Source: a virus. From it: a DNA stretch of 49,227 nucleotides. This document shows positions 1 through 49,227 of the stretch, one piece after another. The notes beneath the pieces were generated by a model that saw only the letters and a program-made list of their open reading frames with translations, made no database searches and was not told where the DNA came from. Both the position numbers and the translations under genes were made by a program. Every line of letters starts with the position of its first letter. The first letter of the stretch is position 1. The stretch is from positions 1 through 49,227 of IMG/VR virus record IMGVR_UViG_3300045988_084225. One strand, given 5' to 3'.

Positions 1-50
1 ACCTGCTTTGGGAGCAGGGGGTCGTGGGTTCGAATCCCGTCGCCCCGACA
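1..50 (+). tRNA. Partial tRNA: 3' portion only (long variable arm, T-arm, acceptor 3' strand); candidate attP core, not a functional tRNA gene
   Basis: Variable-arm hairpin CCTGC/GCAGG, T-arm GTGGG-TTCGAAT-CCCGT, then CGCCCCG-A. No matching 5' acceptor, D-arm or anticodon arm lies upstream of the second copy at 49087. Confidence 0.55.
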
Positions 51-59
51 ACGATTAGA

Positions 60-106
60 AACCGCTGATAATCAACAATTTCTGTTGGTTGTTGGCGGTT
101 CTTTTT
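60..106 (+). terminator. Long hairpin plus T-run directly after the tRNA fragment (tRNA-gene terminator carried in the att region)
   Basis: AACCGC (60..65) pairs with GCGGTT (95..100). The inner arms 66..77/83..94 pair with G-U wobbles. CTTTTT follows. Confidence 0.5.
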
Positions 107-163
107 ATGACCTTTTATGAGAAAAGAGGGCGCGTTTTTTGCCACATTCTGCAATAAATTAGC

Positions 164-171
164 TATATTTG
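164..171 (+). promoter_or_regulatory. Bacteroidota-type -7 box TATATTTG upstream of int
   Basis: Match to TAnnTTTG, 46 nt upstream of the int ATG. Confidence 0.45.
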
Positions 172-176
172 CCACA

Positions 177-198
177 AAATCCGTGAGAAATCCGTGAG
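177..198 (+). repeat. Tandem 2x AAATCCGTGAG; candidate arm-type integrase binding sites
   Basis: Two exact 11-nt copies between the -7 box and int. A third exact copy lies at 49020..49030 on the other side of the tRNA core. Confidence 0.5.
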
Positions 199-216
199 AT
201 AACTAAGAATATAAAC

Positions 217-1458
217 ATGGCAACAATCTCAACTTACCTTGACACCAGAAAAAAATCTGTAAGCGGTAAATACAGAGTGCAGATAATTGTTCGCTCAATG
301 AACTCTGCAGGTTTTATTCCTACCGAAATAGTAATAGAACCAAAAAATTGGAGCAATCATAAGATTGTAGGAACAAAACAGGATAAGCAATTGAACAGGC
401 TGCTAGATATGCAGGTCGCTGCACTTAAACTCAAATTGGCTTCATACAGCGCAACGCATAATGTAAGAACAATGAAGGGAAGTGAACTTGCTGCCGAACT
501 TTCACCAGAAACGCGCAAACGAAAAGCGAACATAAAAGACAATAATCTCATTGCAGTCTATTGGAAATCCTTTGTCGCGAAGAAGAAAAAGGTAAAGACA
601 AAAGAAACGTACATTTACACTCTTAATAGTATAGGACATTACTGCGATGCAGAGAAGTTGCGCTTCAGCGACATTACATACACTTGGCTGCAATCTTTTG
701 ATGATTGGATGGAGGATAGAGGTAATTCAGTTAATACTCGGTCGATTCATCTTCGTAACCTTCGTGCTGTTTACAACGAAGCAATTAAAGAGGAAATTAT
801 AACGCAAGAAGGTTACCCGTTCCGACAATTTAGGATAAAGACACAGCAAACTGCAAAACGTTCCTTGTCAATTGAAGAACTTCGATTATTGCGAGATTAT
901 CCATGCGAGGAACACATAAAGAAGTATGTTGATGTATTTTTCATTTCGTTCTATCTGTGCGGTATCAATATGGTCGACTTATTGCAGTTACCGAAACCAA
1001 TCCGTAATCGCATAGAATATAGAAGGAGCAAGACTGGTATTCTGTGTGAACTCACTATTCCCAATGAAGCACAAGAATTGATTAACAAGTATGCAGGTAA
1101 GGAGTTAATGCTCTGTTTTGGCGAACAATATAAGAATCACAAAGACTTCTTACACCTCATGAATGAGAATCTTCAGAAAGTCGGTGTTATGCGCTATGTC
1201 AGCGTAAGAACCAAGAATGGCGCAGTACATAAAGAGAAAAGATACACACCAATTTTCCCTCATTTAACATCATATTGGGCGCGTCACACATGGGCGACAA
1301 TCGCTGCAGAGATAGACATACCAGACGCTGTGATTGATGCAGCCCTCGGACACAAATCTCCTTATCCTATGGCTGAAATATATATAAGGAGGAATGCGAA
1401 GAAGGTGGATGCTGCTGTAAGGGCGGTGATTGATTATGTAAATTCTACTGATGTATAG
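217..1458 (+). CDS. int: Tyrosine recombinase / phage integrase
   Basis: 413 aa. The C-terminal catalytic region has HLRNLR, YWARHTWAT, ALGH and EIYIRR (R-H-R-Y type). It is adjacent to the tRNA fragment. Confidence 0.9.
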   Translation: MATISTYLDTRKKSVSGKYRVQIIVRSMNSAGFIPTEIVIEPKNWSNHKIVGTKQDKQLNRLLDMQVAALKLKLASYSATHNVRTMKGSELAAELSPETRKRKANIKDNNLIAVYWKSFVAKKKKVKTKETYIYTLNSIGHYCDAEKLRFSDITYTWLQSFDDWMEDRGNSVNTRSIHLRNLRAVYNEAIKEEIITQEGYPFRQFRIKTQQTAKRSLSIEELRLLRDYPCEEHIKKYVDVFFISFYLCGINMVDLLQLPKPIRNRIEYRRSKTGILCELTIPNEAQELINKYAGKELMLCFGEQYKNHKDFLHLMNENLQKVGVMRYVSVRTKNGAVHKEKRYTPIFPHLTSYWARHTWATIAAEIDIPDAVIDAALGHKSPYPMAEIYIRRNAKKVDAAVRAVIDYVNSTDV

Positions 1459-1484
1459 TGTATACATCATGATATGTTGTTTAC

Positions 1485-1528
1485 AAAATGGGATTATGGG
1501 ATTTTTGATTTTCCCATAATCCCATTTT
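1485..1528. terminator. Bidirectional hairpin between int and the convergent membrane-protein gene
   Basis: ATGGGATTATGGG (1488..1500) pairs with CCCATAATCCCAT (1513..1525). The stem is flanked by A-run and T-run. Confidence 0.7.
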
Positions 1529-1529
1529 A

Positions 1530-1910
1530 TTATGCGGCTTGCTCGCTAAGCACGCCAATACACTTGCCATCAGCACCGAAAAGCAGAACTATAATATAGC
1601 CTTTCTTTGCCCATACATACTTCATTCCTTTTTCGTTGTTTCGGTCTGTGATTGTGCATTCTGAGGACTTATCATAATTCCCGACAGAGGACACAATTTC
1701 ATCAATCGTCATTCCTCTCATATCGCCAAGTTCTTTAAACTTCTTCGCGAGAGCCATGCCCTCAGCAGTAATCAAACCTGCTGCAATATAGCCAAGAAGT
1801 AAACCAATAGCAAATCCTAAGAGAATACCAATAATGTCGGCATCTGTTAATACAATGCCTAATGTGACGCCAATTAACGCGCCAGCAATTGCCATGAAAT
1901 GTTTTTGCAT
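1530..1910 (-). CDS. Small membrane protein (two N-terminal TM helices plus a soluble C-terminal domain); lysogeny-module accessory gene
   Basis: 126 aa. Hydrophobic stretches AIAGALIGVTLGIVL and GILLGFAIGLLLGYIAAGLI. It lies between int and the repressor. Confidence 0.7.
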   Translation of the reverse strand: MQKHFMAIAGALIGVTLGIVLTDADIIGILLGFAIGLLLGYIAAGLITAEGMALAKKFKELGDMRGMTIDEIVSSVGNYDKSSECTITDRNNEKGMKYVWAKKGYIIVLLFGADGKCIGVLSEQAA

Positions 1911-1937
1911 GATTTTGTTGTTTATAAATAATGGTTA

Positions 1938-2720
1938 TTAATCTCCTGCCTTAATCGAATACACAACGCGATATAGTCGTATAACATCGTCTTTGGGGAT
2001 AGACTGATTCTCGAATACGCTATTTTCGTTAATGCACCTGCATTCGTAAAAATCTCCTCTATCGTAAACTCTTCTAAAGATAAAGCCTATACTATTCGTA
2101 TCAACGACCATTGCAGCTCCTTGAATAATATTAGCATTTAGTGGAAGATGCATGAGCGCAAGAATATCACCTTTATCGTAAGTAGGGAACATTGCATCTT
2201 GTCTAACCTGATAATAGAAGTCGAAATCATCGTATTGTGGGAATGCAAGAATGTGCTGCAGTCTTAACCCATCTTCCTTCACTATCTTATAGACATCTGT
2301 ATTAGGTCTTGATGCCAGTAACTTGTTAACTATCGGTCGCAGGATAACCGAATTAGCATTATCTTCAAAATTTGTTTCCTGCGTAGGTGGTGCTATGGTA
2401 ATGTTATTATTTCCACTCGCATTATCTCCGTATGAGTTATTGCTTGCTACAGTCGTAGTTCCTTGCGGTTGGGCAAGCATTTCGCCTTTGCCGTCTAATA
2501 ACCAAGATATATTAAAAATATTATCGAATGTTGTGTTTAAACGGAAAAAGAACCCATCTGTAAGGAATCCATCAATACCACGCATAGCATTAGATATATT
2601 CGGAGCTGATGTATTCATTCTATTCGCTAAATCCTTTTGTTTACTGATATATCCGTTATATCTAAGGTATTCAAAGACTTCTCGGAATCTATCTTTTCTT
2701 GTTGTTTTTTCTGTTGCCAT
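1938..2720 (-). CDS. CI-like repressor: N-terminal phage-CI HTH plus C-terminal S24 (LexA-like) fold with an apparently degenerate catalytic dyad
   Basis: 260 aa. The HTH region ends NISWLLDGKGEM. The C-terminal part has VRQDAMFPTYDKGDILAL and GFIFRRV, which align to the LexA GMSM and VKRL motifs. Confidence 0.75.
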   Translation of the reverse strand: MATEKTTRKDRFREVFEYLRYNGYISKQKDLANRMNTSAPNISNAMRGIDGFLTDGFFFRLNTTFDNIFNISWLLDGKGEMLAQPQGTTTVASNNSYGDNASGNNNITIAPPTQETNFEDNANSVILRPIVNKLLASRPNTDVYKIVKEDGLRLQHILAFPQYDDFDFYYQVRQDAMFPTYDKGDILALMHLPLNANIIQGAAMVVDTNSIGFIFRRVYDRGDFYECRCINENSVFENQSIPKDDVIRLYRVVYSIKAGD

Positions 2721-2786
2721 ATTATTAAAATATATTAAAGTTATAATTTTCTTATATTTTTATTTTGTTGCTATATATTTTTGTTA

Positions 2787-2794
2787 TATCTTTG
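2787..2794 (+). promoter_or_regulatory. -7 box TATCTTTG of the rightward early promoter
   Basis: TAnnTTTG match with TTTG about 19 nt upstream. The same 18-nt core TTGTTATATCTTTGCAAC occurs at 24.56 kb on the minus strand. Confidence 0.6.
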
Positions 2795-2841
2795 CAACGC
2801 ATTTAAGAATGAAAGTAACAACAACTTTAAAAAACTTATTG

Positions 2842-2849
2842 CAAAGATA
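2842..2849 (-). promoter_or_regulatory. -7 box TATCTTTG (minus strand) facing the repressor gene
   Basis: TTGCAAAGATA (2839..2849) is the exact inverted repeat of TATCTTTGCAA (2787..2797). Confidence 0.5.
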
Positions 2850-2880
2850 ATAAAAAAAACAACAACTTCAAAACAAAAAA

Positions 2881-3042
2881 ATGGTAGCAATTGAAATTCA
2901 TTGGGACAAGAAAGACGTTAAACCGTTCTATGAGCAGTTTGAGACATACGAACGTGCTTGGAAAGAGTTTGAATATCAATGCGACAAGCGTTATCAGTAT
3001 GACATCAATCCAGTAAAAGTTGAAATTAGAAAATGCCCATGA
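2881..3042 (+). CDS. Small hypothetical protein (53 aa), first ORF of the early operon
   Basis: ATG-to-TGA ORF (MVAIEIHWDKKDVKPFYEQFETYERAW...). It is below the ORF-track cutoff and follows an A-rich leader. Confidence 0.4.
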   Translation: MVAIEIHWDKKDVKPFYEQFETYERAWKEFEYQCDKRYQYDINPVKVEIRKCP

Positions 3043-3126
3043 GGTATACAGCGGTATATCTAACTTCGAAGCGCACAAGCAGGCTTAGGAAGTTGTAGGG
3101 CTGACAGCTCGGAAAGACGAGCATAC

Positions 3127-3268
3127 AGCGAGTATAGGCGGTTAAATGGATAGACCGCAGGAAAATAGCACAACTCGAAGAAATAGACTTGATGAGTGGG
3201 ATTGTCAGTTGATTCGGGTTTTTCGTGAAAGCCTAGGACATTAGAAGGTTCGATTCCTTCACTCGCTT
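3127..3268 (+). ncRNA. Candidate tRNA-like structured element (acceptor-like helix plus T-arm); not a canonical tRNA
   Basis: AGCGAGT (3127..3133) pairs with ACTCGCT (3261..3267). T-arm GAAGG-TTCGATT-CCTTC at 3244..3260. D-arm-like GCGG/CCGC at 3138..3158. It lies in a 254-bp ORF-free gap. Confidence 0.25.
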
Positions 3269-3296
3269 CAATATAAACAATTAAAAATACAAAGCA

Positions 3297-3467
3297 ATGA
3301 TAAACGAACACGACAAGGCCTTAATTGAAAAGGCAAATGATGTTCCTTATACGGAGCATTGGCGAATTCGCGAAAGCGAAGCAGAAACAGAAGAAGGCAG
3401 AAAGGAACTTCACCGAATCTACATGAGGAAGTATCACGAAGAAGAGTGGTCTGCAGGAATGCTTTAA
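3297..3467 (+). CDS. Small hypothetical protein (56 aa)
   Basis: ATG-to-TAA ORF (MINEHDKALIEKANDVPYTEHWRIRESE...), below the ORF-track cutoff. Confidence 0.45.
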   Translation: MINEHDKALIEKANDVPYTEHWRIRESEAETEEGRKELHRIYMRKYHEEEWSAGML

Positions 3468-3483
3468 TAATTACAGATAATAT

Positions 3484-3696
3484 ATGGAAAAGAAAGTTTT
3501 AATGACAAGTCACGAAAGAAAAATTGCCGAGAGAAACTCACGATTCATTAATCAATATAAGCACATGAAGTCGGAGTTTGGAAATGTATCAAACTGGAGA
3601 ATCATACAAGCAATTGCACAGCAAGAGAATACGAGTGGGCAGACAGTCCGCAAGGTACTTCTTGACAAGGGAATAATAAGCAAACGGATTCGATAA
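3484..3696 (+). CDS. Small putative DNA-binding protein
   Basis: 70 aa. HTH-like segment TSGQTVRKVLLDKGII. Confidence 0.55.
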   Translation: MEKKVLMTSHERKIAERNSRFINQYKHMKSEFGNVSNWRIIQAIAQQENTSGQTVRKVLLDKGIISKRIR

Positions 3697-3716
3697 TAAC
3701 TAAAGCGAATAAAACG

Positions 3717-3947
3717 ATGAAAGCGATTAAATGGTTGAATATGAGCATTGTCATCGCATTATGCGTATGCTCAATGATTATGATGTGCGTAAATACTGAA
3801 TCAGCGTTCAGTTGGTGCGATGTGCTGCAAGTTCTTGGATTCTCTCTTATGATGCTTGCATTCGTGCTATTCGCAATAATGTACAAGAATAAGATTCTCC
3901 CGAAATCCATAGAAAAATTGCTTGATGATATAATGAAGGAGGATTGA
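3717..3947 (+). CDS. Small membrane protein (two TM helices)
   Basis: 76 aa. Hydrophobic stretches SIVIALCVCSMIMMCV and VLGFSLMMLAFVLFAIM. Confidence 0.6.
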   Translation: MKAIKWLNMSIVIALCVCSMIMMCVNTESAFSWCDVLQVLGFSLMMLAFVLFAIMYKNKILPKSIEKLLDDIMKED

Positions 3948-3949
3948 TT

Positions 3950-4156
3950 ATGGCAATGACAACCGAAGAACCAAAAGTTCGTCCAGATGGCCGTTATAGT
4001 GTGAAAGAAACGTGTCAAGCGCTCGGAATAAGCAGGGAAACATTGCGAAGGTACACGAACGCAGGTGCTATTATAGTGAAACACAGACGCGTAAATATGA
4101 GACCTTTCTATACTGGAGCTAATATACTTTCTCTATGGCGAGCAATAATGGTGTAA
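3950..4156 (+). CDS. Excisionase-family / MerR-like HTH DNA-binding protein
   Basis: YSVKETCQALGISRETLRRYTNAGAI followed by FYTGANI. ATG at 3950 is preceded by GAAGGAGGA. The ORF-track start at 3944 is TTG. Confidence 0.65.
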   Translation: MAMTTEEPKVRPDGRYSVKETCQALGISRETLRRYTNAGAIIVKHRRVNMRPFYTGANILSLWRAIMV

Positions 4157-4187
4157 AATACATATAAACAATTAAACTCAACAAACA

Positions 4188-5063
4188 ATGGAAACACAGC
4201 AAAACAATGTGGTAGCACTTACACAACAAGAGCAAGAGATTAAAATTATACAACTCAAGCGTCAAGCCGAGTTTGACCTCACACCGATTGGTCAGCAAGT
4301 TAAGCAGTTCGAAGCTACACAACGCATAGCAATGATGTACGCGATGTCAAACTTCATACCAGACAGCTACAAATACAGAAATGGGCAACCACTTGACCAG
4401 AATGTTGTATTAGCAAACTGCACAATTGCATTGGAGATGGCAACGCGAATGCAAGCTAATCCACTTATGGTAATGCAGAATCTCTACATTGTTCACGGAC
4501 AACCAGCATTCAGCAGCAAATTCCTTATAGCTTGTATCAATGCAAGCAAGCGATTCTCTCCGCTCCGCTATGAGTTCAAGGGCGAAGAAGGTACTGACGA
4601 ATATGCTTGTCGTGCGATAGCATACGAAGCAAACGACACGAAGCACAAAGAACCTCTAGAAGGTGATTGGATAAGCATTTGCATGGCCAAAGCTGAAGGC
4701 TGGATGAGTAAGAAAGGCTCAAAATGGTCTACCATGCCCAATCAAATGCTTCGATATCGTGCTGCTGCATTTTGGCAGCGTACCTACTGCCCCGAAATCA
4801 GCATGGGATTGCTTACCGCAGAGGAAGCGCAAGACGCATTCGCACAATCTTACGAGGAAGTTAAGCAACCATCGGCAACAACTGCAATCCCTACGGATGA
4901 ACTTGGTAGACCTTCGCTCGCAAGCGTTGCAGCGCAAGCAGCACAAGATGTAGTTGTCGAAGCTGATAATGCGCAAGAGCAAAAAGAAGAACAAGCGCAA
5001 GAAGAAGCAACTGCAAAAGAAGAATCTGAGCAAGAACCGAAGAAACGTCCATCACTTCTTTAA
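4188..5063 (+). CDS. recT: RecT-family single-strand annealing protein
   Basis: 291 aa. NCTIALEMATRMQANPLMVMQNLYIVHGQPAF and MPNQMLRYRAAAFWQR resemble RecT. An acidic C-terminal tail is present, and the gene is paired with the downstream exonuclease. Confidence 0.7.
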   Translation: METQQNNVVALTQQEQEIKIIQLKRQAEFDLTPIGQQVKQFEATQRIAMMYAMSNFIPDSYKYRNGQPLDQNVVLANCTIALEMATRMQANPLMVMQNLYIVHGQPAFSSKFLIACINASKRFSPLRYEFKGEEGTDEYACRAIAYEANDTKHKEPLEGDWISICMAKAEGWMSKKGSKWSTMPNQMLRYRAAAFWQRTYCPEISMGLLTAEEAQDAFAQSYEEVKQPSATTAIPTDELGRPSLASVAAQAAQDVVVEADNAQEQKEEQAQEEATAKEESEQEPKKRPSLL

Positions 5064-5074
5064 AATATAATATT

Positions 5075-5911
5075 ATGTACGACAATCACAACCAAAACAA
5101 TCTTGAATGGTTTCGCGCTCGTTTGGGCAACATTACTGGTAGTGCTGTAGGTAACATTATGGGCACTCCGCGTAGCAAGAGCGACAAGTGGACTGCAACG
5201 GCTCTAAACTATCTTAATCAAGTTGCATTTGAGCGCACAATGAACCCTATAGTTGTAAATAATGATGAATTGTTCGCTCAATACATAACCCTTACGGACG
5301 TGAAGAGCAAAGCAATTCAGTGGGGACACCAAATGGAAGGCGAAGCAGCACACTTATTCGCAAGAGAATACCACAAGTACTTTGCTAAGAATGGTCAGGA
5401 ATTTACGCTTGACCTTGAAGAACCTTCGTCAGTAAGATGTATAGACTTGCCACACTTTGCAAGCAGCCCCGACCGCATGTTCTACGACCCAGAAACTGGG
5501 GAAGAATGCTGTGTTGAAATTAAATGTCCGCAAGCAGCTTCATTCGCTAAGTTTGTTAATAATGTATTCACTAATAACACAAAGGGAGAAATGCTTGAGG
5601 GGTTAAAGAAGACTGATTCAAACTACTATTGGCAATGCTACGCGCACATGCTTGCTACTGGCGCAAGTAAGACATACTTTGTAATCTACAACCCATTCCA
5701 AATCAACCCGATGTTCATTCTCGAGATAGAACGTGACGAAGATATTCTAAACGAAATGAGAGAGAAGATTACGGCTGCTGATGAGTATATCACAATGCTT
5801 GTAGCAGGTTTGTGGGCACGGCAAAAAGAAATCCGTATAACGCTAAAACGACAGCAAAGCTTGTTAACAAAATTAACCAACAAAATTGACAAGATAAAAC
5901 AACCCAAATAA
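5075..5911 (+). CDS. YqaJ-like (lambda Exo-type PD-(D/E)XK) recombination exonuclease
   Basis: N-terminal EWFRARLGNITGSAVGNIMG. SPDRMF and VEIKCP match the D...ExK motif. Confidence 0.75.
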   Translation: MYDNHNQNNLEWFRARLGNITGSAVGNIMGTPRSKSDKWTATALNYLNQVAFERTMNPIVVNNDELFAQYITLTDVKSKAIQWGHQMEGEAAHLFAREYHKYFAKNGQEFTLDLEEPSSVRCIDLPHFASSPDRMFYDPETGEECCVEIKCPQAASFAKFVNNVFTNNTKGEMLEGLKKTDSNYYWQCYAHMLATGASKTYFVIYNPFQINPMFILEIERDEDILNEMREKITAADEYITMLVAGLWARQKEIRITLKRQQSLLTKLTNKIDKIKQPK

Positions 5912-5943
5912 CCCAGTGGTTTTACAACTAAAAACTATTAAGA

Positions 5944-6810
5944 ATGAAAGAGCAATCGTTTCTATTTTATCAAAGGTGGCGCGAGCAAATGAAGCGTTTG
6001 CCCGACAATGAGCGATTGCAGATTTACGATGCGATTTGCGACTATGCCTTTGAAAATAAAGAATCCAATCTTGCATACTATCTTGAAAGCATTCTTGACA
6101 ATATTCGCTTGACTATCAACGAGAATCGCGCAAAACAAGAAGCGTTTATTAAATTGCAAAAAGAGAAAGGTCGAAAAAGTGCAGAATCAAGGAAAAAAAA
6201 GAATTTAACCGCGGTTAATATCGGTTCAACCGAAACAACCAATAATAAAAATAAAAATAAAAAAGAAAATAATATATCTTCTTCTGAAGAAGAAGCTATG
6301 TCAGCGGAAACCGCTGACCCTGAAACTGAATCTGACGGAAAAATCCTAATCGTAAAGTCTGATGAAGAAAAAGAGGATAGGGAATACTGCAACAAGGTAG
6401 CGAAATACTTCAACGAGCAGATGCAAGGCAAGCAGGTGAAGCAAATCATGAAGCTTAGTCAGAAGAGAAAATCTCACATTATTGCAAGGACAAAAGAGTT
6501 CGGCAAACAGGCTGTTGCGATAGTAATACAGAAGACAGCAGCAAGCAAATTCCTTAACGGAGATAACAGTAGAGGCTTTTTAGCAAGTTTCGATTGGATT
6601 TTTAGACCTAACAATTTTACGAAAATCTATGAAGGCAACTATGACGATAGAACAAGCTTACAACATCAGCAATACACGGCATCAACAAGCGCTCGCGAGC
6701 AGCGAGACGCAGAATGGAATGCTTATGCAGCGCAAAAACTCTACGGAGCTGACAACGAATCAAAAACGTTACCTCGAATGCTACGAGACAGCGGAGTGTC
6801 TGATGTCTGA
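5944..6810 (+). CDS. Conserved early/replication-module protein; candidate initiator or replisome organiser
   Basis: 288 aa. N-terminal FLFYQRWREQMKRLPDNERLQIYDAICDYAF, a central K/N/E low-complexity linker, and a basic C-terminal domain. Confidence 0.6.
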   Translation: MKEQSFLFYQRWREQMKRLPDNERLQIYDAICDYAFENKESNLAYYLESILDNIRLTINENRAKQEAFIKLQKEKGRKSAESRKKKNLTAVNIGSTETTNNKNKNKKENNISSSEEEAMSAETADPETESDGKILIVKSDEEKEDREYCNKVAKYFNEQMQGKQVKQIMKLSQKRKSHIIARTKEFGKQAVAIVIQKTAASKFLNGDNSRGFLASFDWIFRPNNFTKIYEGNYDDRTSLQHQQYTASTSAREQRDAEWNAYAAQKLYGADNESKTLPRMLRDSGVSDV

Positions 6811-7333
6811 GTTCATCCCAGAGAATCAAGTTGAGTTCGCTAGAAACATCGAAGTTAGTTTAACTGGAGATTGCCCGACTATTGCAGATGTTAGAAACAT
6901 CTGGGGCGAGAAATATGCAGAACTTTGGCTAGCCAATCAGATTCGCAGCATCTCGGAATATGCAGGTTCTAAGGACAAACTGACAATTTATCAGACAGAA
7001 GAAGCCGCAAGGATGATTATAAGCGAGTTTTATTACTTCAAGCTTTCAGAGTTTATGCTCTTCTTCGCTTATTTCAAAGGTGGAAGATATGGTAGATTCT
7101 ACGGAGGTGTTGACCCATTGCTGATAACCGAAGCCTTGCAAAAATTCAAGAAGTGGCGAAATAGTATGCTTGACTACATTCAAGAATGCAATAAACGCAA
7201 AGAGTTGGAGCAGAGGCCAGTAAGAGACCCCGAGTGCATAACGCACGAAGAATGGCTACAATACAAGCCTTACTACGAGAAAGGTATTTCAATTGAAGAT
7301 TTTCGCAAGAATAAGGCAAAACAAAAAGTTTAA
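6803..7333 (+). CDS. Hypothetical early protein
   Basis: In-frame ATG at 6803 overlaps the upstream stop (ATGTCTGA). The ORF-track start at 6629 would overlap the upstream gene by 180 nt. Confidence 0.6.
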   Translation: MSEFIPENQVEFARNIEVSLTGDCPTIADVRNIWGEKYAELWLANQIRSISEYAGSKDKLTIYQTEEAARMIISEFYYFKLSEFMLFFAYFKGGRYGRFYGGVDPLLITEALQKFKKWRNSMLDYIQECNKRKELEQRPVRDPECITHEEWLQYKPYYEKGISIEDFRKNKAKQKV

Positions 7334-7442
7334 GGTATATCGACATACGAGAATGTTGTATAATTCCTTGCTTTAATCGCGTCTAAGCGCATCAAACAGG
7401 AAAGACGTATACTTTTACGCAAAAAGAAAAATAAACGCCCAC

Positions 7443-7934
7443 ATGCAAAATAAACAACTATCGCCAGAAGAACTTGAAGGATTCAAGAAAGCGTACACAA
7501 TATGCTCAAATGAAGAATTGTCAATCATGTTCGATTTATCGAAAAATCAAATAAAGAGATTCGCACGTCTTTTTAACTTGAGAAAAGATGAAAAGATTAA
7601 ACGCTCATATATGCGTAATGTTGCAATGCGTAACCTCGGAAAGGCGAATACGGATGCAGGAGCGCAAAAACGGATGACTGGCATAAGAACGATGATTGCT
7701 AAGGAGCGCTTGCGAATAAAATATGGACTTCCACAGAAGACAAAGAAAATCATAACTGCACTATCTCCTCGCGAGGTGCTACAAGCAGCAAGGAGAAGAT
7801 ATTACCTGCGAAGTAAAGGATATATCATTAACGATTGCAATTCAAAGAATGTATACTACAACAACGAAACGAAGCGAAGCGCGAAGATAGAGCAGCATTT
7901 TAATGATTTCGGATATTCATTCAACAAACTATAA
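7443..7934 (+). CDS. Hypothetical basic protein
   Basis: 163-aa ORF, co-directional and tightly packed with its neighbours. Confidence 0.6.
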   Translation: MQNKQLSPEELEGFKKAYTICSNEELSIMFDLSKNQIKRFARLFNLRKDEKIKRSYMRNVAMRNLGKANTDAGAQKRMTGIRTMIAKERLRIKYGLPQKTKKIITALSPREVLQAARRRYYLRSKGYIINDCNSKNVYYNNETKRSAKIEQHFNDFGYSFNKL

Positions 7935-7946
7935 TTCAACTAATCA

Positions 7947-8171
7947 ATGAAGCAGAATTACAGAATCAAGAAATGCGTAATTGCTAACCACAATACGCTA
8001 ATCACATCAATGCAGGACGAAGAAATTAAGCATCATGATGTGTATCACGTGCAGAAGCGATTTTTAGGCTTCCTATGGATAAATATAAAATCCTTCGAGG
8101 ATATTGATAACGATTGGTGGGCTTGGGCTTGCGCTCAAAACTTACTAGACAAGTTAAACGAAGAAGATTAA
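7947..8171 (+). CDS. Hypothetical protein
   Basis: 74-aa ORF. Confidence 0.5.
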   Translation: MKQNYRIKKCVIANHNTLITSMQDEEIKHHDVYHVQKRFLGFLWINIKSFEDIDNDWWAWACAQNLLDKLNEED

Positions 8172-8175
8172 AACA

Positions 8176-8478
8176 ATGATGATAGTGAATATAACAATCG
8201 TAATGTTCGTTTTGGTATTTGCCTGCGTTATCTTCTATGGCTATGGCTACCGAATTGGAGAGAACAATGGAAATAAAGAGGGCTACAAGAGTGGTCACGA
8301 TGTAGGTCAAGCCTTGGGCTATGATAAGGGCTTCGAGGATGGTCACAAGAGAGGCCTTGATGAGGGCTTCGAGGATGGCAAGCGTTACGCTGCTATACAA
8401 GGTCATAACGAACGAGTTCTGAAGGATATGGGTATTCTGCCCGATAGCGAGAAGAACGATGAGAAAGGCAAACTATAG
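8176..8478 (+). CDS. Membrane-anchored protein with repeated G-x-x-x-G/[DE]G motifs
   Basis: N-terminal TM helix IVNITIVMFVLVFACVIFYGYGY, then GYKSGHDVGQALGYDKGFEDGHKRGLDEGFEDG. Confidence 0.6.
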   Translation: MMIVNITIVMFVLVFACVIFYGYGYRIGENNGNKEGYKSGHDVGQALGYDKGFEDGHKRGLDEGFEDGKRYAAIQGHNERVLKDMGILPDSEKNDEKGKL

Positions 8479-8683
8479 TATCATGCTGAATGTGAAGTCT
8501 GACGAAGACGGTGTCTACGTACAGATGACCTTCTTTAAAAATGGAGAGAACATTAGTGTGTACAAGTTGGATTATGACGACCTTGAAGCGTTAATAGGCA
8601 CATCAGCCAAGCTTCAAGAAGATTTGTTCGACTTATACTATGATAAGAAAGAGATTGACAGATTCAACGAGGAAAACAAATGA
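8459..8683 (+). CDS. Hypothetical protein
   Basis: 74-aa ORF. Confidence 0.5.
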   Translation: MRKANYSIMLNVKSDEDGVYVQMTFFKNGENISVYKLDYDDLEALIGTSAKLQEDLFDLYYDKKEIDRFNEENK

Positions 8684-8841
8684 AGAAATTTACATTCGAT
8701 GTGATGGTGGGCGACCGCTACTATGGCAGCGTGACAATGGAATACAACCCCTTGTGGCCTATCGAAGATACGGAAATGCGTAAAGCTGCGCTGACGAAGT
8801 TCCCAACTCTGAGGAATGTTCCTTTTAGATTTGCATGGTAA
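8680..8841 (+). CDS. Small hypothetical protein (53 aa)
   Basis: ATGA overlap with the upstream stop (MKKFTFDVMVGDRYYGSVTMEYNPLWPIEDTEMRK...). Below the ORF-track cutoff. Confidence 0.45.
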   Translation: MKKFTFDVMVGDRYYGSVTMEYNPLWPIEDTEMRKAALTKFPTLRNVPFRFAW

Positions 8842-8866
8842 AAAGAACGTGCCTGCAACACGTTCT
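8839..8866. terminator. Bidirectional hairpin between convergent small genes
   Basis: AGAACGTG (8844..8851) pairs with CACGTTCT (8859..8866). The preceding AAAAA gives a TTTTT tail on the minus strand. Confidence 0.6.
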
Positions 8867-8877
8867 ATGAAGTAAGG

Positions 8878-9021
8878 TTAAGCTTTCTTAGCGTCTACAA
8901 GGAAAGAAAATACATTACCCACTTTCGGGTAAATGCGTTTACCGTTCTTTACAATGTACTTGCAAAAGATACGTACCTTACATCCATTTTGATTTCTATC
9001 GGATTTAGATTGCTCTAACAA
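8878..9021 (-). CDS. Small basic protein (47 aa) with TTG start
   Basis: AAAGGAGGTG lies 8 nt upstream of TTG. ORF MLEQSKSDRNQNGCKVRIFCKYIVKNGKRIYPKVGNVFSFLVDAKKA. A terminator follows on the minus strand. Confidence 0.45.
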   Translation of the reverse strand: MLEQSKSDRNQNGCKVRIFCKYIVKNGKRIYPKVGNVFSFLVDAKKA

Positions 9022-9198
9022 CTCTAACACCTCCTTTCTGGCTATTGCTCAACAGCTGAATTACTATTGGCTAGTTACCCGTCGCCATCGGGTAACGAAA
9101 AAGCCCAAGGTGCAGGACGATGGGCTTATTCTTTTCTCAACGAGAAGAGATGAGGCAATGGCGATTTGCCTCGGGAGGTGTTAGCTCCGATAGAAATC
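9022..9198 (-). promoter_or_regulatory. Highly structured 5' leader of the minus-strand small gene (fold-back onto the translation start region, internal hairpins, loop-loop complementarity)
   Basis: 9186..9198 pairs with 8991..9003 (13 bp). 9174..9184 pairs with 9024..9034 (11 bp, covering the SD). Hairpins at 9152..9172, 9101..9127 and 9074..9096. Loops TGGCGAT and TCGCCAT are complementary. Confidence 0.5.
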
Positions 9199-9202
9199 GT
9201 TG

Positions 9203-9210
9203 CAAATATA
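9203..9210 (-). promoter_or_regulatory. -7 box TATATTTG (minus strand) just upstream of the structured leader
   Basis: TAnnTTTG match. The predicted start site falls at the first nucleotides of the 13-nt pairing arm. Confidence 0.4.
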
Positions 9211-9297
9211 CACAACAAATCAACACAAGTAGGCACAAATTGCCACATTTAGCAACATTAGTAGAAAAATGACCTACAATTAACGACAAAAAGACCA

Positions 9298-9453
9298 ATG
9301 ACAAATGAAGAACGAGTACAACTCTACACAAGGCGCAAAGCAGATGGAACGTTAGTGTTCCCTCGCACAGTCAAGGCGCACATGAAAGAGATACTGATAA
9401 TTAACCCCGATGCTCTGAGAGCGGAGGATATGGCTACGCTTAACAGATTATGA
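9298..9453 (+). CDS. Small hypothetical protein (51 aa)
   Basis: ATG-to-TGA ORF (MTNEERVQLYTRRKADGTLVFPRTVKAHMKEILIINPDAL...). Confidence 0.35.
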   Translation: MTNEERVQLYTRRKADGTLVFPRTVKAHMKEILIINPDALRAEDMATLNRL

Positions 9454-9591
9454 AGAAGAGACTAGCGAAGAAGATATTCTGCGTCAGTTCTAATTATTGG
9501 CGCATAAGGAGGATTTACTTCGATGTATGTATGCAAGGCGACCACAGAATCTATAAAGCTATCAGGATTTTAAACAAAACACATAAAAAAC

Positions 9592-10026
9592 ATGGTGAAG
9601 ATTAAAGTAAAGAAACTGCACCCAAATGCGGTGCTCCCCAAAATGATGACAGATGGAGCAATAGGCTTCGACCTTACGGCAACAAGCATTCTATCAGAAA
9701 CACAAGATACTACCATCTACGGCACAGGCCTTGCCTTTGAAATTCCTAAAGGCTACGGAATGTTTATCTTCCCTCGCTCATCGTGCTACAAGCATCATGC
9801 AATGATGGCTAATAGCGTAGCAGTGATAGACAATGATTACCGAGGTGAAGTAAGGGTTCTCATCAACGATTATGGCGACCTATGTAGCTACGATATTGGC
9901 GACCGAGTAGCACAAGCAGTTATACTCCCTATACCAGAAGTGGAATATGAGGAAGTAGATGCTTTAAGCGAGACGAAGCGCGGAAGTGGCGGACTTGGAA
10001 GTACAGGAGTACGAGAGAATAAATAA
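9592..10026 (+). CDS. dut: dUTP pyrophosphatase (trimeric dUTPase)
   Basis: Motifs GFDL, PRSS, AVIDNDYRGEV and C-terminal RGSGGLGSTG. Confidence 0.9.
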   Translation: MVKIKVKKLHPNAVLPKMMTDGAIGFDLTATSILSETQDTTIYGTGLAFEIPKGYGMFIFPRSSCYKHHAMMANSVAVIDNDYRGEVRVLINDYGDLCSYDIGDRVAQAVILPIPEVEYEEVDALSETKRGSGGLGSTGVRENK

Positions 10027-10084
10027 ACAATAATCACAGTTGCCAGAAGAAGTGGTGACAACAACAAAAAAAACAAATAAAGAA

Positions 10085-10381
10085 ATGGAAACAAACATTG
10101 GAAAGAAGGTAATTATACGTGGCGACCGCAGCGGAGTAGAGTTTGGAACACTTGTAGCGCACCAAGGCCAAGAAGTAACGCTTCACAATGCACGTAGAAT
10201 TTGGTACTGGGCTGGAGCAGCGTCCCTCTCTCAGCTCGCCACAGATGGCACGTCGAAACCCGAAGAATGCAAGTTTACCGTCAGGGTACAAAGCATTACC
10301 ATTCTTGATGCCATAGAAATCATTCCTTGCTCTGACAAAGCAATCAAATCAATAGAAGGAGTGGAGGAATGGAAAATTTAG
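10085..10381 (+). CDS. Conserved phage protein of unknown function
   Basis: ATG at 10085 (METNIGKK...). RRIWYWAGAASLSQLA motif. The ORF-track start at 10040 is less likely. Confidence 0.6.
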   Translation: METNIGKKVIIRGDRSGVEFGTLVAHQGQEVTLHNARRIWYWAGAASLSQLATDGTSKPEECKFTVRVQSITILDAIEIIPCSDKAIKSIEGVEEWKI

Positions 10382-11112
10382 ATACTCGCATCAAAGCATT
10401 TCTGAGCAAAACCTATGGCGATGGCTTTGGTGGTGGCTCTGGTGGTGTATTTGGTTATGGCGAAGGCGATGGTTCAGGATGTGGCTCTGCCGATTCTCGT
10501 GGCGACAGTCGTTGTCTTTACGGTGTCTCTGGTAATTGCGACTCCTATGGCTATGGCGAAGGCGTTGGTTATGGCAATGGTTACGGATCTGAATATGGCG
10601 AGGGTTGTGGATGTGGCTCTATTACAGGCTGTTACATAAAGGAACTGAATGGAAACAAGGTTTATTCCGTAGATGACATTCAAACGATTATCACATCAAT
10701 TCACGGCAACATCGCACAAGGTTTTTTACTACATAGCGATCTTACCTTGCATCCTTGCTACATTGTCAAGGAACAAAATCATTTCTCGCATGGTGAAACA
10801 TTGCATGATGCCTTCTCTTCTCTGCAAGAAAAACTCTATGACGATAGCACAGAGGAAGAAAGAATAGAAGCGTTTGTAAAGAAATTCCCCGACTACGACA
10901 CGCCCTATTCCAATCGCGACCTTTTCACTTATCACCACGTCCTCACTGGCTCATGCCTAATGGGAAGAGAGTTTTTTTGCGATGATAAGGGTATAAATCT
11001 TGATGGCAGCACCACAGTTCGCGAGTTCGTATCTCTGACAAAGGATAGTTATGTCTCAGAAATTATTCGTAGGCTTCCACAGGCTTATGGAGTGGACGAG
11101 GTAGATGAATGA
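10369..11112 (+). CDS. Protein with a Gly/Tyr/Asp-rich low-complexity N-terminus and a globular C-terminal domain
   Basis: 247 aa. GDGFGGGSGGVFGYGEGDGSGCGS...GYGEGVGYGNGYGSEYGEGCGCGS is followed by an ordered domain containing HHVLTGSCLMGREFF. Confidence 0.7.
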   Translation: MENLDTRIKAFLSKTYGDGFGGGSGGVFGYGEGDGSGCGSADSRGDSRCLYGVSGNCDSYGYGEGVGYGNGYGSEYGEGCGCGSITGCYIKELNGNKVYSVDDIQTIITSIHGNIAQGFLLHSDLTLHPCYIVKEQNHFSHGETLHDAFSSLQEKLYDDSTEEERIEAFVKKFPDYDTPYSNRDLFTYHHVLTGSCLMGREFFCDDKGINLDGSTTVREFVSLTKDSYVSEIIRRLPQAYGVDEVDE

Positions 11113-11132
11113 TTCTCTAATATTAAAAAACA

Positions 11133-12098
11133 ATGAAACAAAAATATAGATTGACAGACGAAACCATCGAATATGGTGGTGTAACGTTATATAGAATCGA
11201 AGCTCTTAGAGAATTTGGTAATGTGAGAGCTGGTGATAAAGGAGGATTTGTGCAGTCAGAACTTAACCTTTCGCAAGAAGGAGATTGCTGGATTTATGGC
11301 AAAGCTGCGGTCTATGACAAAGCTAGGGTCTTTGGCGAAGCTAGGGTCTTTGGCGATGTAGAGGTCTATGGCAAAGCTAGGGTCTTTGACAAAGCAGAGG
11401 TCTTTAACGAAGCTAGGGTCTTTGGCGAAGCTAGGGTCTTTGGCGAAGCTAGGGTCTTTGACGAAGCTAGGGTCTTTGACGATGTAGAGGTCTATGGCAA
11501 AGCTAGGGTCTTTGACAAAGCAGAGGTCTTTAACGAAGCTAGGGTCTTTGGCGAAGCTAGGGTCTTTGGCGAAGCTAGGGTCTTTGACGAAGCTAGGGTC
11601 TTTGACGAAGCTAGGGTCTTTGGCGATGTAGAGGTCTATGGCAAAGCTAGGGTCTTTGACAAAGCAGAGGTCTTTAACGAAGCTAGGGTCTTTGGCGAAG
11701 CTAGGGTCTTTGACAAAGCAGAGGTCTATGACGAAGCTAGGGTCTTTGGCGAAGCTATGGTCTTTGACAAAGCTAGGGTCTTTGGCGAAGCTAGGGTCTA
11801 TGGTGATGCCATGATAGCTGACATAGCAAAAGTTTGCGGCGATGTAAGAATCTATGGAAACGCAGAAATCTTTGGCGATGCTATAATTAAATCAATACGA
11901 GATTATATAGTATTTAAGAATTGGTGGAGTAGTGGGCGCTATTTTACTTGGACTAGAAACAACAACATGTGGAAAGTTGGTTGTTTTTATGGTACTGGCG
12001 AAGAACTCATAACCAAAGCATTTTTGGATAGCAGAGAGAGTGGAATCGCATATAGACGAGTAGTAAGATATGTTAATAGTATTCTTACAAACAAATAA
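11133..12098 (+). CDS. Hexapeptide-repeat (left-handed beta-helix-like) protein
   Basis: 321 aa. About 30 consecutive six-residue units of type A-R-V-F-[GD]-[EK], flanked by non-repetitive N- and C-terminal domains. Confidence 0.75.
   Translation: MKQKYRLTDETIEYGGVTLYRIEALREFGNVRAGDKGGFVQSELNLSQEGDCWIYGKAAVYDKARVFGEARVFGDVEVYGKARVFDKAEVFNEARVFGEARVFGEARVFDEARVFDDVEVYGKARVFDKAEVFNEARVFGEARVFGEARVFDEARVFDEARVFGDVEVYGKARVFDKAEVFNEARVFGEARVFDKAEVYDEARVFGEAMVFDKARVFGEARVYGDAMIADIAKVCGDVRIYGNAEIFGDAIIKSIRDYIVFKNWWSSGRYFTWTRNNNMWKVGCFYGTGEELITKAFLDSRESGIAYRRVVRYVNSILTNK
11298..11890 (+). repeat. In-frame 18-bp tandem repeat array with higher-order units
   Basis: GCTAGGGTCT occurs 19 times. The block GATGTAGAGGTCTATGGC recurs at 11355, 11481 and 11625 (spacings 126 and 144 bp). 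Confidence 0.9.
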
Positions 12099-12110
12099 AA
12101 ATTAAAAAAT

Positions 12111-12314
12111 ATGGAAATAGAAATCACATCGTATATTGAAGATATAGACATTCTCCAATCTGTTTCGGAACGCGAACAATCAGAAGTGCTTGAAAATATA
12201 TTTTATGAGTGCACAGACGAATCACAACAGAGATTTATTAGTGGTCTCGATGATTCTTACCTTGTTGAAGAATTAGAAAGAAGAGGATATACAATCAAAA
12301 AAAATAAAAAATGA
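12111..12314 (+). CDS. Small acidic hypothetical protein
   Basis: 67-aa ORF. Confidence 0.55.
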   Translation: MEIEITSYIEDIDILQSVSEREQSEVLENIFYECTDESQQRFISGLDDSYLVEELERRGYTIKKNKK

Positions 12315-12763
12315 ATATAGCAGAAATATTAAAAGATTATCCAAGTGGCACAAGACTATATAGCCCAATATATGGTGAATTAAGCTTAGTGAGTGTTTAC
12401 TCGCATTATGATATTTATCCTATATGTTGTCGTATATTAAAGAGTGGGGACAAAGTGAGTTACACAGAAGATGGCAAATATAACATAACAAATGCAGAAC
12501 CTACACTTTTCCCATCCAAGACACAACGCGATTGGAGCAAGTTTGAAGTGCCTGGCCAAGAAACTAAAACTCAATTCAAGCCATTTGATAAGGTGCTTGT
12601 ACGAGATAATGACGAATGTGATTGGGTTTGCAACATATTCAGTCACATGGATAGTGACAATGAATATGTCTGCCTTTACATGAGGTGGAAACAGTGCATC
12701 CCCTACGAGGGAAACGAACATCTTTTAGAAACACCAAACCATAAGAAAACAATGAAAAAATAA
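12311..12763 (+). CDS. Hypothetical protein; possibly extended by a -1 shift at the terminal A6 run
   Basis: 150-aa ORF ending ATG AAA AAA TAA. Confidence 0.6.
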   Translation: MNIAEILKDYPSGTRLYSPIYGELSLVSVYSHYDIYPICCRILKSGDKVSYTEDGKYNITNAEPTLFPSKTQRDWSKFEVPGQETKTQFKPFDKVLVRDNDECDWVCNIFSHMDSDNEYVCLYMRWKQCIPYEGNEHLLETPNHKKTMKK

Positions 12764-12972
12764 TATTAGATTGTGAATATGTTCAAGGTTATCTAAGAGG
12801 AGGTCATTTTGAACTTGAATTAAATAATAAAGATTATAAAACTTTTCAAAGTCTACCCAAAGAAGATCAACTTGATTGGATTAAAGATGGGAAGTTAATT
12901 ATAGATTCATATTCTGTTGATGATTATGAGACACAAAAAAATTTTATAGTTTTAGATAATAAAACTAATTGA
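12760..12972 (+). other. Start-codon-less open frame (70 sense codons) in the -1 frame directly after the A6 run
   Basis: There is no ATG, GTG or TTG in frame. Translation is protein-like (CEYVQGYLRGGHFELELNNKDYKTFQSLPKEDQLDWIKDGKLIIDSYSVDDYETQKNFIVLDNKTN). The local DNA is AT-rich. Confidence 0.45.
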
Positions 12973-13011
12973 TAAAGATATTTTACTTACCAATTAAAAA
13001 ATTAAGTAATT

Positions 13012-13383
13012 ATGGAAACAATAGAAATAAAACCTATGACATCTTTAGAAGACGCAGTCAAGAAAGTTCTTGAAATAGCAGAACAAACAAATAGGCCTAT
13101 ACTTGCTAAGTTTAATGGTTTTCTTATCAATTCAGAGTATGGTTATGACAAGAATATTTCTTTGTATTTTGCATACAAATCACAACCAGATAATAACAAT
13201 AACATTAACTGGGAACGACGTAGATACGAGATAGCAAAAGAAATTCTACATGATTGCATAGAATACTTTGATGATATTGGAAGCCTTTTAGACGAAGACA
13301 AAAGAGTTGAGTCTTCTACTGAACTCGCTATTAAATATGCAGATGTACTTATCAATAAATTAAAACTACGTCATTATTCATGA
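13012..13383 (+). CDS. Hypothetical protein
   Basis: 123-aa ORF. Confidence 0.55.
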   Translation: METIEIKPMTSLEDAVKKVLEIAEQTNRPILAKFNGFLINSEYGYDKNISLYFAYKSQPDNNNNINWERRRYEIAKEILHDCIEYFDDIGSLLDEDKRVESSTELAIKYADVLINKLKLRHYS

Positions 13384-13453
13384 TTAAAGCATAAAACTGA
13401 GAAATGGAGGTCTAGTAAAATTCTGAGAATTCAAACTTAAAAATATAAGAAGA

Positions 13454-13993
13454 ATGGTACAAACAAAATATAAACGCATCCCCTTTAACATCGAATTAGC
13501 AAAGAAAATCGCAAAAGGAGAAATGAAAGGAAGAATTACAACATTAGATGGACGAGAAGCCCGAATCGTGTGTTGGGACAAGAAACCGATTGAAGAATAT
13601 CCTATTGTAATACTTGCCACAAATGATTGTGGAAGTGAAATGCTGTACACTTGCACAGAAGAAGGCTTGATAATAAGTTGCCCGAGTTACAAAAGTTGTT
13701 GTAATCTCATTTTAGAGATACCTACTTATCATAAAGACTACTCCAATTTTATCCCACAGAAGAATCAGCTTTGTCTAGTGAGAGACAAAGCACCTTCCAA
13801 ATGGGACGTTGCAGTTTGCGCTGGAAAGGATAAAAACACAGGCAAAATATTATTTTACAATGAATATGGTGGCACTTACTCATGGGAACAAATACTTCCT
13901 TACTCCAAGATTACCTCTTGTTTGATAGGAACGAATAAGAGCTACGAGCAACTTTGTGAAGAGCTTGACCAAAAAAAGGAAAAGAAATTGTAA
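13454..13993 (+). CDS. Hypothetical protein
   Basis: 179-aa ORF. Confidence 0.6.
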   Translation: MVQTKYKRIPFNIELAKKIAKGEMKGRITTLDGREARIVCWDKKPIEEYPIVILATNDCGSEMLYTCTEEGLIISCPSYKSCCNLILEIPTYHKDYSNFIPQKNQLCLVRDKAPSKWDVAVCAGKDKNTGKILFYNEYGGTYSWEQILPYSKITSCLIGTNKSYEQLCEELDQKKEKKL

Positions 13994-14038
13994 AACATAT
14001 TGCCCCACCGCTATGGTGGGGTGACTAAAACAACGAAC

Positions 14039-14263
14039 ATGGGAAAACGAAAATACACTCTATTTGAAATACTTTGGCACGACACAGAAGAAGAGCCAAT
14101 CCCCAATAGACCTATTCTCGTAGAGAAGAAAGACCTTCATGGGAGCGTCTTTAGTGTAGACGCTAATCAAGGTCGGTGGAATCAAGGTCGGTGGGAAGAA
14201 CACCGCAGGATAAACAACATCATTCGATGGCTATACATCGAAGATTTATTACCCTATGAATAA
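14039..14263 (+). CDS. Small hypothetical protein
   Basis: ATG at 14039 (MGKRKYTLFEILWHD...). The ORF-track TTG start at 14000 runs through the hairpin CCCCACC/GGTGGGG. Confidence 0.5.
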   Translation: MGKRKYTLFEILWHDTEEEPIPNRPILVEKKDLHGSVFSVDANQGRWNQGRWEEHRRINNIIRWLYIEDLLPYE

Positions 14264-14520
14264 TGAAACAGAAATATTTATTTGCTGCATTCGCATTCCT
14301 GATAGTAACGGAAATAGCAGTAATTATCTACAATGAACACAAGGCAGAGAAACGTCCTTATATCGTTGTAAGAGCAAATTGTAACGACACGCTGAAAATC
14401 GAAGCAGATTCTTTCCGTATCTCAACAAGAGAGGGAAAGGCTTACTTCATCAAGAATGGCAATGCTTTCGTAGGAGTAGATTCAATCAACCACATTTACA
14501 GAGATAGGAACTATGAGTAA
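14263..14520 (+). CDS. Small membrane-anchored protein
   Basis: 85 aa. N-terminal TM helix YLFAAFAFLIVTEIAVIIY. Confidence 0.55.
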   Translation: MKQKYLFAAFAFLIVTEIAVIIYNEHKAEKRPYIVVRANCNDTLKIEADSFRISTREGKAYFIKNGNAFVGVDSINHIYRDRNYE

Positions 14521-14734
14521 ACAAGGGTTCGCATCTTTCTTAAAGGCTTATGGCTTCGAGGAAAAAACCATCGAAAAATACATGAAAGAGCCATACGAAT
14601 TAGCTAACGAGATGGTAAACTCAATGAGTTGCCACGATTGTACAGATTACCACACATGTAACCCAAGGCAAGCCGAAACATGCAGAAAAGCATTTTGTAA
14701 AGGCTTTGTCGCGGGCTACGAAAAGCGCAAATAA
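14513..14734 (+). CDS. Small Cys-containing hypothetical protein
   Basis: 73-aa ORF. Confidence 0.5.
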   Translation: MSKQGFASFLKAYGFEEKTIEKYMKEPYELANEMVNSMSCHDCTDYHTCNPRQAETCRKAFCKGFVAGYEKRK

Positions 14735-14809
14735 CATGGATATTATCATCATTATCTGTATCGGTATTCTAACATTCTCAATAATCAGAGACCTAAACAA
14801 AAAAGACAA

Positions 14810-15115
14810 ATGACCAAAAAGAAATTATTCGTTTCCTTTCCTGCAATAAACAGAGAGGAGCATTACATGAAGAAAATTGTAGCTTCCGTTAAGGAACTTG
14901 GAATTGCGAAAGACTACATAGTCCTTTCTCCTCTCAATACAATTGCCAAGTATGGAGATGAAGAATACGAAGAAGCTGTTGCTCACGACCTCGCAGTGAT
15001 GCTACAATGTGATGCTCTGTACTTCACAAAAGATTGTGACAAATCAAAGCATTGTCTCATCCAAAAATAAGTGGCAAGAATTTACAATATACCTATCCTA
15101 AAGCAAATCAAATGA
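14810..15115 (+). pseudogene. DUF4406-like (nucleoside 2-deoxyribosyltransferase-like fold) gene interrupted by an in-frame TAA at 15068..15070
   Basis: The family-like pattern continues across the stop (LQCDALYFTKDCDKSKHCLIQK*VARIYNIPIL). The extended frame ends in an ATGA overlap with the next gene. Confidence 0.5.
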
Positions 15116-15276
15116 CAATCAAACAAGTTATTCATTCGCTCCACCTTCACCAGAAGTGGCGCAGAGGTGCAATCAGCGCACCCATGCTGACCCCAAAAGA
15201 ATTAGGAGAAACAATTGACGAAGCTATAAGATTGCTAAGAGAATATGCAAAAACAAAAAACAAAACTATTCTATGA
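15112..15276 (+). CDS. Small hypothetical protein
   Basis: ATG at 15112 (MTIKQVIHSLHLHQKWRRG...). The ORF-track start at 15052 is less likely. Confidence 0.5.
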   Translation: MTIKQVIHSLHLHQKWRRGAISAPMLTPKELGETIDEAIRLLREYAKTKNKTIL

Positions 15277-15398
15277 AAAAGTATAAAAGCAAAACTCCAT
15301 GTAATGAATGTAGACGCTATACGAGAGGACATTGCCCGAAGGATTATTTTATATCATTCACGCGCGAGTGTGATATGTTCATAGAAGACACCAAATAA
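15273..15398 (+). CDS. Small Cys-rich protein (41 aa)
   Basis: ATGA overlap with the upstream stop. MKKYKSKTPCNECRRYTRGHCPKDYF... Confidence 0.4.
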   Translation: MKKYKSKTPCNECRRYTRGHCPKDYFISFTRECDMFIEDTK

Positions 15399-15461
15399 CC
15401 AAAATAGCAGAGCGTACAAAGAGCCATTAAGATTCTTTGTGCGCTTATTAATATAGCAAGA

Positions 15462-15812
15462 ATGAAGCAAGAATTTAGGAAATACAGAAACAAGGTTATA
15501 GTTAACGCTTTTGGGAAATTTGATAGCATCAAAGAGTGGAAAAGGTATATTTACTTGCTCGACCTACAAAAACGTTCGAAAATAAAAAATCTAAGAAGGC
15601 AAGTTAGATACGAGATAATCCCTAAACAGGTAGACAACCAAGGAAAGGTTATAGAACGTGCTTGTCATTATGTTGCCGATTTCGTGTACGAAAGAGAAGG
15701 AAAGACTATCGTTGAAGATGTAAAAAGTGCGATAACTTCTCCAATAGCGACTTTTACTATTAAAAGGAAATTAATGCTTTTTGTACACGGAATAAGGATA
15801 AATGAGGTGTGA
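15462..15812 (+). CDS. DUF1064-family protein (PD-(D/E)XK-like, putative structure-specific nuclease)
   Basis: SIKEWKRYIYL, HYVADFVY and VEDVKS..FTIKRKL match the family pattern as I recall it. Confidence 0.65.
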   Translation: MKQEFRKYRNKVIVNAFGKFDSIKEWKRYIYLLDLQKRSKIKNLRRQVRYEIIPKQVDNQGKVIERACHYVADFVYEREGKTIVEDVKSAITSPIATFTIKRKLMLFVHGIRINEV

Positions 15813-15948
15813 ATGCTGATTTTGTCTCCATTTCGCTTTAAAGCAGATAATAGTATGCGTAATATTGCATTTATGAGAGATGAATTATCGTACTGAATGA
15901 AGTCTTGATTAAGATATACTAGAAACATTATAATACAAAGCAAATAAT

Positions 15949-17208
15949 ATGCAGGCAAAAACAATTAAACTTTCTGATTTGCACCTCAATACTGGGCAAA
16001 TCAAAGACGTGCCAAAGAACCCTCGTTTTATCAAGGATGAGCGTTTTGAAGCACTAAAAAAGAGCATTGAAGACGACCCCGAGATGCTTCAGCTCCGCGA
16101 ACTCGTAGCCTACGACAACAACGGAGAACTTGTCGTTATCCTTGGCAATATGCGTTACCGAGCCATGAAGGAACTTGGCTACAAAGATGCACCAGTAAAG
16201 GTGCTGCCAGTCAAAACAGACGCGAAGAAACTTCGCGCTTACATTCAGAAGGACAACATCGCATTCGGTCAAAACGATTGGGATTTGCTCGGCAATGAGT
16301 GGGACGTAGCCGAACTTGAGGATTTCGGATTAGAATGCGATTTTCTTACAGATTTAGACATAGATAAAGGAAATGAAAATACTATGGACAACGTGCAAGA
16401 AGACGATTTCGACCCAGACTCAGTTCAAGAAGATGAAATTGAAGTGAGACTCGGGGATATATTCCAACTTGGAACTCATAGACTCATGTGTGGAGACAGC
16501 ACCAAGGATGAATTTGTAAATGCGCTATGTGATGAAAAACAAATGGATATGTTGCTAACAGACCCACCATATAATGTTGATTATACAGGTAAATCAAGTA
16601 AACTCAATAATAAAAAGATAGCCAATGATGCCATGCCAGATGACTCATTTCGTACATTCTTGTTAAGTGTGTTTAATTTAGCTGCATCGCATCTCAAAAA
16701 AGGTGGAGCTTTCTATATATGGCATGCCGATTCGGAAGGAGTCGCTTTTAGAAATTCGGTTGAAGGAACGGGCAGTTTATTGCTTAAGCAAACGCTAATA
16801 TGGAATAAGAATTCATTTGTGCTTGGAAGGCAAGACTATCAGTGGAAGCACGAGCCTTGTCTTTATGGCTGGAAAGAAGGAGGTTCTCACTATTTTATTA
16901 ACGACAGGAGTCTTTCAACAGTCATTGATATGAATAAGCCGCAGCGAGCTGACCTACACCCTACAATGAATCCAATTGAATTATTCGCTTATTGTATTAA
17001 CAACAGCAGCAAAGTTGGAGAAAATGTCCTTGACTTATTCGGAGGAAGTGGAACATCTATTATCGCATCCGAGCAACTTGGTCGCAAGTGCTACATGATG
17101 GAATTCTCTCCACACTTTGTTAACGTTATAATTAAACGATGGGAAACGCTAACAGGACAAAAGGCAATAAAACTTTGCAATATATTAGACAGTAGTAGTA
17201 AGGCGTAA
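15949..17208 (+). CDS. ParB-like nuclease domain fused to an N6A/N4C DNA methyltransferase
   Basis: 419 aa. The N-terminal part is ParB-like (VILGNMRYRAMKELG). The methyltransferase part has LLTDPPYNVDY and LDLFGGSGTS. Confidence 0.85.
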   Translation: MQAKTIKLSDLHLNTGQIKDVPKNPRFIKDERFEALKKSIEDDPEMLQLRELVAYDNNGELVVILGNMRYRAMKELGYKDAPVKVLPVKTDAKKLRAYIQKDNIAFGQNDWDLLGNEWDVAELEDFGLECDFLTDLDIDKGNENTMDNVQEDDFDPDSVQEDEIEVRLGDIFQLGTHRLMCGDSTKDEFVNALCDEKQMDMLLTDPPYNVDYTGKSSKLNNKKIANDAMPDDSFRTFLLSVFNLAASHLKKGGAFYIWHADSEGVAFRNSVEGTGSLLLKQTLIWNKNSFVLGRQDYQWKHEPCLYGWKEGGSHYFINDRSLSTVIDMNKPQRADLHPTMNPIELFAYCINNSSKVGENVLDLFGGSGTSIIASEQLGRKCYMMEFSPHFVNVIIKRWETLTGQKAIKLCNILDSSSKA

Positions 17209-17221
17209 TTTAATCAACTCA

Positions 17222-17458
17222 AAAGGCAAAATTCTTGGCATTTCAAAGATAGGTCGTGATGTTGTAACCATGCTTGCAGAATCATTGGGTACAGAAAATC
17301 CACCTCTTGGTATTGCTCTTATCATGGAAGGTGAGCATTTATGCAAATCTATGAGAGGTGCTAAGAAAAATGGTAAAATAAAATCTTCATTTCTTACTGG
17401 ACTTTTTAAAACAGATGCTCAGCTGAGAAACGAATTTCTTAATCTCGTAAGTAGATAA
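17222..17458 (+). pseudogene. folE: Remnant of GTP cyclohydrolase I (FolE): C-terminal fragment with an internal deletion
   Basis: KILGISKIGRDV...LGIALIMEGEHLCKSMRG...LTGLFKTDAQLRNEFLNLV aligns to the FolE C-terminus. The N-terminal two thirds and the RPQVQERLT segment are missing. Confidence 0.7.
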
Positions 17459-17515
17459 TGGGCTTGATATAAGATAGCTCAACTAACAGCAAAAGAAATA
17501 AAGATTACAGGAACA

Positions 17516-17974
17516 ATGCGAAATAAACGCGAAGAAAACCTTATCCCAATGAACAAGCAGCCACCCGATGTGCGCAAGAAACTCGGGAGCAAAGGTGGTC
17601 GCAATTCAGGGAAATCACGCAGAGAAAAACGCGCAATGGCTGATGTATTGCGCATGATGATAGAACAGCCCATACCAAGCAATCAGAAGAAAGCAATTGA
17701 AGCGCTTAAAAAACTTGGTATAAATTCAACAGACGCTACAAATGCGGCCTTGATTAACCTGCAACTCGTCAATCTTGCACTCAGCAATTCTGTTGATAAT
17801 AAAACAAAACTAAGAGCGATTGAACTTATACATAGATTTATTGACGGACAGAAAGTTGATGTAACAACAAATGGAAAAGAAGTAACAAAAGAACCTCTTG
17901 TAGTACAAGTAATTGACAGCAGAGAACAGGTAGACAAGCAAGAAGATGAAGATACAGACAACGAGGATTTATAG
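17516..17974 (+). CDS. terS: Terminase small subunit (putative)
   Basis: 152 aa. Basic N-terminus (KLGSKGGRNSGKSRREKR). It lies immediately upstream of TerL and overlaps it. Confidence 0.6.
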   Translation: MRNKREENLIPMNKQPPDVRKKLGSKGGRNSGKSRREKRAMADVLRMMIEQPIPSNQKKAIEALKKLGINSTDATNAALINLQLVNLALSNSVDNKTKLRAIELIHRFIDGQKVDVTTNGKEVTKEPLVVQVIDSREQVDKQEDEDTDNEDL

Positions 17975-19142
17975 CGAGATAGAAAACGCTAAAGCTAAAG
18001 GTTACACAACAGTCAGCGAGCAAGGCAGCAGCCGAAGTTCAAAGACTTACAACACCGTGATTTGGGTGTGTGTGTATTGCTTGCAGCATGCCAACACATC
18101 GGTGTCAATAGTGCGTGCAACACTTCCAGCCCTAAAAGGTTCTGTATTGCGTGACTTCGTAAAAATCATGCAAGACATGGGCGTTTGGAATGACTGCTCG
18201 TTCAATAAATCCGATTTGATTTGCACCTTTCCAAATGGTTCATGGGTAGAGTTTTTCTCTTGCGATAACGAGCAGAAGTTGCGCGGTCGTAAGCGTCAAA
18301 TCTTGTACGTTAATGAAGGCAATGAGCTAAAGTTTATTGAATGGCAGCAACTGCAAATGCGTACCACGAAATTCTCTATCATTGACTACAATCCATCATT
18401 TTCTGATGACCACTGGCTATGCACGCTGAACAAAGAACCTAAGACTTATCATTTTATCACTACTTACAAGGATAACCCATTCTTGGAACAAAAGGTTATT
18501 GACGAAATCGAAAGTCTTAAAGACAAGAATCCTTCATTGTGGCGCATCTATGGACTTGGGCTGCAAGCTATGGTAGAAGGCTTGATATTTGATAATGTAG
18601 AGGAAATAGACGAGATACCACGTTGGCACAAGAAACACCATTACAGAGGAATGGACTTCGGTTATACGAACGACCCTACGGCCATCGTAGACGTGTATAT
18701 CAACGATAATTCTCTGTGGATTGATGAAGTATGCTACCGCACAGAAATGTTGGCCGCAGACATAGCGAAAGCGCACAAGGAAGCCAATCGCGAATGCGGA
18801 CAAAATGTTGAGATAATATCTGAGAGTGCTGACCCTCGATTGATTGACGAGATTGCAAATGCAGGGCTTGACATTCGCCCCGTCCACAAGTTTCAAGGGT
18901 CTATCATGGCTGGCATACAGAAGATGCAAGAGCTAAAGATACGTGTAACAAAGCGAAGCACCAATGTGCTAAAAGAGTTCAGAAACTACACCTACCGACA
19001 GAATAAAGATGGCAAGTGGCTAAATGAGCCTATTGACGCCTACAACCATGCGATAGACGCCATACGTTATGTAGTTCTCGACAAGTTATTAGGACAGAAC
19101 GGCAACGGACTTGACGCAGAAGAATTTATTGACTTATTATAA
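17946..19142 (+). CDS. terL: Terminase large subunit
   Basis: 398 aa. Walker-A-like GSSRSSKT. The C-terminal nuclease region has GMDFGYTNDPTA and AIDAIRY. Confidence 0.85.
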   Translation: MKIQTTRIYSEIENAKAKGYTTVSEQGSSRSSKTYNTVIWVCVYCLQHANTSVSIVRATLPALKGSVLRDFVKIMQDMGVWNDCSFNKSDLICTFPNGSWVEFFSCDNEQKLRGRKRQILYVNEGNELKFIEWQQLQMRTTKFSIIDYNPSFSDDHWLCTLNKEPKTYHFITTYKDNPFLEQKVIDEIESLKDKNPSLWRIYGLGLQAMVEGLIFDNVEEIDEIPRWHKKHHYRGMDFGYTNDPTAIVDVYINDNSLWIDEVCYRTEMLAADIAKAHKEANRECGQNVEIISESADPRLIDEIANAGLDIRPVHKFQGSIMAGIQKMQELKIRVTKRSTNVLKEFRNYTYRQNKDGKWLNEPIDAYNHAIDAIRYVVLDKLLGQNGNGLDAEEFIDLL

Positions 19143-19149
19143 CAATCCT

Positions 19150-20616
19150 ATGAAACCAATCAATGAGATCATGGCATTGGGCGACCCAATGCAAATATAC
19201 ACGCTGTTAACCTCACGTAAGCAGGGATTCAAAAAATCTCTTGATGAGACAGAATCAGAATACGACCCAATGAGACACGTTGTCTATGATACGACCAAAC
19301 GAAAGAAAAAGAAAATCAAAACCAATACTGGCAAGCGCGACCAAGAAGGGAATCCAATCTACAAAGAAAAGTATATTGACCGTTGCCGCATAGCTGTTCC
19401 TGTACAGCGTCTTCTCTGCGAACGTGATGTAGGTTTTCTCTTATCCAATCCTGTGAAATATAATATTGATGGCAATGTAGATAAACAAGCACAAGACTTA
19501 TTCGATAGTGTAATAAATACATTCAAAGCAAACAAAATAAACTACTTCGATAAGCGTCTTGCAGGAAAACTATTTCGTTGTTGTGAATGTGCTGAACTTT
19601 GGTACTTCATCCCTAGTGAAGATGATAGTGAACCTGAGATGCGTGTAATGCTTCTTTCGCCCCTGCATGGAGATATACTTTATCCACATTTCGATGATTA
19701 CAGACGAATGGATGGTTTTGCACGTAAATACTGCATCAAGGATGAACTCGGCAATTCAACGATTCATTTTGATGTGTATACACGGACGATGATATATAGA
19801 TACGCGAACGATGGTGCAAACCTTACCTTGCTTGACGCGAAACCTCATGGATTCGATAGAATACCTGTGGTCTATTATCGCCAAGAAGAAACCGAATGGG
19901 AATCCGTACAACCAGTGATTGAGCGACTTGAAGAACTTCTATCAAATTGGGGAGATGTAAACGATTATTTCGGTGCGCCTACATACTTCTTCAAGGGTAA
20001 GATGAAAGGATTTGCAGAAAAAGGCGAAGTAGGCAGAATATACCAAGGTGAGGGAGAGGGTGCAGATATGAAAGTCGTATCATGGAACTCTGCCCCCGAT
20101 AGTATGCGGCAAGAAATGGCCAATCTTACGAATATCATCTTCTCATACTCTCAAACTCCCGACATTTCATTTGAGAATATGAAGACACTCGGGAATAACA
20201 CAAGTGGAGCAGCAATCAGACTAATGTTTACTGACCCACATCTCAAAGCAGAGAAGAAAGAAGAATTGTTCGGTGAAATGTTTACTCGAAGATTTAATAT
20301 CGTGAAAAGTGGTATCGCAGCAAGCGTTCTCGCAACACCCAAGCGAATCGCTGATGCGCTGAACGTTATTCCCATATTCTCACCCTACATTCCTAAGAAC
20401 GAGATGGAGACGCTGCAGCTCATCAACCTTTCCACGCAGAACAAAGCTACCATGTCGCAGGAGGATGGTGTACGGCTGAATCCGCTTGTAAGCAATCCCG
20501 AACAAACATTGAAGCAGCTAAAGGAGGATGAATCGTCCGAAGCTAAGATGAACATTTTTGCGAGCGCAATCAGTGGTGCTGCAGCACAGAACGAAGAAGA
20601 GAAGAATGAAGAATGA
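19150..20616 (+). CDS. Portal protein
   Basis: About 488 aa from the ATG at 19150. The call rests on its position after TerL and its size. The ORF-track TTG start at 19111 overlaps the TerL end. Confidence 0.75.
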   Translation: MKPINEIMALGDPMQIYTLLTSRKQGFKKSLDETESEYDPMRHVVYDTTKRKKKKIKTNTGKRDQEGNPIYKEKYIDRCRIAVPVQRLLCERDVGFLLSNPVKYNIDGNVDKQAQDLFDSVINTFKANKINYFDKRLAGKLFRCCECAELWYFIPSEDDSEPEMRVMLLSPLHGDILYPHFDDYRRMDGFARKYCIKDELGNSTIHFDVYTRTMIYRYANDGANLTLLDAKPHGFDRIPVVYYRQEETEWESVQPVIERLEELLSNWGDVNDYFGAPTYFFKGKMKGFAEKGEVGRIYQGEGEGADMKVVSWNSAPDSMRQEMANLTNIIFSYSQTPDISFENMKTLGNNTSGAAIRLMFTDPHLKAEKKEELFGEMFTRRFNIVKSGIAASVLATPKRIADALNVIPIFSPYIPKNEMETLQLINLSTQNKATMSQEDGVRLNPLVSNPEQTLKQLKEDESSEAKMNIFASAISGAAAQNEEEKNEE

Positions 20617-22211
20617 CAATCGAAGAACAGATAACACGACTATTATTATACGCTTCGTCTGATGTAAACAAGTTGTACGACAAGTTAATCAAGGAATTAT
20701 CCAAGGTTACAGCCACATCTACAACGAGAGTTACACCAGATGAATTATACACCATTGCCAAGGCTTGCACCCCTTCTGAAAAGGAGAAGGTACAAGCCTT
20801 ATTGGATAAGTACACAAAAGCGTTGCAAGCAGTCATTCAGCAAGGGATAACGCTTGCAGTTCTTCATTCTGCAAATATTCAGCAGAAGGCATTGGCAGCA
20901 TATACACGCTGGGAAGGGAAAGAGGTAGAACAATGGCGCAAAGACACCGCCAATGCTTTTATTCGCAGCCGAATGAATCGTGATGGAGGGCTTAATCTTT
21001 TTGATAGAGTGTGGAACTATACGCAGCAAACAAAGGGTGAGTTTGAGTTAGCTGTTTCGCAGGTGCTAGAACAAGGTATCGGAAAAGGAATATCCGCAGA
21101 ATCTCTTGGCAGACAAGTGCGTCAATTCCTCAATAATCCCGATATGATGTACAGACGCTACCACATGAAGAAACTCATGTCGGATGGCACGAAGAAAGAT
21201 GTCGTTGAGTGGCGCAGACGAGTGGTAGATGAGCAAGGTAAGGTTCACTTCGTTAAGGAGGACTTAGCTAAGGTCGGCACTGGCGTTTATCGTTCCTCAC
21301 GTCAGAATGCTTTGCGTCTAACAATTACTGAAACGAATATGGCTTACAACTTTGCTAATTGCGAAAGATGGAGCAGCGAGCCTTACGTACTTGGTATTCG
21401 TATTCGTTTGTCGGGTAATCACCCAGAGGAGGATATATGCGATGAATTGGCAGGTGACTATCCGAAGGACTTCATGTTTCGTGGTTGGCATCCTCGCTGC
21501 AGATGTTCTATGTCCTCAATATTGATGGATAGAAATAGCGAGGAATGGAAGCATTTGCGCTCTCTGCCCGAGAATGAATACAAGGCTTACCAATCACCCA
21601 ACGCTGTAAAGAACGTTCCCGAGAAATTTAATAAATGGTGCGAGCGCAATGCGAAAAAGTTGGACTTGGCACGCGAGAGGGGGAAGCTGCCTTACTTCGT
21701 GAGGGATAATATGAAGGCTGTTGGGGATATTATAGGTTGGGAAGAAGTAAAATACACTTTAGGTAAAGGAACAATTACAATTCCTAAATACGTAAGCTCG
21801 TCAGATAATGACTACAAGAAACTGATACAAATAGCCGAACACTTTGCATTGAAAGGTTCAAACGTTATTCTTACACCTAAGATGAAACGTCCTCCAGAAT
21901 TTGAGTATTCAAAGTATTATAAATCTTTAATCGGCACTAAATATGAAGGTAAATGTCCAGATTTAAATATTGATGGAAAGTGGTATGAGCATGAGGGGTT
22001 TGTTACAGATAATCCGAAACGTGCTCTTAAAAATATGCTTAATGATGGATTAAAACAATCAAATCGCTTAGTGATTGATCAACCTAGGTTGACGGATAAT
22101 TACATCTTGCATAATATTATTGTTCGTCAGAAACAAGGTCAAGATATAGAAGAAGTTTGGTTAAGGACTGAAAAGGCAATACGTTTAATCTATAAAAAGC
22201 GAGAGAGTTAA
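20613..22211 (+). CDS. MuF-like head morphogenesis protein with a ~225-aa C-terminal extension
   Basis: MuF core ITETNMAYNFANCERW...WHPRCRC ends near residue 305 of 532. The distal part contains KCPDLNIDGKWYEHEGF. Confidence 0.8.
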   Translation: MTIEEQITRLLLYASSDVNKLYDKLIKELSKVTATSTTRVTPDELYTIAKACTPSEKEKVQALLDKYTKALQAVIQQGITLAVLHSANIQQKALAAYTRWEGKEVEQWRKDTANAFIRSRMNRDGGLNLFDRVWNYTQQTKGEFELAVSQVLEQGIGKGISAESLGRQVRQFLNNPDMMYRRYHMKKLMSDGTKKDVVEWRRRVVDEQGKVHFVKEDLAKVGTGVYRSSRQNALRLTITETNMAYNFANCERWSSEPYVLGIRIRLSGNHPEEDICDELAGDYPKDFMFRGWHPRCRCSMSSILMDRNSEEWKHLRSLPENEYKAYQSPNAVKNVPEKFNKWCERNAKKLDLARERGKLPYFVRDNMKAVGDIIGWEEVKYTLGKGTITIPKYVSSSDNDYKKLIQIAEHFALKGSNVILTPKMKRPPEFEYSKYYKSLIGTKYEGKCPDLNIDGKWYEHEGFVTDNPKRALKNMLNDGLKQSNRLVIDQPRLTDNYILHNIIVRQKQGQDIEEVWLRTEKAIRLIYKKRES

Positions 22212-22267
22212 AATACTAACTCTCCCGTGTCGAGGAATCGGTAGTCATTAGCTACAGAATCCTCATT

Positions 22268-22297
22268 GCAAAGGTATGGAATTTCGCCATACCTTGC
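22268..22297. terminator. Hairpin between convergent late and reverse-oriented genes
   Basis: AAGGTATGG (22271..22279) pairs with CCATACCTT (22287..22295). A second hairpin GAGAGTTA/TAACTCTC lies at 22203..22224. Confidence 0.5.
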
Positions 22298-22302
22298 AAA
22301 TT

Positions 22303-22545
22303 TTACACCTCAATTTTCCAAAAATAATATACACAACCAAAGTCGTCTTCAATAACATCTGGCTTCAAGTAAAGCGCTTTTTGGTTGCTGCTCACGAAGT
22401 ACAGAGCATCTTCAAATTGCCCTTTGAGCAGCTTCACAGAATCTTCATTTGTTTCAGCGTACAGAGCGAGGTCTTCGCCACAAGCTATTTCTTCGCTTCT
22501 AAGGTCTTTGCCTACCAACGTTTCAAGTAGTTCTATTGCTTTCAT
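22303..22545 (-). CDS. Small acidic hypothetical protein
   Basis: 80-aa ORF, last gene of the reverse-oriented operon. Confidence 0.6.
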   Translation of the reverse strand: MKAIELLETLVGKDLRSEEIACGEDLALYAETNEDSVKLLKGQFEDALYFVSSNQKALYLKPDVIEDDFGCVYYFWKIEV

Positions 22546-22550
22546 CTTGT

Positions 22551-22952
22551 TTAATCTATGAAGTCATTAAATGTTGTTACTTCTGTGCCATCATCATAGA
22601 AAGGCTTCTTGTCGCAAATGTAGCCTTTCCAAAAGCCATATTCGTAGATAAGGAACATGTGGTATCCAGCATTACGAAGAACCTTAAAGGCTGCTTTCAT
22701 TTCTTCTCCATTAAATCGGATATTATTGTCACTGTCAAATGCTTCGTGGTCGCCAAATCCGTAGGCCTTACCACTTTGTTTATTTACTCTAACGTATAGA
22801 GTTTTACCTCTGTATGCGCTTTGTCTTTCTGGGTGGAATATGCGCCAGACACAAGTGCTGAGAAACGCATCGCAAATGTATTGTACAACCTCTTGGCGTA
22901 CTTCCGTTGGCTGTACATAATCGTTCTTCGGAATGTTCACTGTTATTTCCAT
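22551..22952 (-). CDS. Hypothetical protein
   Basis: 133-aa ORF. Confidence 0.65.
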   Translation of the reverse strand: MEITVNIPKNDYVQPTEVRQEVVQYICDAFLSTCVWRIFHPERQSAYRGKTLYVRVNKQSGKAYGFGDHEAFDSDNNIRFNGEEMKAAFKVLRNAGYHMFLIYEYGFWKGYICDKKPFYDDGTEVTTFNDFID

Positions 22953-22964
22953 TGCGGTTTTAGA

Positions 22965-23528
22965 TTAAATTCGTGTGATTGTTTTTGCTGTTTCTTCTCC
23001 CCACAAATCCAATATTGTATTGTAGGCTTCCTTATCTCCGTCCCATGCGTACATACATTCATAGTTGTTGTACTCATAGAAGTAAACCTCTTGTGGATCG
23101 CAATTCTTTGGAATATCCTTGTCTCGCTGTATATAGAAATCGAAGAACGCGTCAAGGCTTTCTTTTGTACCGAATGCACCATTTTTGCACTGGCATATCT
23201 TGTCACCTTTGGAAATAAACCCAAGGTCTACAAGATGATTATAACCTTCGGCATATTGCTCATTGTTGAAGGCGAAGAATACTCCATACTTGTCGCAGTC
23301 GGGATGCGAATCCTTGGTGCGCTGATAGTACTTTATAGTTTGTGGATTAAGCATTATCACGCTGCCTTCTGTACAGAGCCAATCAACGAAGTAATTGAGC
23401 GTACCTTTGGTCGTTTTAACGCTCTTGATAGCGTTCGGATTGTCTCGCTTGGTTACTTCATAGCTCTTTGCGAATCTGTCGTTTAAACCACAACTTCTTG
23501 CGAAATAGTAATCTTTATTGTTGCTCAT
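22965..23528 (-). CDS. Hypothetical protein
   Basis: 187-aa ORF. Confidence 0.65.
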   Translation of the reverse strand: MSNNKDYYFARSCGLNDRFAKSYEVTKRDNPNAIKSVKTTKGTLNYFVDWLCTEGSVIMLNPQTIKYYQRTKDSHPDCDKYGVFFAFNNEQYAEGYNHLVDLGFISKGDKICQCKNGAFGTKESLDAFFDFYIQRDKDIPKNCDPQEVYFYEYNNYECMYAWDGDKEAYNTILDLWGEETAKTITRI

Positions 23529-24148
23529 GTTGTTTCGTTTTAGGGGTGGGGTAAAAAAGTGCGCTTAACGTTATCGCCCAACGAATCGTGACAGCAAATG
23601 CGAGGTGTACGTTTCGCTCCCTACTGGAGTAAGTCTGAATTTATGCACATGTGCAACTTTTCAGAGGAATATCCTTTTTCTCGGCATCTTAACGTTTAGC
23701 GTCAACGTGATGGTTTATTTAGCGTTCACTCCTCACAAGAACGAATTTGTAGCTTATCCAAATACAGCTTGCTACATATGAGCTGAATTTTTTTGTCAGG
23801 TGTTTTTTTCACCCCACGGTATGCCTGACCGCCCGCTGTTGTATACGGTTTTTCTCTACAATGGTACTTGGATTGTACCTACGGCTTTTTAGTTGTATTG
23901 CTCAACCCTTGTAACGATAAGGTGCGGTTACGTTGTCTCGGTTTTAACGTGTTATCTCACGGCTGATTAACACCACAGCTTTCGGATTTACTCTTGTCTG
24001 ATGTTTTAACGATTGTGCTTATCGACTTCTTTTCTCCACCAGTTTTGACTAGACCTGCGCAGGAAAGAATGCTAGAAAATTCGCTCTTACTAGGTTATAA
24101 CGTTATCTTTGTGAGTAAGGCGGAATCGAACTGCCCAAGCCACCAAGG
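23529..24148 (-). other. 620-bp ORF-free spacer inside the reverse-oriented operon (candidate large structured RNA, regulatory region or origin)
   Basis: There is no ORF of 60 aa or more in the sense direction and no internal minus-strand TAnnTTTG box. It contains palindromes, TTAACG and TTATC repeats, long-range complementarity and a T-arm-like motif at its 5' end. Confidence 0.5.
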
Positions 24149-24508
24149 TTACTCTCTTGCCCATTCTTCAAAGGCGTTTACAAGTTCTAATTTAATGAAG
24201 AGCATATCACCAGTACCATCTCTCCACCAATCTGAATAATGTGTAAGAAATTCTCCATAGATACCATCATAACAGCAGAGCTTTTTGTAAATCGCTCTAA
24301 ACATTGCCGAAATCTTTCTTCCGCTGAAGTGTCCTGCATATTTAGCATCATTCGTGCAATAACCATAGGCATGGTGTCCGTATAAGTTTCCGTCCTCATC
24401 AACGAAATCTACAAGGTCGCTGCCCCAAAATCCATAATTGATAGTATCTTTCAAGAGTTGTTTTTGTTCTTCTGTTAACTCCTTTACTAAGTTTTCGATT
24501 GTTTCCAT
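24149..24508 (-). CDS. Hypothetical protein, first gene of the reverse-oriented operon
   Basis: ATG at 24508 (METIENLVKELTEEQ...). The longer ORF-track start at 24592 would run through the promoter. Confidence 0.65.
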   Translation of the reverse strand: METIENLVKELTEEQKQLLKDTINYGFWGSDLVDFVDEDGNLYGHHAYGYCTNDAKYAGHFSGRKISAMFRAIYKKLCCYDGIYGEFLTHYSDWWRDGTGDMLFIKLELVNAFEEWARE

Positions 24509-24557
24509 TGTTGTTTTGTTTTTAAATTGTTTCTTACTTTCGTTCTTAACTCTGTTG

Positions 24558-24565
24558 CAAAGATA
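24558..24565 (-). promoter_or_regulatory. -7 box TATCTTTG of the reverse-oriented operon; same promoter/leader cassette as at 2787 and 48882
   Basis: The reverse complement reads TTGTTATATCTTTGCAACAGAGTTAAGAACGAAAGTAAGAAACAA. Confidence 0.6.
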
Positions 24566-24678
24566 TAACAAAATTATATTCCAACAAAACAAAAATATAA
24601 GAAAATTATAAGTTTAATATATTTTTATTTCTCATATTTGACGAAATATTTCTATATTCGCGTAAAACTCAATGAGTT

Positions 24679-25029
24679 ATGCGAGACTACAGAAATGAAC
24701 TCCTAAGCAAGTCCACATCAGCCGAGAAAGCAATGTGCAAAACATTGAATGCGATGAATATAAAATTCATTCGCCAATACCAAGTGAAGACCCCACGCAA
24801 GATGTTCTATCTAGACATATATATACCATCTCTAAGGCTTGCAATTGAAGTTGATGGTAAATACCATTACACAGATACACAAAAACGCTTAGACGCGAAC
24901 AGAAGCGCATGTATAAGAAGAATGGGAATACACGTTTTTAGGATAGATAATCCAATGGCACACAAGCCTTCAGCGGTAAAAAAACTGCTTGAAAGGTATT
25001 TAAAGCGAAAAAAAATAGCGACAACATGA
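24679..25029 (+). CDS. DUF559 / Vsr-like PD-(D/E)XK endonuclease-domain protein
   Basis: FYLDIY...LAIEVDGKYH...DANRSACIRRMGIHVFRI. Confidence 0.7.
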   Translation: MRDYRNELLSKSTSAEKAMCKTLNAMNIKFIRQYQVKTPRKMFYLDIYIPSLRLAIEVDGKYHYTDTQKRLDANRSACIRRMGIHVFRIDNPMAHKPSAVKKLLERYLKRKKIATT

Positions 25030-25100
25030 CTATTCTCGCCATTCTTATTGTACAAGTCAGATGAATGATATTAACTTTGATAACGAATTAAAACTATTAT

Positions 25101-25757
25101 ATGAAGAAGAAAGTTATTAACGCATTGAGAACCTCATACGCAGACAAGGGTCTCAATCAAGCCGAATTGGAGGAGTTGGCTGATGTTGTCAGCCAGAATC
25201 TTAACGAAAATGCAAGCGAGGACGAAATAAACAACGCGGTAAGCGGTGTATCGGGCTACGTGAACATCATGCAGAAATTCGGTAATCGTTGCGCTTCTGC
25301 AGTCGAGAACAAGTACAAGGGTTATGTGAAGCCAGATGAGAACAGTCAACAGCAACATAACAACAATAATCAAAATCAAGAACAGAAGAATCAAGATGTG
25401 CTTACTAAGGATGTTGTTGCCGAGATGCTGAAAAACGGAATTGCTGAAGCATTGAAACCTTATCAAGAGAAGGAACGTGCTGAGCAGTTAAAGAACGTTC
25501 TCATGGCACAGAGCAAACTAAAAGGTATTCCACAGAGCTTTATTAACCATTACAAGTTGGATGACGAAAAGAACGCAGAAACTCTCGCTTCACAGATAGA
25601 GCAGGAGTATGCAACGCAGCGTAAGGAAATTCTTGCATCGATGGGGTTCGCTGACGTTCCGCCTATCGGCAATGGTTCAGATGATTCAGAAGAAGACTTC
25701 GCCAAACGTATGCAGGACGCTCAAAAAGCTCTTGCTCCTACTGATTCAAACAAATAA
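25101..25757 (+). CDS. Scaffolding protein (putative)
   Basis: 218 aa. Acidic, helical and Q/N/E-rich. It lies upstream of the capsid gene. Confidence 0.55.
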   Translation: MKKKVINALRTSYADKGLNQAELEELADVVSQNLNENASEDEINNAVSGVSGYVNIMQKFGNRCASAVENKYKGYVKPDENSQQQHNNNNQNQEQKNQDVLTKDVVAEMLKNGIAEALKPYQEKERAEQLKNVLMAQSKLKGIPQSFINHYKLDDEKNAETLASQIEQEYATQRKEILASMGFADVPPIGNGSDDSEEDFAKRMQDAQKALAPTDSNK

Positions 25758-25771
25758 TAAACGAAAAAACT

Positions 25772-26314
25772 ATGTTTTACAAAGAAAAATTTCCCGAAAA
25801 CATTCAAGAAGGTGTGTGGGATGAGAAGTCTTGCGTGCGCAGACAATGCGGTTACGTTATTGACGAGACTGGCCTACCTTCGGAGAAGAAATGGCTTGAA
25901 AAGGGCGCGCCACTCGCTATAAAGGAAGATGGTAAAGTTAAGGTGTGCAAGACGGCAAAAGCCTATGAAGCCGCTGTAAAGTCTGCCACAGAACTTAAAG
26001 TCTACAAAGGACATCTGTTTTCTGTCAACGACAAGGTTGCAGGTTCAACGATTAGTGCAATTGATACCAGCAATAACGATTACGACAAGTTGACTATTTC
26101 AGCACTCGCAGAGAAAGCAGACAAGGACGCAGTACTTGACGATGGAGATGCAGCAAAGGTAATCGGTCTTAACTATGCGACCGTATATCTTGACGGAATG
26201 CAGAGTTGCACCCCCACTTTGCAAGCATACGAGATTGAAGAAGAAACTCTCCCTTATCCTCTTAGTGATGCCGTTAAGGTCGCACTTACCTCGCGTCACG
26301 CATTCAAGATTTAG
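25772..26314 (+). CDS. Head-associated protein (decoration or accessory), function uncertain
   Basis: 180-aa ORF between the scaffold and capsid genes. Confidence 0.4.
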   Translation: MFYKEKFPENIQEGVWDEKSCVRRQCGYVIDETGLPSEKKWLEKGAPLAIKEDGKVKVCKTAKAYEAAVKSATELKVYKGHLFSVNDKVAGSTISAIDTSNNDYDKLTISALAEKADKDAVLDDGDAAKVIGLNYATVYLDGMQSCTPTLQAYEIEEETLPYPLSDAVKVALTSRHAFKI

Positions 26315-26345
26315 TTAGTATAATACACACAGAATAATATAGGAC

Positions 26346-27440
26346 ATGGATTCACTTATTAAGAGCCTCGAAAAACCGAAAAACTTTGACTGCTTCATCA
26401 ATGAGCAGATGAAGAACTCAACCTATGTTGCCGAGTGGAAGAGCGAAATGCCTTCACCCGAATATTGCGCATCTAAGGTCTATGATGCTTATGTTGCAGA
26501 ATATGCCGCAGCAATGGTTGGTTCAGTGATTGATAAGAATGGCGAGAAGCCGACACACCAGATGCCGACAGCAAAGCAATTGATGGGTTCATTGAGCCGT
26601 ATTGCTGATGAATGGCAAATGGATAACGATAGACTTGACCAATACTATTTCCTCGAAAAACGATACCGAGATAAGCAGTCTTCGTTCTCGCAGGAGCAGC
26701 GTAATGTTGAGTACGCTAAGTTGGTCAAGTTCCTCTTTGACCCGTTCGAGAAGGCCGTAATTGCCCCTCATAAGCGTATTGATTTACTCTATTTCGAGGG
26801 ATTGTTCAATGGCACACAGACCGTAAACAGCGGAAACAATAAGAAGTCTGGTGTAGCTTATACCTACGACCTTGGTATCAAGAAGTTCAAAGCAAAAGTC
26901 GCTGCATGGGGTTCGGAGACTTCTGTTCCTCTTGATGATATTCAAGAGATAGTAGACTACCTCGGCTCAATCGGTAAGACTGTCTTGAAAATGCGTATGA
27001 GTGTGCGAACATTCCGCAAGATGTGCAAGTCAAAGCAGTTGCGTGATGTATTCAAGCTAAAACTTGGTAAAGTAGACGTATCAGCTGCACGAGTATCTTA
27101 TAACGAAGTAAATCAGTATCTCGAATCGATTCTGTTGCCGACTATCACAATCGAGAAGGAACGTTATTGCCTCCTTGCTGATGGCACATCAACGAATATG
27201 ACGAAGGATGACCGCGTTGTGTTCCAGTGCGCTGATACAGTTGCGGTTCTGAAAGTTGCTGACACCGTTGAATCGGTTGACCCGTTGCCCAATAAGACTT
27301 ATTCTACATACGACAACAACCAAGTTGGTATGTGGCGCAATGAGAAGGGACGTTTTATCGATTACGAGATGTGGGCGCACCCCGTGTTTACAGGCAAGAA
27401 TAACTACTACATTCTTGAGACAGACCAAACGCAGGGTTAA
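26346..27440 (+). CDS. Major capsid protein
   Basis: 364 aa. The call rests on its position after the scaffold gene and its size. Confidence 0.7.
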   Translation: MDSLIKSLEKPKNFDCFINEQMKNSTYVAEWKSEMPSPEYCASKVYDAYVAEYAAAMVGSVIDKNGEKPTHQMPTAKQLMGSLSRIADEWQMDNDRLDQYYFLEKRYRDKQSSFSQEQRNVEYAKLVKFLFDPFEKAVIAPHKRIDLLYFEGLFNGTQTVNSGNNKKSGVAYTYDLGIKKFKAKVAAWGSETSVPLDDIQEIVDYLGSIGKTVLKMRMSVRTFRKMCKSKQLRDVFKLKLGKVDVSAARVSYNEVNQYLESILLPTITIEKERYCLLADGTSTNMTKDDRVVFQCADTVAVLKVADTVESVDPLPNKTYSTYDNNQVGMWRNEKGRFIDYEMWAHPVFTGKNNYYILETDQTQG

Positions 27441-27483
27441 TTAACTATATTGTTTTCATTGAGTTTAGTTGTTTTTTTCTTCC

Positions 27484-27822
27484 ATGACTAACAGAGAAGC
27501 AGTAGCAGCAGCTATCGAACCTTACAGCGTATCGGATGATAGCTTAGATAAAGCATTGATTGATGCAAGTGAACGCTTTGGGGAATATTCTCCAGAAGAC
27601 ACTTATTCGTTGCAAGGAAAGAAGTGTGTTGCTCTTGCTTCGATGTTATGTCTTTCAAGATTGCGTGTATTGACATCAGAGAATATTGGCGGTATATCAC
27701 AAACTTTTGCAATTGCGAAAATAGAAAAAGCTATCAGAGCAATTGCGAATGATGCAGGAATATCCGCTGACCTTGTTCTTGCTGATGAGGGTGATAACAT
27801 TGTAACTTGTGTGAGTATATGA
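27484..27822 (+). CDS. Head-tail connector/adaptor (putative)
   Basis: ATG at 27484. Call is by position. Confidence 0.5.
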   Translation: MTNREAVAAAIEPYSVSDDSLDKALIDASERFGEYSPEDTYSLQGKKCVALASMLCLSRLRVLTSENIGGISQTFAIAKIEKAIRAIANDAGISADLVLADEGDNIVTCVSI

Positions 27823-28139
27823 GACTTGATGACAGAATACAATTGCAGAAGATTGTTGTAAGTAAGGACGATGCACAAAACTTAGTAGAAACTAAAGTAT
27901 TTGGATTGATAACCAAGTGCAAAATCTTTCCTAATACAAAAGCATCTACAATTAAGTGTAATGACGGACAGGACAGAGTATATTCTTACGAAGTTGTAAT
28001 GCGTAAGCCAAAATCCAAGGACGATTTACCGCAAGAAAATGACATTGCGCACGTAGCAAAAAGTGACGGAACGATAAACACGGAAAAAGTGGTTCTTGGT
28101 TTCGTTACTCTACGCAATTGGGTAAAGGTATGGCTGTAG
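27819..28139 (+). CDS. Head-closure / head-tail joining protein (putative)
   Basis: ATGA overlap at 27819. Call is by position. Confidence 0.5.
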   Translation: MRLDDRIQLQKIVVSKDDAQNLVETKVFGLITKCKIFPNTKASTIKCNDGQDRVYSYEVVMRKPKSKDDLPQENDIAHVAKSDGTINTEKVVLGFVTLRNWVKVWL

Positions 28140-28618
28140 AATCTTTCGGCTTTGACGAAGTCCTAAGAAAACTTGGTTCAAGTAAAAGCCAAGAGCCAAA
28201 ACTTGACACAAGGGTACTTCGAGAGTTGCAGATGATTGGTGAAGAAGCTTGCAACAAGGCACGCGACACCTATATTGGTGGTAATACCCAAATGGGTACA
28301 AGCCATCAAGACGGAGGATATGACGACCATACGCGCAATTTGCGTGGTAGTATGGGCTTTAAGATATACTTTAACGGAAAAGAAGTTACTAGTGGTGGCT
28401 TTGATGGACGAGGAAGCCCAAGTGGAGAACAATACGCAAAGGCAGCACTAGAAAAGGTAACTGCAAGCGGATCATTGTGGGAGATTGTAGTCCTCGCAGG
28501 TATGGAATACGCTCGTTACGTTGAAGCTAAAGGCTATCCAGTGATAACTTTCGTGCAAGCATTTCTTGACGAGGAAATAAAAAAACTAACTCAAAAAATT
28601 AGAGATGGGAAGATATGA
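28130..28618 (+). CDS. Neck / tail-completion protein (putative)
   Basis: ATG at 28130. Call is by position. Confidence 0.5.
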   Translation: MAVESFGFDEVLRKLGSSKSQEPKLDTRVLRELQMIGEEACNKARDTYIGGNTQMGTSHQDGGYDDHTRNLRGSMGFKIYFNGKEVTSGGFDGRGSPSGEQYAKAALEKVTASGSLWEIVVLAGMEYARYVEAKGYPVITFVQAFLDEEIKKLTQKIRDGKI

Positions 28619-29025
28619 TGAATGGGATGCAAGCAGTAACGGAACTCGCTATATATCTTAGCAAGAATATAAGCGACATAGAAATATTCAAATTCAAGAA
28701 ACCAACGAACTATGCGCTTCCGTATATCTGTTTGAATTATCTACCAATCAATTACGGACAATGGGTTAACTCAACTGGGGTTGTGAACGTGAATATTCAT
28801 GTTCCCGACCTCGAAAGTGAGTTGCCAGACACGAAAAAGTTGCAAGAGATTGCGGAACGTGTTATGGAACTTATTCCGAAGCGCAATTCGACTACTGAGG
28901 ATGATGAAGCAGAACTTATAATCAATCATCATTGGTATTACCTTGAAGCCGATAGTAATTGCATTGGAGATAATGATAAAACGCACTTTATCAATCTTCG
29001 CATACAAGTAACATTCACAGACTAA
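28615..29025 (+). CDS. Tail terminator / tail-completion protein (putative)
   Basis: ATGA overlap with the upstream gene. Call is by position. Confidence 0.5.
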   Translation: MMNGMQAVTELAIYLSKNISDIEIFKFKKPTNYALPYICLNYLPINYGQWVNSTGVVNVNIHVPDLESELPDTKKLQEIAERVMELIPKRNSTTEDDEAELIINHHWYYLEADSNCIGDNDKTHFINLRIQVTFTD

Positions 29026-29039
29026 ATACAAATAAAATC

Positions 29040-29690
29040 ATGGCAAATAAAACTGGCGCATGGGGTATTGAGAGCATTAAGTTTGCACCCCTCGTTGATA
29101 AACCAAATGCAGCAGGCGGTACTTATAATTCAGAAACTTTGACCGCTAAGTCTGCTTTTCCTAAGGTATGGGAAAAGTTTAAACTGAAAGCAATCGTAAA
29201 GGACTCGCTTAGTTTCAACGACCAAGCCCCATCTACAAACAACATCGAAGTCGAAGATAGTGATAATTACTATGCCGTACTTCAGAGCGATGCAGGTTCT
29301 GAGGGCTTCACGGTACAGGTGTACGACATGAGCAAGGAAGCATATATGTTCTTCTTTGGCTTCAAGGAGGGCAAGGGAGATGACGAAGGCTATCTTGTCG
29401 AAGACCCGAATTTTAAGCTGCAAAATCATGCGGTTCAGATTCAAACCAAGGGTACTGACGAGTTTCCATCCCATATCTTTGAATGGGCAAATATGAAACT
29501 CGTTGTTACTAAGAGTGGTTCAATTGGCAAGAGTGGTTTCCCTAATATCAACATTGAATGCACAAAGCAAGCAGTCTTTGACGTGATAACGGGTGACGAA
29601 ATGCCTTCAGCACGCCACAAACCCAACGCAGGAACAACGGATAGCAATTCGGGACACGACCATGCGGCCACCGAAAGTAAGAAGGGCTAA
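29040..29690 (+). CDS. Major tail (tube) protein
   Basis: 216 aa. It lies immediately before the chaperone pair and tape measure, and a strong hairpin follows it. Confidence 0.65.
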   Translation: MANKTGAWGIESIKFAPLVDKPNAAGGTYNSETLTAKSAFPKVWEKFKLKAIVKDSLSFNDQAPSTNNIEVEDSDNYYAVLQSDAGSEGFTVQVYDMSKEAYMFFFGFKEGKGDDEGYLVEDPNFKLQNHAVQIQTKGTDEFPSHIFEWANMKLVVTKSGSIGKSGFPNINIECTKQAVFDVITGDEMPSARHKPNAGTTDSNSGHDHAATESKKG

Positions 29691-29711
29691 ATTCAAACCA
29701 TCATATTTTTA

Positions 29712-29750
29712 GCGGTAGCGACATTAGGCCGCTACCGCATTTATTTTTAT
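29712..29750 (+). terminator. Hairpin plus T-rich tract after the major tail gene
   Basis: GCGGTAGC (29712..29719) pairs with GCTACCGC (29731..29738), followed by ATTTATTTTTATTTT. Confidence 0.6.
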
Positions 29751-29756
29751 TTTATC

Positions 29757-30197
29757 ATGAAAGAAGAAAAGAAAACATCATCAGTAATGACCGAAAAAGG
29801 AACTTGGGTTCGTTTCGGCCTTATTCCTTTTTATATTCGTCCTTTAACTTTGGCTCAGATATGGGAGATAGGCGAACTAATTCAGAAATGTAAAGCAGTA
29901 GAGTTGCAAGGTAGTTTTAATCCGATTGAGAAAATGCTTGAATCGCACAAGGACTTGCACTTTTTACAAAAGGTGGTAGAAAAGGCAATTTTCCGCGGTT
30001 CTGTGGCGAGATTTCTACTCGGGTGGTATATTCGTAAGCGCACAACAATGAAACGCTATAAACAAGTAATTACGTTTTGCGCACAAAGTTTTGATGCTCC
30101 CTTTTTTTTTCAATCTATGACTTTCCTAAGAGGCGCAAAGAGAGTGACGATGAATACTCGCGAAGCACAAGCCCATGGGGATTCATCGGAGGAGTGA
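29757..30197 (+). CDS. Tail assembly chaperone (gpG-like)
   Basis: 146 aa, upstream of the tape measure. It contains the T9 slippery run. Confidence 0.7.
   Translation: MKEEKKTSSVMTEKGTWVRFGLIPFYIRPLTLAQIWEIGELIQKCKAVELQGSFNPIEKMLESHKDLHFLQKVVEKAIFRGSVARFLLGWYIRKRTTMKRYKQVITFCAQSFDAPFFFQSMTFLRGAKRVTMNTREAQAHGDSSEE
30102..30110 (+). other. T9 slippery run (TTT TTT TTT in frame): candidate -1 programmed frameshift site
   Basis: The -1 frame opens at 30095, just before the run, and stays open into the 30197..30400 ORF. Confidence 0.65.
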
Positions 30198-30400
30198 TGA
30201 AGTACTTTCGCATGAGCTACGATGAAGTAGTATTCAAGCGAAGCTACGTTAATTTACTCCTACTAAACGCAGCAATTCCAAGCGTGAAACCTCTTGACGA
30301 AGAGGAAGAAAAAAACACAGAATCAAACAATAATAATCAAAGAAAGAAGAACTATTCGCTTAACGACAACGGCAATAGCTTCTTTGCTTCACTAATGTAA
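30197..30400 (+). CDS. C-terminal part of the gpGT-like frameshift product (or a separate small ORF)
   Basis: It is in the -1 frame relative to 29757..30197 and continuous with the frame entered at the T9 run. Confidence 0.6.
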   Translation: MKYFRMSYDEVVFKRSYVNLLLLNAAIPSVKPLDEEEEKNTESNNNNQRKKNYSLNDNGNSFFASLM

Positions 30401-30407
30401 TAGAGAT

Positions 30408-33400
30408 ATGGCAGAAGATATAGATGGCGCATTGGGTATACGTGCAACGATTGATGCAAGTGATGTACAGAAGGGCGCGAATGAATTTATACGAGCTATT
30501 CAAAACATGGCTAATGAATCAGACAAAGCCGTTAATACAATGGCTGACGGATATGGTTTCCTTATGGAACAAATATCAAAATTGTCTGACGCAATAGATG
30601 CAGCTAAAAGCAAGCTAACATCTATATCTGGAGCGATGTCTAATATAGCACCTGCCGATGGTGTTTCTTCGCAAGCCTACGATGACCTTAAATCACAAGT
30701 ATCCGCATTAGTTTCAGAAAATGACAATCTGAAAACAAAACTCGAGGAAACAACTGCAAGAATCTCTGAGCAAGCGAAAGCGACAACATCGGCATCAACT
30801 GCTATTGGTGAATATCAGTCAGCCGCACAATCGGCAGGAAATAGCGGTGGAATAGCATCAGTTGGAAGCAAGGCGAAGTCCGAAATGAAAGAACTTGCAG
30901 AAACGATTAAGTTCGACACAGAGCAGATTTCACTAATGGAACAGGAATATGCTAAGTTGGAGCAAACACTTAGTAGACTGCAGTCTAAGAAGTCGACAAT
31001 CGAAGCAACACCTACAAGTTCAGACCCTTTATCGCAAGAAGTTAAGCAATCGAAGCTCAGCAACGTTAATGGAGATATTTCTCAGACACAAGAACAGATG
31101 AGTAAACTTAAAGCTTTAACATCTGAATACAAGGGGGAAATATCACAATGTTCACAGCGAATGTCTGAATTAAGCAATCAGACCGCTCAAACAGCAGGTC
31201 GCACGCAAGCATTACGCACTCAGTTGCGTAATGCGAGACAGCACGTTGCAGAACTTATTCTCTCGGGAAAGCAAGGGACGGTAGAATTTGGAAAAGCTGT
31301 AAATGAAGCAAATAAGTTGCAAGCAGCCTTCAATAAGGCTAGTATGGCTATTTCAGGTAAAAGTCTTGCTTTCAACTCTTTTAATATGCTATCAACGGCT
31401 GTAAATGGTGTGACTGGCGCACTTACAACATATATGGGTGTTGCTGGATTATTTACCGACAATCAAGAAGAGCTAACTAGAATCCAAAAGAACTTGCAAG
31501 CAGTAATGTCTGTTTCGATGGGTGTTCAACAACTTATGAATGCCGCAACTCAGATTTCCGTGAAATGGGAAACACTGAAGGCAAGTGCAATGGCGGCCGT
31601 TGCTGCATCAACGGAGACTGCAACCATTGCAGAAGGAGGTAAGGCTGCAGCAGATGTCGCGAATACTGGAACTGCGGCCGCTGCGACTGCCGCAAATTGG
31701 ACATTAGCCGCTGCATTCAAGGCAGTCGGCTTAGCAATTAAATCTATTCCTGTAATCGGGTGGATTATAGCTGGCGTAACAGCACTTGTAGCAGGTGCTG
31801 TCGCACTATACAAATGGGCTACCAAATTAACACCAGCAGAAAAGGCAAATCAAGAAGCAGCAAAAGCATACGGAGAGCAGATTAAGAAAAACAGAGAAAC
31901 AATGCTTGACCAATCAAAAACGATTGGCGAAAATGTAGGGAAATTCAAACAACTGCAACAAAAATACAACGAAGTAAAGGGAGATTCAAGTAAACTTAAC
32001 GCTTTTTTAAAAGAAAATAAAGATAACTTTGAAGAACTCGGTTTCTCTGTTAATGATGCTACGGACGCTGAGAACATATTCCACAAAAATTCTAATGCCG
32101 TAATTGAAGGATTTAGGCTTAGAGCCAAAGCAGCCGCACAAGCAAAAGTTGCGATGGATAGCTATGCGGAAGCGTATCGTCTACAACTCGAAGCTGAGGG
32201 ATGGGAGCGTTCCGCGAAGTATGGAAGTTCTAGGCACAACAAAGATGACCAAGAAGAAGCATTGGCGAAAGCCAAAGCGATGAGAGCGCAAGCTGGTAAA
32301 TTATATAATGCAGGAGATAGAGCAACGAGTGATAGCAATAAAACTAGCCGAGCATTGGATGCGCACAACAGAAAATATAACATAAAAAGTCCTAGTCAAG
32401 AAAAAAATAATAGAGGAAGAAAGTCTGGAGGTGGCGGCAAATCTTCTGGAGGTGGTAAATCACTTGAAGAAACAGCTTATGAGAATGCACAGAAGTGGCA
32501 CGAATTGCAATTAGATGAAGAGAAAGCGTTCAATGATAAGATGAAAGAGTACTCAGACATGGTACTCGAAACGAAAGAAGATGGGGCAGAAAAAGAACTG
32601 CAACAAATTCAGCGTACAAGAGATGAGCAATTAAAGGCTCTTGACGAATGGCTTGATGAGTTGGCAAATAAACGCAAACAGGTCGCTATGGAGACTTGGG
32701 TAAATAAAAAAGAAGGCCGCACAGAACAGCAATGGTCTAAAACAAATGAAGGTAAGCAGGATGAGAGTTATTGGCGCAATCAAGTGCTTACGAAGAATCC
32801 AAGAATTAACGAAGTCTATGAGTTGAACGCGAATGCTATTCAAGATAAATCTGTTCACGATTCAGATAAGGTCGTAAGCGATATTCTTGCAAAGTATGAA
32901 GATAAGAGTAAGAGAGAAAAAACTGAACGATTGAAAACTCTGACCTCTGAAATAAAAATTCTAGAAGATAAACTAACTGCAATTGAAAATGAAGCAGAAA
33001 AAGAGCGTATATCTAATCTTTTAGAGAATGTAAAGAGCGAAAAAGATTGGGTCGCCCAATCCAAAGACGCATGGAACGAGTACTATCAAAAGTACGGAAC
33101 ATTTCTTGAAAAGCGTGCTGCGCTGGAAGAAAAGTTTCTACATGATACGCAGGGGATGGATGAGAACACCCCCGAATATCTTATGCTCAAAAAAGGCTTT
33201 GAAGATAGTTTGAAGTCGCTCAATTTTGAAAATATCAAGAAGCAGCTAAATTGGGAGGATATTTTTGGCGACCTTGAAAGAATTGGCAGTAAGACGCTAG
33301 AGGTTTTACAATCGCAGCTTGAAGCTATGCTTAAGAATGACAAGAATCTTTCGGTTGAGAGCATTAAGACTATTAGTGAGGCATTAAATAAGATTCGTTC

Positions 33401-35072
33401 AGAGCAAGCGAAAAAGGGATTCGTTATCGGAAATTTCGTAAGTCAGATAAAAGAAACACGTCAAAGAAAGAAAGATTACGAAAATGCTCAGAAACAAGCA
33501 GAAAACGTCGGCGGTGGTTACTTTTTGAAGAGATACAACGAGGCTGATGCTGAAGGGAAAGCACAGATTCGAGAGGAAAAGGTGTACGACCCAGTAACGC
33601 ATAAGTTAACTAAATTCGGAGATGTAATTGATAGAGCGATAAAGGCTCAAGAGAATTACGCAAACTCTCAGAAAACTCTACAAGATAACATCAAAGCGGT
33701 TGGTAGTAGCTTTAATGCCTTGACATCAATGGGTAAAGATGTTTCCAATATGCTTGAAAAATTCGGTGTAAGTATGCCAGATGGTCTTACACAAGTCTTT
33801 GACGGATTCGGAGAGATTGGCAGTGCTTTTGAAGGCTTCGACTTGACGAAGATAGGCTCATTCTTGGATGTTGGTAATTACGTTCACGCAGTTACTGGTG
33901 TTTTTAGTGGTGTCGCAGATGTATTCTCTGGATTTTTTTCTTTATTCGGAGTTGGCAAAGGTAATATGGAAGAATACAAGAAAGCACTCGAACAATACGA
34001 GAAGTTGGACGAAGTATGGACTTCGCTTATATCAAAGAAAAAAGAATACCTATCGCTGTCATATGGAGAAGAAGCAAAGAAGGTTGGACAAGAATATGTA
34101 GAGCTGGCAAAAGCAGACCTTGAAGCAACGAAAGCAATCGCGAATAAATATCTCGGTGCATGGAAGAAGGGTTCTCATTCTGAGGGGTACAAGTTCAACA
34201 AAAAAATGAAAAAAGGCGTAGAGGGAGTTACTTGGTCTGATATATCTAACGTAGCAGGAACTAACATATCAGATATTTCTCAACTTACGAGCCTATCCTC
34301 AAAGCAACTTGAATCGATAAAGACAAACTACACGAAATGGTGGGTTAAACTTCCAGAAGATTACATCAATTACCTTGATAGTATTATTAAAAAACAAAGC
34401 ACGCTTGAAGATGCACAAGAAGAGGTTTTAGAAAAACTTACTGGTGTTAAATTCGATGATATGTACTCAAACTTTATGTCTTGCTTAACAGATATGAGCA
34501 AAGGTGCTGACGATTGGGTATCAGACTTCAAGGACAAAATTCGTAAAGCTCTCATAGACAATATGATGGGTAAGAAAGTAAAAGAGTGGCTTGAAGATTA
34601 TACCAAACGTTATCAAGCGGCAATGGAAAAAGGTACGCTCACAGATGCAGAGCGTCAGCAATTCATTGATGAAGCAAACGAGAAAAGCAATGAGTTCTTC
34701 AACGAGCGCAAAGAAATTCTTGAAAACATCGGTCTTGGCAAGTCCTCCGATAGTAGCAACTCAGGTGGAGGTTTCGCTACCGCATCAGAGGAAAGCGTTG
34801 AAGAATTGAGCGGACGTGCGCTTGCGGCAAATGAAGCGTTATACTCTATTCGGGATATTCAATCATCGCATACATTACAGTATGAAGCTATTAACGATGG
34901 TATTCAACAGATGATAACTATTGAGACAGGTCGTAATGAATACTATAACGAATCAATAGAGATACAGCGGACTTCCGTTGGCCATCTTGCAACAATAGCG
35001 AAGAATACAAACGAACTATACGTAATGAATGAACGACTAGCTAAAATAGAAAAAAATACAAGAAATATGTAA
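30408..35072 (+). CDS. Tape measure protein
   Basis: 1554 aa. Coiled-coil-rich with a central hydrophobic/Ala-rich segment. It follows the chaperones. Confidence 0.9.
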   Translation: MAEDIDGALGIRATIDASDVQKGANEFIRAIQNMANESDKAVNTMADGYGFLMEQISKLSDAIDAAKSKLTSISGAMSNIAPADGVSSQAYDDLKSQVSALVSENDNLKTKLEETTARISEQAKATTSASTAIGEYQSAAQSAGNSGGIASVGSKAKSEMKELAETIKFDTEQISLMEQEYAKLEQTLSRLQSKKSTIEATPTSSDPLSQEVKQSKLSNVNGDISQTQEQMSKLKALTSEYKGEISQCSQRMSELSNQTAQTAGRTQALRTQLRNARQHVAELILSGKQGTVEFGKAVNEANKLQAAFNKASMAISGKSLAFNSFNMLSTAVNGVTGALTTYMGVAGLFTDNQEELTRIQKNLQAVMSVSMGVQQLMNAATQISVKWETLKASAMAAVAASTETATIAEGGKAAADVANTGTAAAATAANWTLAAAFKAVGLAIKSIPVIGWIIAGVTALVAGAVALYKWATKLTPAEKANQEAAKAYGEQIKKNRETMLDQSKTIGENVGKFKQLQQKYNEVKGDSSKLNAFLKENKDNFEELGFSVNDATDAENIFHKNSNAVIEGFRLRAKAAAQAKVAMDSYAEAYRLQLEAEGWERSAKYGSSRHNKDDQEEALAKAKAMRAQAGKLYNAGDRATSDSNKTSRALDAHNRKYNIKSPSQEKNNRGRKSGGGGKSSGGGKSLEETAYENAQKWHELQLDEEKAFNDKMKEYSDMVLETKEDGAEKELQQIQRTRDEQLKALDEWLDELANKRKQVAMETWVNKKEGRTEQQWSKTNEGKQDESYWRNQVLTKNPRINEVYELNANAIQDKSVHDSDKVVSDILAKYEDKSKREKTERLKTLTSEIKILEDKLTAIENEAEKERISNLLENVKSEKDWVAQSKDAWNEYYQKYGTFLEKRAALEEKFLHDTQGMDENTPEYLMLKKGFEDSLKSLNFENIKKQLNWEDIFGDLERIGSKTLEVLQSQLEAMLKNDKNLSVESIKTISEALNKIRSEQAKKGFVIGNFVSQIKETRQRKKDYENAQKQAENVGGGYFLKRYNEADAEGKAQIREEKVYDPVTHKLTKFGDVIDRAIKAQENYANSQKTLQDNIKAVGSSFNALTSMGKDVSNMLEKFGVSMPDGLTQVFDGFGEIGSAFEGFDLTKIGSFLDVGNYVHAVTGVFSGVADVFSGFFSLFGVGKGNMEEYKKALEQYEKLDEVWTSLISKKKEYLSLSYGEEAKKVGQEYVELAKADLEATKAIANKYLGAWKKGSHSEGYKFNKKMKKGVEGVTWSDISNVAGTNISDISQLTSLSSKQLESIKTNYTKWWVKLPEDYINYLDSIIKKQSTLEDAQEEVLEKLTGVKFDDMYSNFMSCLTDMSKGADDWVSDFKDKIRKALIDNMMGKKVKEWLEDYTKRYQAAMEKGTLTDAERQQFIDEANEKSNEFFNERKEILENIGLGKSSDSSNSGGGFATASEESVEELSGRALAANEALYSIRDIQSSHTLQYEAINDGIQQMITIETGRNEYYNESIEIQRTSVGHLATIAKNTNELYVMNERLAKIEKNTRNM

Positions 35073-35077
35073 GCGAT

Positions 35078-35503
35078 ATGAAAGGACAAGCAACGATTAA
35101 CGGCAAGGATATTTGGTTAAGCTATAAGGCTAATCTAATCAAGGGAGCATATAAGGAATTGAGCAAAGACCTTTGCGCGAAAGATAATGTAAAAAATACA
35201 AGCAGACTTGAAGATGGGGATAGATTCTCCGTTAGTGCAACTGGGCAAAAATTCAAATCTCGCGATTTTTCTATATCTTTTCTTATTCAAGGAGATAATT
35301 ATGAGGATATGACAGCAAACTATGCAAACTTCATAGATGCGGTGTCGCTGAATCTTGTTAACTTTGGTGTGAAGAGACTGGCGAACGTATACAAGATTAT
35401 CTTCAACGAGATACAAGATATTACAGAATACAGAAAGGAATGTATGCGAGTTGTCAAGATTAAGTTCACAGAACCGAACCCGAAAGATAGAGAACACCTA
35501 TGA
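35078..35503 (+). CDS. Distal tail protein (putative)
   Basis: 141 aa, directly after the tape measure. Confidence 0.5.
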   Translation: MKGQATINGKDIWLSYKANLIKGAYKELSKDLCAKDNVKNTSRLEDGDRFSVSATGQKFKSRDFSISFLIQGDNYEDMTANYANFIDAVSLNLVNFGVKRLANVYKIIFNEIQDITEYRKECMRVVKIKFTEPNPKDREHL

Positions 35504-38181
35504 ATAGTAGTATAACTATATATTCTCCAAATGGAGATACTATCTACACAATGCCAGCAATTTTCGAGAATTGCACAGAGAAGTATACTCTCATGCAGGA
35601 GGACTACATAGAACTGCACTTCAATCTCTTAGAACCCGTATTCTTTGAGATTGGGTGCTGGGCTATGTGGAATGGGAAAAAGTACTACGTGACAGAGTTT
35701 CAGCAGCCGAGTTATGATGCGAGCACTGGTGGTTATGGCTACGAGCTAAAGCTCAATGCTTATTATCGTGCATGGGGTCTTAAACTATACAAGTATGCTT
35801 CATTATCAGTCAATGGAGACAAATCGTATGCTTCATTGAATGATAATGAAGACAAATCTTCGGTTGCTCTAAGAGAGTTGACATTTAGTCTTACTGCGAA
35901 TCTGCGCACGCATGCTGAGACGATTGTTCGATGTCTTAACTTGGACGGCTTCCGTTGGTACAATGAATCAGATAGAAAAGAAGAAGAGTTCTATGCAGAT
36001 TTATGGAAGAGCAACAACGAAGAAGAGGTTGACTTTAAAGAAGTAAAGACGCTCACTTACGATAGTGTAAATTACATTGATGCGCTATCACAGATAGCTG
36101 AAGAATGGTCTACGGAGTGGTGGGTGCAGGATAATATTCTATATTTCGGAAAATGTCAAGATAACAAGAATGATGCAGTTGACTTTGAGCAAGGAGTGAA
36201 CGTTGAAACGATTGATGGCTCTAAGAGTCAATCGGATTATGCTACACGCATTTATGCTTTTGGTTCGGATAAGAATTTACCTAAATACTATGGAAAGAAT
36301 CTTGTTTTCCAATTCAAAGATTTCGTGAATAAATACGACAAAGATTATCTTGATTATGATAAAGCATTATACACTTCATACTTTGAAGATAAGTACAAAC
36401 TTGAATGGAATAAACTTTTCAATTTTGACAAATCTATAAGATATACTCCAACGGCAAACGGATATGACACAGAATGGGTTGAGGACAAAATAACATCTTG
36501 TGAGGTTACGATTCAAGCTGGAGTATATGAATTGACAAAGTATTCAAACGATAATTATTTTAGCATCTATAAACTAGTAAAAAACGATAAAAACCAAGTA
36601 GCATACAAAGACAAATTTAAGATAAATTGTCAATTTGACGAATCGCAACTTAGTTATGCAAGACAGACAGCAGAAATACATGTATGTCTTGTTGGAGATG
36701 GTGGAACAACTATAAATTTAGGAAATTATGGTGGTGAGGATAAAATAGTTAATTCTGTTTTGGCGCACGGAATTGTAACGCTATACTACATAGGTTCAAG
36801 TGGAGAATCAGGAGACCCATTTGTGAATCTTCCTAAGTTCGAGATAACGAAAGAGACAAATGTACACATTGAGATTTATGCAGCGGCAAAAGAACCATTC
36901 GATTTAGGTTTTAAGGTTTCTGTTGGAAGTGGCTATCAATTATGGGAAAAGTACGAATATTACGCGTATAATTTAACAATAGTACCTAAAAGTGGGCATT
37001 TGAACAACAAAGAATTGAATGTTGTACTAAAAAAACAATCTATCGCGTTGAAGGATGAAGAGAGTAAAAATGACCCTAACTTATATGGCTTTGTTGTACC
37101 GAAAGGATATGGAGATGAACTCTGTGGGCAAACATTCAAGATAAAAAATATCCTTATTTATAAGTTACCCTCGTGGTACTTTGAGGAAGAAAAAGACCTG
37201 CAGAACGCATCGACAATCAAAGCATTCTCTGAGAAGCGATTATCCTTACCTGCACCATACTACGTTGACGCAGAAGAGAGCGTTCCTTTTGGCTCAATTA
37301 TAGAAAAAACCTTAACGTATGACGATATATACCCTCGAACAGAAACATTCATTACAGATGTAAAGACGCATCCGGAATACGTAAAGGATGAGAATAACGA
37401 ACAAACTACACTAAAGTATACGGACTACTACATCAAGCAAGACAAGTTCGCGTTCAATAATGACTATAAGCTAGAGAATGCGGAAAATCTGCAAATCAAA
37501 TTTACTACTGGCGCACTCGCAGGTCTAACGTTCGATTGTCTTTATGATGATTCTAACTTCCCTAGCGAATTACTGAATAAAGCTTACTTTAAGATTATTC
37601 GTCAGCAGATGGATGGCGGTATGTGGCTTCCGAATGACGCGATGCACCCTGCATTAGCAGACCCTGCGAACGGGAAGGAAGAAGCGGATAAATTTATTCT
37701 CATCGGTTGGGATTCATCAAGAATTGAATACCTTAACCTTATCAAATTAGCGGAAGACGAACTCCTTAAGAAAGTAGAGAAAGAGATTCAGAAGATGAAC
37801 GTAGACCCTACGACTTATGAGTGTACAATGTTCTCTGATGTAACGTATGGACGAGCAGAAGAAACGCTAATTACTGATGATAATGGTGTACCAATTACAG
37901 ACGATAGAGGTGTGCTGATTCGTACAGACGATAGCCCACATGGGCTTGATGCTTCCAATGTAGTGACATATAAGATAGGTCAGCGTGTAAGACTTCGTAG
38001 TAAGGCTTTATTCAAGGACGGAGAACGTATGAGTCGCATTATTGGCTATGAGAAGAAGATGGATATTCCTTGGGATAGCCCCAAATACCAAGTGGGAGAA
38101 AAAGCTATCTATTCAACGATTGGAGCAATTAAAAGTAAAATTAAGTCCCTAGAAGAGACTAAGCAATCAAAAAAGAAGTAA
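35500..38181 (+). CDS. Tail tip / baseplate hub protein (Tal-like)
   Basis: 893 aa. Call is by position. Confidence 0.6.
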   Translation: MNSSITIYSPNGDTIYTMPAIFENCTEKYTLMQEDYIELHFNLLEPVFFEIGCWAMWNGKKYYVTEFQQPSYDASTGGYGYELKLNAYYRAWGLKLYKYASLSVNGDKSYASLNDNEDKSSVALRELTFSLTANLRTHAETIVRCLNLDGFRWYNESDRKEEEFYADLWKSNNEEEVDFKEVKTLTYDSVNYIDALSQIAEEWSTEWWVQDNILYFGKCQDNKNDAVDFEQGVNVETIDGSKSQSDYATRIYAFGSDKNLPKYYGKNLVFQFKDFVNKYDKDYLDYDKALYTSYFEDKYKLEWNKLFNFDKSIRYTPTANGYDTEWVEDKITSCEVTIQAGVYELTKYSNDNYFSIYKLVKNDKNQVAYKDKFKINCQFDESQLSYARQTAEIHVCLVGDGGTTINLGNYGGEDKIVNSVLAHGIVTLYYIGSSGESGDPFVNLPKFEITKETNVHIEIYAAAKEPFDLGFKVSVGSGYQLWEKYEYYAYNLTIVPKSGHLNNKELNVVLKKQSIALKDEESKNDPNLYGFVVPKGYGDELCGQTFKIKNILIYKLPSWYFEEEKDLQNASTIKAFSEKRLSLPAPYYVDAEESVPFGSIIEKTLTYDDIYPRTETFITDVKTHPEYVKDENNEQTTLKYTDYYIKQDKFAFNNDYKLENAENLQIKFTTGALAGLTFDCLYDDSNFPSELLNKAYFKIIRQQMDGGMWLPNDAMHPALADPANGKEEADKFILIGWDSSRIEYLNLIKLAEDELLKKVEKEIQKMNVDPTTYECTMFSDVTYGRAEETLITDDNGVPITDDRGVLIRTDDSPHGLDASNVVTYKIGQRVRLRSKALFKDGERMSRIIGYEKKMDIPWDSPKYQVGEKAIYSTIGAIKSKIKSLEETKQSKKK

Positions 38182-38184
38182 AAG

Positions 38185-39663
38185 ATGAGCAATACAAGAA
38201 CATTGAGCAGTGTGCTTGCTGAACTGTTAAAAACGCAGAGCAGTACAGATGACCATATAATCGTAACGAGTGGAGGAAAAACTTACTATGTTACCCCCGC
38301 AGAGTTACCAACGGCAAATAGTGAGCAGAATGGTCAAATGAGTAAGGAGACTTACAATACTATTGCTACGCAGGTCGTGAGAATTGACGAGATAAATGGT
38401 AAGCTAGGTGAGCCTTTCGATAGATTGATGATTAGGTATAGAGCATTCCCTAATTTCGAGACAATAGATAAATTCAACAATTGTCTTGATGTTTCGTTGA
38501 TGGACGAGCAAAATCAAGGAGTATGTGTAGTTCCTGTGTTTGGTATTCCTATGCTTGTCGTGACGGCACAGACTTTTCAAGAGAAAAATGTGTGGATGCA
38601 AACTTTGTTTGGGTGTGTGTCCGTAGCGAAAGGCGGTATGAGTATAGCTGATGCTGGTGGAAAAGGCAAACCTTACGTGCAGTTGGTTAGGTATGCTAAT
38701 AGTCAAACTCCTAATACAGGATGGGGGGCTTGGGAGAGTATTAACCCATCTGAGCAAACTTCGGTTAATGGCACAAGCAAGAACTACGTATACTCGAAAG
38801 GCAAGAGTGAAGACACCAAGACGCTCATTACATCGAAATTTTGGATTTATCAGCATTCGGACGGCAATGCGTTCCTACGATTTAAGCATTATGGAGCGAC
38901 AAACGATAAGAACGAGACTGATTATAGTCAAGTGCAGATTCCTAACGCATGGGTTGGAGCTAACGGCCTTATAAGACGTGATATATATTCTCGCTTAGAT
39001 AGCTTTGCTCTACGTGAGGAAAATTCTACTGCAACACAGGTAAACATCGTCACGCCCATCTTCACCACTGGCGGCACTCGCACATTAACAATCTCACGCG
39101 CTACAAGCGCTAAGGCAGGAGTAATGAGTGCAATTGACAAGGTGAATCTTGATAACATCGTGAATTTCGCCCGTGACCTTGGAAATTATTCGTCAGAAGA
39201 TGAAGCTCTTGATGCGCTGAAAGATGTTGGTATTTCAGGCAATTCTAATATTGTTCATGCTCTTTGCACGTATGGAGATAAGAAGATGAGCATAACGATG
39301 ATGCAGAGCATAGAGAATGATTATTGTAGACAGATAATCTTCAACAAGTCGAAGCTATACCAGCGTGCCATTTACTTCACGAATGGTGAAAGAACAGAAA
39401 TATCCTATGCAGAAGATTGGAGTTTTCTATCTGGAGACCGTCTAAGTTGGGATAGCGAAAATAACAAGTATTCGCTATGTGCTTTCGATACTGTCTTCAA
39501 TCAAGCCTATTGTGACCCGATTCCATTATCGGATGGCACTATTGACGGGTTGATGAGCAAAGCTACTTACAATACTCTTGCTACGCAGGTTAAGAAAATC
39601 AAAGAACTAGAACAACAGATAATAGCTCTACAAGAGAGAATCGCAAAATTAGAAAACAAGTAA
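38185..39663 (+). CDS. Tail fibre / receptor-binding protein
   Basis: 492 aa. G-x-MSK-x-TYNT-[IL]-ATQV motifs occur near both termini. The C-terminal end is a coiled coil (ELEQQIIALQERIAKLENK). Confidence 0.65.
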   Translation: MSNTRTLSSVLAELLKTQSSTDDHIIVTSGGKTYYVTPAELPTANSEQNGQMSKETYNTIATQVVRIDEINGKLGEPFDRLMIRYRAFPNFETIDKFNNCLDVSLMDEQNQGVCVVPVFGIPMLVVTAQTFQEKNVWMQTLFGCVSVAKGGMSIADAGGKGKPYVQLVRYANSQTPNTGWGAWESINPSEQTSVNGTSKNYVYSKGKSEDTKTLITSKFWIYQHSDGNAFLRFKHYGATNDKNETDYSQVQIPNAWVGANGLIRRDIYSRLDSFALREENSTATQVNIVTPIFTTGGTRTLTISRATSAKAGVMSAIDKVNLDNIVNFARDLGNYSSEDEALDALKDVGISGNSNIVHALCTYGDKKMSITMMQSIENDYCRQIIFNKSKLYQRAIYFTNGERTEISYAEDWSFLSGDRLSWDSENNKYSLCAFDTVFNQAYCDPIPLSDGTIDGLMSKATYNTLATQVKKIKELEQQIIALQERIAKLENK

Positions 39664-39673
39664 AAAAATAAAC

Positions 39674-40189
39674 ATGCTCAAATCAATTAGTACTAGCGGT
39701 GGAAACCCTATCGTAGTTACAAGTGGAGCAATGGCTATCAACGCGCTATATGTTGAAATGCTCCAAGTATTCTACTCCTTACGATGGGCAATACTATTCA
39801 TAATTGTGCTCGTATTCACTGACTTTTGGAGCGGCCTAACTGCAAGTGTAAAAGTACGAAAAGAAAACTTTCGGTTGTCTCGCGCTTTAAGACGAACAAT
39901 AGCAAAATTCTTAGAATACATCAACTATATCATCTTCGGGCTACTCCTAGCCAAAGGCACACTAGAGCCTTTCAATATAGGTTCTGACGTCACAGGAGGA
40001 GCAATCGGAGCAATATTCGCACTCTTTATTGAAGCTGATTCTATCTACGGACATATCTGCGACATTCACGGAATCCGAAAGCGCATCTCCATTAAGCGGT
40101 TTATCGTGGCCTACATTAAGAGGAAAAACGAGGATGTAGGGCAAGCGGTAGAAGAGAGCCTAGAAGGTGATAAAAAATCTGACGAATGA
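39674..40189 (+). CDS. Holin (Phage_holin_4_1-like)
   Basis: 171 aa with multiple TM helices. VLVFTDFWSGLTASVKVRKENFRLSRALRRTIAKF. It lies upstream of the lysin. Confidence 0.7.
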   Translation: MLKSISTSGGNPIVVTSGAMAINALYVEMLQVFYSLRWAILFIIVLVFTDFWSGLTASVKVRKENFRLSRALRRTIAKFLEYINYIIFGLLLAKGTLEPFNIGSDVTGGAIGAIFALFIEADSIYGHICDIHGIRKRISIKRFIVAYIKRKNEDVGQAVEESLEGDKKSDE

Positions 40190-40254
40190 TGCAATAACAT
40201 CACCCGTAAGAAAAAATTGAATGGTAAAATTTCCCAATCTAACAGTAAAAAAAT

Positions 40255-40770
40255 ATGGCAAACTACAAAGAACTAGTCCCCTTTATCCTGCGTTGGGAGG
40301 GTGGATTTACAAACAATAAGAACGACAGAGGAGGTTGGACTTGCAAGGGCGTAACTCTAGCCACCTTTCGCAGCGTCTATGGTCAGAATAAAAACGCAAA
40401 CGACCTAAAATACATCACAAATGAACAATGGATGCACATCTTCAAGACCCTATTTTGGGATAAATGCAAGGCAGACAAAATCCGAGACCAAAGTATCGCA
40501 AATATGCTTGTAGATTGGGCGTGGAATAGTGGTGCAGTTCACCCTATTAAGGCATTGCAGAGATGTGTAGGAGTTACGGCTGATGGCATAGTAGGCTCGC
40601 GCACATTGGCGGCAGTAAACTCTGCAAGTCCTTTGTCGTTATTCGGTCAACTCCGAGAGAGACGCATTCAGTTCTACAATAACATCGCAGCTAACGACCC
40701 CTCCCAAAAGAAAAATCTTAAGGGATGGCTCAATCGCGTAGCCCACATAACCTATGGCAAACTATATTAA
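40255..40770 (+). CDS. Endolysin: GH108 lysozyme-like domain plus PG_binding_3 domain
   Basis: ILRWEGGFTNNKNDRGGWTCKGVTLATF, with a C-terminal VGVTADGIVGSRTLAAVN. Confidence 0.85.
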   Translation: MANYKELVPFILRWEGGFTNNKNDRGGWTCKGVTLATFRSVYGQNKNANDLKYITNEQWMHIFKTLFWDKCKADKIRDQSIANMLVDWAWNSGAVHPIKALQRCVGVTADGIVGSRTLAAVNSASPLSLFGQLRERRIQFYNNIAANDPSQKKNLKGWLNRVAHITYGKLY

Positions 40771-41239
40771 GCACATATTGCTATTTCTTTTGCTCCTCAC
40801 GGCCTTTAGTGGGTGCGCAAGGAGAACCTATAAATCGGTAGAGAAAACAGCTGATACGCTGATTATATCTCGAACGGATAGCGTTATTGTGCATGATACC
40901 ATCACGACTATTTCTCAAATTGAAACTATTGATAGCATCGTAGAACGAGTGCAAACTATCGTTGTAGTGGATAGTGCAGGAAAGGTGCTTAGCAAGGTTG
41001 TGTATCGGGATAGAGGAGTTTATCACAATAAGGATGCGCTCTCCTCTTCTCATCACGTAACGAATAGGACGCAGAAGAAGAATGAATCTCAGCGAAGTGT
41101 AGCGAATAAGCAAGAATCTGTGAAGAGCAAAATTAAGATTGCTTCGCGAAGGAAGGCACTCGTTACGATTATCTCATTCGCATTCTTGATAGCCCTAATT
41201 GTGACCATATATAGGTACATATATTCAAAAGGTAAGTAG
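40754..41239 (+). CDS. Unimolecular spanin candidate (lipoprotein signal plus C-terminal TM)
   Basis: Lipobox LLTAFSGC and C-terminal TM helix ALVTIISFAFLIALIVTIY. It overlaps the lysin 3' end. Confidence 0.6.
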   Translation: MANYIKHILLFLLLLTAFSGCARRTYKSVEKTADTLIISRTDSVIVHDTITTISQIETIDSIVERVQTIVVVDSAGKVLSKVVYRDRGVYHNKDALSSSHHVTNRTQKKNESQRSVANKQESVKSKIKIASRRKALVTIISFAFLIALIVTIYRYIYSKGK

Positions 41240-41325
41240 ATTGTTTTTGGATTACAAGCGTGAAGTGGTCAGTGGGCTGCTTTGCGCTTTTATGCTTTTA
41301 TTTTTTACTCCAAAAACAATCAAAA

Positions 41326-41625
41326 ATGAACGAATTAAAAGAAATTTATCATAGAGCCGTTGAAGCGGTTCTAAGTGCGAGTGGCCTTACACGTGGTCAA
41401 CTCGCTAATTGTCGTGCAGAAAAGTGCGTTATTGCTCGCGTGGTACTAGTGGATATTCTTGTGCAGATAGGCTTCACTGAATCAGATATAGTAGAGCTAA
41501 GCGGAATGAGTCAACAGAGGGTGAACTCGTTGAAGAATAGTGCTAGGCACAGGCTGCAAGGGCTAGCGGCACGGATAATGAGGGAGGAGGTTGTGCAGAA
41601 TTTGCAAAAAGAAATTACCTTATAA
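41326..41625 (+). CDS. Small HTH protein resembling DnaA domain IV
   Basis: ATG at 41326. RAEKCVIARVVLVDILVQIGFTESDIVELSGMSQQRVNSL. Confidence 0.45.
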   Translation: MNELKEIYHRAVEAVLSASGLTRGQLANCRAEKCVIARVVLVDILVQIGFTESDIVELSGMSQQRVNSLKNSARHRLQGLAARIMREEVVQNLQKEITL

Positions 41626-41649
41626 AGTAATTTGTGTAGATTTTTTTCT

Positions 41650-41657
41650 TACCTTTG
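41650..41657 (+). promoter_or_regulatory. -7 box TACCTTTG upstream of the toxin-antitoxin pair
   Basis: TAnnTTTG match 23 nt upstream of the ATG at 41680. Confidence 0.45.
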
Positions 41658-41679
41658 CGCTATAAATAAGATATAAAAT

Positions 41680-42153
41680 ATGAAAGCAGTAAGGATTGAA
41701 TCAGTTGCAGAATCAGAAAAAGCAAGTTTACTTACAATCTGTTTTGAAGGAGAGAGTATTAGTGAATTTGAAAAATTCATACAGAACCATAGTGAGAGTT
41801 ATAGCGAAGATTTGAACATTATCTTATCTGCTATTAGCAGAATGCTTGAAGCGAGTGGCTTTCTTGAACGCTATTTTAGGCCAGAAGGTAAATACAACGA
41901 TAGAGTTTGTGCTCTCCCTATAGAATCTGGCAAACTGAGATTATACTGCATTCGCTTGAATGATAGAATCTTGATTGTAGGTAATGGAGGTGTAAAAAAC
42001 GCACAAAAGTATCAAGATTGTGGCGATTTAAATGGATATGTTGTAACTTTGCAAAAGTTAGACAAGGCTCTTAAATTTGCGATTAAAAGAGGAGAAGTCA
42101 CAATCGAAGAACGAAAATTTATGAATCCAACCAACAAAAAATTCAACTTATGA
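41680..42153 (+). CDS. RelE/HigB-superfamily (Gp49-like) toxin candidate
   Basis: 157 aa. KLRLYCIRLNDRILIVGNGGVK. ATGA overlap with the downstream HTH gene. Confidence 0.5.
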   Translation: MKAVRIESVAESEKASLLTICFEGESISEFEKFIQNHSESYSEDLNIILSAISRMLEASGFLERYFRPEGKYNDRVCALPIESGKLRLYCIRLNDRILIVGNGGVKNAQKYQDCGDLNGYVVTLQKLDKALKFAIKRGEVTIEERKFMNPTNKKFNL

Positions 42154-42413
42154 AAGCTCAGAAGTTCTTTATGGATGCTGTTAATCGGATTCCAGACAAT
42201 ATCAATAGGCAAGTATGTCTATCAATGTCTGTATCTGATAAGATAGCAGACATTTTGAAGGGAAGAGGGATGACGCAGAAGGAATTCGCAAAAGGCATAG
42301 GGCGTTCTGAAGCTGAGGTTTCAAGATGGCTCAGCGGAACACACAACTTTACCTTGTCTACTATTGCAAAGATTTCTTCCTATCTTAAAGAGGATATTAT
42401 CCAAATTTCTTAA
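42150..42413 (+). CDS. XRE-family HTH antitoxin candidate (HigA-like)
   Basis: MTQKEFAKGIGRSEAEVSRWLSGTHNFTLSTIAKIS. Confidence 0.65.
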   Translation: MKAQKFFMDAVNRIPDNINRQVCLSMSVSDKIADILKGRGMTQKEFAKGIGRSEAEVSRWLSGTHNFTLSTIAKISSYLKEDIIQIS

Positions 42414-42429
42414 AAGGACTTTAGTTTAT

Positions 42430-42457
42430 AAAGCATCTCTTGCGAGATGCTTTTTTT
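42430..42457 (+). terminator. Intrinsic terminator
   Basis: GCATCTC (42433..42439) pairs with GAGATGC (42444..42450), followed by TTTTTTT. Confidence 0.75.
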
Positions 42458-42566
42458 ATTTCTGGTATGTCGGTTGCACGTATCCTGTGGGAGTATGTTG
42501 AAGGCTTAATCTATTTGGCTGACGAAAATAATCAGTGAAAATATTGCATAAAACGCACGTTTTTCA

Positions 42567-42574
42567 TATATTTG
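42567..42574 (+). promoter_or_regulatory. -7 box TATATTTG upstream of the XRE-ImmA gene
   Basis: TAnnTTTG match 16 nt upstream of the ATG at 42591. Confidence 0.45.
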
Positions 42575-42590
42575 CAGAAAATAATCAGCA

Positions 42591-43778
42591 ATGGAAGACA
42601 TACAATACAAAAGAAATATGATGGGAGTATTCGAATCTCCTATCAAGTGTGATATTGGTGAACTATCAATTAAAGAGCTATTTTCGCAGAAGATGGATAA
42701 CACGAGATTATCTAAAACAAAAATAGCTGATTTACTACGCATGGACGTAGCAACGCTGAACAAGATTGTTGACGGCAATTATTCTGGTGCAAGCGTTTTC
42801 AATGTTCTAAAGGTAGCAATGTTCTTGGGCATTTCTATGGATGAATTTCTTCGCGCGAATGCGGATATAATCAGCAAGGAAGAAGTAAAGGATATATGCG
42901 ACATTCGAGATGTTTCTCTTCTGTGTGAATACTTCGATATAAAGACTTTGAGGGATTTAGGATTTTTCTCTGACAATAACTATGCAGAAAGAATAAAGCA
43001 TTTCTTTGGATTGGGTAGACTACAAGAATATGTAAGCAATGTAGCAAAGCTATCAACTGCTTATAGCACAACGAAGAATAGCTATGATGTGAAGATGCGC
43101 AATTTCTGGACGACTTCTGCTTATATGCAATTTGAAAAGATTGCGAATCCTCATGTGTACAATAGGAAACGACTTTTAGAATTACTTCCTAATATTCGCC
43201 CATACACGAAGAATGTAGAAAAGGGACTGATTAGTATTATACGTGCATTGTATGCGATAGGTGTCACTATCATATATCAGCCGTCAATCCCGAAGATGCA
43301 AGTCCGTGGCGCAACAATGGAATATAACGGAAAACCTTGCGTAGTAATATCTGATTTAAACAAGAGATACCCGACATTATGGTTTTCGCTTTTTCATGAA
43401 TTATACCATGTGCTTTTTGATTTCGATAATATCAAATTCAACAAGTATCATATCAGTTCATCTGATGGTGATTTGCTGTTAACAGATGAAGATGCAGCTG
43501 ATTGTTTTGCTAGAGATTTTATTCTTTCTCCTACAAAGGTGCGATTTATAAAAACCTATATCAATGCTCCAACAATCGTAGAACGCTACGCAAAAGAATG
43601 GGGAATACATAGTTCTCTCATATATGCGATTGCAGCATTTGATGATGGTAAATGGGCTGCTTATAATAAGTTTATCCCAAAGTCAGATAAAGCGACAGGA
43701 GTAATCAACACGAATGTATTTCAATGTGATTCAATAGAACAATCAAGTAAAATGTATAAACAAAAAATAGAGTTATGA
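42591..43778 (+). CDS. XRE HTH fused to an ImmA/IrrE-family zinc metallopeptidase
   Basis: 395 aa. The N-terminal HTH includes LSKTKIADLLRMDVATLNKIVDG. HExxH motif in FHELYHVLFD. Confidence 0.75.
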   Translation: MEDIQYKRNMMGVFESPIKCDIGELSIKELFSQKMDNTRLSKTKIADLLRMDVATLNKIVDGNYSGASVFNVLKVAMFLGISMDEFLRANADIISKEEVKDICDIRDVSLLCEYFDIKTLRDLGFFSDNNYAERIKHFFGLGRLQEYVSNVAKLSTAYSTTKNSYDVKMRNFWTTSAYMQFEKIANPHVYNRKRLLELLPNIRPYTKNVEKGLISIIRALYAIGVTIIYQPSIPKMQVRGATMEYNGKPCVVISDLNKRYPTLWFSLFHELYHVLFDFDNIKFNKYHISSSDGDLLLTDEDAADCFARDFILSPTKVRFIKTYINAPTIVERYAKEWGIHSSLIYAIAAFDDGKWAAYNKFIPKSDKATGVINTNVFQCDSIEQSSKMYKQKIEL

Positions 43779-44233
43779 CAACTAACGAGAAATTAAGGAA
43801 AAAGAAAGACTTGGAAATTCAAGAACTTTTGCATAATGCAGACCAATCTAGAACAGATGGCATTCTGATTGATGAGCAAGAAGATTCTATCTTGATAAAA
43901 GATGAAATTAAAGATTTGCTTGATACGCAAATTGATGACCCTGCAATGAAGTACGATTCATATTACAAGTGCATTGAAGCTATCTTTCGTGAATATATCC
44001 CTAAAGGAGAAGGTGGCGAATTGATACGTGAAGAAAAATGCACATTTCTTACTGGGCATCGAAAAGATAGCAATGGCATACGTGGTGCAGATAGTCGTCA
44101 ATCAACCCTCGCTGATATGAGTGAATTACTTGTTATCTTGCATGATTGGATTGATAGAGGGGCTAATCCTTTTGACTTATATACAACACTTTTGGAAGAG
44201 AATAAGAAAAGAGGGTATGGTGAACCAACATAG
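43775..44233 (+). CDS. Hypothetical acidic protein translationally coupled to the ImmA-like gene
   Basis: 152 aa. ATGA overlap with the upstream gene. Confidence 0.6.
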   Translation: MTTNEKLRKKKDLEIQELLHNADQSRTDGILIDEQEDSILIKDEIKDLLDTQIDDPAMKYDSYYKCIEAIFREYIPKGEGGELIREEKCTFLTGHRKDSNGIRGADSRQSTLADMSELLVILHDWIDRGANPFDLYTTLLEENKKRGYGEPT

Positions 44234-44242
44234 ACAATAGCA

Positions 44243-44268
44243 AAAGCAGCTCGCAAGGGCTGCTTTTA
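44243..44268 (+). terminator. Intrinsic terminator (plus strand)
   Basis: AGCAGC (44245..44250) pairs with GCTGCT (44259..44264), followed by TTT. Confidence 0.65.
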
Positions 44269-44275
44269 TTATGTC

Positions 44276-44304
44276 TAAAAAAGCGAGGGGCACTGCCCCT
44301 CGCT
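44276..44304 (-). terminator. Intrinsic terminator (minus strand)
   Basis: AGCGAGGGGC (44282..44291) pairs with GCCCCTCGCT (44295..44304). A T-run follows on the minus strand. Confidence 0.75.
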
Positions 44305-44313
44305 ATTGGTATG

Positions 44314-44625
44314 TTATATTGTTTTTAACGGTTTATAATGTTGTATGTATTCTTTGAATCTTTCCGCTTGGCTCTTGAGTATATTCCCAAATGAGAGGTT
44401 TGCTCTTAGCTCCTCTAGCCCATATTCGTCAATATACCTACCTACGCAAGGATTGAGCATAAGAGACGGAATGGCTTCTACACCACTCATGTCTAATTTT
44501 ACGCTTTCCCCGTGATTCCTTTTATCAATCATGATACAATATAACTCCTCCCCAGCTTTGCGGTAGTCCCTTGTGCGAGACATAATGTCGGATACTTTAA
44601 TTGTACACATAGTTTTAAAATTCAA
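44314..44625 (-). CDS. STAS-like (DUF4325-type) protein
   Basis: 103 aa. SVKLDMSGVEAIPSLMLNPCVGRYIDEYG. It overlaps the upstream ATPase gene by 11 nt. Confidence 0.55.
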   Translation of the reverse strand: MNFKTMCTIKVSDIMSRTRDYRKAGEELYCIMIDKRNHGESVKLDMSGVEAIPSLMLNPCVGRYIDEYGLEELRANLSFGNILKSQAERFKEYIQHYKPLKTI

Positions 44626-45466
44626 AATCGGTTAATACATCTTCTTCTTCAAGATTGGGAACATCAATGTCGAAATCTATGAGAGTTCCTCTGAATTCGA
44701 AATCAAGTGGGAATGTTTGTTGTTTGCCATCAATTTTTATCAAATATGCACTCTTGCTAAACACTCTAACGTTGTCTGAGTTAGTCAGAATGTTGTCAAG
44801 TCCGAACCCTCGATTATTTTTCTGAGATTGTGTAGTGAAGTTTTTTCTCATAGAAATTTCAAGAGCCTCTGTATCTGTTATTTTCTTGCCAAGAAATGCA
44901 CAAACTGAATTTGGTATAGATATTCCAAAATCACAAATTGCAACATTTATCTTTTTAAATCTATCGTTGTATGCGATAACGCTGAAAGCATTCCCTTTCG
45001 CATTCGCGTGGTCAAAGACATTATTGTATGCTTCAGCGAGTGTCGTTGATATCGGTGTGAAGTCTTTATTGCCTTTGATTATGTTCTTGAAATAATTTGT
45101 CACTTCGCTTGCAAATATATCCTTTTCGCCATCTATGATTTTCCACAAGCTAAAAATATTATCAGCTTTACTTTTAGCGTGTTGCATTCCTAACTTCCAA
45201 TATGATAGAAATCCACAATCTTCACATATATAATTGCAAACATTGCAATTATTTCGAGAAATGCTAACAGAGTATTCTTTATCAATCAGAAATTGTATCA
45301 AGCACGCGAGCGATGTAAGATGGAATGGCTTCAATTCACTTTCGGCAATGCATTCATCGAAATCCAATAGAATATCATTGTCTTCTGATTCGCATTGATT
45401 AACAATGGATGCAATCTTTTGCACCCACTTAATCTTGTTCGCAGTTTCAAATAATATTCTTTCCAT
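44615..45466 (-). CDS. GHKL (histidine-kinase-like, Bergerat-fold) ATPase
   Basis: N-box EAYNNVFDHA, G1-like ICDFGISIP, G2 NNRGFGLDNI. Likely start is MERILFE at 45466. Confidence 0.65.
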   Translation of the reverse strand: MERILFETANKIKWVQKIASIVNQCESEDNDILLDFDECIAESELKPFHLTSLACLIQFLIDKEYSVSISRNNCNVCNYICEDCGFLSYWKLGMQHAKSKADNIFSLWKIIDGEKDIFASEVTNYFKNIIKGNKDFTPISTTLAEAYNNVFDHANAKGNAFSVIAYNDRFKKINVAICDFGISIPNSVCAFLGKKITDTEALEISMRKNFTTQSQKNNRGFGLDNILTNSDNVRVFSKSAYLIKIDGKQQTFPLDFEFRGTLIDFDIDVPNLEEEDVLTDFEF

Positions 45467-45470
45467 GCTG

Positions 45471-45478
45471 CAAAGATA
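45471..45478 (-). promoter_or_regulatory. -7 box TATCTTTG only 4 nt upstream of the ATPase ATG (a leaderless transcript is possible)
   Basis: The reverse complement reads TATCTTTGCAGCATGG. Confidence 0.4.
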
Positions 45479-45520
45479 CAATCTAAATCAACATCAGTCA
45501 ACAATCAACCACATTTTAAC

Positions 45521-45549
45521 AAAAAAACGAGCATTGAAACCAATGCTCG
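45521..45549 (-). terminator. Strong intrinsic terminator on the minus strand, upstream of the ATPase gene
   Basis: CGAGCATTG (45528..45536) pairs with CAATGCTCG (45541..45549). On the minus strand T7 follows. Confidence 0.75.
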
Positions 45550-45626
45550 CCCGTCCCAAAAGGTTCGATTAATATCTACGATAGTAGAAATTTTATTTGT
45601 ATTTCAATTCCAGCTTTAGGACGTTG

Positions 45627-45634
45627 CAAAGATA
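45627..45634 (-). promoter_or_regulatory. -7 box TATCTTTG (TATCTTTGCAACG) about 80 nt upstream of the terminator
   Basis: It has the same core as the cassette promoters. It would give a ~100-nt terminated RNA or a conditional leader. Confidence 0.5.
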
Positions 45635-45775
45635 GAAATTACGTTTCACCCTACCAAATTTTTCACAAGGGAAAAACAATCAACTTACAAAAGTAACAAA
45701 TAACTTACAAGTAGCTTCTTCTCACCTTTGCGGTATCGGGAAATAGTTCCCGACTAACTAAAAAACACTACTATT

Positions 45776-46612
45776 ATGAGTGAAGTTGAAAAAGTAATCT
45801 GTTGCGACAGAGGTAATGATGCGCTTGCTTATGCGGCAATGGCGAACAACAAGGGCAATGACCCCATGGCCTTGGCTGCAATGATGAATGGTGGCCTTGG
45901 AGGTGCAAACCAATGGCTTAACAATCCGTTTTTGTATCTTATTTTTCTTGCCATGTTCGGTGGCAATGGCTTCGGCTTCGGCAACAACCGCAATGGTCTG
46001 CAAGATGCCGAGATACAGGGTCAAATTCAGTCGTTGCGCTCACAGATGGCCGACAACCACAACTCCGACTTGCTGATGCAGGCAATCAAGGGCAATAACG
46101 ATGCGTTGACCACGTTGGGCGCAAACCTTAATTGCGACTTCAACCAGTTGCAGCAGGGCGTGTGTGCAGTTCGCTCCGCTATTGACAATGTAAGCGGACA
46201 GGTAGGATTTTCGGCAGAGCGCGTAATCAACGCAGCGGAGAGAGGTAATGCAGCTGTAATTCAAGCAATACAAAATTGCTGCTGCAACACGCAGAACAAC
46301 ATCACCAAGATGGGCTATGAGAATCAGCTCGCAATACAAGGACAGACCAACTCCTTGCAGCAGAGCCTCAATTTTGTAAACTCATCGGTGGAGCGCGGAT
46401 TTAGCTCGGTTGGCTATCAGATGTCGCAGGACAAGTGCGATGTTATACGCGCAGGTCAGGACAACACACAGCGTATAATTGATGCCTTGAACAACCATTG
46501 GTATGCTGACATTGACCGCAAGTATCAAGATGCACGTTTGGAATTGTCACAACAAAGCCAGACAGCAGCCTTGATTGCAGCACTTGGTAAGACCACAACT
46601 GCGACAACTTGA
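45776..46612 (+). CDS. Q/N-rich protein with one hydrophobic Gly-rich segment and a CCC motif; unknown function
   Basis: 278 aa. NPFLYLIFLAMFGGNGFGFGNN and IQNCCCNTQNN. It has its own upstream region and terminator. Confidence 0.7.
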   Translation: MSEVEKVICCDRGNDALAYAAMANNKGNDPMALAAMMNGGLGGANQWLNNPFLYLIFLAMFGGNGFGFGNNRNGLQDAEIQGQIQSLRSQMADNHNSDLLMQAIKGNNDALTTLGANLNCDFNQLQQGVCAVRSAIDNVSGQVGFSAERVINAAERGNAAVIQAIQNCCCNTQNNITKMGYENQLAIQGQTNSLQQSLNFVNSSVERGFSSVGYQMSQDKCDVIRAGQDNTQRIIDALNNHWYADIDRKYQDARLELSQQSQTAALIAALGKTTTATT

Positions 46613-46713
46613 AGAAGTGGTAAGACCTATGTGGCGAAGCCCGAAGAGTTTCAGACCAATTTATTGACGCCAATAAAAAGGTCGAAAAAGTCACGTAGGA
46701 GTAAGTAATCACG

Positions 46714-46745
46714 GAATGTCATTCTTCGGGATGGCATTCTTTTTA
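46714..46745 (+). terminator. Intrinsic terminator
   Basis: GAATGTCAT (46714..46722) pairs with ATGGCATTC (46731..46739), followed by TTTTT. Confidence 0.7.
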
Positions 46746-46756
46746 TTATTAAGAAA

Positions 46757-47239
46757 ATGCTATTCAAAGATATAAAGACAGGTTATCCCATCTACTTTCT
46801 TGATAAGGATAACGTAAGATATTATCAAGGCAAGGTGGTAAGTGTTGCCGTCCCTCGCTACAACAATCAGGTGGGTGCGACTTATGGAACACAACCTACT
46901 GGCATGGTGGTGGATATTACCATTGAAGCGGAAGGAGCGACAAAGACCTATACAATTCCAGAAACATCTACTATTACCTATGCAGGAACCCTTGTGCTTT
47001 CAACCGACAAAGAAGGAATACTTCGAGAGGTGGAAGCGCTAAAGGCAGTAAGCGAGGAAGCACTATCTAAGATAGATAAGCACAAACAGGTAGTATCTAA
47101 TTGCGAAACCCTGCTTGAAGAGCTAAATCCTGCCTTTGCGGAGAAACGTGCGCAAGACAAGCGTATTGAGGGAATTGAGAACGAGGTGAAGAGCCTTAGC
47201 AGTATAGTGAAGGATTTTATAAATGAGTTTAAAAAATGA
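46757..47239 (+). CDS. Hypothetical protein with a C-terminal coiled coil
   Basis: 160-aa ORF. Confidence 0.65.
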   Translation: MLFKDIKTGYPIYFLDKDNVRYYQGKVVSVAVPRYNNQVGATYGTQPTGMVVDITIEAEGATKTYTIPETSTITYAGTLVLSTDKEGILREVEALKAVSEEALSKIDKHKQVVSNCETLLEELNPAFAEKRAQDKRIEGIENEVKSLSSIVKDFINEFKK

Positions 47240-47574
47240 GGATATACGTAACGATAGGTAAGAAAGAGGAGTGCAAGCACTTCGATAAGAAGAGTGCAGA
47301 AGAGGCGGTGAAGAGAATTTACTATACCTCTAAGGATGGAGTAGAACATCATGGCGCACACTGGACGCTAGAACAAGTTCTTGAAGTCACTAGTAAATTG
47401 CAGTTTAAAGAGTGCGTAACAGACTACGATAAGTATGTAGCGTTCAATGCTGCTTATGCAGACTTGAATAAAACGCTAACGACAGAACTAATCATAGAGA
47501 CTGCTTATGCTTTCTTCTTCGAGGACGAGGATGCTCCTTGTAATAAGATTTGGCTATATATGAGGATCTTTTGA
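47236..47574 (+). CDS. Hypothetical protein
   Basis: 112 aa. ATGA overlap with the upstream gene. Confidence 0.6.
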   Translation: MRIYVTIGKKEECKHFDKKSAEEAVKRIYYTSKDGVEHHGAHWTLEQVLEVTSKLQFKECVTDYDKYVAFNAAYADLNKTLTTELIIETAYAFFFEDEDAPCNKIWLYMRIF

Positions 47575-47610
47575 AAATAAAGGCAGACACGTAAGTATGT
47601 CTGCCTTTAT
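47575..47610. terminator. Bidirectional terminator between convergent genes
   Basis: AGGCAGAC (47581..47588) pairs with GTCTGCCT (47599..47606). The stem is flanked by A-rich and T-rich tracts. Confidence 0.7.
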
Positions 47611-47611
47611 T

Positions 47612-47791
47612 CTATAATAGATTTAGCTTGTTGACCAAATAACTTCCGAGGTCTGCGTTTTCCTCTTTAGCTCGTTTTTTTAGCTCTACTGCTGCTGCTT
47701 TTGGCAAGCGTGCAAATATACTAACTTTGCCCAATGGTTTTCTGCCTGCACCTTGGCGTGCTCCTCCCCATGTTGGTTTTGTCTTTCCCAT
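47612..47791 (-). CDS. Small ribbon-helix-helix-like DNA-binding protein (59 aa)
   Basis: MGKTKPTWGGARQGAGRKPLGKVSIFARLPKAAAVELKKRAKEENADLGSYLVNKL. Just below the ORF-track cutoff. Confidence 0.5.
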   Translation of the reverse strand: MGKTKPTWGGARQGAGRKPLGKVSIFARLPKAAAVELKKRAKEENADLGSYLVNKLNLL

Positions 47792-47795
47792 TTTT

Positions 47796-48284
47796 TTAAA
47801 TTCTTAACTTGCCCGTGGGGGCAAAGGATGTGTGATAATCCTTGTCTATTACTCTAAGGTAGTCTTCTATTGCCTTATTCACTCCTTCAAGCTCGCTATG
47901 TATGCGAGCATAATTATCGTCATACCAGTTTTGAAATTCTTGGCTATCATGGTCTTCGGGTACGTCATCGCCATAATCGTAGATAAGTCCATTCATATCG
48001 TCAATATCAAGCAGCATGCTTGCAACATTCAGTTGCGGAAGTCCGCTCTCGTTGATTGCGTCTTCTATGTTCTCAATCTCGTCAAAAGTTGAATGGTCTT
48101 CACTACTCTTCGTAAGACTATCCATATTGCAATGAAACTCGTGGCGAATTGCGCATAGCTTTGAAATAAGTTCTGCTTGCTCTTCGCTCATACCATTCTG
48201 CACAGCAATTTCTTCGTTTGTGAGATTGCGAGCGGCCGCGGATTCTCTGCGGTAATCGTATTGCTTTTGATTGAGATGTGCCAT
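47796..48284 (-). CDS. Strongly acidic hypothetical protein
   Basis: 162 aa with D/E-rich runs (DIDDMNGLIYDYGDDVPEDHDSQEF). Confidence 0.65.
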   Translation of the reverse strand: MAHLNQKQYDYRRESAAARNLTNEEIAVQNGMSEEQAELISKLCAIRHEFHCNMDSLTKSSEDHSTFDEIENIEDAINESGLPQLNVASMLLDIDDMNGLIYDYGDDVPEDHDSQEFQNWYDDNYARIHSELEGVNKAIEDYLRVIDKDYHTSFAPTGKLRI

Positions 48285-48321
48285 TCTTGAACTTAACCGT
48301 GATGTCGAGGGCTAGTATGTA

Positions 48322-48552
48322 TTATTCAACTCCCAAATCAGTTTGAACTCCCTTGGGTAAGAATCTCCCAATTTCGTCTTTTGGATTTTTACGACCTCTT
48401 TCAATTTCAAGGTCTGTAAGGTCAAACCCATTCGCTTCGCACATTTCACGAAATTCTTGTTCTGAATCAGCTATGCCGCTATACATAGCAACACCAACGT
48501 TGCAGCCTTTGCCGTTGTAATCAACGGCAGAAAAAGAATATAAATCTCTCAT
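48322..48552 (-). CDS. Small hypothetical protein
   Basis: 76-aa ORF. Confidence 0.55.
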   Translation of the reverse strand: MRDLYSFSAVDYNGKGCNVGVAMYSGIADSEQEFREMCEANGFDLTDLEIERGRKNPKDEIGRFLPKGVQTDLGVE

Positions 48553-48560
48553 AGCATTCT

Positions 48561-48836
48561 TTATTTAATAGGTTCTATTTCGACTGCCCATGCAGCTGTA
48601 GTAGAATCCTCATATGCAACTGCATAGTAATAATTCCCTACTTTAACTACAGCGAAATAGTAGTCATTCTCGTGTGCTGAGAGCCATTCAGTGTAGTCTT
48701 CTCTGCCGATTTCTTTTAAGAAATCGTAAATGGAACCTTGTTCATCTTCTGCCGATAGATACTCGGCATTCTGAAAATAAGAAGGTTCTACTACCTCGTA
48801 AATAGTCCCTTTCGCTTTAATGTCTGTTATAAGCAT
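48561..48836 (-). CDS. Small acidic hypothetical protein
   Basis: 91-aa ORF, first gene after the cassette promoter. Confidence 0.6.
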   Translation of the reverse strand: MLITDIKAKGTIYEVVEPSYFQNAEYLSAEDEQGSIYDFLKEIGREDYTEWLSAHENDYYFAVVKVGNYYYAVAYEDSTTAAWAVEIEPIK

Positions 48837-48881
48837 GATTTTTTGTTTTAGTTGTTCTTACTTTCGTTCTTAATTACGTTG

Positions 48882-48889
48882 CAAAGATA
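48882..48889 (-). promoter_or_regulatory. -7 box TATCTTTG of the right-end reverse operon (third copy of the promoter/leader cassette)
   Basis: The reverse complement reads ATTATCTTTGCAACGTAATTAAGAACGAAAGTAAGAACAAC. Confidence 0.6.
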
Positions 48890-49019
48890 ATGCTTATTTT
48901 TGAAAGATGCAAATTCTTTCAAGATTATTTTTTAGATTATTGAGTTTTTCTTGTTTTCGCTATCTTTGAAACGGGTGCGCCAAATTCTACCATTGTTAAA
49001 ATCGATGATATTAATGTGT

Positions 49020-49030
49020 AAATCCGTGAG
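49020..49030 (+). repeat. Third copy of AAATCCGTGAG (candidate arm-type site on the opposite attP arm)
   Basis: Exact match to 177..187 and 188..198, in the same orientation. Confidence 0.5.
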
Positions 49031-49086
49031 AAAATAAATCATGTGCTTATAAACAGTTGATATTCAAGTATTTAAAGTTCATACAA

Positions 49087-49136
49087 ACCTGCTTTGGGAG
49101 CAGGGGGTCGTGGGTTCGAATCCCGTCGCCCCGACA
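49087..49136 (+). tRNA. Second copy of the partial tRNA 3' portion (same sequence as 1..50)
   Basis: Part of the terminal repeat. The preceding 49040..49086 has no tRNA 5' half. Confidence 0.55.
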
Positions 49137-49227
49137 ACGATTAGAAACCGCTGATAATCAACAATTTCTGTTGGTTGTTGGCGGTTCTTTTTATGACCTT
49201 TTATGAGAAAAGAGGGCGCGTTTTTTG
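49087..49227. repeat. Direct terminal repeat copy 2 (identical to 1..141)
   Basis: 141/141 identity read directly. The window ends exactly at the repeat edge. Confidence 0.95.

Follow-up and report, generated by a model that had tools for sequence, protein, structure and literature searches.

tRNA-like structures serve in RNA processing and mimicry. Examples are the MALAT1 mascRNA, the tRNA-like domain of tmRNA, the bacterial Y RNA YrlA and the tRNA punctuation of mitochondrial transcripts. PeSL are mobile promoter/stem-loop cassettes involved in gene shuffling in T4-type phages. Promoters of phage RNA polymerases are typically about 23 nt long; the promoter ATTGGGCACCCGTAA of Syn5 is an example for single-subunit enzymes. 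ROOL, GOLLD, HEARO and raiA are large 'ornate' RNAs of bacteria and phages (Rfam; PMC5737381, PMC12286853). ROOL, GOLLD and OLE assemble as RNA-only homo-oligomers (PMC12286853). Frpo/ssi elements are single-stranded-DNA promoters that precede anti-defence genes in the leading regions of plasmids; in Frpo, a single long imperfect hairpin restores the -35 and -10 boxes (PMC11541004).

The locus described here belongs to a window of 49,227 nt, the whole stretch of viral DNA that was analysed (IMG/VR record IMGVR_UViG_3300045988_084225). All coordinates refer to this window. The spacer at 23529-24148 belongs to a Prevotella-type phage accessory ('moron') operon read from the minus strand, in which it forms a conserved non-coding module built of several parts. 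Listed in operon sense, the module includes a tRNA-like minihelix (TLS), a perfect palindrome, a variable 5' segment, a conserved core and a 22-nt box (BOX).

The module resembles ROOL, GOLLD, HEARO and raiA in that it is long, non-coding and phage-borne, has many conserved hairpins and adjoins a tRNA-like sequence. Unlike them, it has no covariance-model match (E<=10) and no significant thermodynamic stability, is embedded in an operon as a leader, has a very narrow distribution and is interchangeable with short variants. Like Frpo/ssi, it is a few hundred nt long, non-coding, orientation-specific and located upstream of accessory genes of a mobile element; its partner gene p294 is moreover named DUF932 by one source. 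Unlike Frpo, it has neither a long inverted repeat nor a stable DNA fold (z=-0.49), and its carrier is a tailed dsDNA phage. The TLS shares with elements of the mascRNA, tmRNA and YrlA type an acceptor-type stem stacked on a T-arm, a canonical GGTTCGAWTCC loop, a position at the border between RNA segments and covarying stems. It differs from them by its length (46-50 nt only), by a 13-16-nt connector that replaces the D-arm and the anticodon arm, by its lack of recognition by ARAGORN and Rfam and by its overlap with a protein stop codon. The BOX, like PeSL, is a short, highly conserved intergenic sequence ahead of many unrelated, often exchanged genes, with recombination breakpoints at its edge; unlike PeSL, it occurs in one copy per locus rather than many and is not found in cultured-phage records. 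Its length (about 23 nt) recalls single-subunit RNA polymerase promoters such as that of Syn5; unlike these, its flanks were not seen to carry a phage RNA polymerase.

Setting and coding status of the spacer

Canonical Bacteroidetes-type boxes at 24558..24597 (minus strand; TAtcTTTG at 24558-24565 and two further TAnnTTTG matches) constitute the putative promoter of the accessory operon. The motif TATCTTTGCAAC is also found at the operon head in relatives, e.g. L003. The upstream gene (METIENLV..., 24149..24507, minus strand, ATG at 24507) encodes 119 aa and not 147; the remainder of the listed 147-aa TTG ORF is promoter region, and tblastn matches of this ORF to L001 start at about residue 29. 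The 119-aa protein has no convincing match in Pfam, PHROG or PADLOC. Downstream of the spacer are a DUF7659 gene (22965..23528, minus strand, 187 aa; Pfam PF24692, E=8e-10; 59 related viral loci) and the last operon gene, p133 (22551..22952, minus strand, 133 aa, about 91% aa identity in relatives). The DUF7659 gene would be the one now served by the module in the window. When the operon proteins and p294 were compared with Pfam, PHROGs, NCBIfam and PADLOC, DUF7659 was the only match; PADLOC gave nothing for the three operon proteins or p294. The accessory island of the window has the opposite orientation to the remainder of the genome.

The spacer had been described, from the sequence only, as ORF-free, devoid of minus-strand TAnnTTTG boxes and internal to an operon. 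All three points hold. No minus-strand ORF of at least 30 aa is found in 23529-24148, and a pattern search of the same interval finds no TAnnTTTG on this strand. The spacer lies within a minus-strand operon, downstream of the Bacteroidetes-type promoter and with no internal minus-strand terminator-like site. No intrinsic terminator or attenuator is found on its minus strand; the sole terminator-like site is on the plus strand (23765-23785). Transcription probably runs through the spacer on the minus strand. Every one of the six frames is interrupted by stops, the clades differ by 7-10 single-base indels, and triplet periodicity is absent. A pseudogene or hidden small ORF was rejected on the basis of these indels and stops.

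Known RNA families are not detected. Run on the whole window at gathering thresholds, cmscan reports only a tRNA fragment (1-48); at E<=10, a scan of 22200-24800 gives nothing within the spacer. The Rfam/Infernal search proposed by the sequence-only reading, GOLLD, ROOL, HEARO and raiA included, is thus negative for the spacer. Among sixteen related and box-bearing loci, the Rfam scan returns only tRNAs and one DUF805b match. A type III toxin-antitoxin RNA, a retron msr-msd and a CRISPR-like array were also considered and rejected (no tandem repeats, no partner enzymes).

Minihelix, palindrome and core

The TLS (24110..24155, minus strand, 46 nt; covariance-model match 63.8 bits, E=2.4e-13) overlaps the TAA stop codon of the upstream gene. 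It consists of an acceptor-like stem (AGAGTAA/TTACTCA), a 13-nt connector and a T-arm (GGCAG-TTCGATT-CCGCC). The T-arm-like motif noticed earlier is real (24119-24138) and its stem is kept by compensatory changes. The loop GGTTCGATTCC is invariant: GGTTCGA(T/A/C)TCC is constant across TLS copies while the stems vary. The T-loop has its correct orientation on the minus strand only. Covariation was computed over 13-15 distinct copies. In these, 95.8% of cells are paired (43-61% in slid controls), 7/11 pairs are changed on both sides, and the covariation score is 0.576 versus 0.267 in shuffles (reached in 0/500). The T stem has 5/5 pairs in 13/15 copies and 4/5 in those of the window and L221, the window copy showing one A.C mismatch; the acceptor-like stem has 6/7 pairs in 14/15 copies. 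The element thus has the features of a tRNA-like minihelix: a T-loop (GTTCRANYC), a 5-bp stem, a 6-7-bp terminal stem and maintained pairing. It is not a canonical tRNA, having an acceptor-like stem and a T-arm only, with no D-arm or anticodon arm; ARAGORN calls no tRNA at 24110-24155, nor in L001-L004. The TLS is found after at least six unrelated small genes. It is not a general trait of box-bearing phages: among the loci searched, a set without the last 112 box-search loci, the covariance model matched the Prevotella-type clade only.

A 10-nt perfect palindrome, ATAACGTTAT (24097..24106), lies just 3' of the TLS, as previously reported; the enclosing CTTACT/AGTAAG pair is likewise present, at 24086/24114. 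The position of the palindrome is conserved. Its sequence is clade-dependent (CAAACGTTTG, CATACGTATG, CATGTACATG, CATATATATG, CTAACGTTAG) and still palindromic, and 3/3 tested pairs change on both sides. Being perfect to its centre, it is more easily reconciled with RNA-RNA dimerisation, or with a dimeric protein that binds the DNA, than with a hairpin.

The variable 5' segment (24007..24096, minus strand) was delimited by alignments with relatives. It includes a clade-specific insert of about 28 nt bearing one TTAACG/TTATC pair; the pair at 24006/24019 is clade-specific. The palindrome CCTGCGCAGG at 24054 exists, as the first description had it, and is specific to the clade of the window. The segment also carries ATTCTTTCC, a degenerate copy of the TTCTTTGC box found in relatives, which may be an internal -7 promoter box. 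At the homologous place, relatives carry TTTCTTTG, and the module at L157 site 1 carries TATCTTTG, with TATCTTTGCAAC in perfect form. No Bacteroidetes sigma-A promoter (TAnnTTTG at -7, TTTG at -33) is found within the spacer of the window. An internal promoter is therefore possible in these relatives and would be degenerate in the window.

The conserved non-coding core (23582..24006, minus strand) has about 90% identity to L002-L004 and others. Taken over 452 nt (23555-24006, minus strand), identity between clades A and B is 91%; fourfold-degenerate sites are 55% identical in p294 (100 sites) and 72% in p133. Judged from these alignments, the core is under purifying selection.

Several hairpins of the core are kept by compensatory changes. 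They are GUG..CAC (23949-23960), CCUU..AAGG, which reads CCCA..UGGG in other copies (23907-23922), GGUAC..GUACC (23863-23879), CGGU..ACCG (23817-23831), GGGGUG..CACC (23799-23815) and UGUAGC..GCUACA (23748-23776), all in plus coordinates. The GGTAC/GTACC hairpin had already been pointed out; the arms GTCAGG/CCTGAC and GTAAC/GTTAC are also present at the positions first given. The stem UGCAC..GUGCA (23644-23655), which corresponds to the palindrome TGCACATGTGCA recorded earlier at 23644 (positions good to ±1-3 nt), is kept in relatives and invariant, as are other stems. In the core helices, 98% of cells are paired (RNAalifold and pair counts). Fourteen pairs are changed on both sides, versus 6.9±1.7 in shuffles (0/500) and 0-3 in slid controls; these statistics are suggestive, not conclusive, because about four independent lineages have the full core and the structure was derived from the same alignment. 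The tested helices contain 150 G.U cells versus 8 A.C cells, a count biased by the prediction of the helices on the minus strand. Under RNAalifold the strands are hardly distinguishable, one giving -105.5 kcal/mol and 14 double changes, the other -101.6 and 12. Single-sequence folds are not unusually stable relative to shuffles (z -0.30 for RNA sense, -0.87 for RNA antisense, -0.49 for DNA).

The spacer contains no long inverted repeat and no repeat family of meaningful length. Its longest arms are 13-17 nt, and the long imperfect hairpin of Frpo/ssi is absent. The long-range pairing of 23546-23558 with 23805-23817 (13 nt) exists. The pseudoknot built on it by the sequence-only reading is not conserved, because the 3' arm lies in a junction unique to the window and is missing from the 99%-identical twin L073.

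BOX, repeats and gene exchange

The four TTAACG and five TTATC copies counted at the outset are all present. Relative to 2000 dinucleotide shuffles of the spacer, TTAACG (expected 0.36) reaches its observed count in 0/2000, TTATC (expected 0.77) in 2/2000, and palindromes of at least 10 nt (3 observed, 0.58 expected) in 39/2000. What was missed is that the TTAACG/TTATC pair nearest the downstream gene is the BOX of many unrelated phages. The BOX, TTGGGCGATAACGTTAAGCGCA (23560..23581, minus strand, 22 nt), is located 31 nt before the next ATG and usually has a G just before it. It is single in the window (no other match at up to 3 mismatches, 0 expected) and single-copy in 211/212 box-search loci. 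A box-like repeat, GCTAAACGTTAAGATGC, is found inside the core at about 23684-23700.

The BOX is found in at least 119 viral and at least 116 metagenome stretches, which group into 49-51 distinct contexts. About 45 unrelated contexts in uncultured phages carry it, the samples being from gut, freshwater, sea and soil. The BOX is always oriented towards the next gene or tRNA. An ORF starts within 130 nt downstream in 244/269 loci, mostly at 10-50 nt; in others, a tRNA begins 3-4 nt downstream. In GC-rich phages, the BOX comes after intrinsic terminators and opens a new unit. The first genes 3' of the BOX encode about 50 unrelated proteins with no common theme. No protein is common to all BOX-bearing loci, the recurrent ones being terminase and a ParB-methylase (both common siphovirus genes); the flanks showed neither a phage RNA polymerase nor a sigma factor. 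Neither the 50,697 cultured-phage records nor the PLSDB plasmids contain the BOX; the cultured-phage and plasmid databases likewise lack the spacer and the flanks of BOX-bearing loci. A literature search with BOX substrings gave unrelated primers only. In a by-eye comparison with consensus sequences, readings of the BOX as a sigma-54, sigma-70, ECF or LacI-type operator site were rejected, since neither its spacing nor its variable centre agrees with them.

The gene that directly follows the module in about 25 related phage contigs is p294 (294 aa), called DUF932 by one source. This usual partner, absent from the window, was overlooked in the first description. A PDB sequence search with p294 gave no match, nor did Foldseek with its AlphaFold model (pLDDT 60.5) against the PDB at E<=0.001; papers mentioning DUF932 give no function. 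In the window, as read from homology breakpoints, p294 is swapped out for DUF7659 by recombination just after the BOX. The leader and recombination junction (23529..23559, minus strand) are unique to the window: homology to the twin L073 stops 5 nt past the BOX, and the stretch homologous to the region upstream of DUF7659 in L001 starts 12 nt ahead of the ATG.

Modules, each spanning TLS to BOX, come in sizes of about 227, 308-327, 546-611 and 702 nt. Variants that are short (about 250 nt) or 'empty' (about 125 nt) precede the same gene p294, and the large core would therefore be dispensable for p294 expression in some phages. L001-type modules lack the core and keep TLS and BOX. L085-type modules correspond to the L001-type sequence plus the core, and at these loci only, a 10-nt direct repeat, GTTGGGCGAT, is found at both ends of the inserted block. 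All core copies are at the same kind of locus, no other kind having been found, and the carriers are one narrow group of Prevotella-type phages.

Proposed function and alternatives

The favoured reading, at a little less than even confidence, is that the module acts on the operon-sense strand as a structured leader or non-coding RNA, which would be transcribed and processed and is joined to a portable expression signal. A transcript from the promoter at 24558-24597 would pass through the 119-aa gene into the spacer. The first 46 nt would fold as a miniature tRNA (acceptor stem and T-arm) and could act as a punctuation, processing or stabilising signal for RNase P, RNase Z or the CCA-adding enzyme, parting the upstream message from the RNA after the TLS. 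The next 450 nt or so would form a chain of small conserved hairpins, either as a long structured leader or as a released non-coding RNA. The terminal BOX would be a portable expression signal (promoter/operator or RNA-processing site) used by many unrelated uncultured phages right before variable genes or tRNAs. A simple punctuation model is awkward because an RNase P cut 5' of the TLS would remove the upstream stop codon.

A DNA-level regulatory or origin-like region has a smaller but appreciable chance of being the answer. The BOX, its degenerate copies (GATAAC..CGTTAA) and the palindrome would be protein binding sites (operator array, iterons or recombination hot-spot), the hairpins being incidental or active in single-stranded DNA. 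TTAACG and TTATC are strongly enriched, a box-like repeat (12/22 matches) lies about 110 nt upstream of the BOX, the palindromes are perfect through their centres, gene-swap breakpoints are at the 3' edge of the BOX and the folding energy is unremarkable. The BOX is an exact 22-mer across phages of very different base composition, which suggests protein recognition. However, double-stranded DNA offers no obvious role for the invariant T-loop or for the compensatory changes in at least seven small stems, and the BOX is always co-oriented with the downstream gene, even in the inverted island of the window. Nor does this reading find a conserved DnaA box, a long inverted repeat, a replication-initiator gene beside the module among the identified genes or a protein family common to all BOX-bearing loci. 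Clustered conserved DnaA boxes or iterons, as expected of an origin, are replaced by one perfect BOX and degenerate, partly conserved copies. The neighbouring genes scanned (Pfam, PHROG) match no replication-initiator family. The earlier origin reading is not supported. Its lone near-DnaA box, TTATCCAAA at 23754, is present and not conserved, its first T being clade-specific and the homologous site in relatives reading CTATCCAAA. No long hairpin or other origin feature accompanies it, and no DnaA domain is detected in the proposed binder: the label 'DnaA-domain-IV-like' is unsupported because the 41260-41625 product matches no Pfam or PHROG family.

It is unlikely that the core is a free-standing large 'ornate' phage RNA of the ROOL/GOLLD kind, released at the TLS, acting in trans and possibly multimeric via the palindrome. 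Its size (about 450-550 nt), phage origin, direct contact with the TLS and many small conserved hairpins would suit such an RNA. The self-complementary 10-mer could pair between molecules, with a precedent in the RNA-only homo-oligomers of ROOL, GOLLD and OLE (PMC12286853). Against this stand the lack of an Rfam match and of a defined 3' end or terminator ahead of the BOX, the restriction to one Prevotella-type phage group, the much shorter bodies that replace the core in sister phages and the invariance of the predicted long-range helices. Still less credit is given to a functionless non-autonomous mobile insertion or recombination scar in the box region that looks conserved through recent spread. 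Presence/absence polymorphism at one site (L001-type without core) and the L085-type composition (L001-type plus core, GTTGGGCGAT at both block ends) agree with an insertion. Yet divergence of the core is about five times slower than that of the synonymous sites of the adjacent gene, which neutral hitch-hiking cannot explain. In addition, other clades conserve the 5' 'half-box' poorly and empty modules have unrelated sequence aligned with it, terminal inverted repeats are absent and the core is never at any other kind of locus.

A bolder form of the favoured reading, which sees here the first known phage accessory operon punctuated by tRNA mimics, is improbable. Miniature mimics set on the stop codons of small accessory genes would there recruit the host tRNA-maturation machinery to excise a large structured RNA. 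The BOX would be an unrecognised expression or processing signal, common to phages of several environments and base compositions, read by a conserved factor and serving as a gene-swap splice point.

If the RNA reading is true, Prevotella-type phages of the gut have a structured RNA family missing from Rfam. A miniature tRNA mimic would then serve as gene punctuation and tie the control of accessory genes in phages to host tRNA-processing enzymes. The distribution of the BOX suggests an undescribed expression signal and a hot-spot of accessory-gene exchange.

Architecture and constraint of the spacer

For the 620-bp ORF-free spacer (23529-24148) of the minus-strand accessory operon, the evidence best supports a modular, structured leader or non-coding RNA that is transcribed and lies between a tRNA mimic and a conserved box; here and throughout, we infer the functions of the module. 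Its first part in operon sense is a tRNA-like minihelix (24110-24155, minus strand). In the minihelix, the upstream stop codon is part of the 5′ strand of a 6-7-bp acceptor-like stem; after this strand come a 13-16-nt connector and a 5-bp T stem closing the loop TTCGA(T/A/C)T. The T-arm-like motif pointed out in the sequence-only reading belongs to this element. Pairing is retained with differing sequences in 15 distinct copies: T-stem pair 3 is G-C, C-G or T-A, and each of five acceptor-stem pairs shows 2-3 standard pair types. In the 13-sequence alignment, 95.8% of the minihelix cells are paired (43-61% with slid partners) and 7 of the 11 pairs show double-sided changes. The covariation score is 0.576 (0.267 in shuffles; reached in 0/500). 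The window's copy carries one A.C mismatch, which is absent from L073, its 99%-identical twin. No tRNA is called on the minihelix by ARAGORN or Rfam. Searched with a covariance model, the window yields a single copy, and the copies in the loci searched are confined to the window's phage clade; some phages have two, each behind a different small gene.

Directly 3′ of the minihelix lies a 10-nt perfect palindrome that differs by clade (ATAACGTTAT, CAAACGTTTG, CATACGTATG, CATGTACATG, CATATATATG, CTAACGTTAG). A variable stretch between palindrome and core carries the motif TTCTTTGC, which one relative has as a perfect Bacteroidetes -7 box and which is degenerate in the window.

The core (23555-24006, minus strand; 452 nt) is non-coding and conserved. 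Between clade A (the window and L073) and clade B, it shows 7-10 single-base indels over 431 nt and substitutions devoid of triplet periodicity; every frame contains 3-12 stops. Core identity between these clades is 91%. For the gene of p294, a 294-aa partner adjoining the core in relatives, identity is 84% over the whole gene and only 55% at 100 fourfold-degenerate sites; for that of p133, the last gene of the operon, it is 72% at 43 such sites. The core thus evolves at a rate several times below that of the neutral sites next to it, which rules out a decaying remnant.

Many small hairpins are predicted in the core (RNAalifold, 13 full modules). In these local hairpins, 98% of the cells are paired, and 14 double-sided pair changes are found (6.9±1.7 in shuffles, reached in 0/500; 0-3 in slid controls), the structure being derived from the same alignment and the full core representing only about four independent lineages. 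The hairpin GGTAC/GTACC, already proposed from sequence alone, is among the best-supported stems and reads GGTGC/GCACC in other copies. TGCAC/GTGCA holds as an invariant stem; its loop varies. The long-range core helices are predicted only in invariant form, without variation among modules. The opposite strand scores almost equally in RNAalifold. The operon-sense strand is favoured by the T-loop orientation and by the excess of G.U over A.C cells (150 versus 8, a biased count). Constraint and covariation are real.

The sequence features listed previously were all recovered, in place or displaced by 1-3 nt, and the spacer indeed contains no minus-strand ORF of at least 30 aa and no minus-strand TAnnTTTG. 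TTAACG occurs four times (0.36 expected; reached in 0/2000 shuffles), TTATC five times (0.77 expected; 2/2000) and palindromes of at least 10 nt three times (0.58 expected; 39/2000). Single-sequence folding gives no unusual stability on either strand, as RNA or DNA (z = -0.30, -0.87, -0.49). The upstream gene had been taken as a 147-aa ORF; its true start is the ATG at 24507 (119 aa), and the remainder is the operon promoter (TAtcTTTG at 24558-24565 plus two further boxes, to 24597). A terminator-like hairpin with a T-run (23765-23785, plus strand) lies inside the spacer. It is in antisense orientation to the accessory operon, and any late transcript reading from portal/minor-head through to scaffold/capsid genes would encounter it; the matching minus-strand A-run is invariant in all clades.

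Exchange of the downstream gene and distribution of the box

A search with the protein of DUF7659, the gene now downstream of the spacer, retrieved 59 viral loci. Only four contain any part of the spacer: in L002-L004 the core is present and about 90% identical, and in L001 just 28 nt are left. Relatives were expanded to about 25 contigs by pattern scans and by a search with the neighbouring protein; L151 and L157 carry a full, more diverged copy, and L115, L117, L118 and L128 short variants. In every relative, the core lies directly 5′ of p294, which has no Pfam match (one source names it DUF932). The gene order in L073 is core, p294, p133, and the window is the sole case lacking p294. Homology to L073 stops 5 nt past the 22-nt box in the window, and homology to the region upstream of DUF7659 in L001 starts 12 nt before the ATG. 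Because both homologies break there, the window phage has exchanged its downstream gene at the box edge.

In many phages of the DUF7659 loci (L005-L029 and others), p294 sits next to DUF7659, in the order opposite to that of the window's relatives: p294 lies about 34 nt 3′ of DUF7659 without a long leader. L157, a contig of uncultured Prevotella sp. UMGS287, contains two modules running from tRNA-like element to box (1465-1690 and 4891-5439), one 'empty' and one full. The 89-aa ORFs in front of the two modules differ, and about 1.2 kb 3′ of the second module there is a tyrosine-recombinase gene.

The box TTGGGCGATAACGTTAAGCGCA (23560-23581, minus strand) is the last part of the module. It is single-copy in the window and in 211 of the 212 box-search loci (up to 5 mismatches allowed). 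A scan with TTGGGCGATAAYNTNAAGCGCA gave 116 stretches in metagenome contigs and at least 119 in viral contigs; the sampled habitats are gut, freshwater, marine, soil and wastewater. The matches represent 49-51 distinct sequence contexts, of which a few resemble chance matches in coding sequence. The others share one layout: the stop codon of a gene, then the box within a few to about 25 nt, nearly always preceded by G, then a start codon 10-50 nt on or a tRNA gene 3-4 nt on. All contexts taken together, about 50 unrelated first genes are found behind the box; within one large family from freshwater, one and the same SSB-box-leader precedes about a dozen different ones. In GC-rich proteobacterial-type contigs, an intrinsic terminator and a covarying hairpin precede the box, which opens either an approximately 110-nt unit closed by another terminator or a gene that has a Shine-Dalgarno sequence. 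In four of them (L210, L275, L304, L334), this unit is conserved, ends in an intrinsic terminator and resembles a small RNA gene; Rfam contains no match to it.

Neither the 50,697 cultured-phage records searched nor the PLSDB plasmids contain the box, and the searchable literature lacks it too. Within the flanking DNA compared, there is no protein family that all box-bearing loci share. The box is read as a putative portable expression signal (promoter/operator or RNA-processing site) and gene-exchange junction.

Phage genome and host

The first 120 nt or more of the window recur without change at 49087-49206, and from the positions of the two ends (1-141 and 49087-49227) an overlap of about 141 nt can be deduced. 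Since its ends repeat, the window represents an entire phage genome, closed into a circle of about 49.1 kb. The terminal repeat contains a tRNA 3′ half, adjoins the integrase gene (217-1458) and is probably attP. That the phage is tailed and temperate is shown by its portal, minor-head, terminase and ParB-methylase genes. The TAnnTTTG promoter boxes, a related copy of the element in an uncultured Prevotella sp. genome and the NCBI name of a partner-protein homologue all point to a host in the Bacteroidota, most likely Prevotella.

The spacer is held by a minus-strand island (22551-24597) flanked by plus-strand minor-head and scaffold genes. The SPP1 gp7-like minor-head protein (20613-22211) matches a PHROG family annotated 'Bxa ADP-ribosyl transferase' (residues 111-377) and, weakly, a CdiA_C toxin domain near its C terminus (residues 448-490). 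A DUF559/Vsr-like endonuclease gene (24679-25029, plus strand; PHROGs annotation: homing endonuclease), divergent from the accessory operon, is kept at the same spot in all relatives examined. The phage encodes a tRNA-Thr (anticodon CGT, 3191-3269). ORF 11133-12098 encodes a YdcK-type beta-solenoid repeat protein and contains five copies of TAGCTTTG (11318-11775, minus strand) spaced by 54, 126, 144 and 126 nt; they were rejected as a promoter set, being repeat DNA inside this gene.

Interpretation of the module

The main rival to a transcribed leader or non-coding RNA is a DNA-level region bound by protein. The exact conservation of the box, the enrichment of GATAAC/CGTTAA motifs and the loop-less palindromes suit such a region, which leaves the compensatory stems and the T-loop unexplained. 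The replication origin proposed from sequence alone is not borne out: the spacer has no conserved DnaA box and no long hairpin, and a DnaA-like domain is undetectable in the protein put forward as a DnaA-domain-IV-like binder. A free RNA of the ROOL/GOLLD type is possible; nothing supports it directly. A neutral mobile scar is incompatible with the result of the constraint test.

The box has an unexpected distribution. Neither the core, nor the miniature tRNA mimic as arranged here, nor the box falls into any described family. The kinds of element involved are known: structured leaders or non-coding RNAs, tRNA-like processing elements and conserved phage regulatory boxes.

Follow-up and report, generated by a model that had tools for sequence, protein, structure and literature searches.

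Why should three operons of one phage genome begin with nearly the same promoter and the same leader? The initial annotation of this DNA had noted a common -7 box and leader at three sites, here termed P1, P2, and P3. It had taken the conservation beyond the -7 box as a sign of a common operator or an RNA-level control element, and had thereby placed the two reverse-oriented accessory operons behind P2 and P3 in the regulon of the immediate-early operon behind P1. In the following, we infer transcription starts, promoter strength, timing, and the binding of the repressor and of the RHH-like protein from sequence.

The window, i.e., the whole stretch of DNA that was analyzed, is a complete IMG/VR virus record of 49,227 nt. 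Its terminal 141 nt are identical at both ends, and the genome, of 49,086 nt, is therefore circular or terminally redundant. It is the genome of a temperate tailed phage. At its left end, an integrase gene (217-1458) is followed by the divergent gene of a CI-like repressor with an S24-like domain and by a rightward early operon encoding RecT, an exonuclease, and a replication initiator; rightward of this operon lie the genes for terminase, portal, a MuF-like protein, and the major head protein. The attP site holds the 3' part of a tRNA. The promoter type (TAnnTTTG) together with a G+C content of 40% places the host in Bacteroidota. Megablast and blastn searches for cultured relatives among 50,697 phage records yielded no match to the window or the cassette, the sole hit being a weak one of 35 nt to a marmot-gut microvirus. 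The cassette is carried by a large group of uncultured temperate gut Bacteroidales phages.

Three copies of one promoter-leader module

The strings quoted in the initial annotation are present where it had located them, and the three sites with a common -7 box and leader are real: TATCTTTGCAAC together with TTAAGAAYGAAAGTAA occurs three times (from 2787 on the plus strand and from 24565 and 48889 on the minus strand), far above chance. Exact copies of TATCTTTGCAAC were found at 2787-2798 on the plus strand and at 24554-24565, 45623-34, and 48878-89 on the minus strand. With up to one mismatch, 8 sites were detected versus 0.63 expected, a number that 0 of 100 shuffles reached. The 16-mer TTAAGAAYGAAAGTAA, for which 0.15 occurrences are expected, is exact at 2803-2818 (plus strand), 24534-24549 (minus strand), and 48858-48873 (minus strand), and no further copy was detected in the window outside the three named sites, even with 2 mismatches. 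A fourth site, reported earlier as a partial match, is real as well, but its coordinates were about 5 nt off; it lies at 45622..45634 on the minus strand and has only TATCTTTGCAACG in common with the others, without the leader core. The likeness between P1 and P2, previously described as 18 identical nucleotides through the -7 box, was genuine but understated. The two sites belong to an inverted repeat of 110 nt with 87% identity (2724-2833 versus 24519-24628), which includes the whole upstream promoter region. P1 and P3 have a stretch of 48 nt in common at 85% identity, and P2 and P3 one of 54 nt at 80% identity.

All three sites have the layout of TTTG at -33 and TAnnTTTG at -7 that was reportedly described by Bayley et al. 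in 2000 as the canonical Bacteroidetes sigma-ABfr promoter. The -7 box, TATCTTTG, is located at 2787-2794 on the plus strand and at 24558-24565 and 48882-48889 on the minus strand, and TTTG lies 19 to 20 nt upstream of it, at 2764-2767 (19-nt spacer), 24585-24588 (19 nt), and 48910-48913 (20 nt), respectively. The same arrangement is given as canonical for Bacteroidetes sigma-A in PMC7366714. The present sites differ from such promoters in that conservation runs about 30 nt beyond the -7 box. In PMC7366714, motif searches covered only the sequence upstream of start sites, and no such downstream element was reported.

Within the P1 core cassette (2787..2815, plus strand), the -7 box is followed by CAACG, a putative start near 2799, and TTAAGAATGAAAG. 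The long 3' part of the P1 leader (2816..2880, plus strand) ends before the ATG at 2881 of the first early-operon gene (2881..3042, plus strand; 53 amino acids, no assigned function), after which come the genes for RecT, the exonuclease, and the replication initiator. On the minus strand, the core cassettes of P2 (24537..24565) and P3 (48861..48889) each consist of the -7 box and, following it, TTAAGAACGAAAG. The 3' half of the P2 leader (24509..24536) is A/C-rich and unstructured and ends at the ATG at 24508; the corresponding half of the P3 leader (48837..48860) ends at the ATG at 48836 and carries deletions in relatives. Leaders of the P1 type are 64 to 92 nt long, versus 39 to 44 nt in most leaders of the P2/P3 type (range, 31 to 77 nt). 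The 5' UTR expected here, about 35 to 45 nt, compares with a reported median of 32 nt in B. thetaiotaomicron (PMC7366714).

A constant core with variable surroundings in related phages

A search for the cassette in related phages, suggested as a check in the initial annotation, was carried out and identified 51 distinct instances on about 40 contigs. The instances were collected by pattern scans of a viral collection and by three protein-anchored searches (with the repressor, the first P2 gene product, and the first P3 gene product); reverse-pattern controls for the cassette scans gave 0 matches. From the -7 box to about +17, the sequence is invariant in at least 50 instances, found on about 40 contigs of related gut phages and on other elements. 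Its form is TATCTTTGCAAC-N4-TTAAGAA-NN-AAAG, usually with TAACAAACAA next. On its upstream side, this same core is fused at the -7 box to sequences of at least 5 unrelated kinds, and at least 12 different first genes stand behind it. In turn, 9 other phage contigs have homologs of the first P2 gene, which there follow a quite different promoter and a palindromic leader. A relaxed pattern detected more than 119 stretches in the viral collection, among them elements of ~12 kb with two back-to-back cassettes and contigs of 60 to 130 kb with a second leader family.

The view that three operons begin with one promoter-leader module was upheld, and the layout is kept beyond the window. Seven relatives with a completeness of at least 95% and a P1 copy of the switch type (G001, G160, G162, G163, G164, G166, and G169) carry three cassettes each, as does the window, with the copies positioned at the immunity switch, in the head-gene block, and at the integrase end. 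With the mismatch limit that was applied, G167 (94% complete) and G168 (100%) showed only P1 and P2, and a single P3-type copy was seen in G170 and G171 (both 100% complete). In an alignment of the P3 locus that was anchored on protein and blind to the motif, the stretch from the -7 box to about +17 was the best conserved, above the adjoining coding sequence, and the 3' half of the leader tolerated deletions of 12 to 45 nt in three members.

One way to explain this pattern is that the leader is functionless and carried along with a strong -7 box, the cassette being a homology patch for gene exchange whose copies are homogenized by gene conversion. This explanation is supported by the mosaic joints, which coincide exactly with the -7 box and with the end of the leader, the same cassette being followed by different genes, and by the 110-nt repeat of P1 and P2. 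Moreover, modular shuffling of this kind between related phages is known to be mediated by the PeSL (promoter-early stem-loop) cassettes of T4-type phages, in which copies of a short, conserved motif of early promoters flank variable accessory genes (PMC2839356, PMC4122927). The cassette resembles PeSLs in that a conserved promoter stands at the borders of variable genes (at least 12 genes follow the core, and one gene can be found with different promoters), but the motif contains no stem-loop terminator, and the sequence just upstream of the -7 box differs in class between copies. PeSLs are also present in many copies and in virulent phages, whereas the cassette is found here in three copies, in temperate phages, and with repressor-linked upstream modules. 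Shuffling of a functionless leader fits poorly with the finding that +1 to +17 is better conserved than both the flanking coding sequence and the deletion-bearing 3' half of the leader. It also fits poorly with host chromosomes, in which TTAAGAAA keeps a fixed position relative to the -7 box although shuffling is no concern there. We consider this explanation unlikely.

Copies of the core at host promoters

A strict cassette pattern had zero matches in 185,579 species genomes. With a relaxed pattern, TATCTTTGCANNGNNNTTAAGAAA, at least 120 loci were found, nearly all of them in Bacteroidota of several classes. Among the sites listed, 40 of 121 lie 15 to 35 nt before a tRNA gene, with 16 anticodon types represented, and others precede housekeeping genes, e.g., those for aminoacyl-tRNA synthetases, the ATP synthase beta subunit, flavodoxin, or an HU-like protein. 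In 151 Bacteroidaceae genomes, the gap from TAYCTTTGCA to TTAAGAAA was 6 nt, as in the phages, in 39 of 89 matches and 5 to 7 nt in 69 of 89, with the remaining twelve gap lengths together accounting for 20 matches; many of the host matches are orthologous tRNA-His promoters and hence non-independent. A reversed-pattern control in the same 151 genomes gave 1 match, and five genomes displayed a peak at 6 nt as well.

In one complete Bacteroides genome, 40 tRNA promoters have the consensus TAYCTTTGCAnC(C)GCA, A-rich after it, and positions -12 to +4 of the cassette thus correspond to the host stable-RNA promoter consensus. TTAAGAAA-like words were found in about 6 of these 40 promoters, and exact host matches to the TTAAGAAnnAAAG element amount to about 0.26 per genome. 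TTAAGAAA, although locked in position, is thus a downstream element of only a minority of host promoters. Given this minority status, the label of a generic element could overstate the role of TTAAGAAnnAAAG. Since the -7 box and TTAAGAAA stand at host promoters with the same spacing as in the phages, the core is unlikely to be the operator of a phage repressor.

It is possible, although we would rather expect otherwise, that TTAAGAAA(YAAAG), positioned 6 nt past TAYCTTTGCA (about +5 to +17), represents an element, not described so far, of the downstream promoter region or the 5' leader in Bacteroidota, common to some tRNA and housekeeping genes and to many phages and mobile elements. If so, the TTAAGAAA element would act on initiation or escape, or it would be read by a host factor, which might, e.g., tie output to the growth state. 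Phages would then copy TTAAGAAA for immediate, host-tuned expression of early and anti-defense genes. A position-locked element shared with host tRNA promoters is, in our opinion, the most novel lead of this analysis. In the literature, we found no relevant description of TTAAGAAA as a Bacteroidetes promoter element, and full-text searches with the cassette strings returned nothing relevant. Two further ideas on the host copies were discarded. A 5' hairpin around TTAAGAAA, considered as a general explanation, forms in tRNA-His leaders, but just 13 of 99 distinct and partly orthologous host sequences have it, and it is absent from the phage copies; an rRNA-operon origin of some long host leaders was dismissed, with no rRNA found nearby.

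Upstream modules follow the repressor DNA-binding domain

The CI-like repressor gene (1938..2720, minus strand) is divergent from P1 and encodes a variable N-terminal DNA-binding domain and an S24-like C-terminal domain (Pfam Peptidase_S24 at the cut-off; phrog_4, transcriptional repressor). Alignment with relatives revealed five N-terminal types combined with two C-terminal types. Four of the N-terminal types are related (A1/A2, A3, and A4), and the remaining one is an unrelated Xre-type helix-turn-helix (B); A2, A4, and B are found with one C-terminal domain and A1 and A3 with another.

The P1 upstream module (2724..2786, plus strand), which holds the -33 TTTG and the 19-nt spacer, is a candidate for an immunity-specific operator region. 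The P2 upstream module (24566..24628, minus strand), with the -33 TTTG at the same spacing, is a copy of the P1 module, and in the window the two are 86% identical from -70 to -1. When the 70-nt stretches preceding P1 and P2 were compared within a genome, their identity was 73 to 93% in 10 of 10 cases. The mean upstream identity between classes is 70%, a value that is high because the DNA is AT-rich, the background for AT-rich upstream modules being 61 to 70%. In 5 of 5 class representatives, the P2 module of the same genome was the top-scoring match for P1, with one tie between the near-identical A1 and A2. The upstream class changes together with the N-terminal DNA-binding domain of the repressor and not with the C-terminal domain, and identical downstream genes were found with either class. 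As the repressors are mosaic, with a C-terminal domain that varies independently, the upstream module tracks the DNA-binding domain and not the rest of the protein. This co-variation was concordant in 10 of 10 genomes; in the apparent exception, G001, the sequence upstream of P1 is class-B-like and that upstream of P2 is class-A3-like, on a contig that ends 51 nt upstream of P1 and is without a repressor gene. Mosaic repressors with five DNA-binding domains and matched modules at two promoters amount to a natural experiment on operator specificity.

The core, by comparison, shows no such co-variation, its identity across the five DNA-binding-domain classes averaging 92%. This bears directly on the proposal of the initial annotation that the stretch past the -7 box is an operator of the CI-like repressor or of another phage protein, joining three operons in one regulon. 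Such an operator would agree with the lack of further copies in the genome beyond the three sites, and there is precedent for repressors that act downstream of the start site, e.g., in mycobacteriophage L5 with its asymmetric "stoperators." However, the core is constant under five DNA-binding domains, including the unrelated Xre-type helix-turn-helix. It has no dyad symmetry and is present at host tRNA promoters in phage-free genomes, and the upstream modules, not the core, co-vary with the repressor. We thus abandon the notion of a shared phage operator beyond the -7 box as very improbable.

In lambdoid immunity modules, the repressor DNA-binding domain and the operators are exchanged together. 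The situation described here is similar in that promoter DNA, presumed to bear operators, co-varies with the N-terminal domain, and the S24-like C-terminal domain is exchanged independently. It differs in that a second promoter with a matched module, P2, is located 21.7 kb away in the head-gene block and serves accessory genes, and in that the operators are putative. Short direct repeats in the upstream modules were considered as operators and set aside; with 21 TATAATTTT-like words observed in the window versus 18 expected, they are only a lead.

Gene conversion between the inverted copies could also keep P1 and P2 alike. The window's three copies have the derived state YGAAAG in common, which, together with the 110-nt repeat of 87% identity, fits gene conversion as well as selection. 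The link between the upstream module and the DNA-binding domain argues for a function. With P1 and P2 modules that match each other and track this domain, P2 probably belongs to the repressor regulon and is co-repressed with P1 through upstream operators. Since co-variation with the repressor is seen in the upstream module, P2 would be tied to the early operon by other DNA than was originally proposed.

Putative face-to-face promoters and the leader RNA

A reverse -7 box, TATCTTTGCAAT, is located on the minus strand at 2838..2849, with TTTG at -33 (2869-2872, 19-nt spacer), and would form a promoter into the repressor gene. In relatives, a reverse -7 box lies 40 to 60 nt downstream in every P1-type instance. 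The lytic and repressor promoters would then stand face to face, with transcripts overlapping by about 35 nt. Face-to-face lytic and lysogenic promoters are known from coliphages 186 and P2. Convergence of the lytic and repressor promoters would be a feature in common with these phages.

This arrangement raises the possibility of antisense pairing, in which the 5' UTR of the repressor mRNA would silence leaky P2 and P3 transcripts in trans in lysogens. Such a 5' UTR would be fully complementary to the P1 leader, and its complementarity to the P2 and P3 leaders would be about 85 to 90%. Pairing would explain the within-genome likeness of all three leaders, whose variants match within a genome (all three copies in the window have GAAAG, and G167 and G168 have ATAAAA/ATAAAT). 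The presence of a proper -33 element with the reverse -7 box downstream of every P1-type cassette, and the persistence of the P1/P2 leader likeness through 2833 in the window, also speak for it. On the other hand, the core is equally conserved where there is no P1-type switch, i.e., in the ~12-kb elements, the 60- to 130-kb contigs, and host tRNA promoters, and the duplex would be A/U-rich and interrupted. We regard antisense silencing as improbable, slightly more so than a functionless leader.

The other suggestion of the initial annotation, an RNA-level control element in the leader, was not borne out as far as a structured element is concerned. Folded together with the first codons, leaders of the P2/P3 type had minimum free energies of -1.3 to -2.8 kcal/mol (P2 leader, -2.8 kcal/mol, z = +0.56; P3 leader, -1.9 kcal/mol, z = +0.67), and the longer P1 leader had one of -7.2 kcal/mol. 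The z-scores of all folded leaders ranged from 0 to +0.7, i.e., the folds were no better than those of shuffles. Searches of the three regions against Rfam at E <= 1 returned nothing except the tRNA fragment of attP, and the leaders lack a conserved hairpin of the nut/put type or of another structured cis-acting RNA. In phage lambda, nutL and nutR form a leader RNA element common to two early operons. The cassette is comparable in that the same sequence lies just downstream of several early promoters; it differs from lambda nut in its unstructured leaders, which contain no boxB-like hairpin and match no Rfam family. An A/C-rich 3' leader half such as that of P2 suits Shine-Dalgarno-independent initiation in Bacteroidota. 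Missing Shine-Dalgarno sequences are remarked on in the Bacteroidetes start-site map (PMC7366714).

A probable generic "on" signal under separate upstream control

With moderate confidence, and judging from sequence comparison, we favor the explanation that the three sites are copies of a generic strong cassette for the host sigma factor, with specific control residing in the upstream DNA, P1 and P2 being co-repressed and P3 being separate. At all three sites, the host primary sigma factor would read a modular expression cassette. Its parts would be a near-consensus -7 box with a stable-RNA-type extension (TATCTTTGCAACG), a conserved, initially transcribed TTAAGAAnnAAAG (about +5 to +17), and a 5' UTR that is rich in A and C, lacks structure, and lends itself to translation without a Shine-Dalgarno sequence. 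The core would be a generic strong "on" signal of host tRNA and housekeeping promoters, of many Bacteroidales phages, and of other mobile elements, and recombination would move it between genes. P1 would represent the lytic side of the immunity switch, facing the repressor promoter, P2 would drive an accessory operon in the head-gene block, and P3 an anti-CRISPR-type operon beside int and attP. The specific regulation of each would be supplied by the DNA upstream of the core.

Known themes come together in this finding: early-promoter cassettes present in several copies, immunity modules of the lambdoid type, and acr-aca operons. In temperate gut Bacteroidales phages, it would allow the generic "on" signal to be told apart from the immunity-specific control DNA. 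A possible parallel in Bacteroides is P_BfP1E6, a "phage promoter" with its own RBS, which was reportedly described by Whitaker et al. (2017, Cell) and is stronger than rRNA and rpoD promoters. By description, not by sequence, the cassette can be likened to this promoter, which is phage derived, very strong, and constitutive, has a native leader/RBS, and works across Bacteroides species. P_BfP1E6 has been used in 10.1101/2025.03.18.644028 and PMC11554821. The cassette may explain why phage-derived promoters outperform native ones, and together with the TTAAGAAA element it provides candidate portable parts for Bacteroides engineering. The variable genes directly behind the cassette form a shortlist of candidate anti-defense genes.

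The accessory operons behind P2 and P3

The P2 accessory operon (22200..24508, minus strand) encodes proteins of 119, 187 (DUF7659), 133, and 80 amino acids, its genes running from 24508 to 22303 and its end being marked by a terminator-like hairpin at 22200-22227. The operon is flanked by the MuF-like head gene and the capsid genes, at a distance of 21.7 kb from the switch. In relatives, the first gene varies and the genes for the 187- and 133-amino-acid proteins are kept. Searches with the P2 operon proteins in PHROGs, Pfam, PADLOC, and PDB sequences gave only DUF7659. With the same module at P1 and P2, matched to the DNA-binding domain of the repressor, both promoters would be off in the lysogen and would fire together on infection or induction.

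The P3 operon (47612..48836, minus strand) encodes proteins of 91 and 76 amino acids, a 162-amino-acid AcrVA1 homolog (47796-48284), and a 59-amino-acid RHH-like protein (47612-47791). The 162-amino-acid protein matches the AcrVA1 chains 6nmd_B (E = 4.3e-12) and 6nmc_B (E = 1.5e-8) in two conserved blocks, and the operon thus contains a homolog of a validated anti-CRISPR, with predicted anti-CRISPR activity. The AF2 model of the 59-amino-acid protein has a disordered N terminus followed by two helices and is RHH-like at low confidence (pLDDT 72); a Pfam search with this protein gave no match. In 21 to 23 loci from related contigs, the genes for the AcrVA1 homolog and the RHH-like protein are both kept at the end of the operon, and the cassette-adjacent P3 genes vary among relatives. 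A very strong, immediately active promoter at this position would fit the need for rapid Acr production.

The upstream module of P3 is 50% identical to that of P1 and P2, which equals background, and relatives whose repressors belong to class A2, A4, or B share a single P3 upstream module. P3 therefore looks separately controlled. An inverted repeat, TTGAAAGA-N7-TCTTTCAA (48900..48922), extends over the P3 -33 element and is a candidate operator of a P3-specific regulator. P3 would thus have its own module, with the RHH-like product of the last gene as a probable autoregulator in the style of acr-aca operons, possibly through this inverted repeat. RHH-type Aca repressors acting through inverted repeats in promoters were described recently (PMC13551039), and acr-aca operons include those with the RHH-type Aca14 (PMC13551039, PMC9410906). 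P3 resembles acr-aca operons in its AcrVA1 homolog, its small RHH-like last protein, and an inverted repeat overlapping the promoter; it differs from them in that the 59-amino-acid protein is without a Pfam family.

The earlier assignment of both accessory operons to the immediate-early regulon is accordingly retained for P2, via its matched upstream module, but not for P3, which has an upstream module of its own. We predict control by the repressor for the accessory operon at P2, at its distance of 21.7 kb from the switch, and a control of its own for the anti-CRISPR operon. Divergent from P3, a -7-like box, TATCTTTGAAAC (48961..48972, plus strand), points towards attP and int; it is conserved in G001, too.

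Accessory operon adjacent to int/attP

The operon driven by P3, the cassette copy near the integration region, encodes an acidic 162-amino-acid protein (47796-48284, minus strand) that, judged by its matches to two AcrVA1 chains in the PDB (6nmd_B, E = 4.3e-12; 6nmc_B, E = 1.5e-8), is a homologue of this anti-CRISPR protein. It is retained across related P3 operons at 46-94% identity. The last gene of the operon (47612-47791, minus strand) encodes a 59-amino-acid ribbon-helix-helix (RHH)-like protein, for which a Pfam search returned no match and whose AlphaFold2 model consists of a disordered N-terminus followed by two helices. An inverted repeat with 8-nt arms (48900-48922) overlaps the P3 -33 element, and together the modeled protein and this repeat look like a candidate Aca-type autoregulator with its operator.

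Further -7 boxes and the downstream element

The fourth -7 box, TATCTTTGCAACG, which shares the box but not the leader core with the cassette, is followed after about 90 nt by a hairpin and a T-run (45530-45634, minus strand), suggesting a small terminated RNA. The related phage G001 lacks this segment of about 100 nt at the corresponding place (L010). Another -7 box, TATCTTTGCAGC (45466-45478, minus strand), directly abuts the ATG of a phrog_3364 gene (283 amino acids), with no gap in either the window or G001; from this arrangement, the mRNA is predicted to be leaderless.

At tRNA and housekeeping promoters throughout Bacteroidota, TTAAGAAA follows TAYCTTTGCA at a fixed gap of 5-7 nt, with chromosomal examples at L074, L086, and L255 (G002:2678836). 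In 151 Bacteroidaceae genomes, this gap was 6 nt in 39 of 89 matches; the reversed control gave 1 match. Our literature search for a TTAAGAAA promoter element in Bacteroidota found no description.

Contigs of about 12 kb (L014, L016, L020, L322, L332, L351, and L370) carry two back-to-back cassettes close to their ends, with divergent small genes behind each, and possibly represent a separate type of mobile element or a satellite that employs this promoter module. A second conserved leader family, found in 60-130-kb viral contigs (L294-L367) and at Segatella loci (L112, L126, and L159), begins like the cassette, continues with CAAGGTTACTAATTTTAAAAGGTGAGACACACC and a GGTG/CACC hairpin, and precedes at least four different genes. 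At L045-L053 and L055, homologues of the first P2-operon gene lie behind a different promoter with a long palindromic leader, TGTGTTTTAAAACAAGTT-N-AACTTGTTACAAAACACA, which may serve as an operator or form an RNA hairpin.

Repressor and early operon

Comparison of the repressor (1938-2720, minus strand) with those at L269, L273, L284, L291, and L292 showed that these proteins are mosaic, joining one of five DNA-binding domains at the N-terminus to one of two S24-like domains at the C-terminus. In the C-terminal domain, QDAM and FRR are invariant at the LexA-type catalytic Ser and Lys positions. An extra gene (223 amino acids) separates the repressor from P1 in genomes of class B, one of the types of N-terminal domain with matching upstream DNA at P1 and P2. 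The early operon also contains a tRNA-Thr(CGT) gene (3191-3269, plus strand), immediately 3' of its first small gene.

Follow-up and report, generated by a model that had tools for sequence, protein, structure and literature searches.

A predicted kinase-STAS gene pair related to CapK/CapS and VapK/VapS as a likely two-gene phospho-switch and exchangeable moron of a temperate Bacteroidales phage

Relation to described kinase-STAS systems

VapKSC is a toxin-antitoxin and defense system described by Chambers et al. (EMBO J 2026; PMC13373217), with a structure of VapS-VapC available as PDB 9z7o. Mutants carrying VapS S48E (phosphomimetic), VapS S48A, or VapK F54A support, without direct demonstration, a phosphorylation of VapS by VapK that leads to partner release, and the VapK-VapS family has been reported to sense DNA damage (PMC13373217). 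CapK and CapS are regulators of CBASS, Bub, and Thoeris operons, and CapK phosphorylates CapS upon ssDNA binding. Across these systems, a GHKL kinase and its STAS substrate can couple the sensing of ssDNA to two outputs, a repressor and a PIN toxin (PMC13373217).

The window, i.e., the whole stretch of 49,227 nt that was analyzed, belongs to a temperate phage that encodes integrase, S24 repressor, holin, and GH108 lysin. Past its lysis cassette, in the accessory arm, we confirmed a two-gene cassette on the minus strand in which K (45466..44615) is followed by S (44610..44314). The K gene (44615..45466, minus strand; ATG at 45466, stop codon 44615-44617) encodes, by ORF and sequence, 283 amino acids beginning with MERILFE, and the S gene (44314..44610, minus strand; ATG at 44610, stop codon 44314-44316) encodes a single-domain STAS-like DUF4325 protein of 98 amino acids. 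The original prediction had proposed an overlapping DUF4325-like protein of 103 residues, of which the domain assignment stands and the overlap and length do not. A 103-aa TTG ORF overlapping K is present mechanically, but the N-terminus MCTI(K/V)L..I(L/M) is conserved among homologues and most gene calls also place the start of S at ATG 44610, 4 nt past the stop codon of K. Since S starts at this ATG and has 98 residues, K and S abut without overlap. We read the cassette, with a probability of roughly 0.6, as a phospho-switch of two genes that is complete in itself, resembles CapK/CapS and VapK/VapS in type, and serves a temperate Bacteroidales phage as an exchangeable moron. The pair had been described as fitting no named defense system; its closest match is now the CapK/CapS and VapK/VapS/VapC family, by sequence and not by analogy alone. 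The proposed search of PADLOC-DB v2 gave no assignment, with no model for the pair, no match for S, and only a domain-level match of K to DrmA.

K appears to share the layout of VapK, i.e., a putative STAS-like domain at the N-terminus joined to a GHKL kinase domain, no HTH, and an acidic tail; S is a DUF4325 STAS protein with VapS as its only solved relative and a conserved Ser/Thr acceptor; and the gene order, K then S in tight coupling, is the same. When the K family was compared to kinases of VapKSC loci with hhalign, the two matched with a probability of 99.8% (E 1.3e-28) over 262 columns spanning residues 18-283, the acidic tail included. The reference loci had been verified by matches of their S protein to PDB VapS (E 5e-19) and by Pfam scans of three of their third genes, two of which match PIN. 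However, K is only ca. 20% to 30% identical to VapK-type kinases, this K-S copy is phage-borne, and a VapC/PIN gene is absent from the cassette, the window, and 53 related loci; an HMM built from the PIN genes of VapKSC loci gave no match across all frames of the window, even with a cutoff as lax as E 10. Moreover, S has 98 residues compared to the 116 of VapS and is devoid of the C-terminal region (VapS residues 94-116) that inserts near the active site of VapC and inhibits it.

The pair would share the kinase-substrate logic of CapKS, in which a STAS-GHKL kinase acts on a serine that is conserved in its STAS partner. In contrast, the N-terminal HTH of CapK and the winged helix of CapS are absent from both short proteins, with no HTH found in K or S by Pfam, and K-S runs into a terminator and convergent genes and not into an immune operon, with no further gene downstream on this strand of the window. 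Its predicted domain content rules S out as a CapS-type repressor.

The resemblance to SpoIIAB/SpoIIAA that the original prediction had noted was borne out, with SpoIIAB (1l0o_A) as the top Foldseek PDB match of K (E 5e-5, TM 0.70 on the target) and a serine or threonine at the acceptor position of every S protein aligned (see below). [quoted passage not shown] Unlike SpoIIAB and RsbW, K carries an additional N-terminal domain of ca. 130 residues; the pair has neither a sigma factor nor a PP2C phosphatase linked to it, and the match of K to the NCBIfam model spIIAB (anti-sigma F) is weak and far below the cutoff (E 0.0046, 16.9 bits vs. 135).

Predicted kinase K and its STAS partner S

The AF2 model of K (pLDDT 82.7, pTM 0.85) and Foldseek point to an N-terminal alpha/beta (STAS-like) domain of ca. 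95 residues that a linker connects to a SpoIIAB-like GHKL kinase domain at the C-terminus. The Bergerat motifs that had been recognized in the 283-aa protein are all invariant or near-invariant in an alignment of 26 K homologues. The N box EAYNNVFDHA (E145-A154; 45005..45034, minus strand) carries the predicted Mg/ATP-binding Asn149 and is invariant at E145, N149, D152, H153, and A154; the Asn equivalent to N149 is needed for the activity of CapK (PMC13373217). In the G1 box D179-F-G181-I-S-I (44915..44932, minus strand), G181 is invariant and D179 and F180 are found in at least 90% of homologues, and the G2 box or ATP lid N218-R-G220-F-G222-L223 (44798..44815, minus strand) is invariant at N218, G220, G222, and L223. 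K ends in an acidic tail (44618..44656, minus strand) with an aromatic final residue (..LEEEDVLTDFEF-COOH), which is kept across the Bacteroidota family and has low pLDDT in the AF2 model; VapK-type kinases likewise end acidic and aromatic (..DE(L/W/P)FF).

Profile searches with K gave a match to PHROG 3364 (E 1.5e-26) and, in Pfam, a weak match to HATPase_c_2 alone; sequence searches of the PDB with K as a single sequence or as a profile returned nothing meaningful. Neither a helical-hairpin dimerization (DHp) domain nor a transducer domain was found in K by Pfam or in the AF2 model, in line with the earlier view that K has no histidine kinase region. We rejected a two-component histidine kinase, with no HisKA match and no dimerization hairpin in the model, and also an ATPase of the MORC/Hsp90/MutL type: K stops just past the Bergerat fold without a transducer, and in Foldseek SpoIIAB alone was matched over the whole chain, whereas Hsp90-type matches were partial. 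Membership in DISARM was likewise discarded, because the match of K to the N-terminal part of the DrmA model in PADLOC (E 1.8e-4, 16.7 bits) is a domain-level likeness to the GHKL fold.

The N-terminal domain of K has a beta-alpha-beta-alpha-beta-alpha topology that fits STAS. In isolation, it retrieved only a non-significant cluster of STAS structures with Foldseek (TM 0.4-0.48), and among K homologues Pfam detected STAS in the K protein of a Burkholderia phage (E 1.5e-7) and a weak STAS_2 match in two others (L075 and L078). An hhalign comparison of this domain against S gave E 0.37 and did not establish it as a duplicate of S. Sequence and model together identify K as a VapK relative of the SpoIIAB kinase type, with intact motifs and predicted catalytic activity.

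S matches DUF4325 above the Pfam gathering score (E 8.5e-7). A PDB search with a profile of Bacteroidales S proteins only found 9z7o_A, "Escherichia VapS", as its sole significant match (E 1.1e-10), and VapS was again the sole match of the single S sequence (E 0.22). This profile match stops at chain residue 95 of 134, and the distal helix of S is unlike that of VapS-type proteins. The predicted phospho-acceptor Ser49 (codon 44464..44466, minus strand) lies opposite VapS Ser48 in the alignment (residue 66 of the 9z7o_A chain), and the corresponding column holds Ser in 54 and Thr in 12 of the 66 S proteins aligned, i.e., in all of them, true VapKSC operons included. Among the 120 best S homologues listed, every protein has a single domain and none is fused to an effector domain; their lengths range from 87 to 115 aa, mostly 94 to 103. 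S is thus a predicted VapS relative with an intact phospho-acceptor position, and we infer that Ser49 may be phosphorylated.

Distribution, phage slot, and possible functions

The original prediction had tied the idea of a module to co-conservation of the pair elsewhere, and S indeed directly succeeds K at 62 of the 67 genome loci, adjoins it at 65, and accompanies it in the same way in every metagenomic context. The exceptions are a gap of ca. 300 nt at two loci (L066 and L068), a position of S just upstream of K at another (L047), and two non-adjacent loci, one of them a contig end. Chromosomal Bacteroidota copies account for 55 of the 67 retrieved loci (53 non-redundant), and the family members found are for the most part chromosomal, outside recognizable prophages. 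No third gene recurs among the 53 Bacteroidota loci, where the largest cluster of neighbors comprises 3 of 53; the 126 nearest neighbors spread over 177 Pfam families, and clustering, Pfam, and PADLOC analysis of these neighbors all failed to reveal an effector. A linked sigma factor or PP2C phosphatase does not recur either (Sigma70_r2 in 2 of 126 neighbors), and no VapKSC operon was found among Bacteroidota loci from a K-pattern scan. Some distant homologues adjoin or precede genes for TIR, HipA, or NTPase proteins and many chromosomal copies lie beside housekeeping genes; neighborhoods are mixed, and the association with defense islands is modest.

As had been proposed, K-S lies in a phage accessory arm close to a toxin-antitoxin pair and an ImmA module: an HTH-containing pair at 41680-42413 matches the PADLOC candidate PDC-M64, and an HTH+M78 ImmA-like protein at 42591-3778 matches PD-Lambda-2_B. 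The K-S cassette occurs independently of the ImmA and repressor modules, an identical K protein is found in at least four phage backbones, and two sister phages (L079 and L080) carry a SocA_Panacea toxin-antitoxin pair in place of K-S within the same promoter/terminator slot. A Bacteroidales prophage has the pair between S24 repressor and integrase, and analogous pairs of K and DUF4325 genes come after the lysin in Streptococcus prophages, whereas Burkholderia phage vB_E188 has such a pair after its integrase. A megablast search with the region found no match among INPHARED phages. The K-S cassette behaves as a mobile, exchangeable moron. It resembles phage morons in slots of promoter, cargo, and terminator, such as prophage toxin-antitoxin or exclusion genes after lysis genes, in having its own promoter and terminator, a post-lysis location, cargo exchanged for the Panacea pair, and identical cargo across backbones, a comparison that covers the vehicle of K-S and not its function.

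In our preferred reading, K would be a serine kinase resembling SpoIIAB, with a STAS-like domain at its N-terminus as the sensor, and S would be its dedicated single-domain STAS substrate. Activated K may phosphorylate S at Ser49, as suggested by homology at 20% to 30% identity, and, if K behaves like CapK and VapK, the activator may be ssDNA that builds up when DNA is damaged or a phage replicates. Phospho-S or a K-S complex would then alter its binding partners. Because the cassette encodes no toxin, DNA-binding domain, sigma factor, or phosphatase, the controlled partner would be provided in trans by the host or another phage, or the K-S complex would itself be the effector; the switch is probably one-way, since no dedicated phosphatase is linked. 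K-S is likely transcribed from its own -7 promoter up to a strong terminator, a mode of expression that would fit a prophage-expressed accessory gene for superinfection defense or stress sensing, and a role in defense appears plausible. A broader idea, that effector-less K-S pairs are widespread cross-phylum prophage cargo sensing ssDNA (from damage or a superinfecting phage) and acting on a conserved target elsewhere or as their own effector, is tentative and rather doubtful as a whole.

Among the alternatives, K and S could form a two-gene toxin-antitoxin or abortive infection pair in which one protein is toxic when free and the other restrains it, either with K phosphorylating or sequestering an essential host protein or with free S doing harm, so that infection would arrest the cell without any partner in trans. 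The Panacea-domain pair filling the same slot in sister phages speaks for this possibility, as do the self-contained nature of a cassette that crosses phyla like toxin-antitoxin modules do, the homologues beside HipA and TIR genes, and the toxin-antitoxin nature of the related VapKSC system (PMC13373217). We nevertheless consider it unlikely, given that the toxin of VapKSC is the PIN protein, absent here. SpoIIAB-class kinases, moreover, are known to be specific for their own STAS partner and not promiscuous.

Classical partner switching, with K as an anti-sigma factor on a host sigma factor and S as the anti-anti-sigma factor by which the prophage rewires host transcription, draws on SpoIIAB as the best structural match of K, the weak anti-sigma F match in NCBIfam, and a STAS partner with a conserved serine. 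We view it as highly improbable in light of the lack of a linked sigma factor, PP2C phosphatase, or any recurring neighbor family, the extra N-terminal domain of K that SpoIIAB and RsbW do not have, and a sequence far closer to VapK (E 1e-28) than to SpoIIAB. Only slightly less improbable is a role in counter-defense or induction, i.e., as an ssDNA soak or a surrogate STAS antitoxin directed against host systems of the same family, or as a DNA-damage input to the lysis-lysogeny decision. Though the pair is phage-borne in several phyla, adjoins repressor and integrase in some prophages, and belongs to a family reported to sense DNA damage (PMC13373217), most members are chromosomal outside recognizable prophages, the cassette occurs independently of ImmA and repressor modules, and the Bacteroidota loci from the K-pattern scan include no VapKSC operon.

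If the phospho-switch reading and its broader extension were true, K-S would represent a new output mode of the CapK/VapK kinase family and could provide temperate phages with an immunity or decision circuit independent of repressor cleavage of the RecA/LexA type. The same core of sensor and substrate travels alone, without a recognizable output, in Bacteroidales phages and in similar pairs of Streptococcus and Burkholderia phages. An active pair would have its target in trans or be intrinsically active, which would make this sensor family more modular than has been known and hint that prophages of gut Bacteroidales encode an unrecognized response to damaged DNA or to superinfection. K-S would also offer a compact two-gene system for studying kinase activation.

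Promoters, terminators, and the ~100-nt unit

The two -7 boxes at 45627..45634 and 45471..45478 and the hairpin at 45528..45549 with its T7 tract, all part of the original prediction, were located at exactly these positions. The proximal promoter P2 has a Bacteroidetes-type -7 box TATCTTTG (45471..45478, minus strand) 4 nt before the ATG of K and, across a 20-nt spacer, the -33-like element GTTG (45502..45499, minus strand). The position of a -7 box alone is weak evidence because bare TAnnTTTG occurs in the window only somewhat more often than expected (70 matches vs. 51 +/- 8), but the proximal box is credible because it is conserved, being invariant in 12 close relatives and retained as TACCTTTGcaacATG in a relative of 67% identity. 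P2 probably yields a leaderless or near-leaderless bicistronic K-S mRNA, though such a leaderless promoter is not family-wide and was seen in the phage clade only (2 of 56 loci). Downstream, a terminator scan placed the intrinsic terminator closing K-S at 44276..44304 (minus strand; 10-bp stem with 8 G-C pairs, then T6), which also trails the different cargo of L079 and L080.

The distal promoter-like element P1 (45627..45658, minus strand) comprises a -33 element TTTG (45658..45655), a 20-nt spacer, and a -7 box TATCTTTG (45634..45627), followed by a terminator with a 9-bp hairpin (stem 45549..45528, T7 45527..45521, minus strand). The P1 -7 box is missing in L084, L088, L090, L086, and L011. 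Two different deletions have removed P1 together with part or all of the terminator in 5 of 12 relatives with K proteins 93% to 100% identical, and 4 of 9 copies retaining the segment have the fifth base of the -7 box mutated (T>C in L081 and L085, T>A in L079 and L080). It had been suggested that conditional readthrough of this terminator gates expression, an idea disfavored by the loss of distal promoter and terminator in these five relatives next to an invariant proximal box and by the whole promoter/terminator frame also flanking unrelated cargo in sister phages. Because unrelated cargo shares this frame, both promoters and the downstream terminator are features of the phage slot rather than of the K-S module; their details are ordinary slot architecture, yet mark a site of cargo exchange.

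Between P1 and P2 lies a ~100-nt unit (45518..45622, minus strand) of a 5' closing stem and the terminator hairpin, with a predicted fold of -30.5 kcal/mol (z = -4.1). Its presence is polymorphic among relatives, and it is not obligatory to the K-S module. Compensatory covariation is absent among four near-identical variants, an Rfam scan of 44000-46000 found nothing near the gathering score (BTnc060 with 18 bits vs. 229 being noise), and antisense targets of the RNA in the window were limited to repeats of the promoter motif and one same-sense 15-mer. The unit could be a small RNA or the remnant of a decayed cassette, and its 15-nt A-rich tract recurs unchanged in the leader of the gene at 29040.

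The GHKL protein K and its STAS-like partner S

K (ATG at 45466, stop codon at 44615-44617, minus strand) is a 283-aa protein beginning with MERILFE, and it is followed on the same strand by S, which runs from an ATG at 44610, 4 nt past the K stop codon, to 44314 and comprises 98 aa. The original prediction had read S as a 103-aa protein overlapping K; the corresponding TTG-initiated ORF is present but probably does not mark the true start, given that homologues begin with MCTI(K/V)L..I(L/M), and most gene callers choose the ATG at 44610. In Pfam, S matches DUF4325 (STAS-like) above the gathering score (E 8.5e-7) and K gives a weak match to HATPase_c_2 (E 0.12), alongside a weak NCBIfam match to anti-sigma F (E 0.0046) and a match to PHROG 3364 (function unknown; E 1.5e-26). 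The pair had been put forward as a candidate defence system, but no PADLOC model covers it, and the sole PADLOC match is a domain-level one of K to the N-terminal part of a DrmA model (16.7 bits).

All three Bergerat motifs predicted for K (N box E145, N149 and D152-H153-A154; G1 D179-F-G181; G2 N218-x-G220-x-G222-L223) are kept in 26 homologues at 29-93% identity, as is an acidic C-terminal tail with a final Phe, and family scans indeed found no HisKA domain. Among PDB structures, SpoIIAB is matched best by the AlphaFold2 model of K (pLDDT 82.7, pTM 0.85) (1l0o_A, E 5e-5, TM 0.70 normalised on SpoIIAB; 1til and 1tid also match), and matches to Hsp90/TRAP1 are restricted to the nucleotide-binding subdomain; the chain stops directly after the Bergerat fold, with neither a transducer nor a DHp domain. 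Residues 1-95 are modelled as a beta-alpha-beta-alpha-beta-alpha unit that reaches E 0.37 against the S family in hhalign and, as an isolated domain (pLDDT 79), has no significant Foldseek match, with SLC26 STAS domains, RsbS and one anti-sigma antagonist clustering among its top 35 matches at a non-significant TM of 0.4-0.48. At the equivalent position, the homologue of a Burkholderia phage matches Pfam STAS (E 1.5e-7), and VapK-type homologues give weak STAS_2 matches. On this model, K is a kinase resembling SpoIIAB but extended by a further domain at its N-terminus, and the earlier analogy to SpoIIAB/SpoIIAA partner switching is sound, with SpoIIAB as best structural match and a STAS partner carrying a conserved Ser/Thr.

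The acidic tail at residues 271-283 (44618-44656, minus strand; EEEDVLTDFEF), with its final aromatic residue, is conserved throughout the Bacteroidota family and also among VapK-type kinases (..DELFF, ..EEWFF). It resembles the C-terminal tail of bacterial SSB; roles as an autoinhibitory DNA mimic or as a docking peptide are conceivable.

The window represents a temperate phage that encodes integrase (217-1458), S24 repressor (1938-2720, minus strand), holin (39674) and GH108 lysin (40255). Past the lysin, the accessory region at 41680-44233 holds a PDC-M64-like pair (157 aa plus an 87-aa HTH protein) and a 395-aa HTH+M78 ImmA-like protein matching PD-Lambda-2_B, with a 152-aa partner. Both modules come and go independently of K-S among phages with identical K, and this part of the genome is a patchwork of individual accessory cassettes. 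Convergent terminators lie back to back at 44242-44304, between the K-S unit and a plus-strand gene ending at 44233.

Kinship with VapK/VapS and the question of output

Two related kinase-STAS systems, CapK/CapS and VapKSC, were described by Chambers et al. (EMBO J 2026; PMC13373217). CapK combines HTH, STAS and GHKL domains; once activated by ssDNA, this kinase phosphorylates a conserved serine in CapS, a repressor of STAS-wHTH type. [quoted passage not shown] A VapC subgroup coupled to DUF4325 genes had been noted in an earlier survey (PMC5499597). Escherichia VapS (9z7o_A) is the only PDB match of S, at E 0.22 for the single sequence, and a profile built from Bacteroidales S proteins of the two-gene type alone finds it at E 1.1e-10 with no other match. 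A pattern scan of GTDB representative genomes yielded 67 loci. Genuine VapKSC operons are found in the most distant of these (L070-L078, from Chloroflexota and Verrucomicrobiota), in which an S protein of ca. 120 aa matches VapS at E 5e-19 and is followed by a tightly coupled gene of ca. 205 aa that matches PIN in Pfam in two of three cases scanned. Aligned with these kinases plus two phage homologues, the K family scores an hhalign probability of 99.8% (E 1.3e-28) over residues 18-283, acidic tail included. The column of VapS Ser48, which corresponds to Ser49 of S (codon 44466-44464), holds Ser in 54 and Thr in 12 of the 66 non-redundant S proteins. At the level of sequence, these comparisons establish K and S as homologues of the VapK/VapS pair, with a predicted ATP site that is intact and a putative acceptor Ser/Thr that is universally conserved, and K-S very probably belongs to a wider CapK/VapK-CapS/VapS superfamily.

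In contrast to VapS, S has only 98 aa, and the match ends short of the C-terminal VapS segment that reaches the VapC active site. Past S, a strong terminator (stem 44304..44282) is followed by convergent genes, and an HMM of the VapKSC PIN genes has no match in any frame of the window. The pair is co-conserved: S directly follows K in 62 of these 67 loci and is adjacent to it in 65, including S genes ca. 300 nt after K (L066, L068) or just upstream of it (L047, with reversed gene order at 5660-6813); as for the remaining two, a contig end truncates L024 and no S was found in L052. One Bacteroidales locus (L031) carries a second, divergent K-S-like pair at 9887-11118, ca. 3 kb downstream of the first. 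No third gene recurs: the largest neighbour family covers only 3 of 53 non-redundant Bacteroidota loci, and the 126 nearest neighbours from 37 loci spread over 177 Pfam families, among them housekeeping genes (SHMT, ribosomal L17, transporters) alongside some type I methylases, RhuM, NERD, integrases and genes of phages. Some genes directly downstream resemble UvrB, Ile-tRNA synthetase or SAICAR synthase when their translations are inspected by eye. Each of the best 120 S homologues listed consists of a single domain and is 87-115 aa long (mostly 94-103); proteins common in Burkholderia and Bacillus are among them. The K family counts 4404 clusters at E <= 1e-3, 925 at 1e-10 and 181 at 1e-30.

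No effector, sigma factor or phosphatase is linked to K-S. Its short S and the absence of a PIN gene and of a recurring neighbour therefore make it a self-contained two-gene variant rather than a VapKSC operon in decay. K-S is not categorically new but a new effector-less, phage-borne variant of the kinase-STAS switch described in 2026. We propose that K would phosphorylate S on Ser49 with ssDNA as the presumed trigger, that the switch would target a partner supplied in trans unless the K-S complex is itself the effector, and that the lysogen would benefit through defence or stress sensing. We give this overall mechanism a probability of about 0.6, and every single model of the output is individually improbable. 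Because the output is missing and similar pairs occur across temperate phages of several phyla, K-S merits an experiment.

An expression slot and its mobile cargo

Both predicted -7 boxes upstream of K and the hairpin between them are present where the original prediction placed them. The proximal box (P2; TATCTTTG, 45478..45471, minus strand) lies 4 nt before the K ATG, is invariant in 12 close relatives and reads TACCTTTGcaacATG in a relative with 67% identity. By the rules of Bacteroides promoters, this spacing would make transcription begin on or beside the A of the ATG and give a leaderless mRNA; the arrangement is confined to the phage clade of the window (2 of 56 loci). The distal element P1 and the ca. 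100-nt unit that follows it do not belong stably to the K-S module: P1 is missing with the hairpin kept in L084, L088 and L090, and missing together with the 5' arm of the hairpin in L086 and L011. The fifth base (45630) of the P1 box (45634..45627) is T>C in L081/L085 and T>A in L079/L080, with the rest of the surrounding ca. 90 nt being 98-100% identical among copies retaining the segment. It has changed twice independently, among copies whose proximal box never varies; P1 may have been tuned or inactivated in this way, or the changes may be due to chance.

The putative ca. 100-nt RNA has a predicted fold of -30.5 kcal/mol (z = -4.1) with neither covariation support nor an Rfam family. Within the putative P1 transcript, an A-rich stretch of 15 nt (AAATACAAATAAAAT; 45572-45586, minus strand) is identical to 29024-29038 (plus strand), the leader just upstream of the ATG of a structural gene at 29040, suggesting a leftover 5' UTR of a lost gene; a decayed cassette remnant fits the unit as well as an sRNA does.

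The slot that holds K-S in the window (44276-45660, minus strand) recurs in two IMG/VR contigs of sister phages that share the backbone, L079 (1-1520) and L080 (9900-11430). There the region from P1 through the RNA and terminator to P2, together with the downstream terminator, flanks other cargo, namely a SocA_Panacea antitoxin (E 2e-17) and, after it, a 134-aa protein. The junctions lie immediately behind TATCTTTGCAGC and immediately ahead of the terminator ATAGCGAG..GGCAGTGCCCCTCGC. These shared flanks imply that promoters and terminators are features of a phage expression slot, of which the promoter-proximal terminator is ordinary architecture. Gating by conditional readthrough, as earlier proposed, is unsupported and is not needed for K-S expression, since P1 is lost in relatives and the frame is shared with other cargo.

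K 100% identical to that of the window occurs in at least four backbones, whose lysins are of GH108 or Amidase_2 type and which may carry or lack the ImmA and HTH modules. A 67%-identity copy adjoins a HicA gene at the equivalent position of another phage, a more distant one lies between S24 repressor and integrase of a Bacteroidales prophage, and further copies sit among TIR/ThsB, HipA and PNP-NTPase genes. K + DUF4325 pairs also follow the lysin in prophages of Streptococcus agalactiae and S. dysgalactiae and the integrase in Burkholderia phage vB_E188. K-S thus shows moron-type mobility, with a TA pair as alternative cargo of the same slot. In Francisella phage KIRK, a 293-aa, possibly K-like protein followed by a DUF4325 protein lies beside the CI repressor (PMC7924643). 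Temperate phages of Firmicutes and Proteobacteria thus share this architecture: the pairs of Streptococcus phage phiGBSVK-E1 (2234-3423) and vB_E188 (2045-3252), each a GHKL protein of ca. 300 aa and then a DUF4325 protein of ca. 98 aa, stand at classic moron positions and are annotated merely as ATPase-like or hypothetical.

The divergent region upstream of K

In the 5' region of a divergent 278-aa gene (45776, plus strand) lies a 7-bp hairpin (TCGGGAA-CTAT-TTCCCGA, 45736-45753), which L009, a relative with 67% identity, retains through a compensatory A-T to G-C change (TCGGGGA..TCCCCGA). Between K and this gene, direct repeats TTGTAAGTT spaced 20 nt apart (45682-45710) are conserved in all close relatives and recognisable in L009, and may be an operator.
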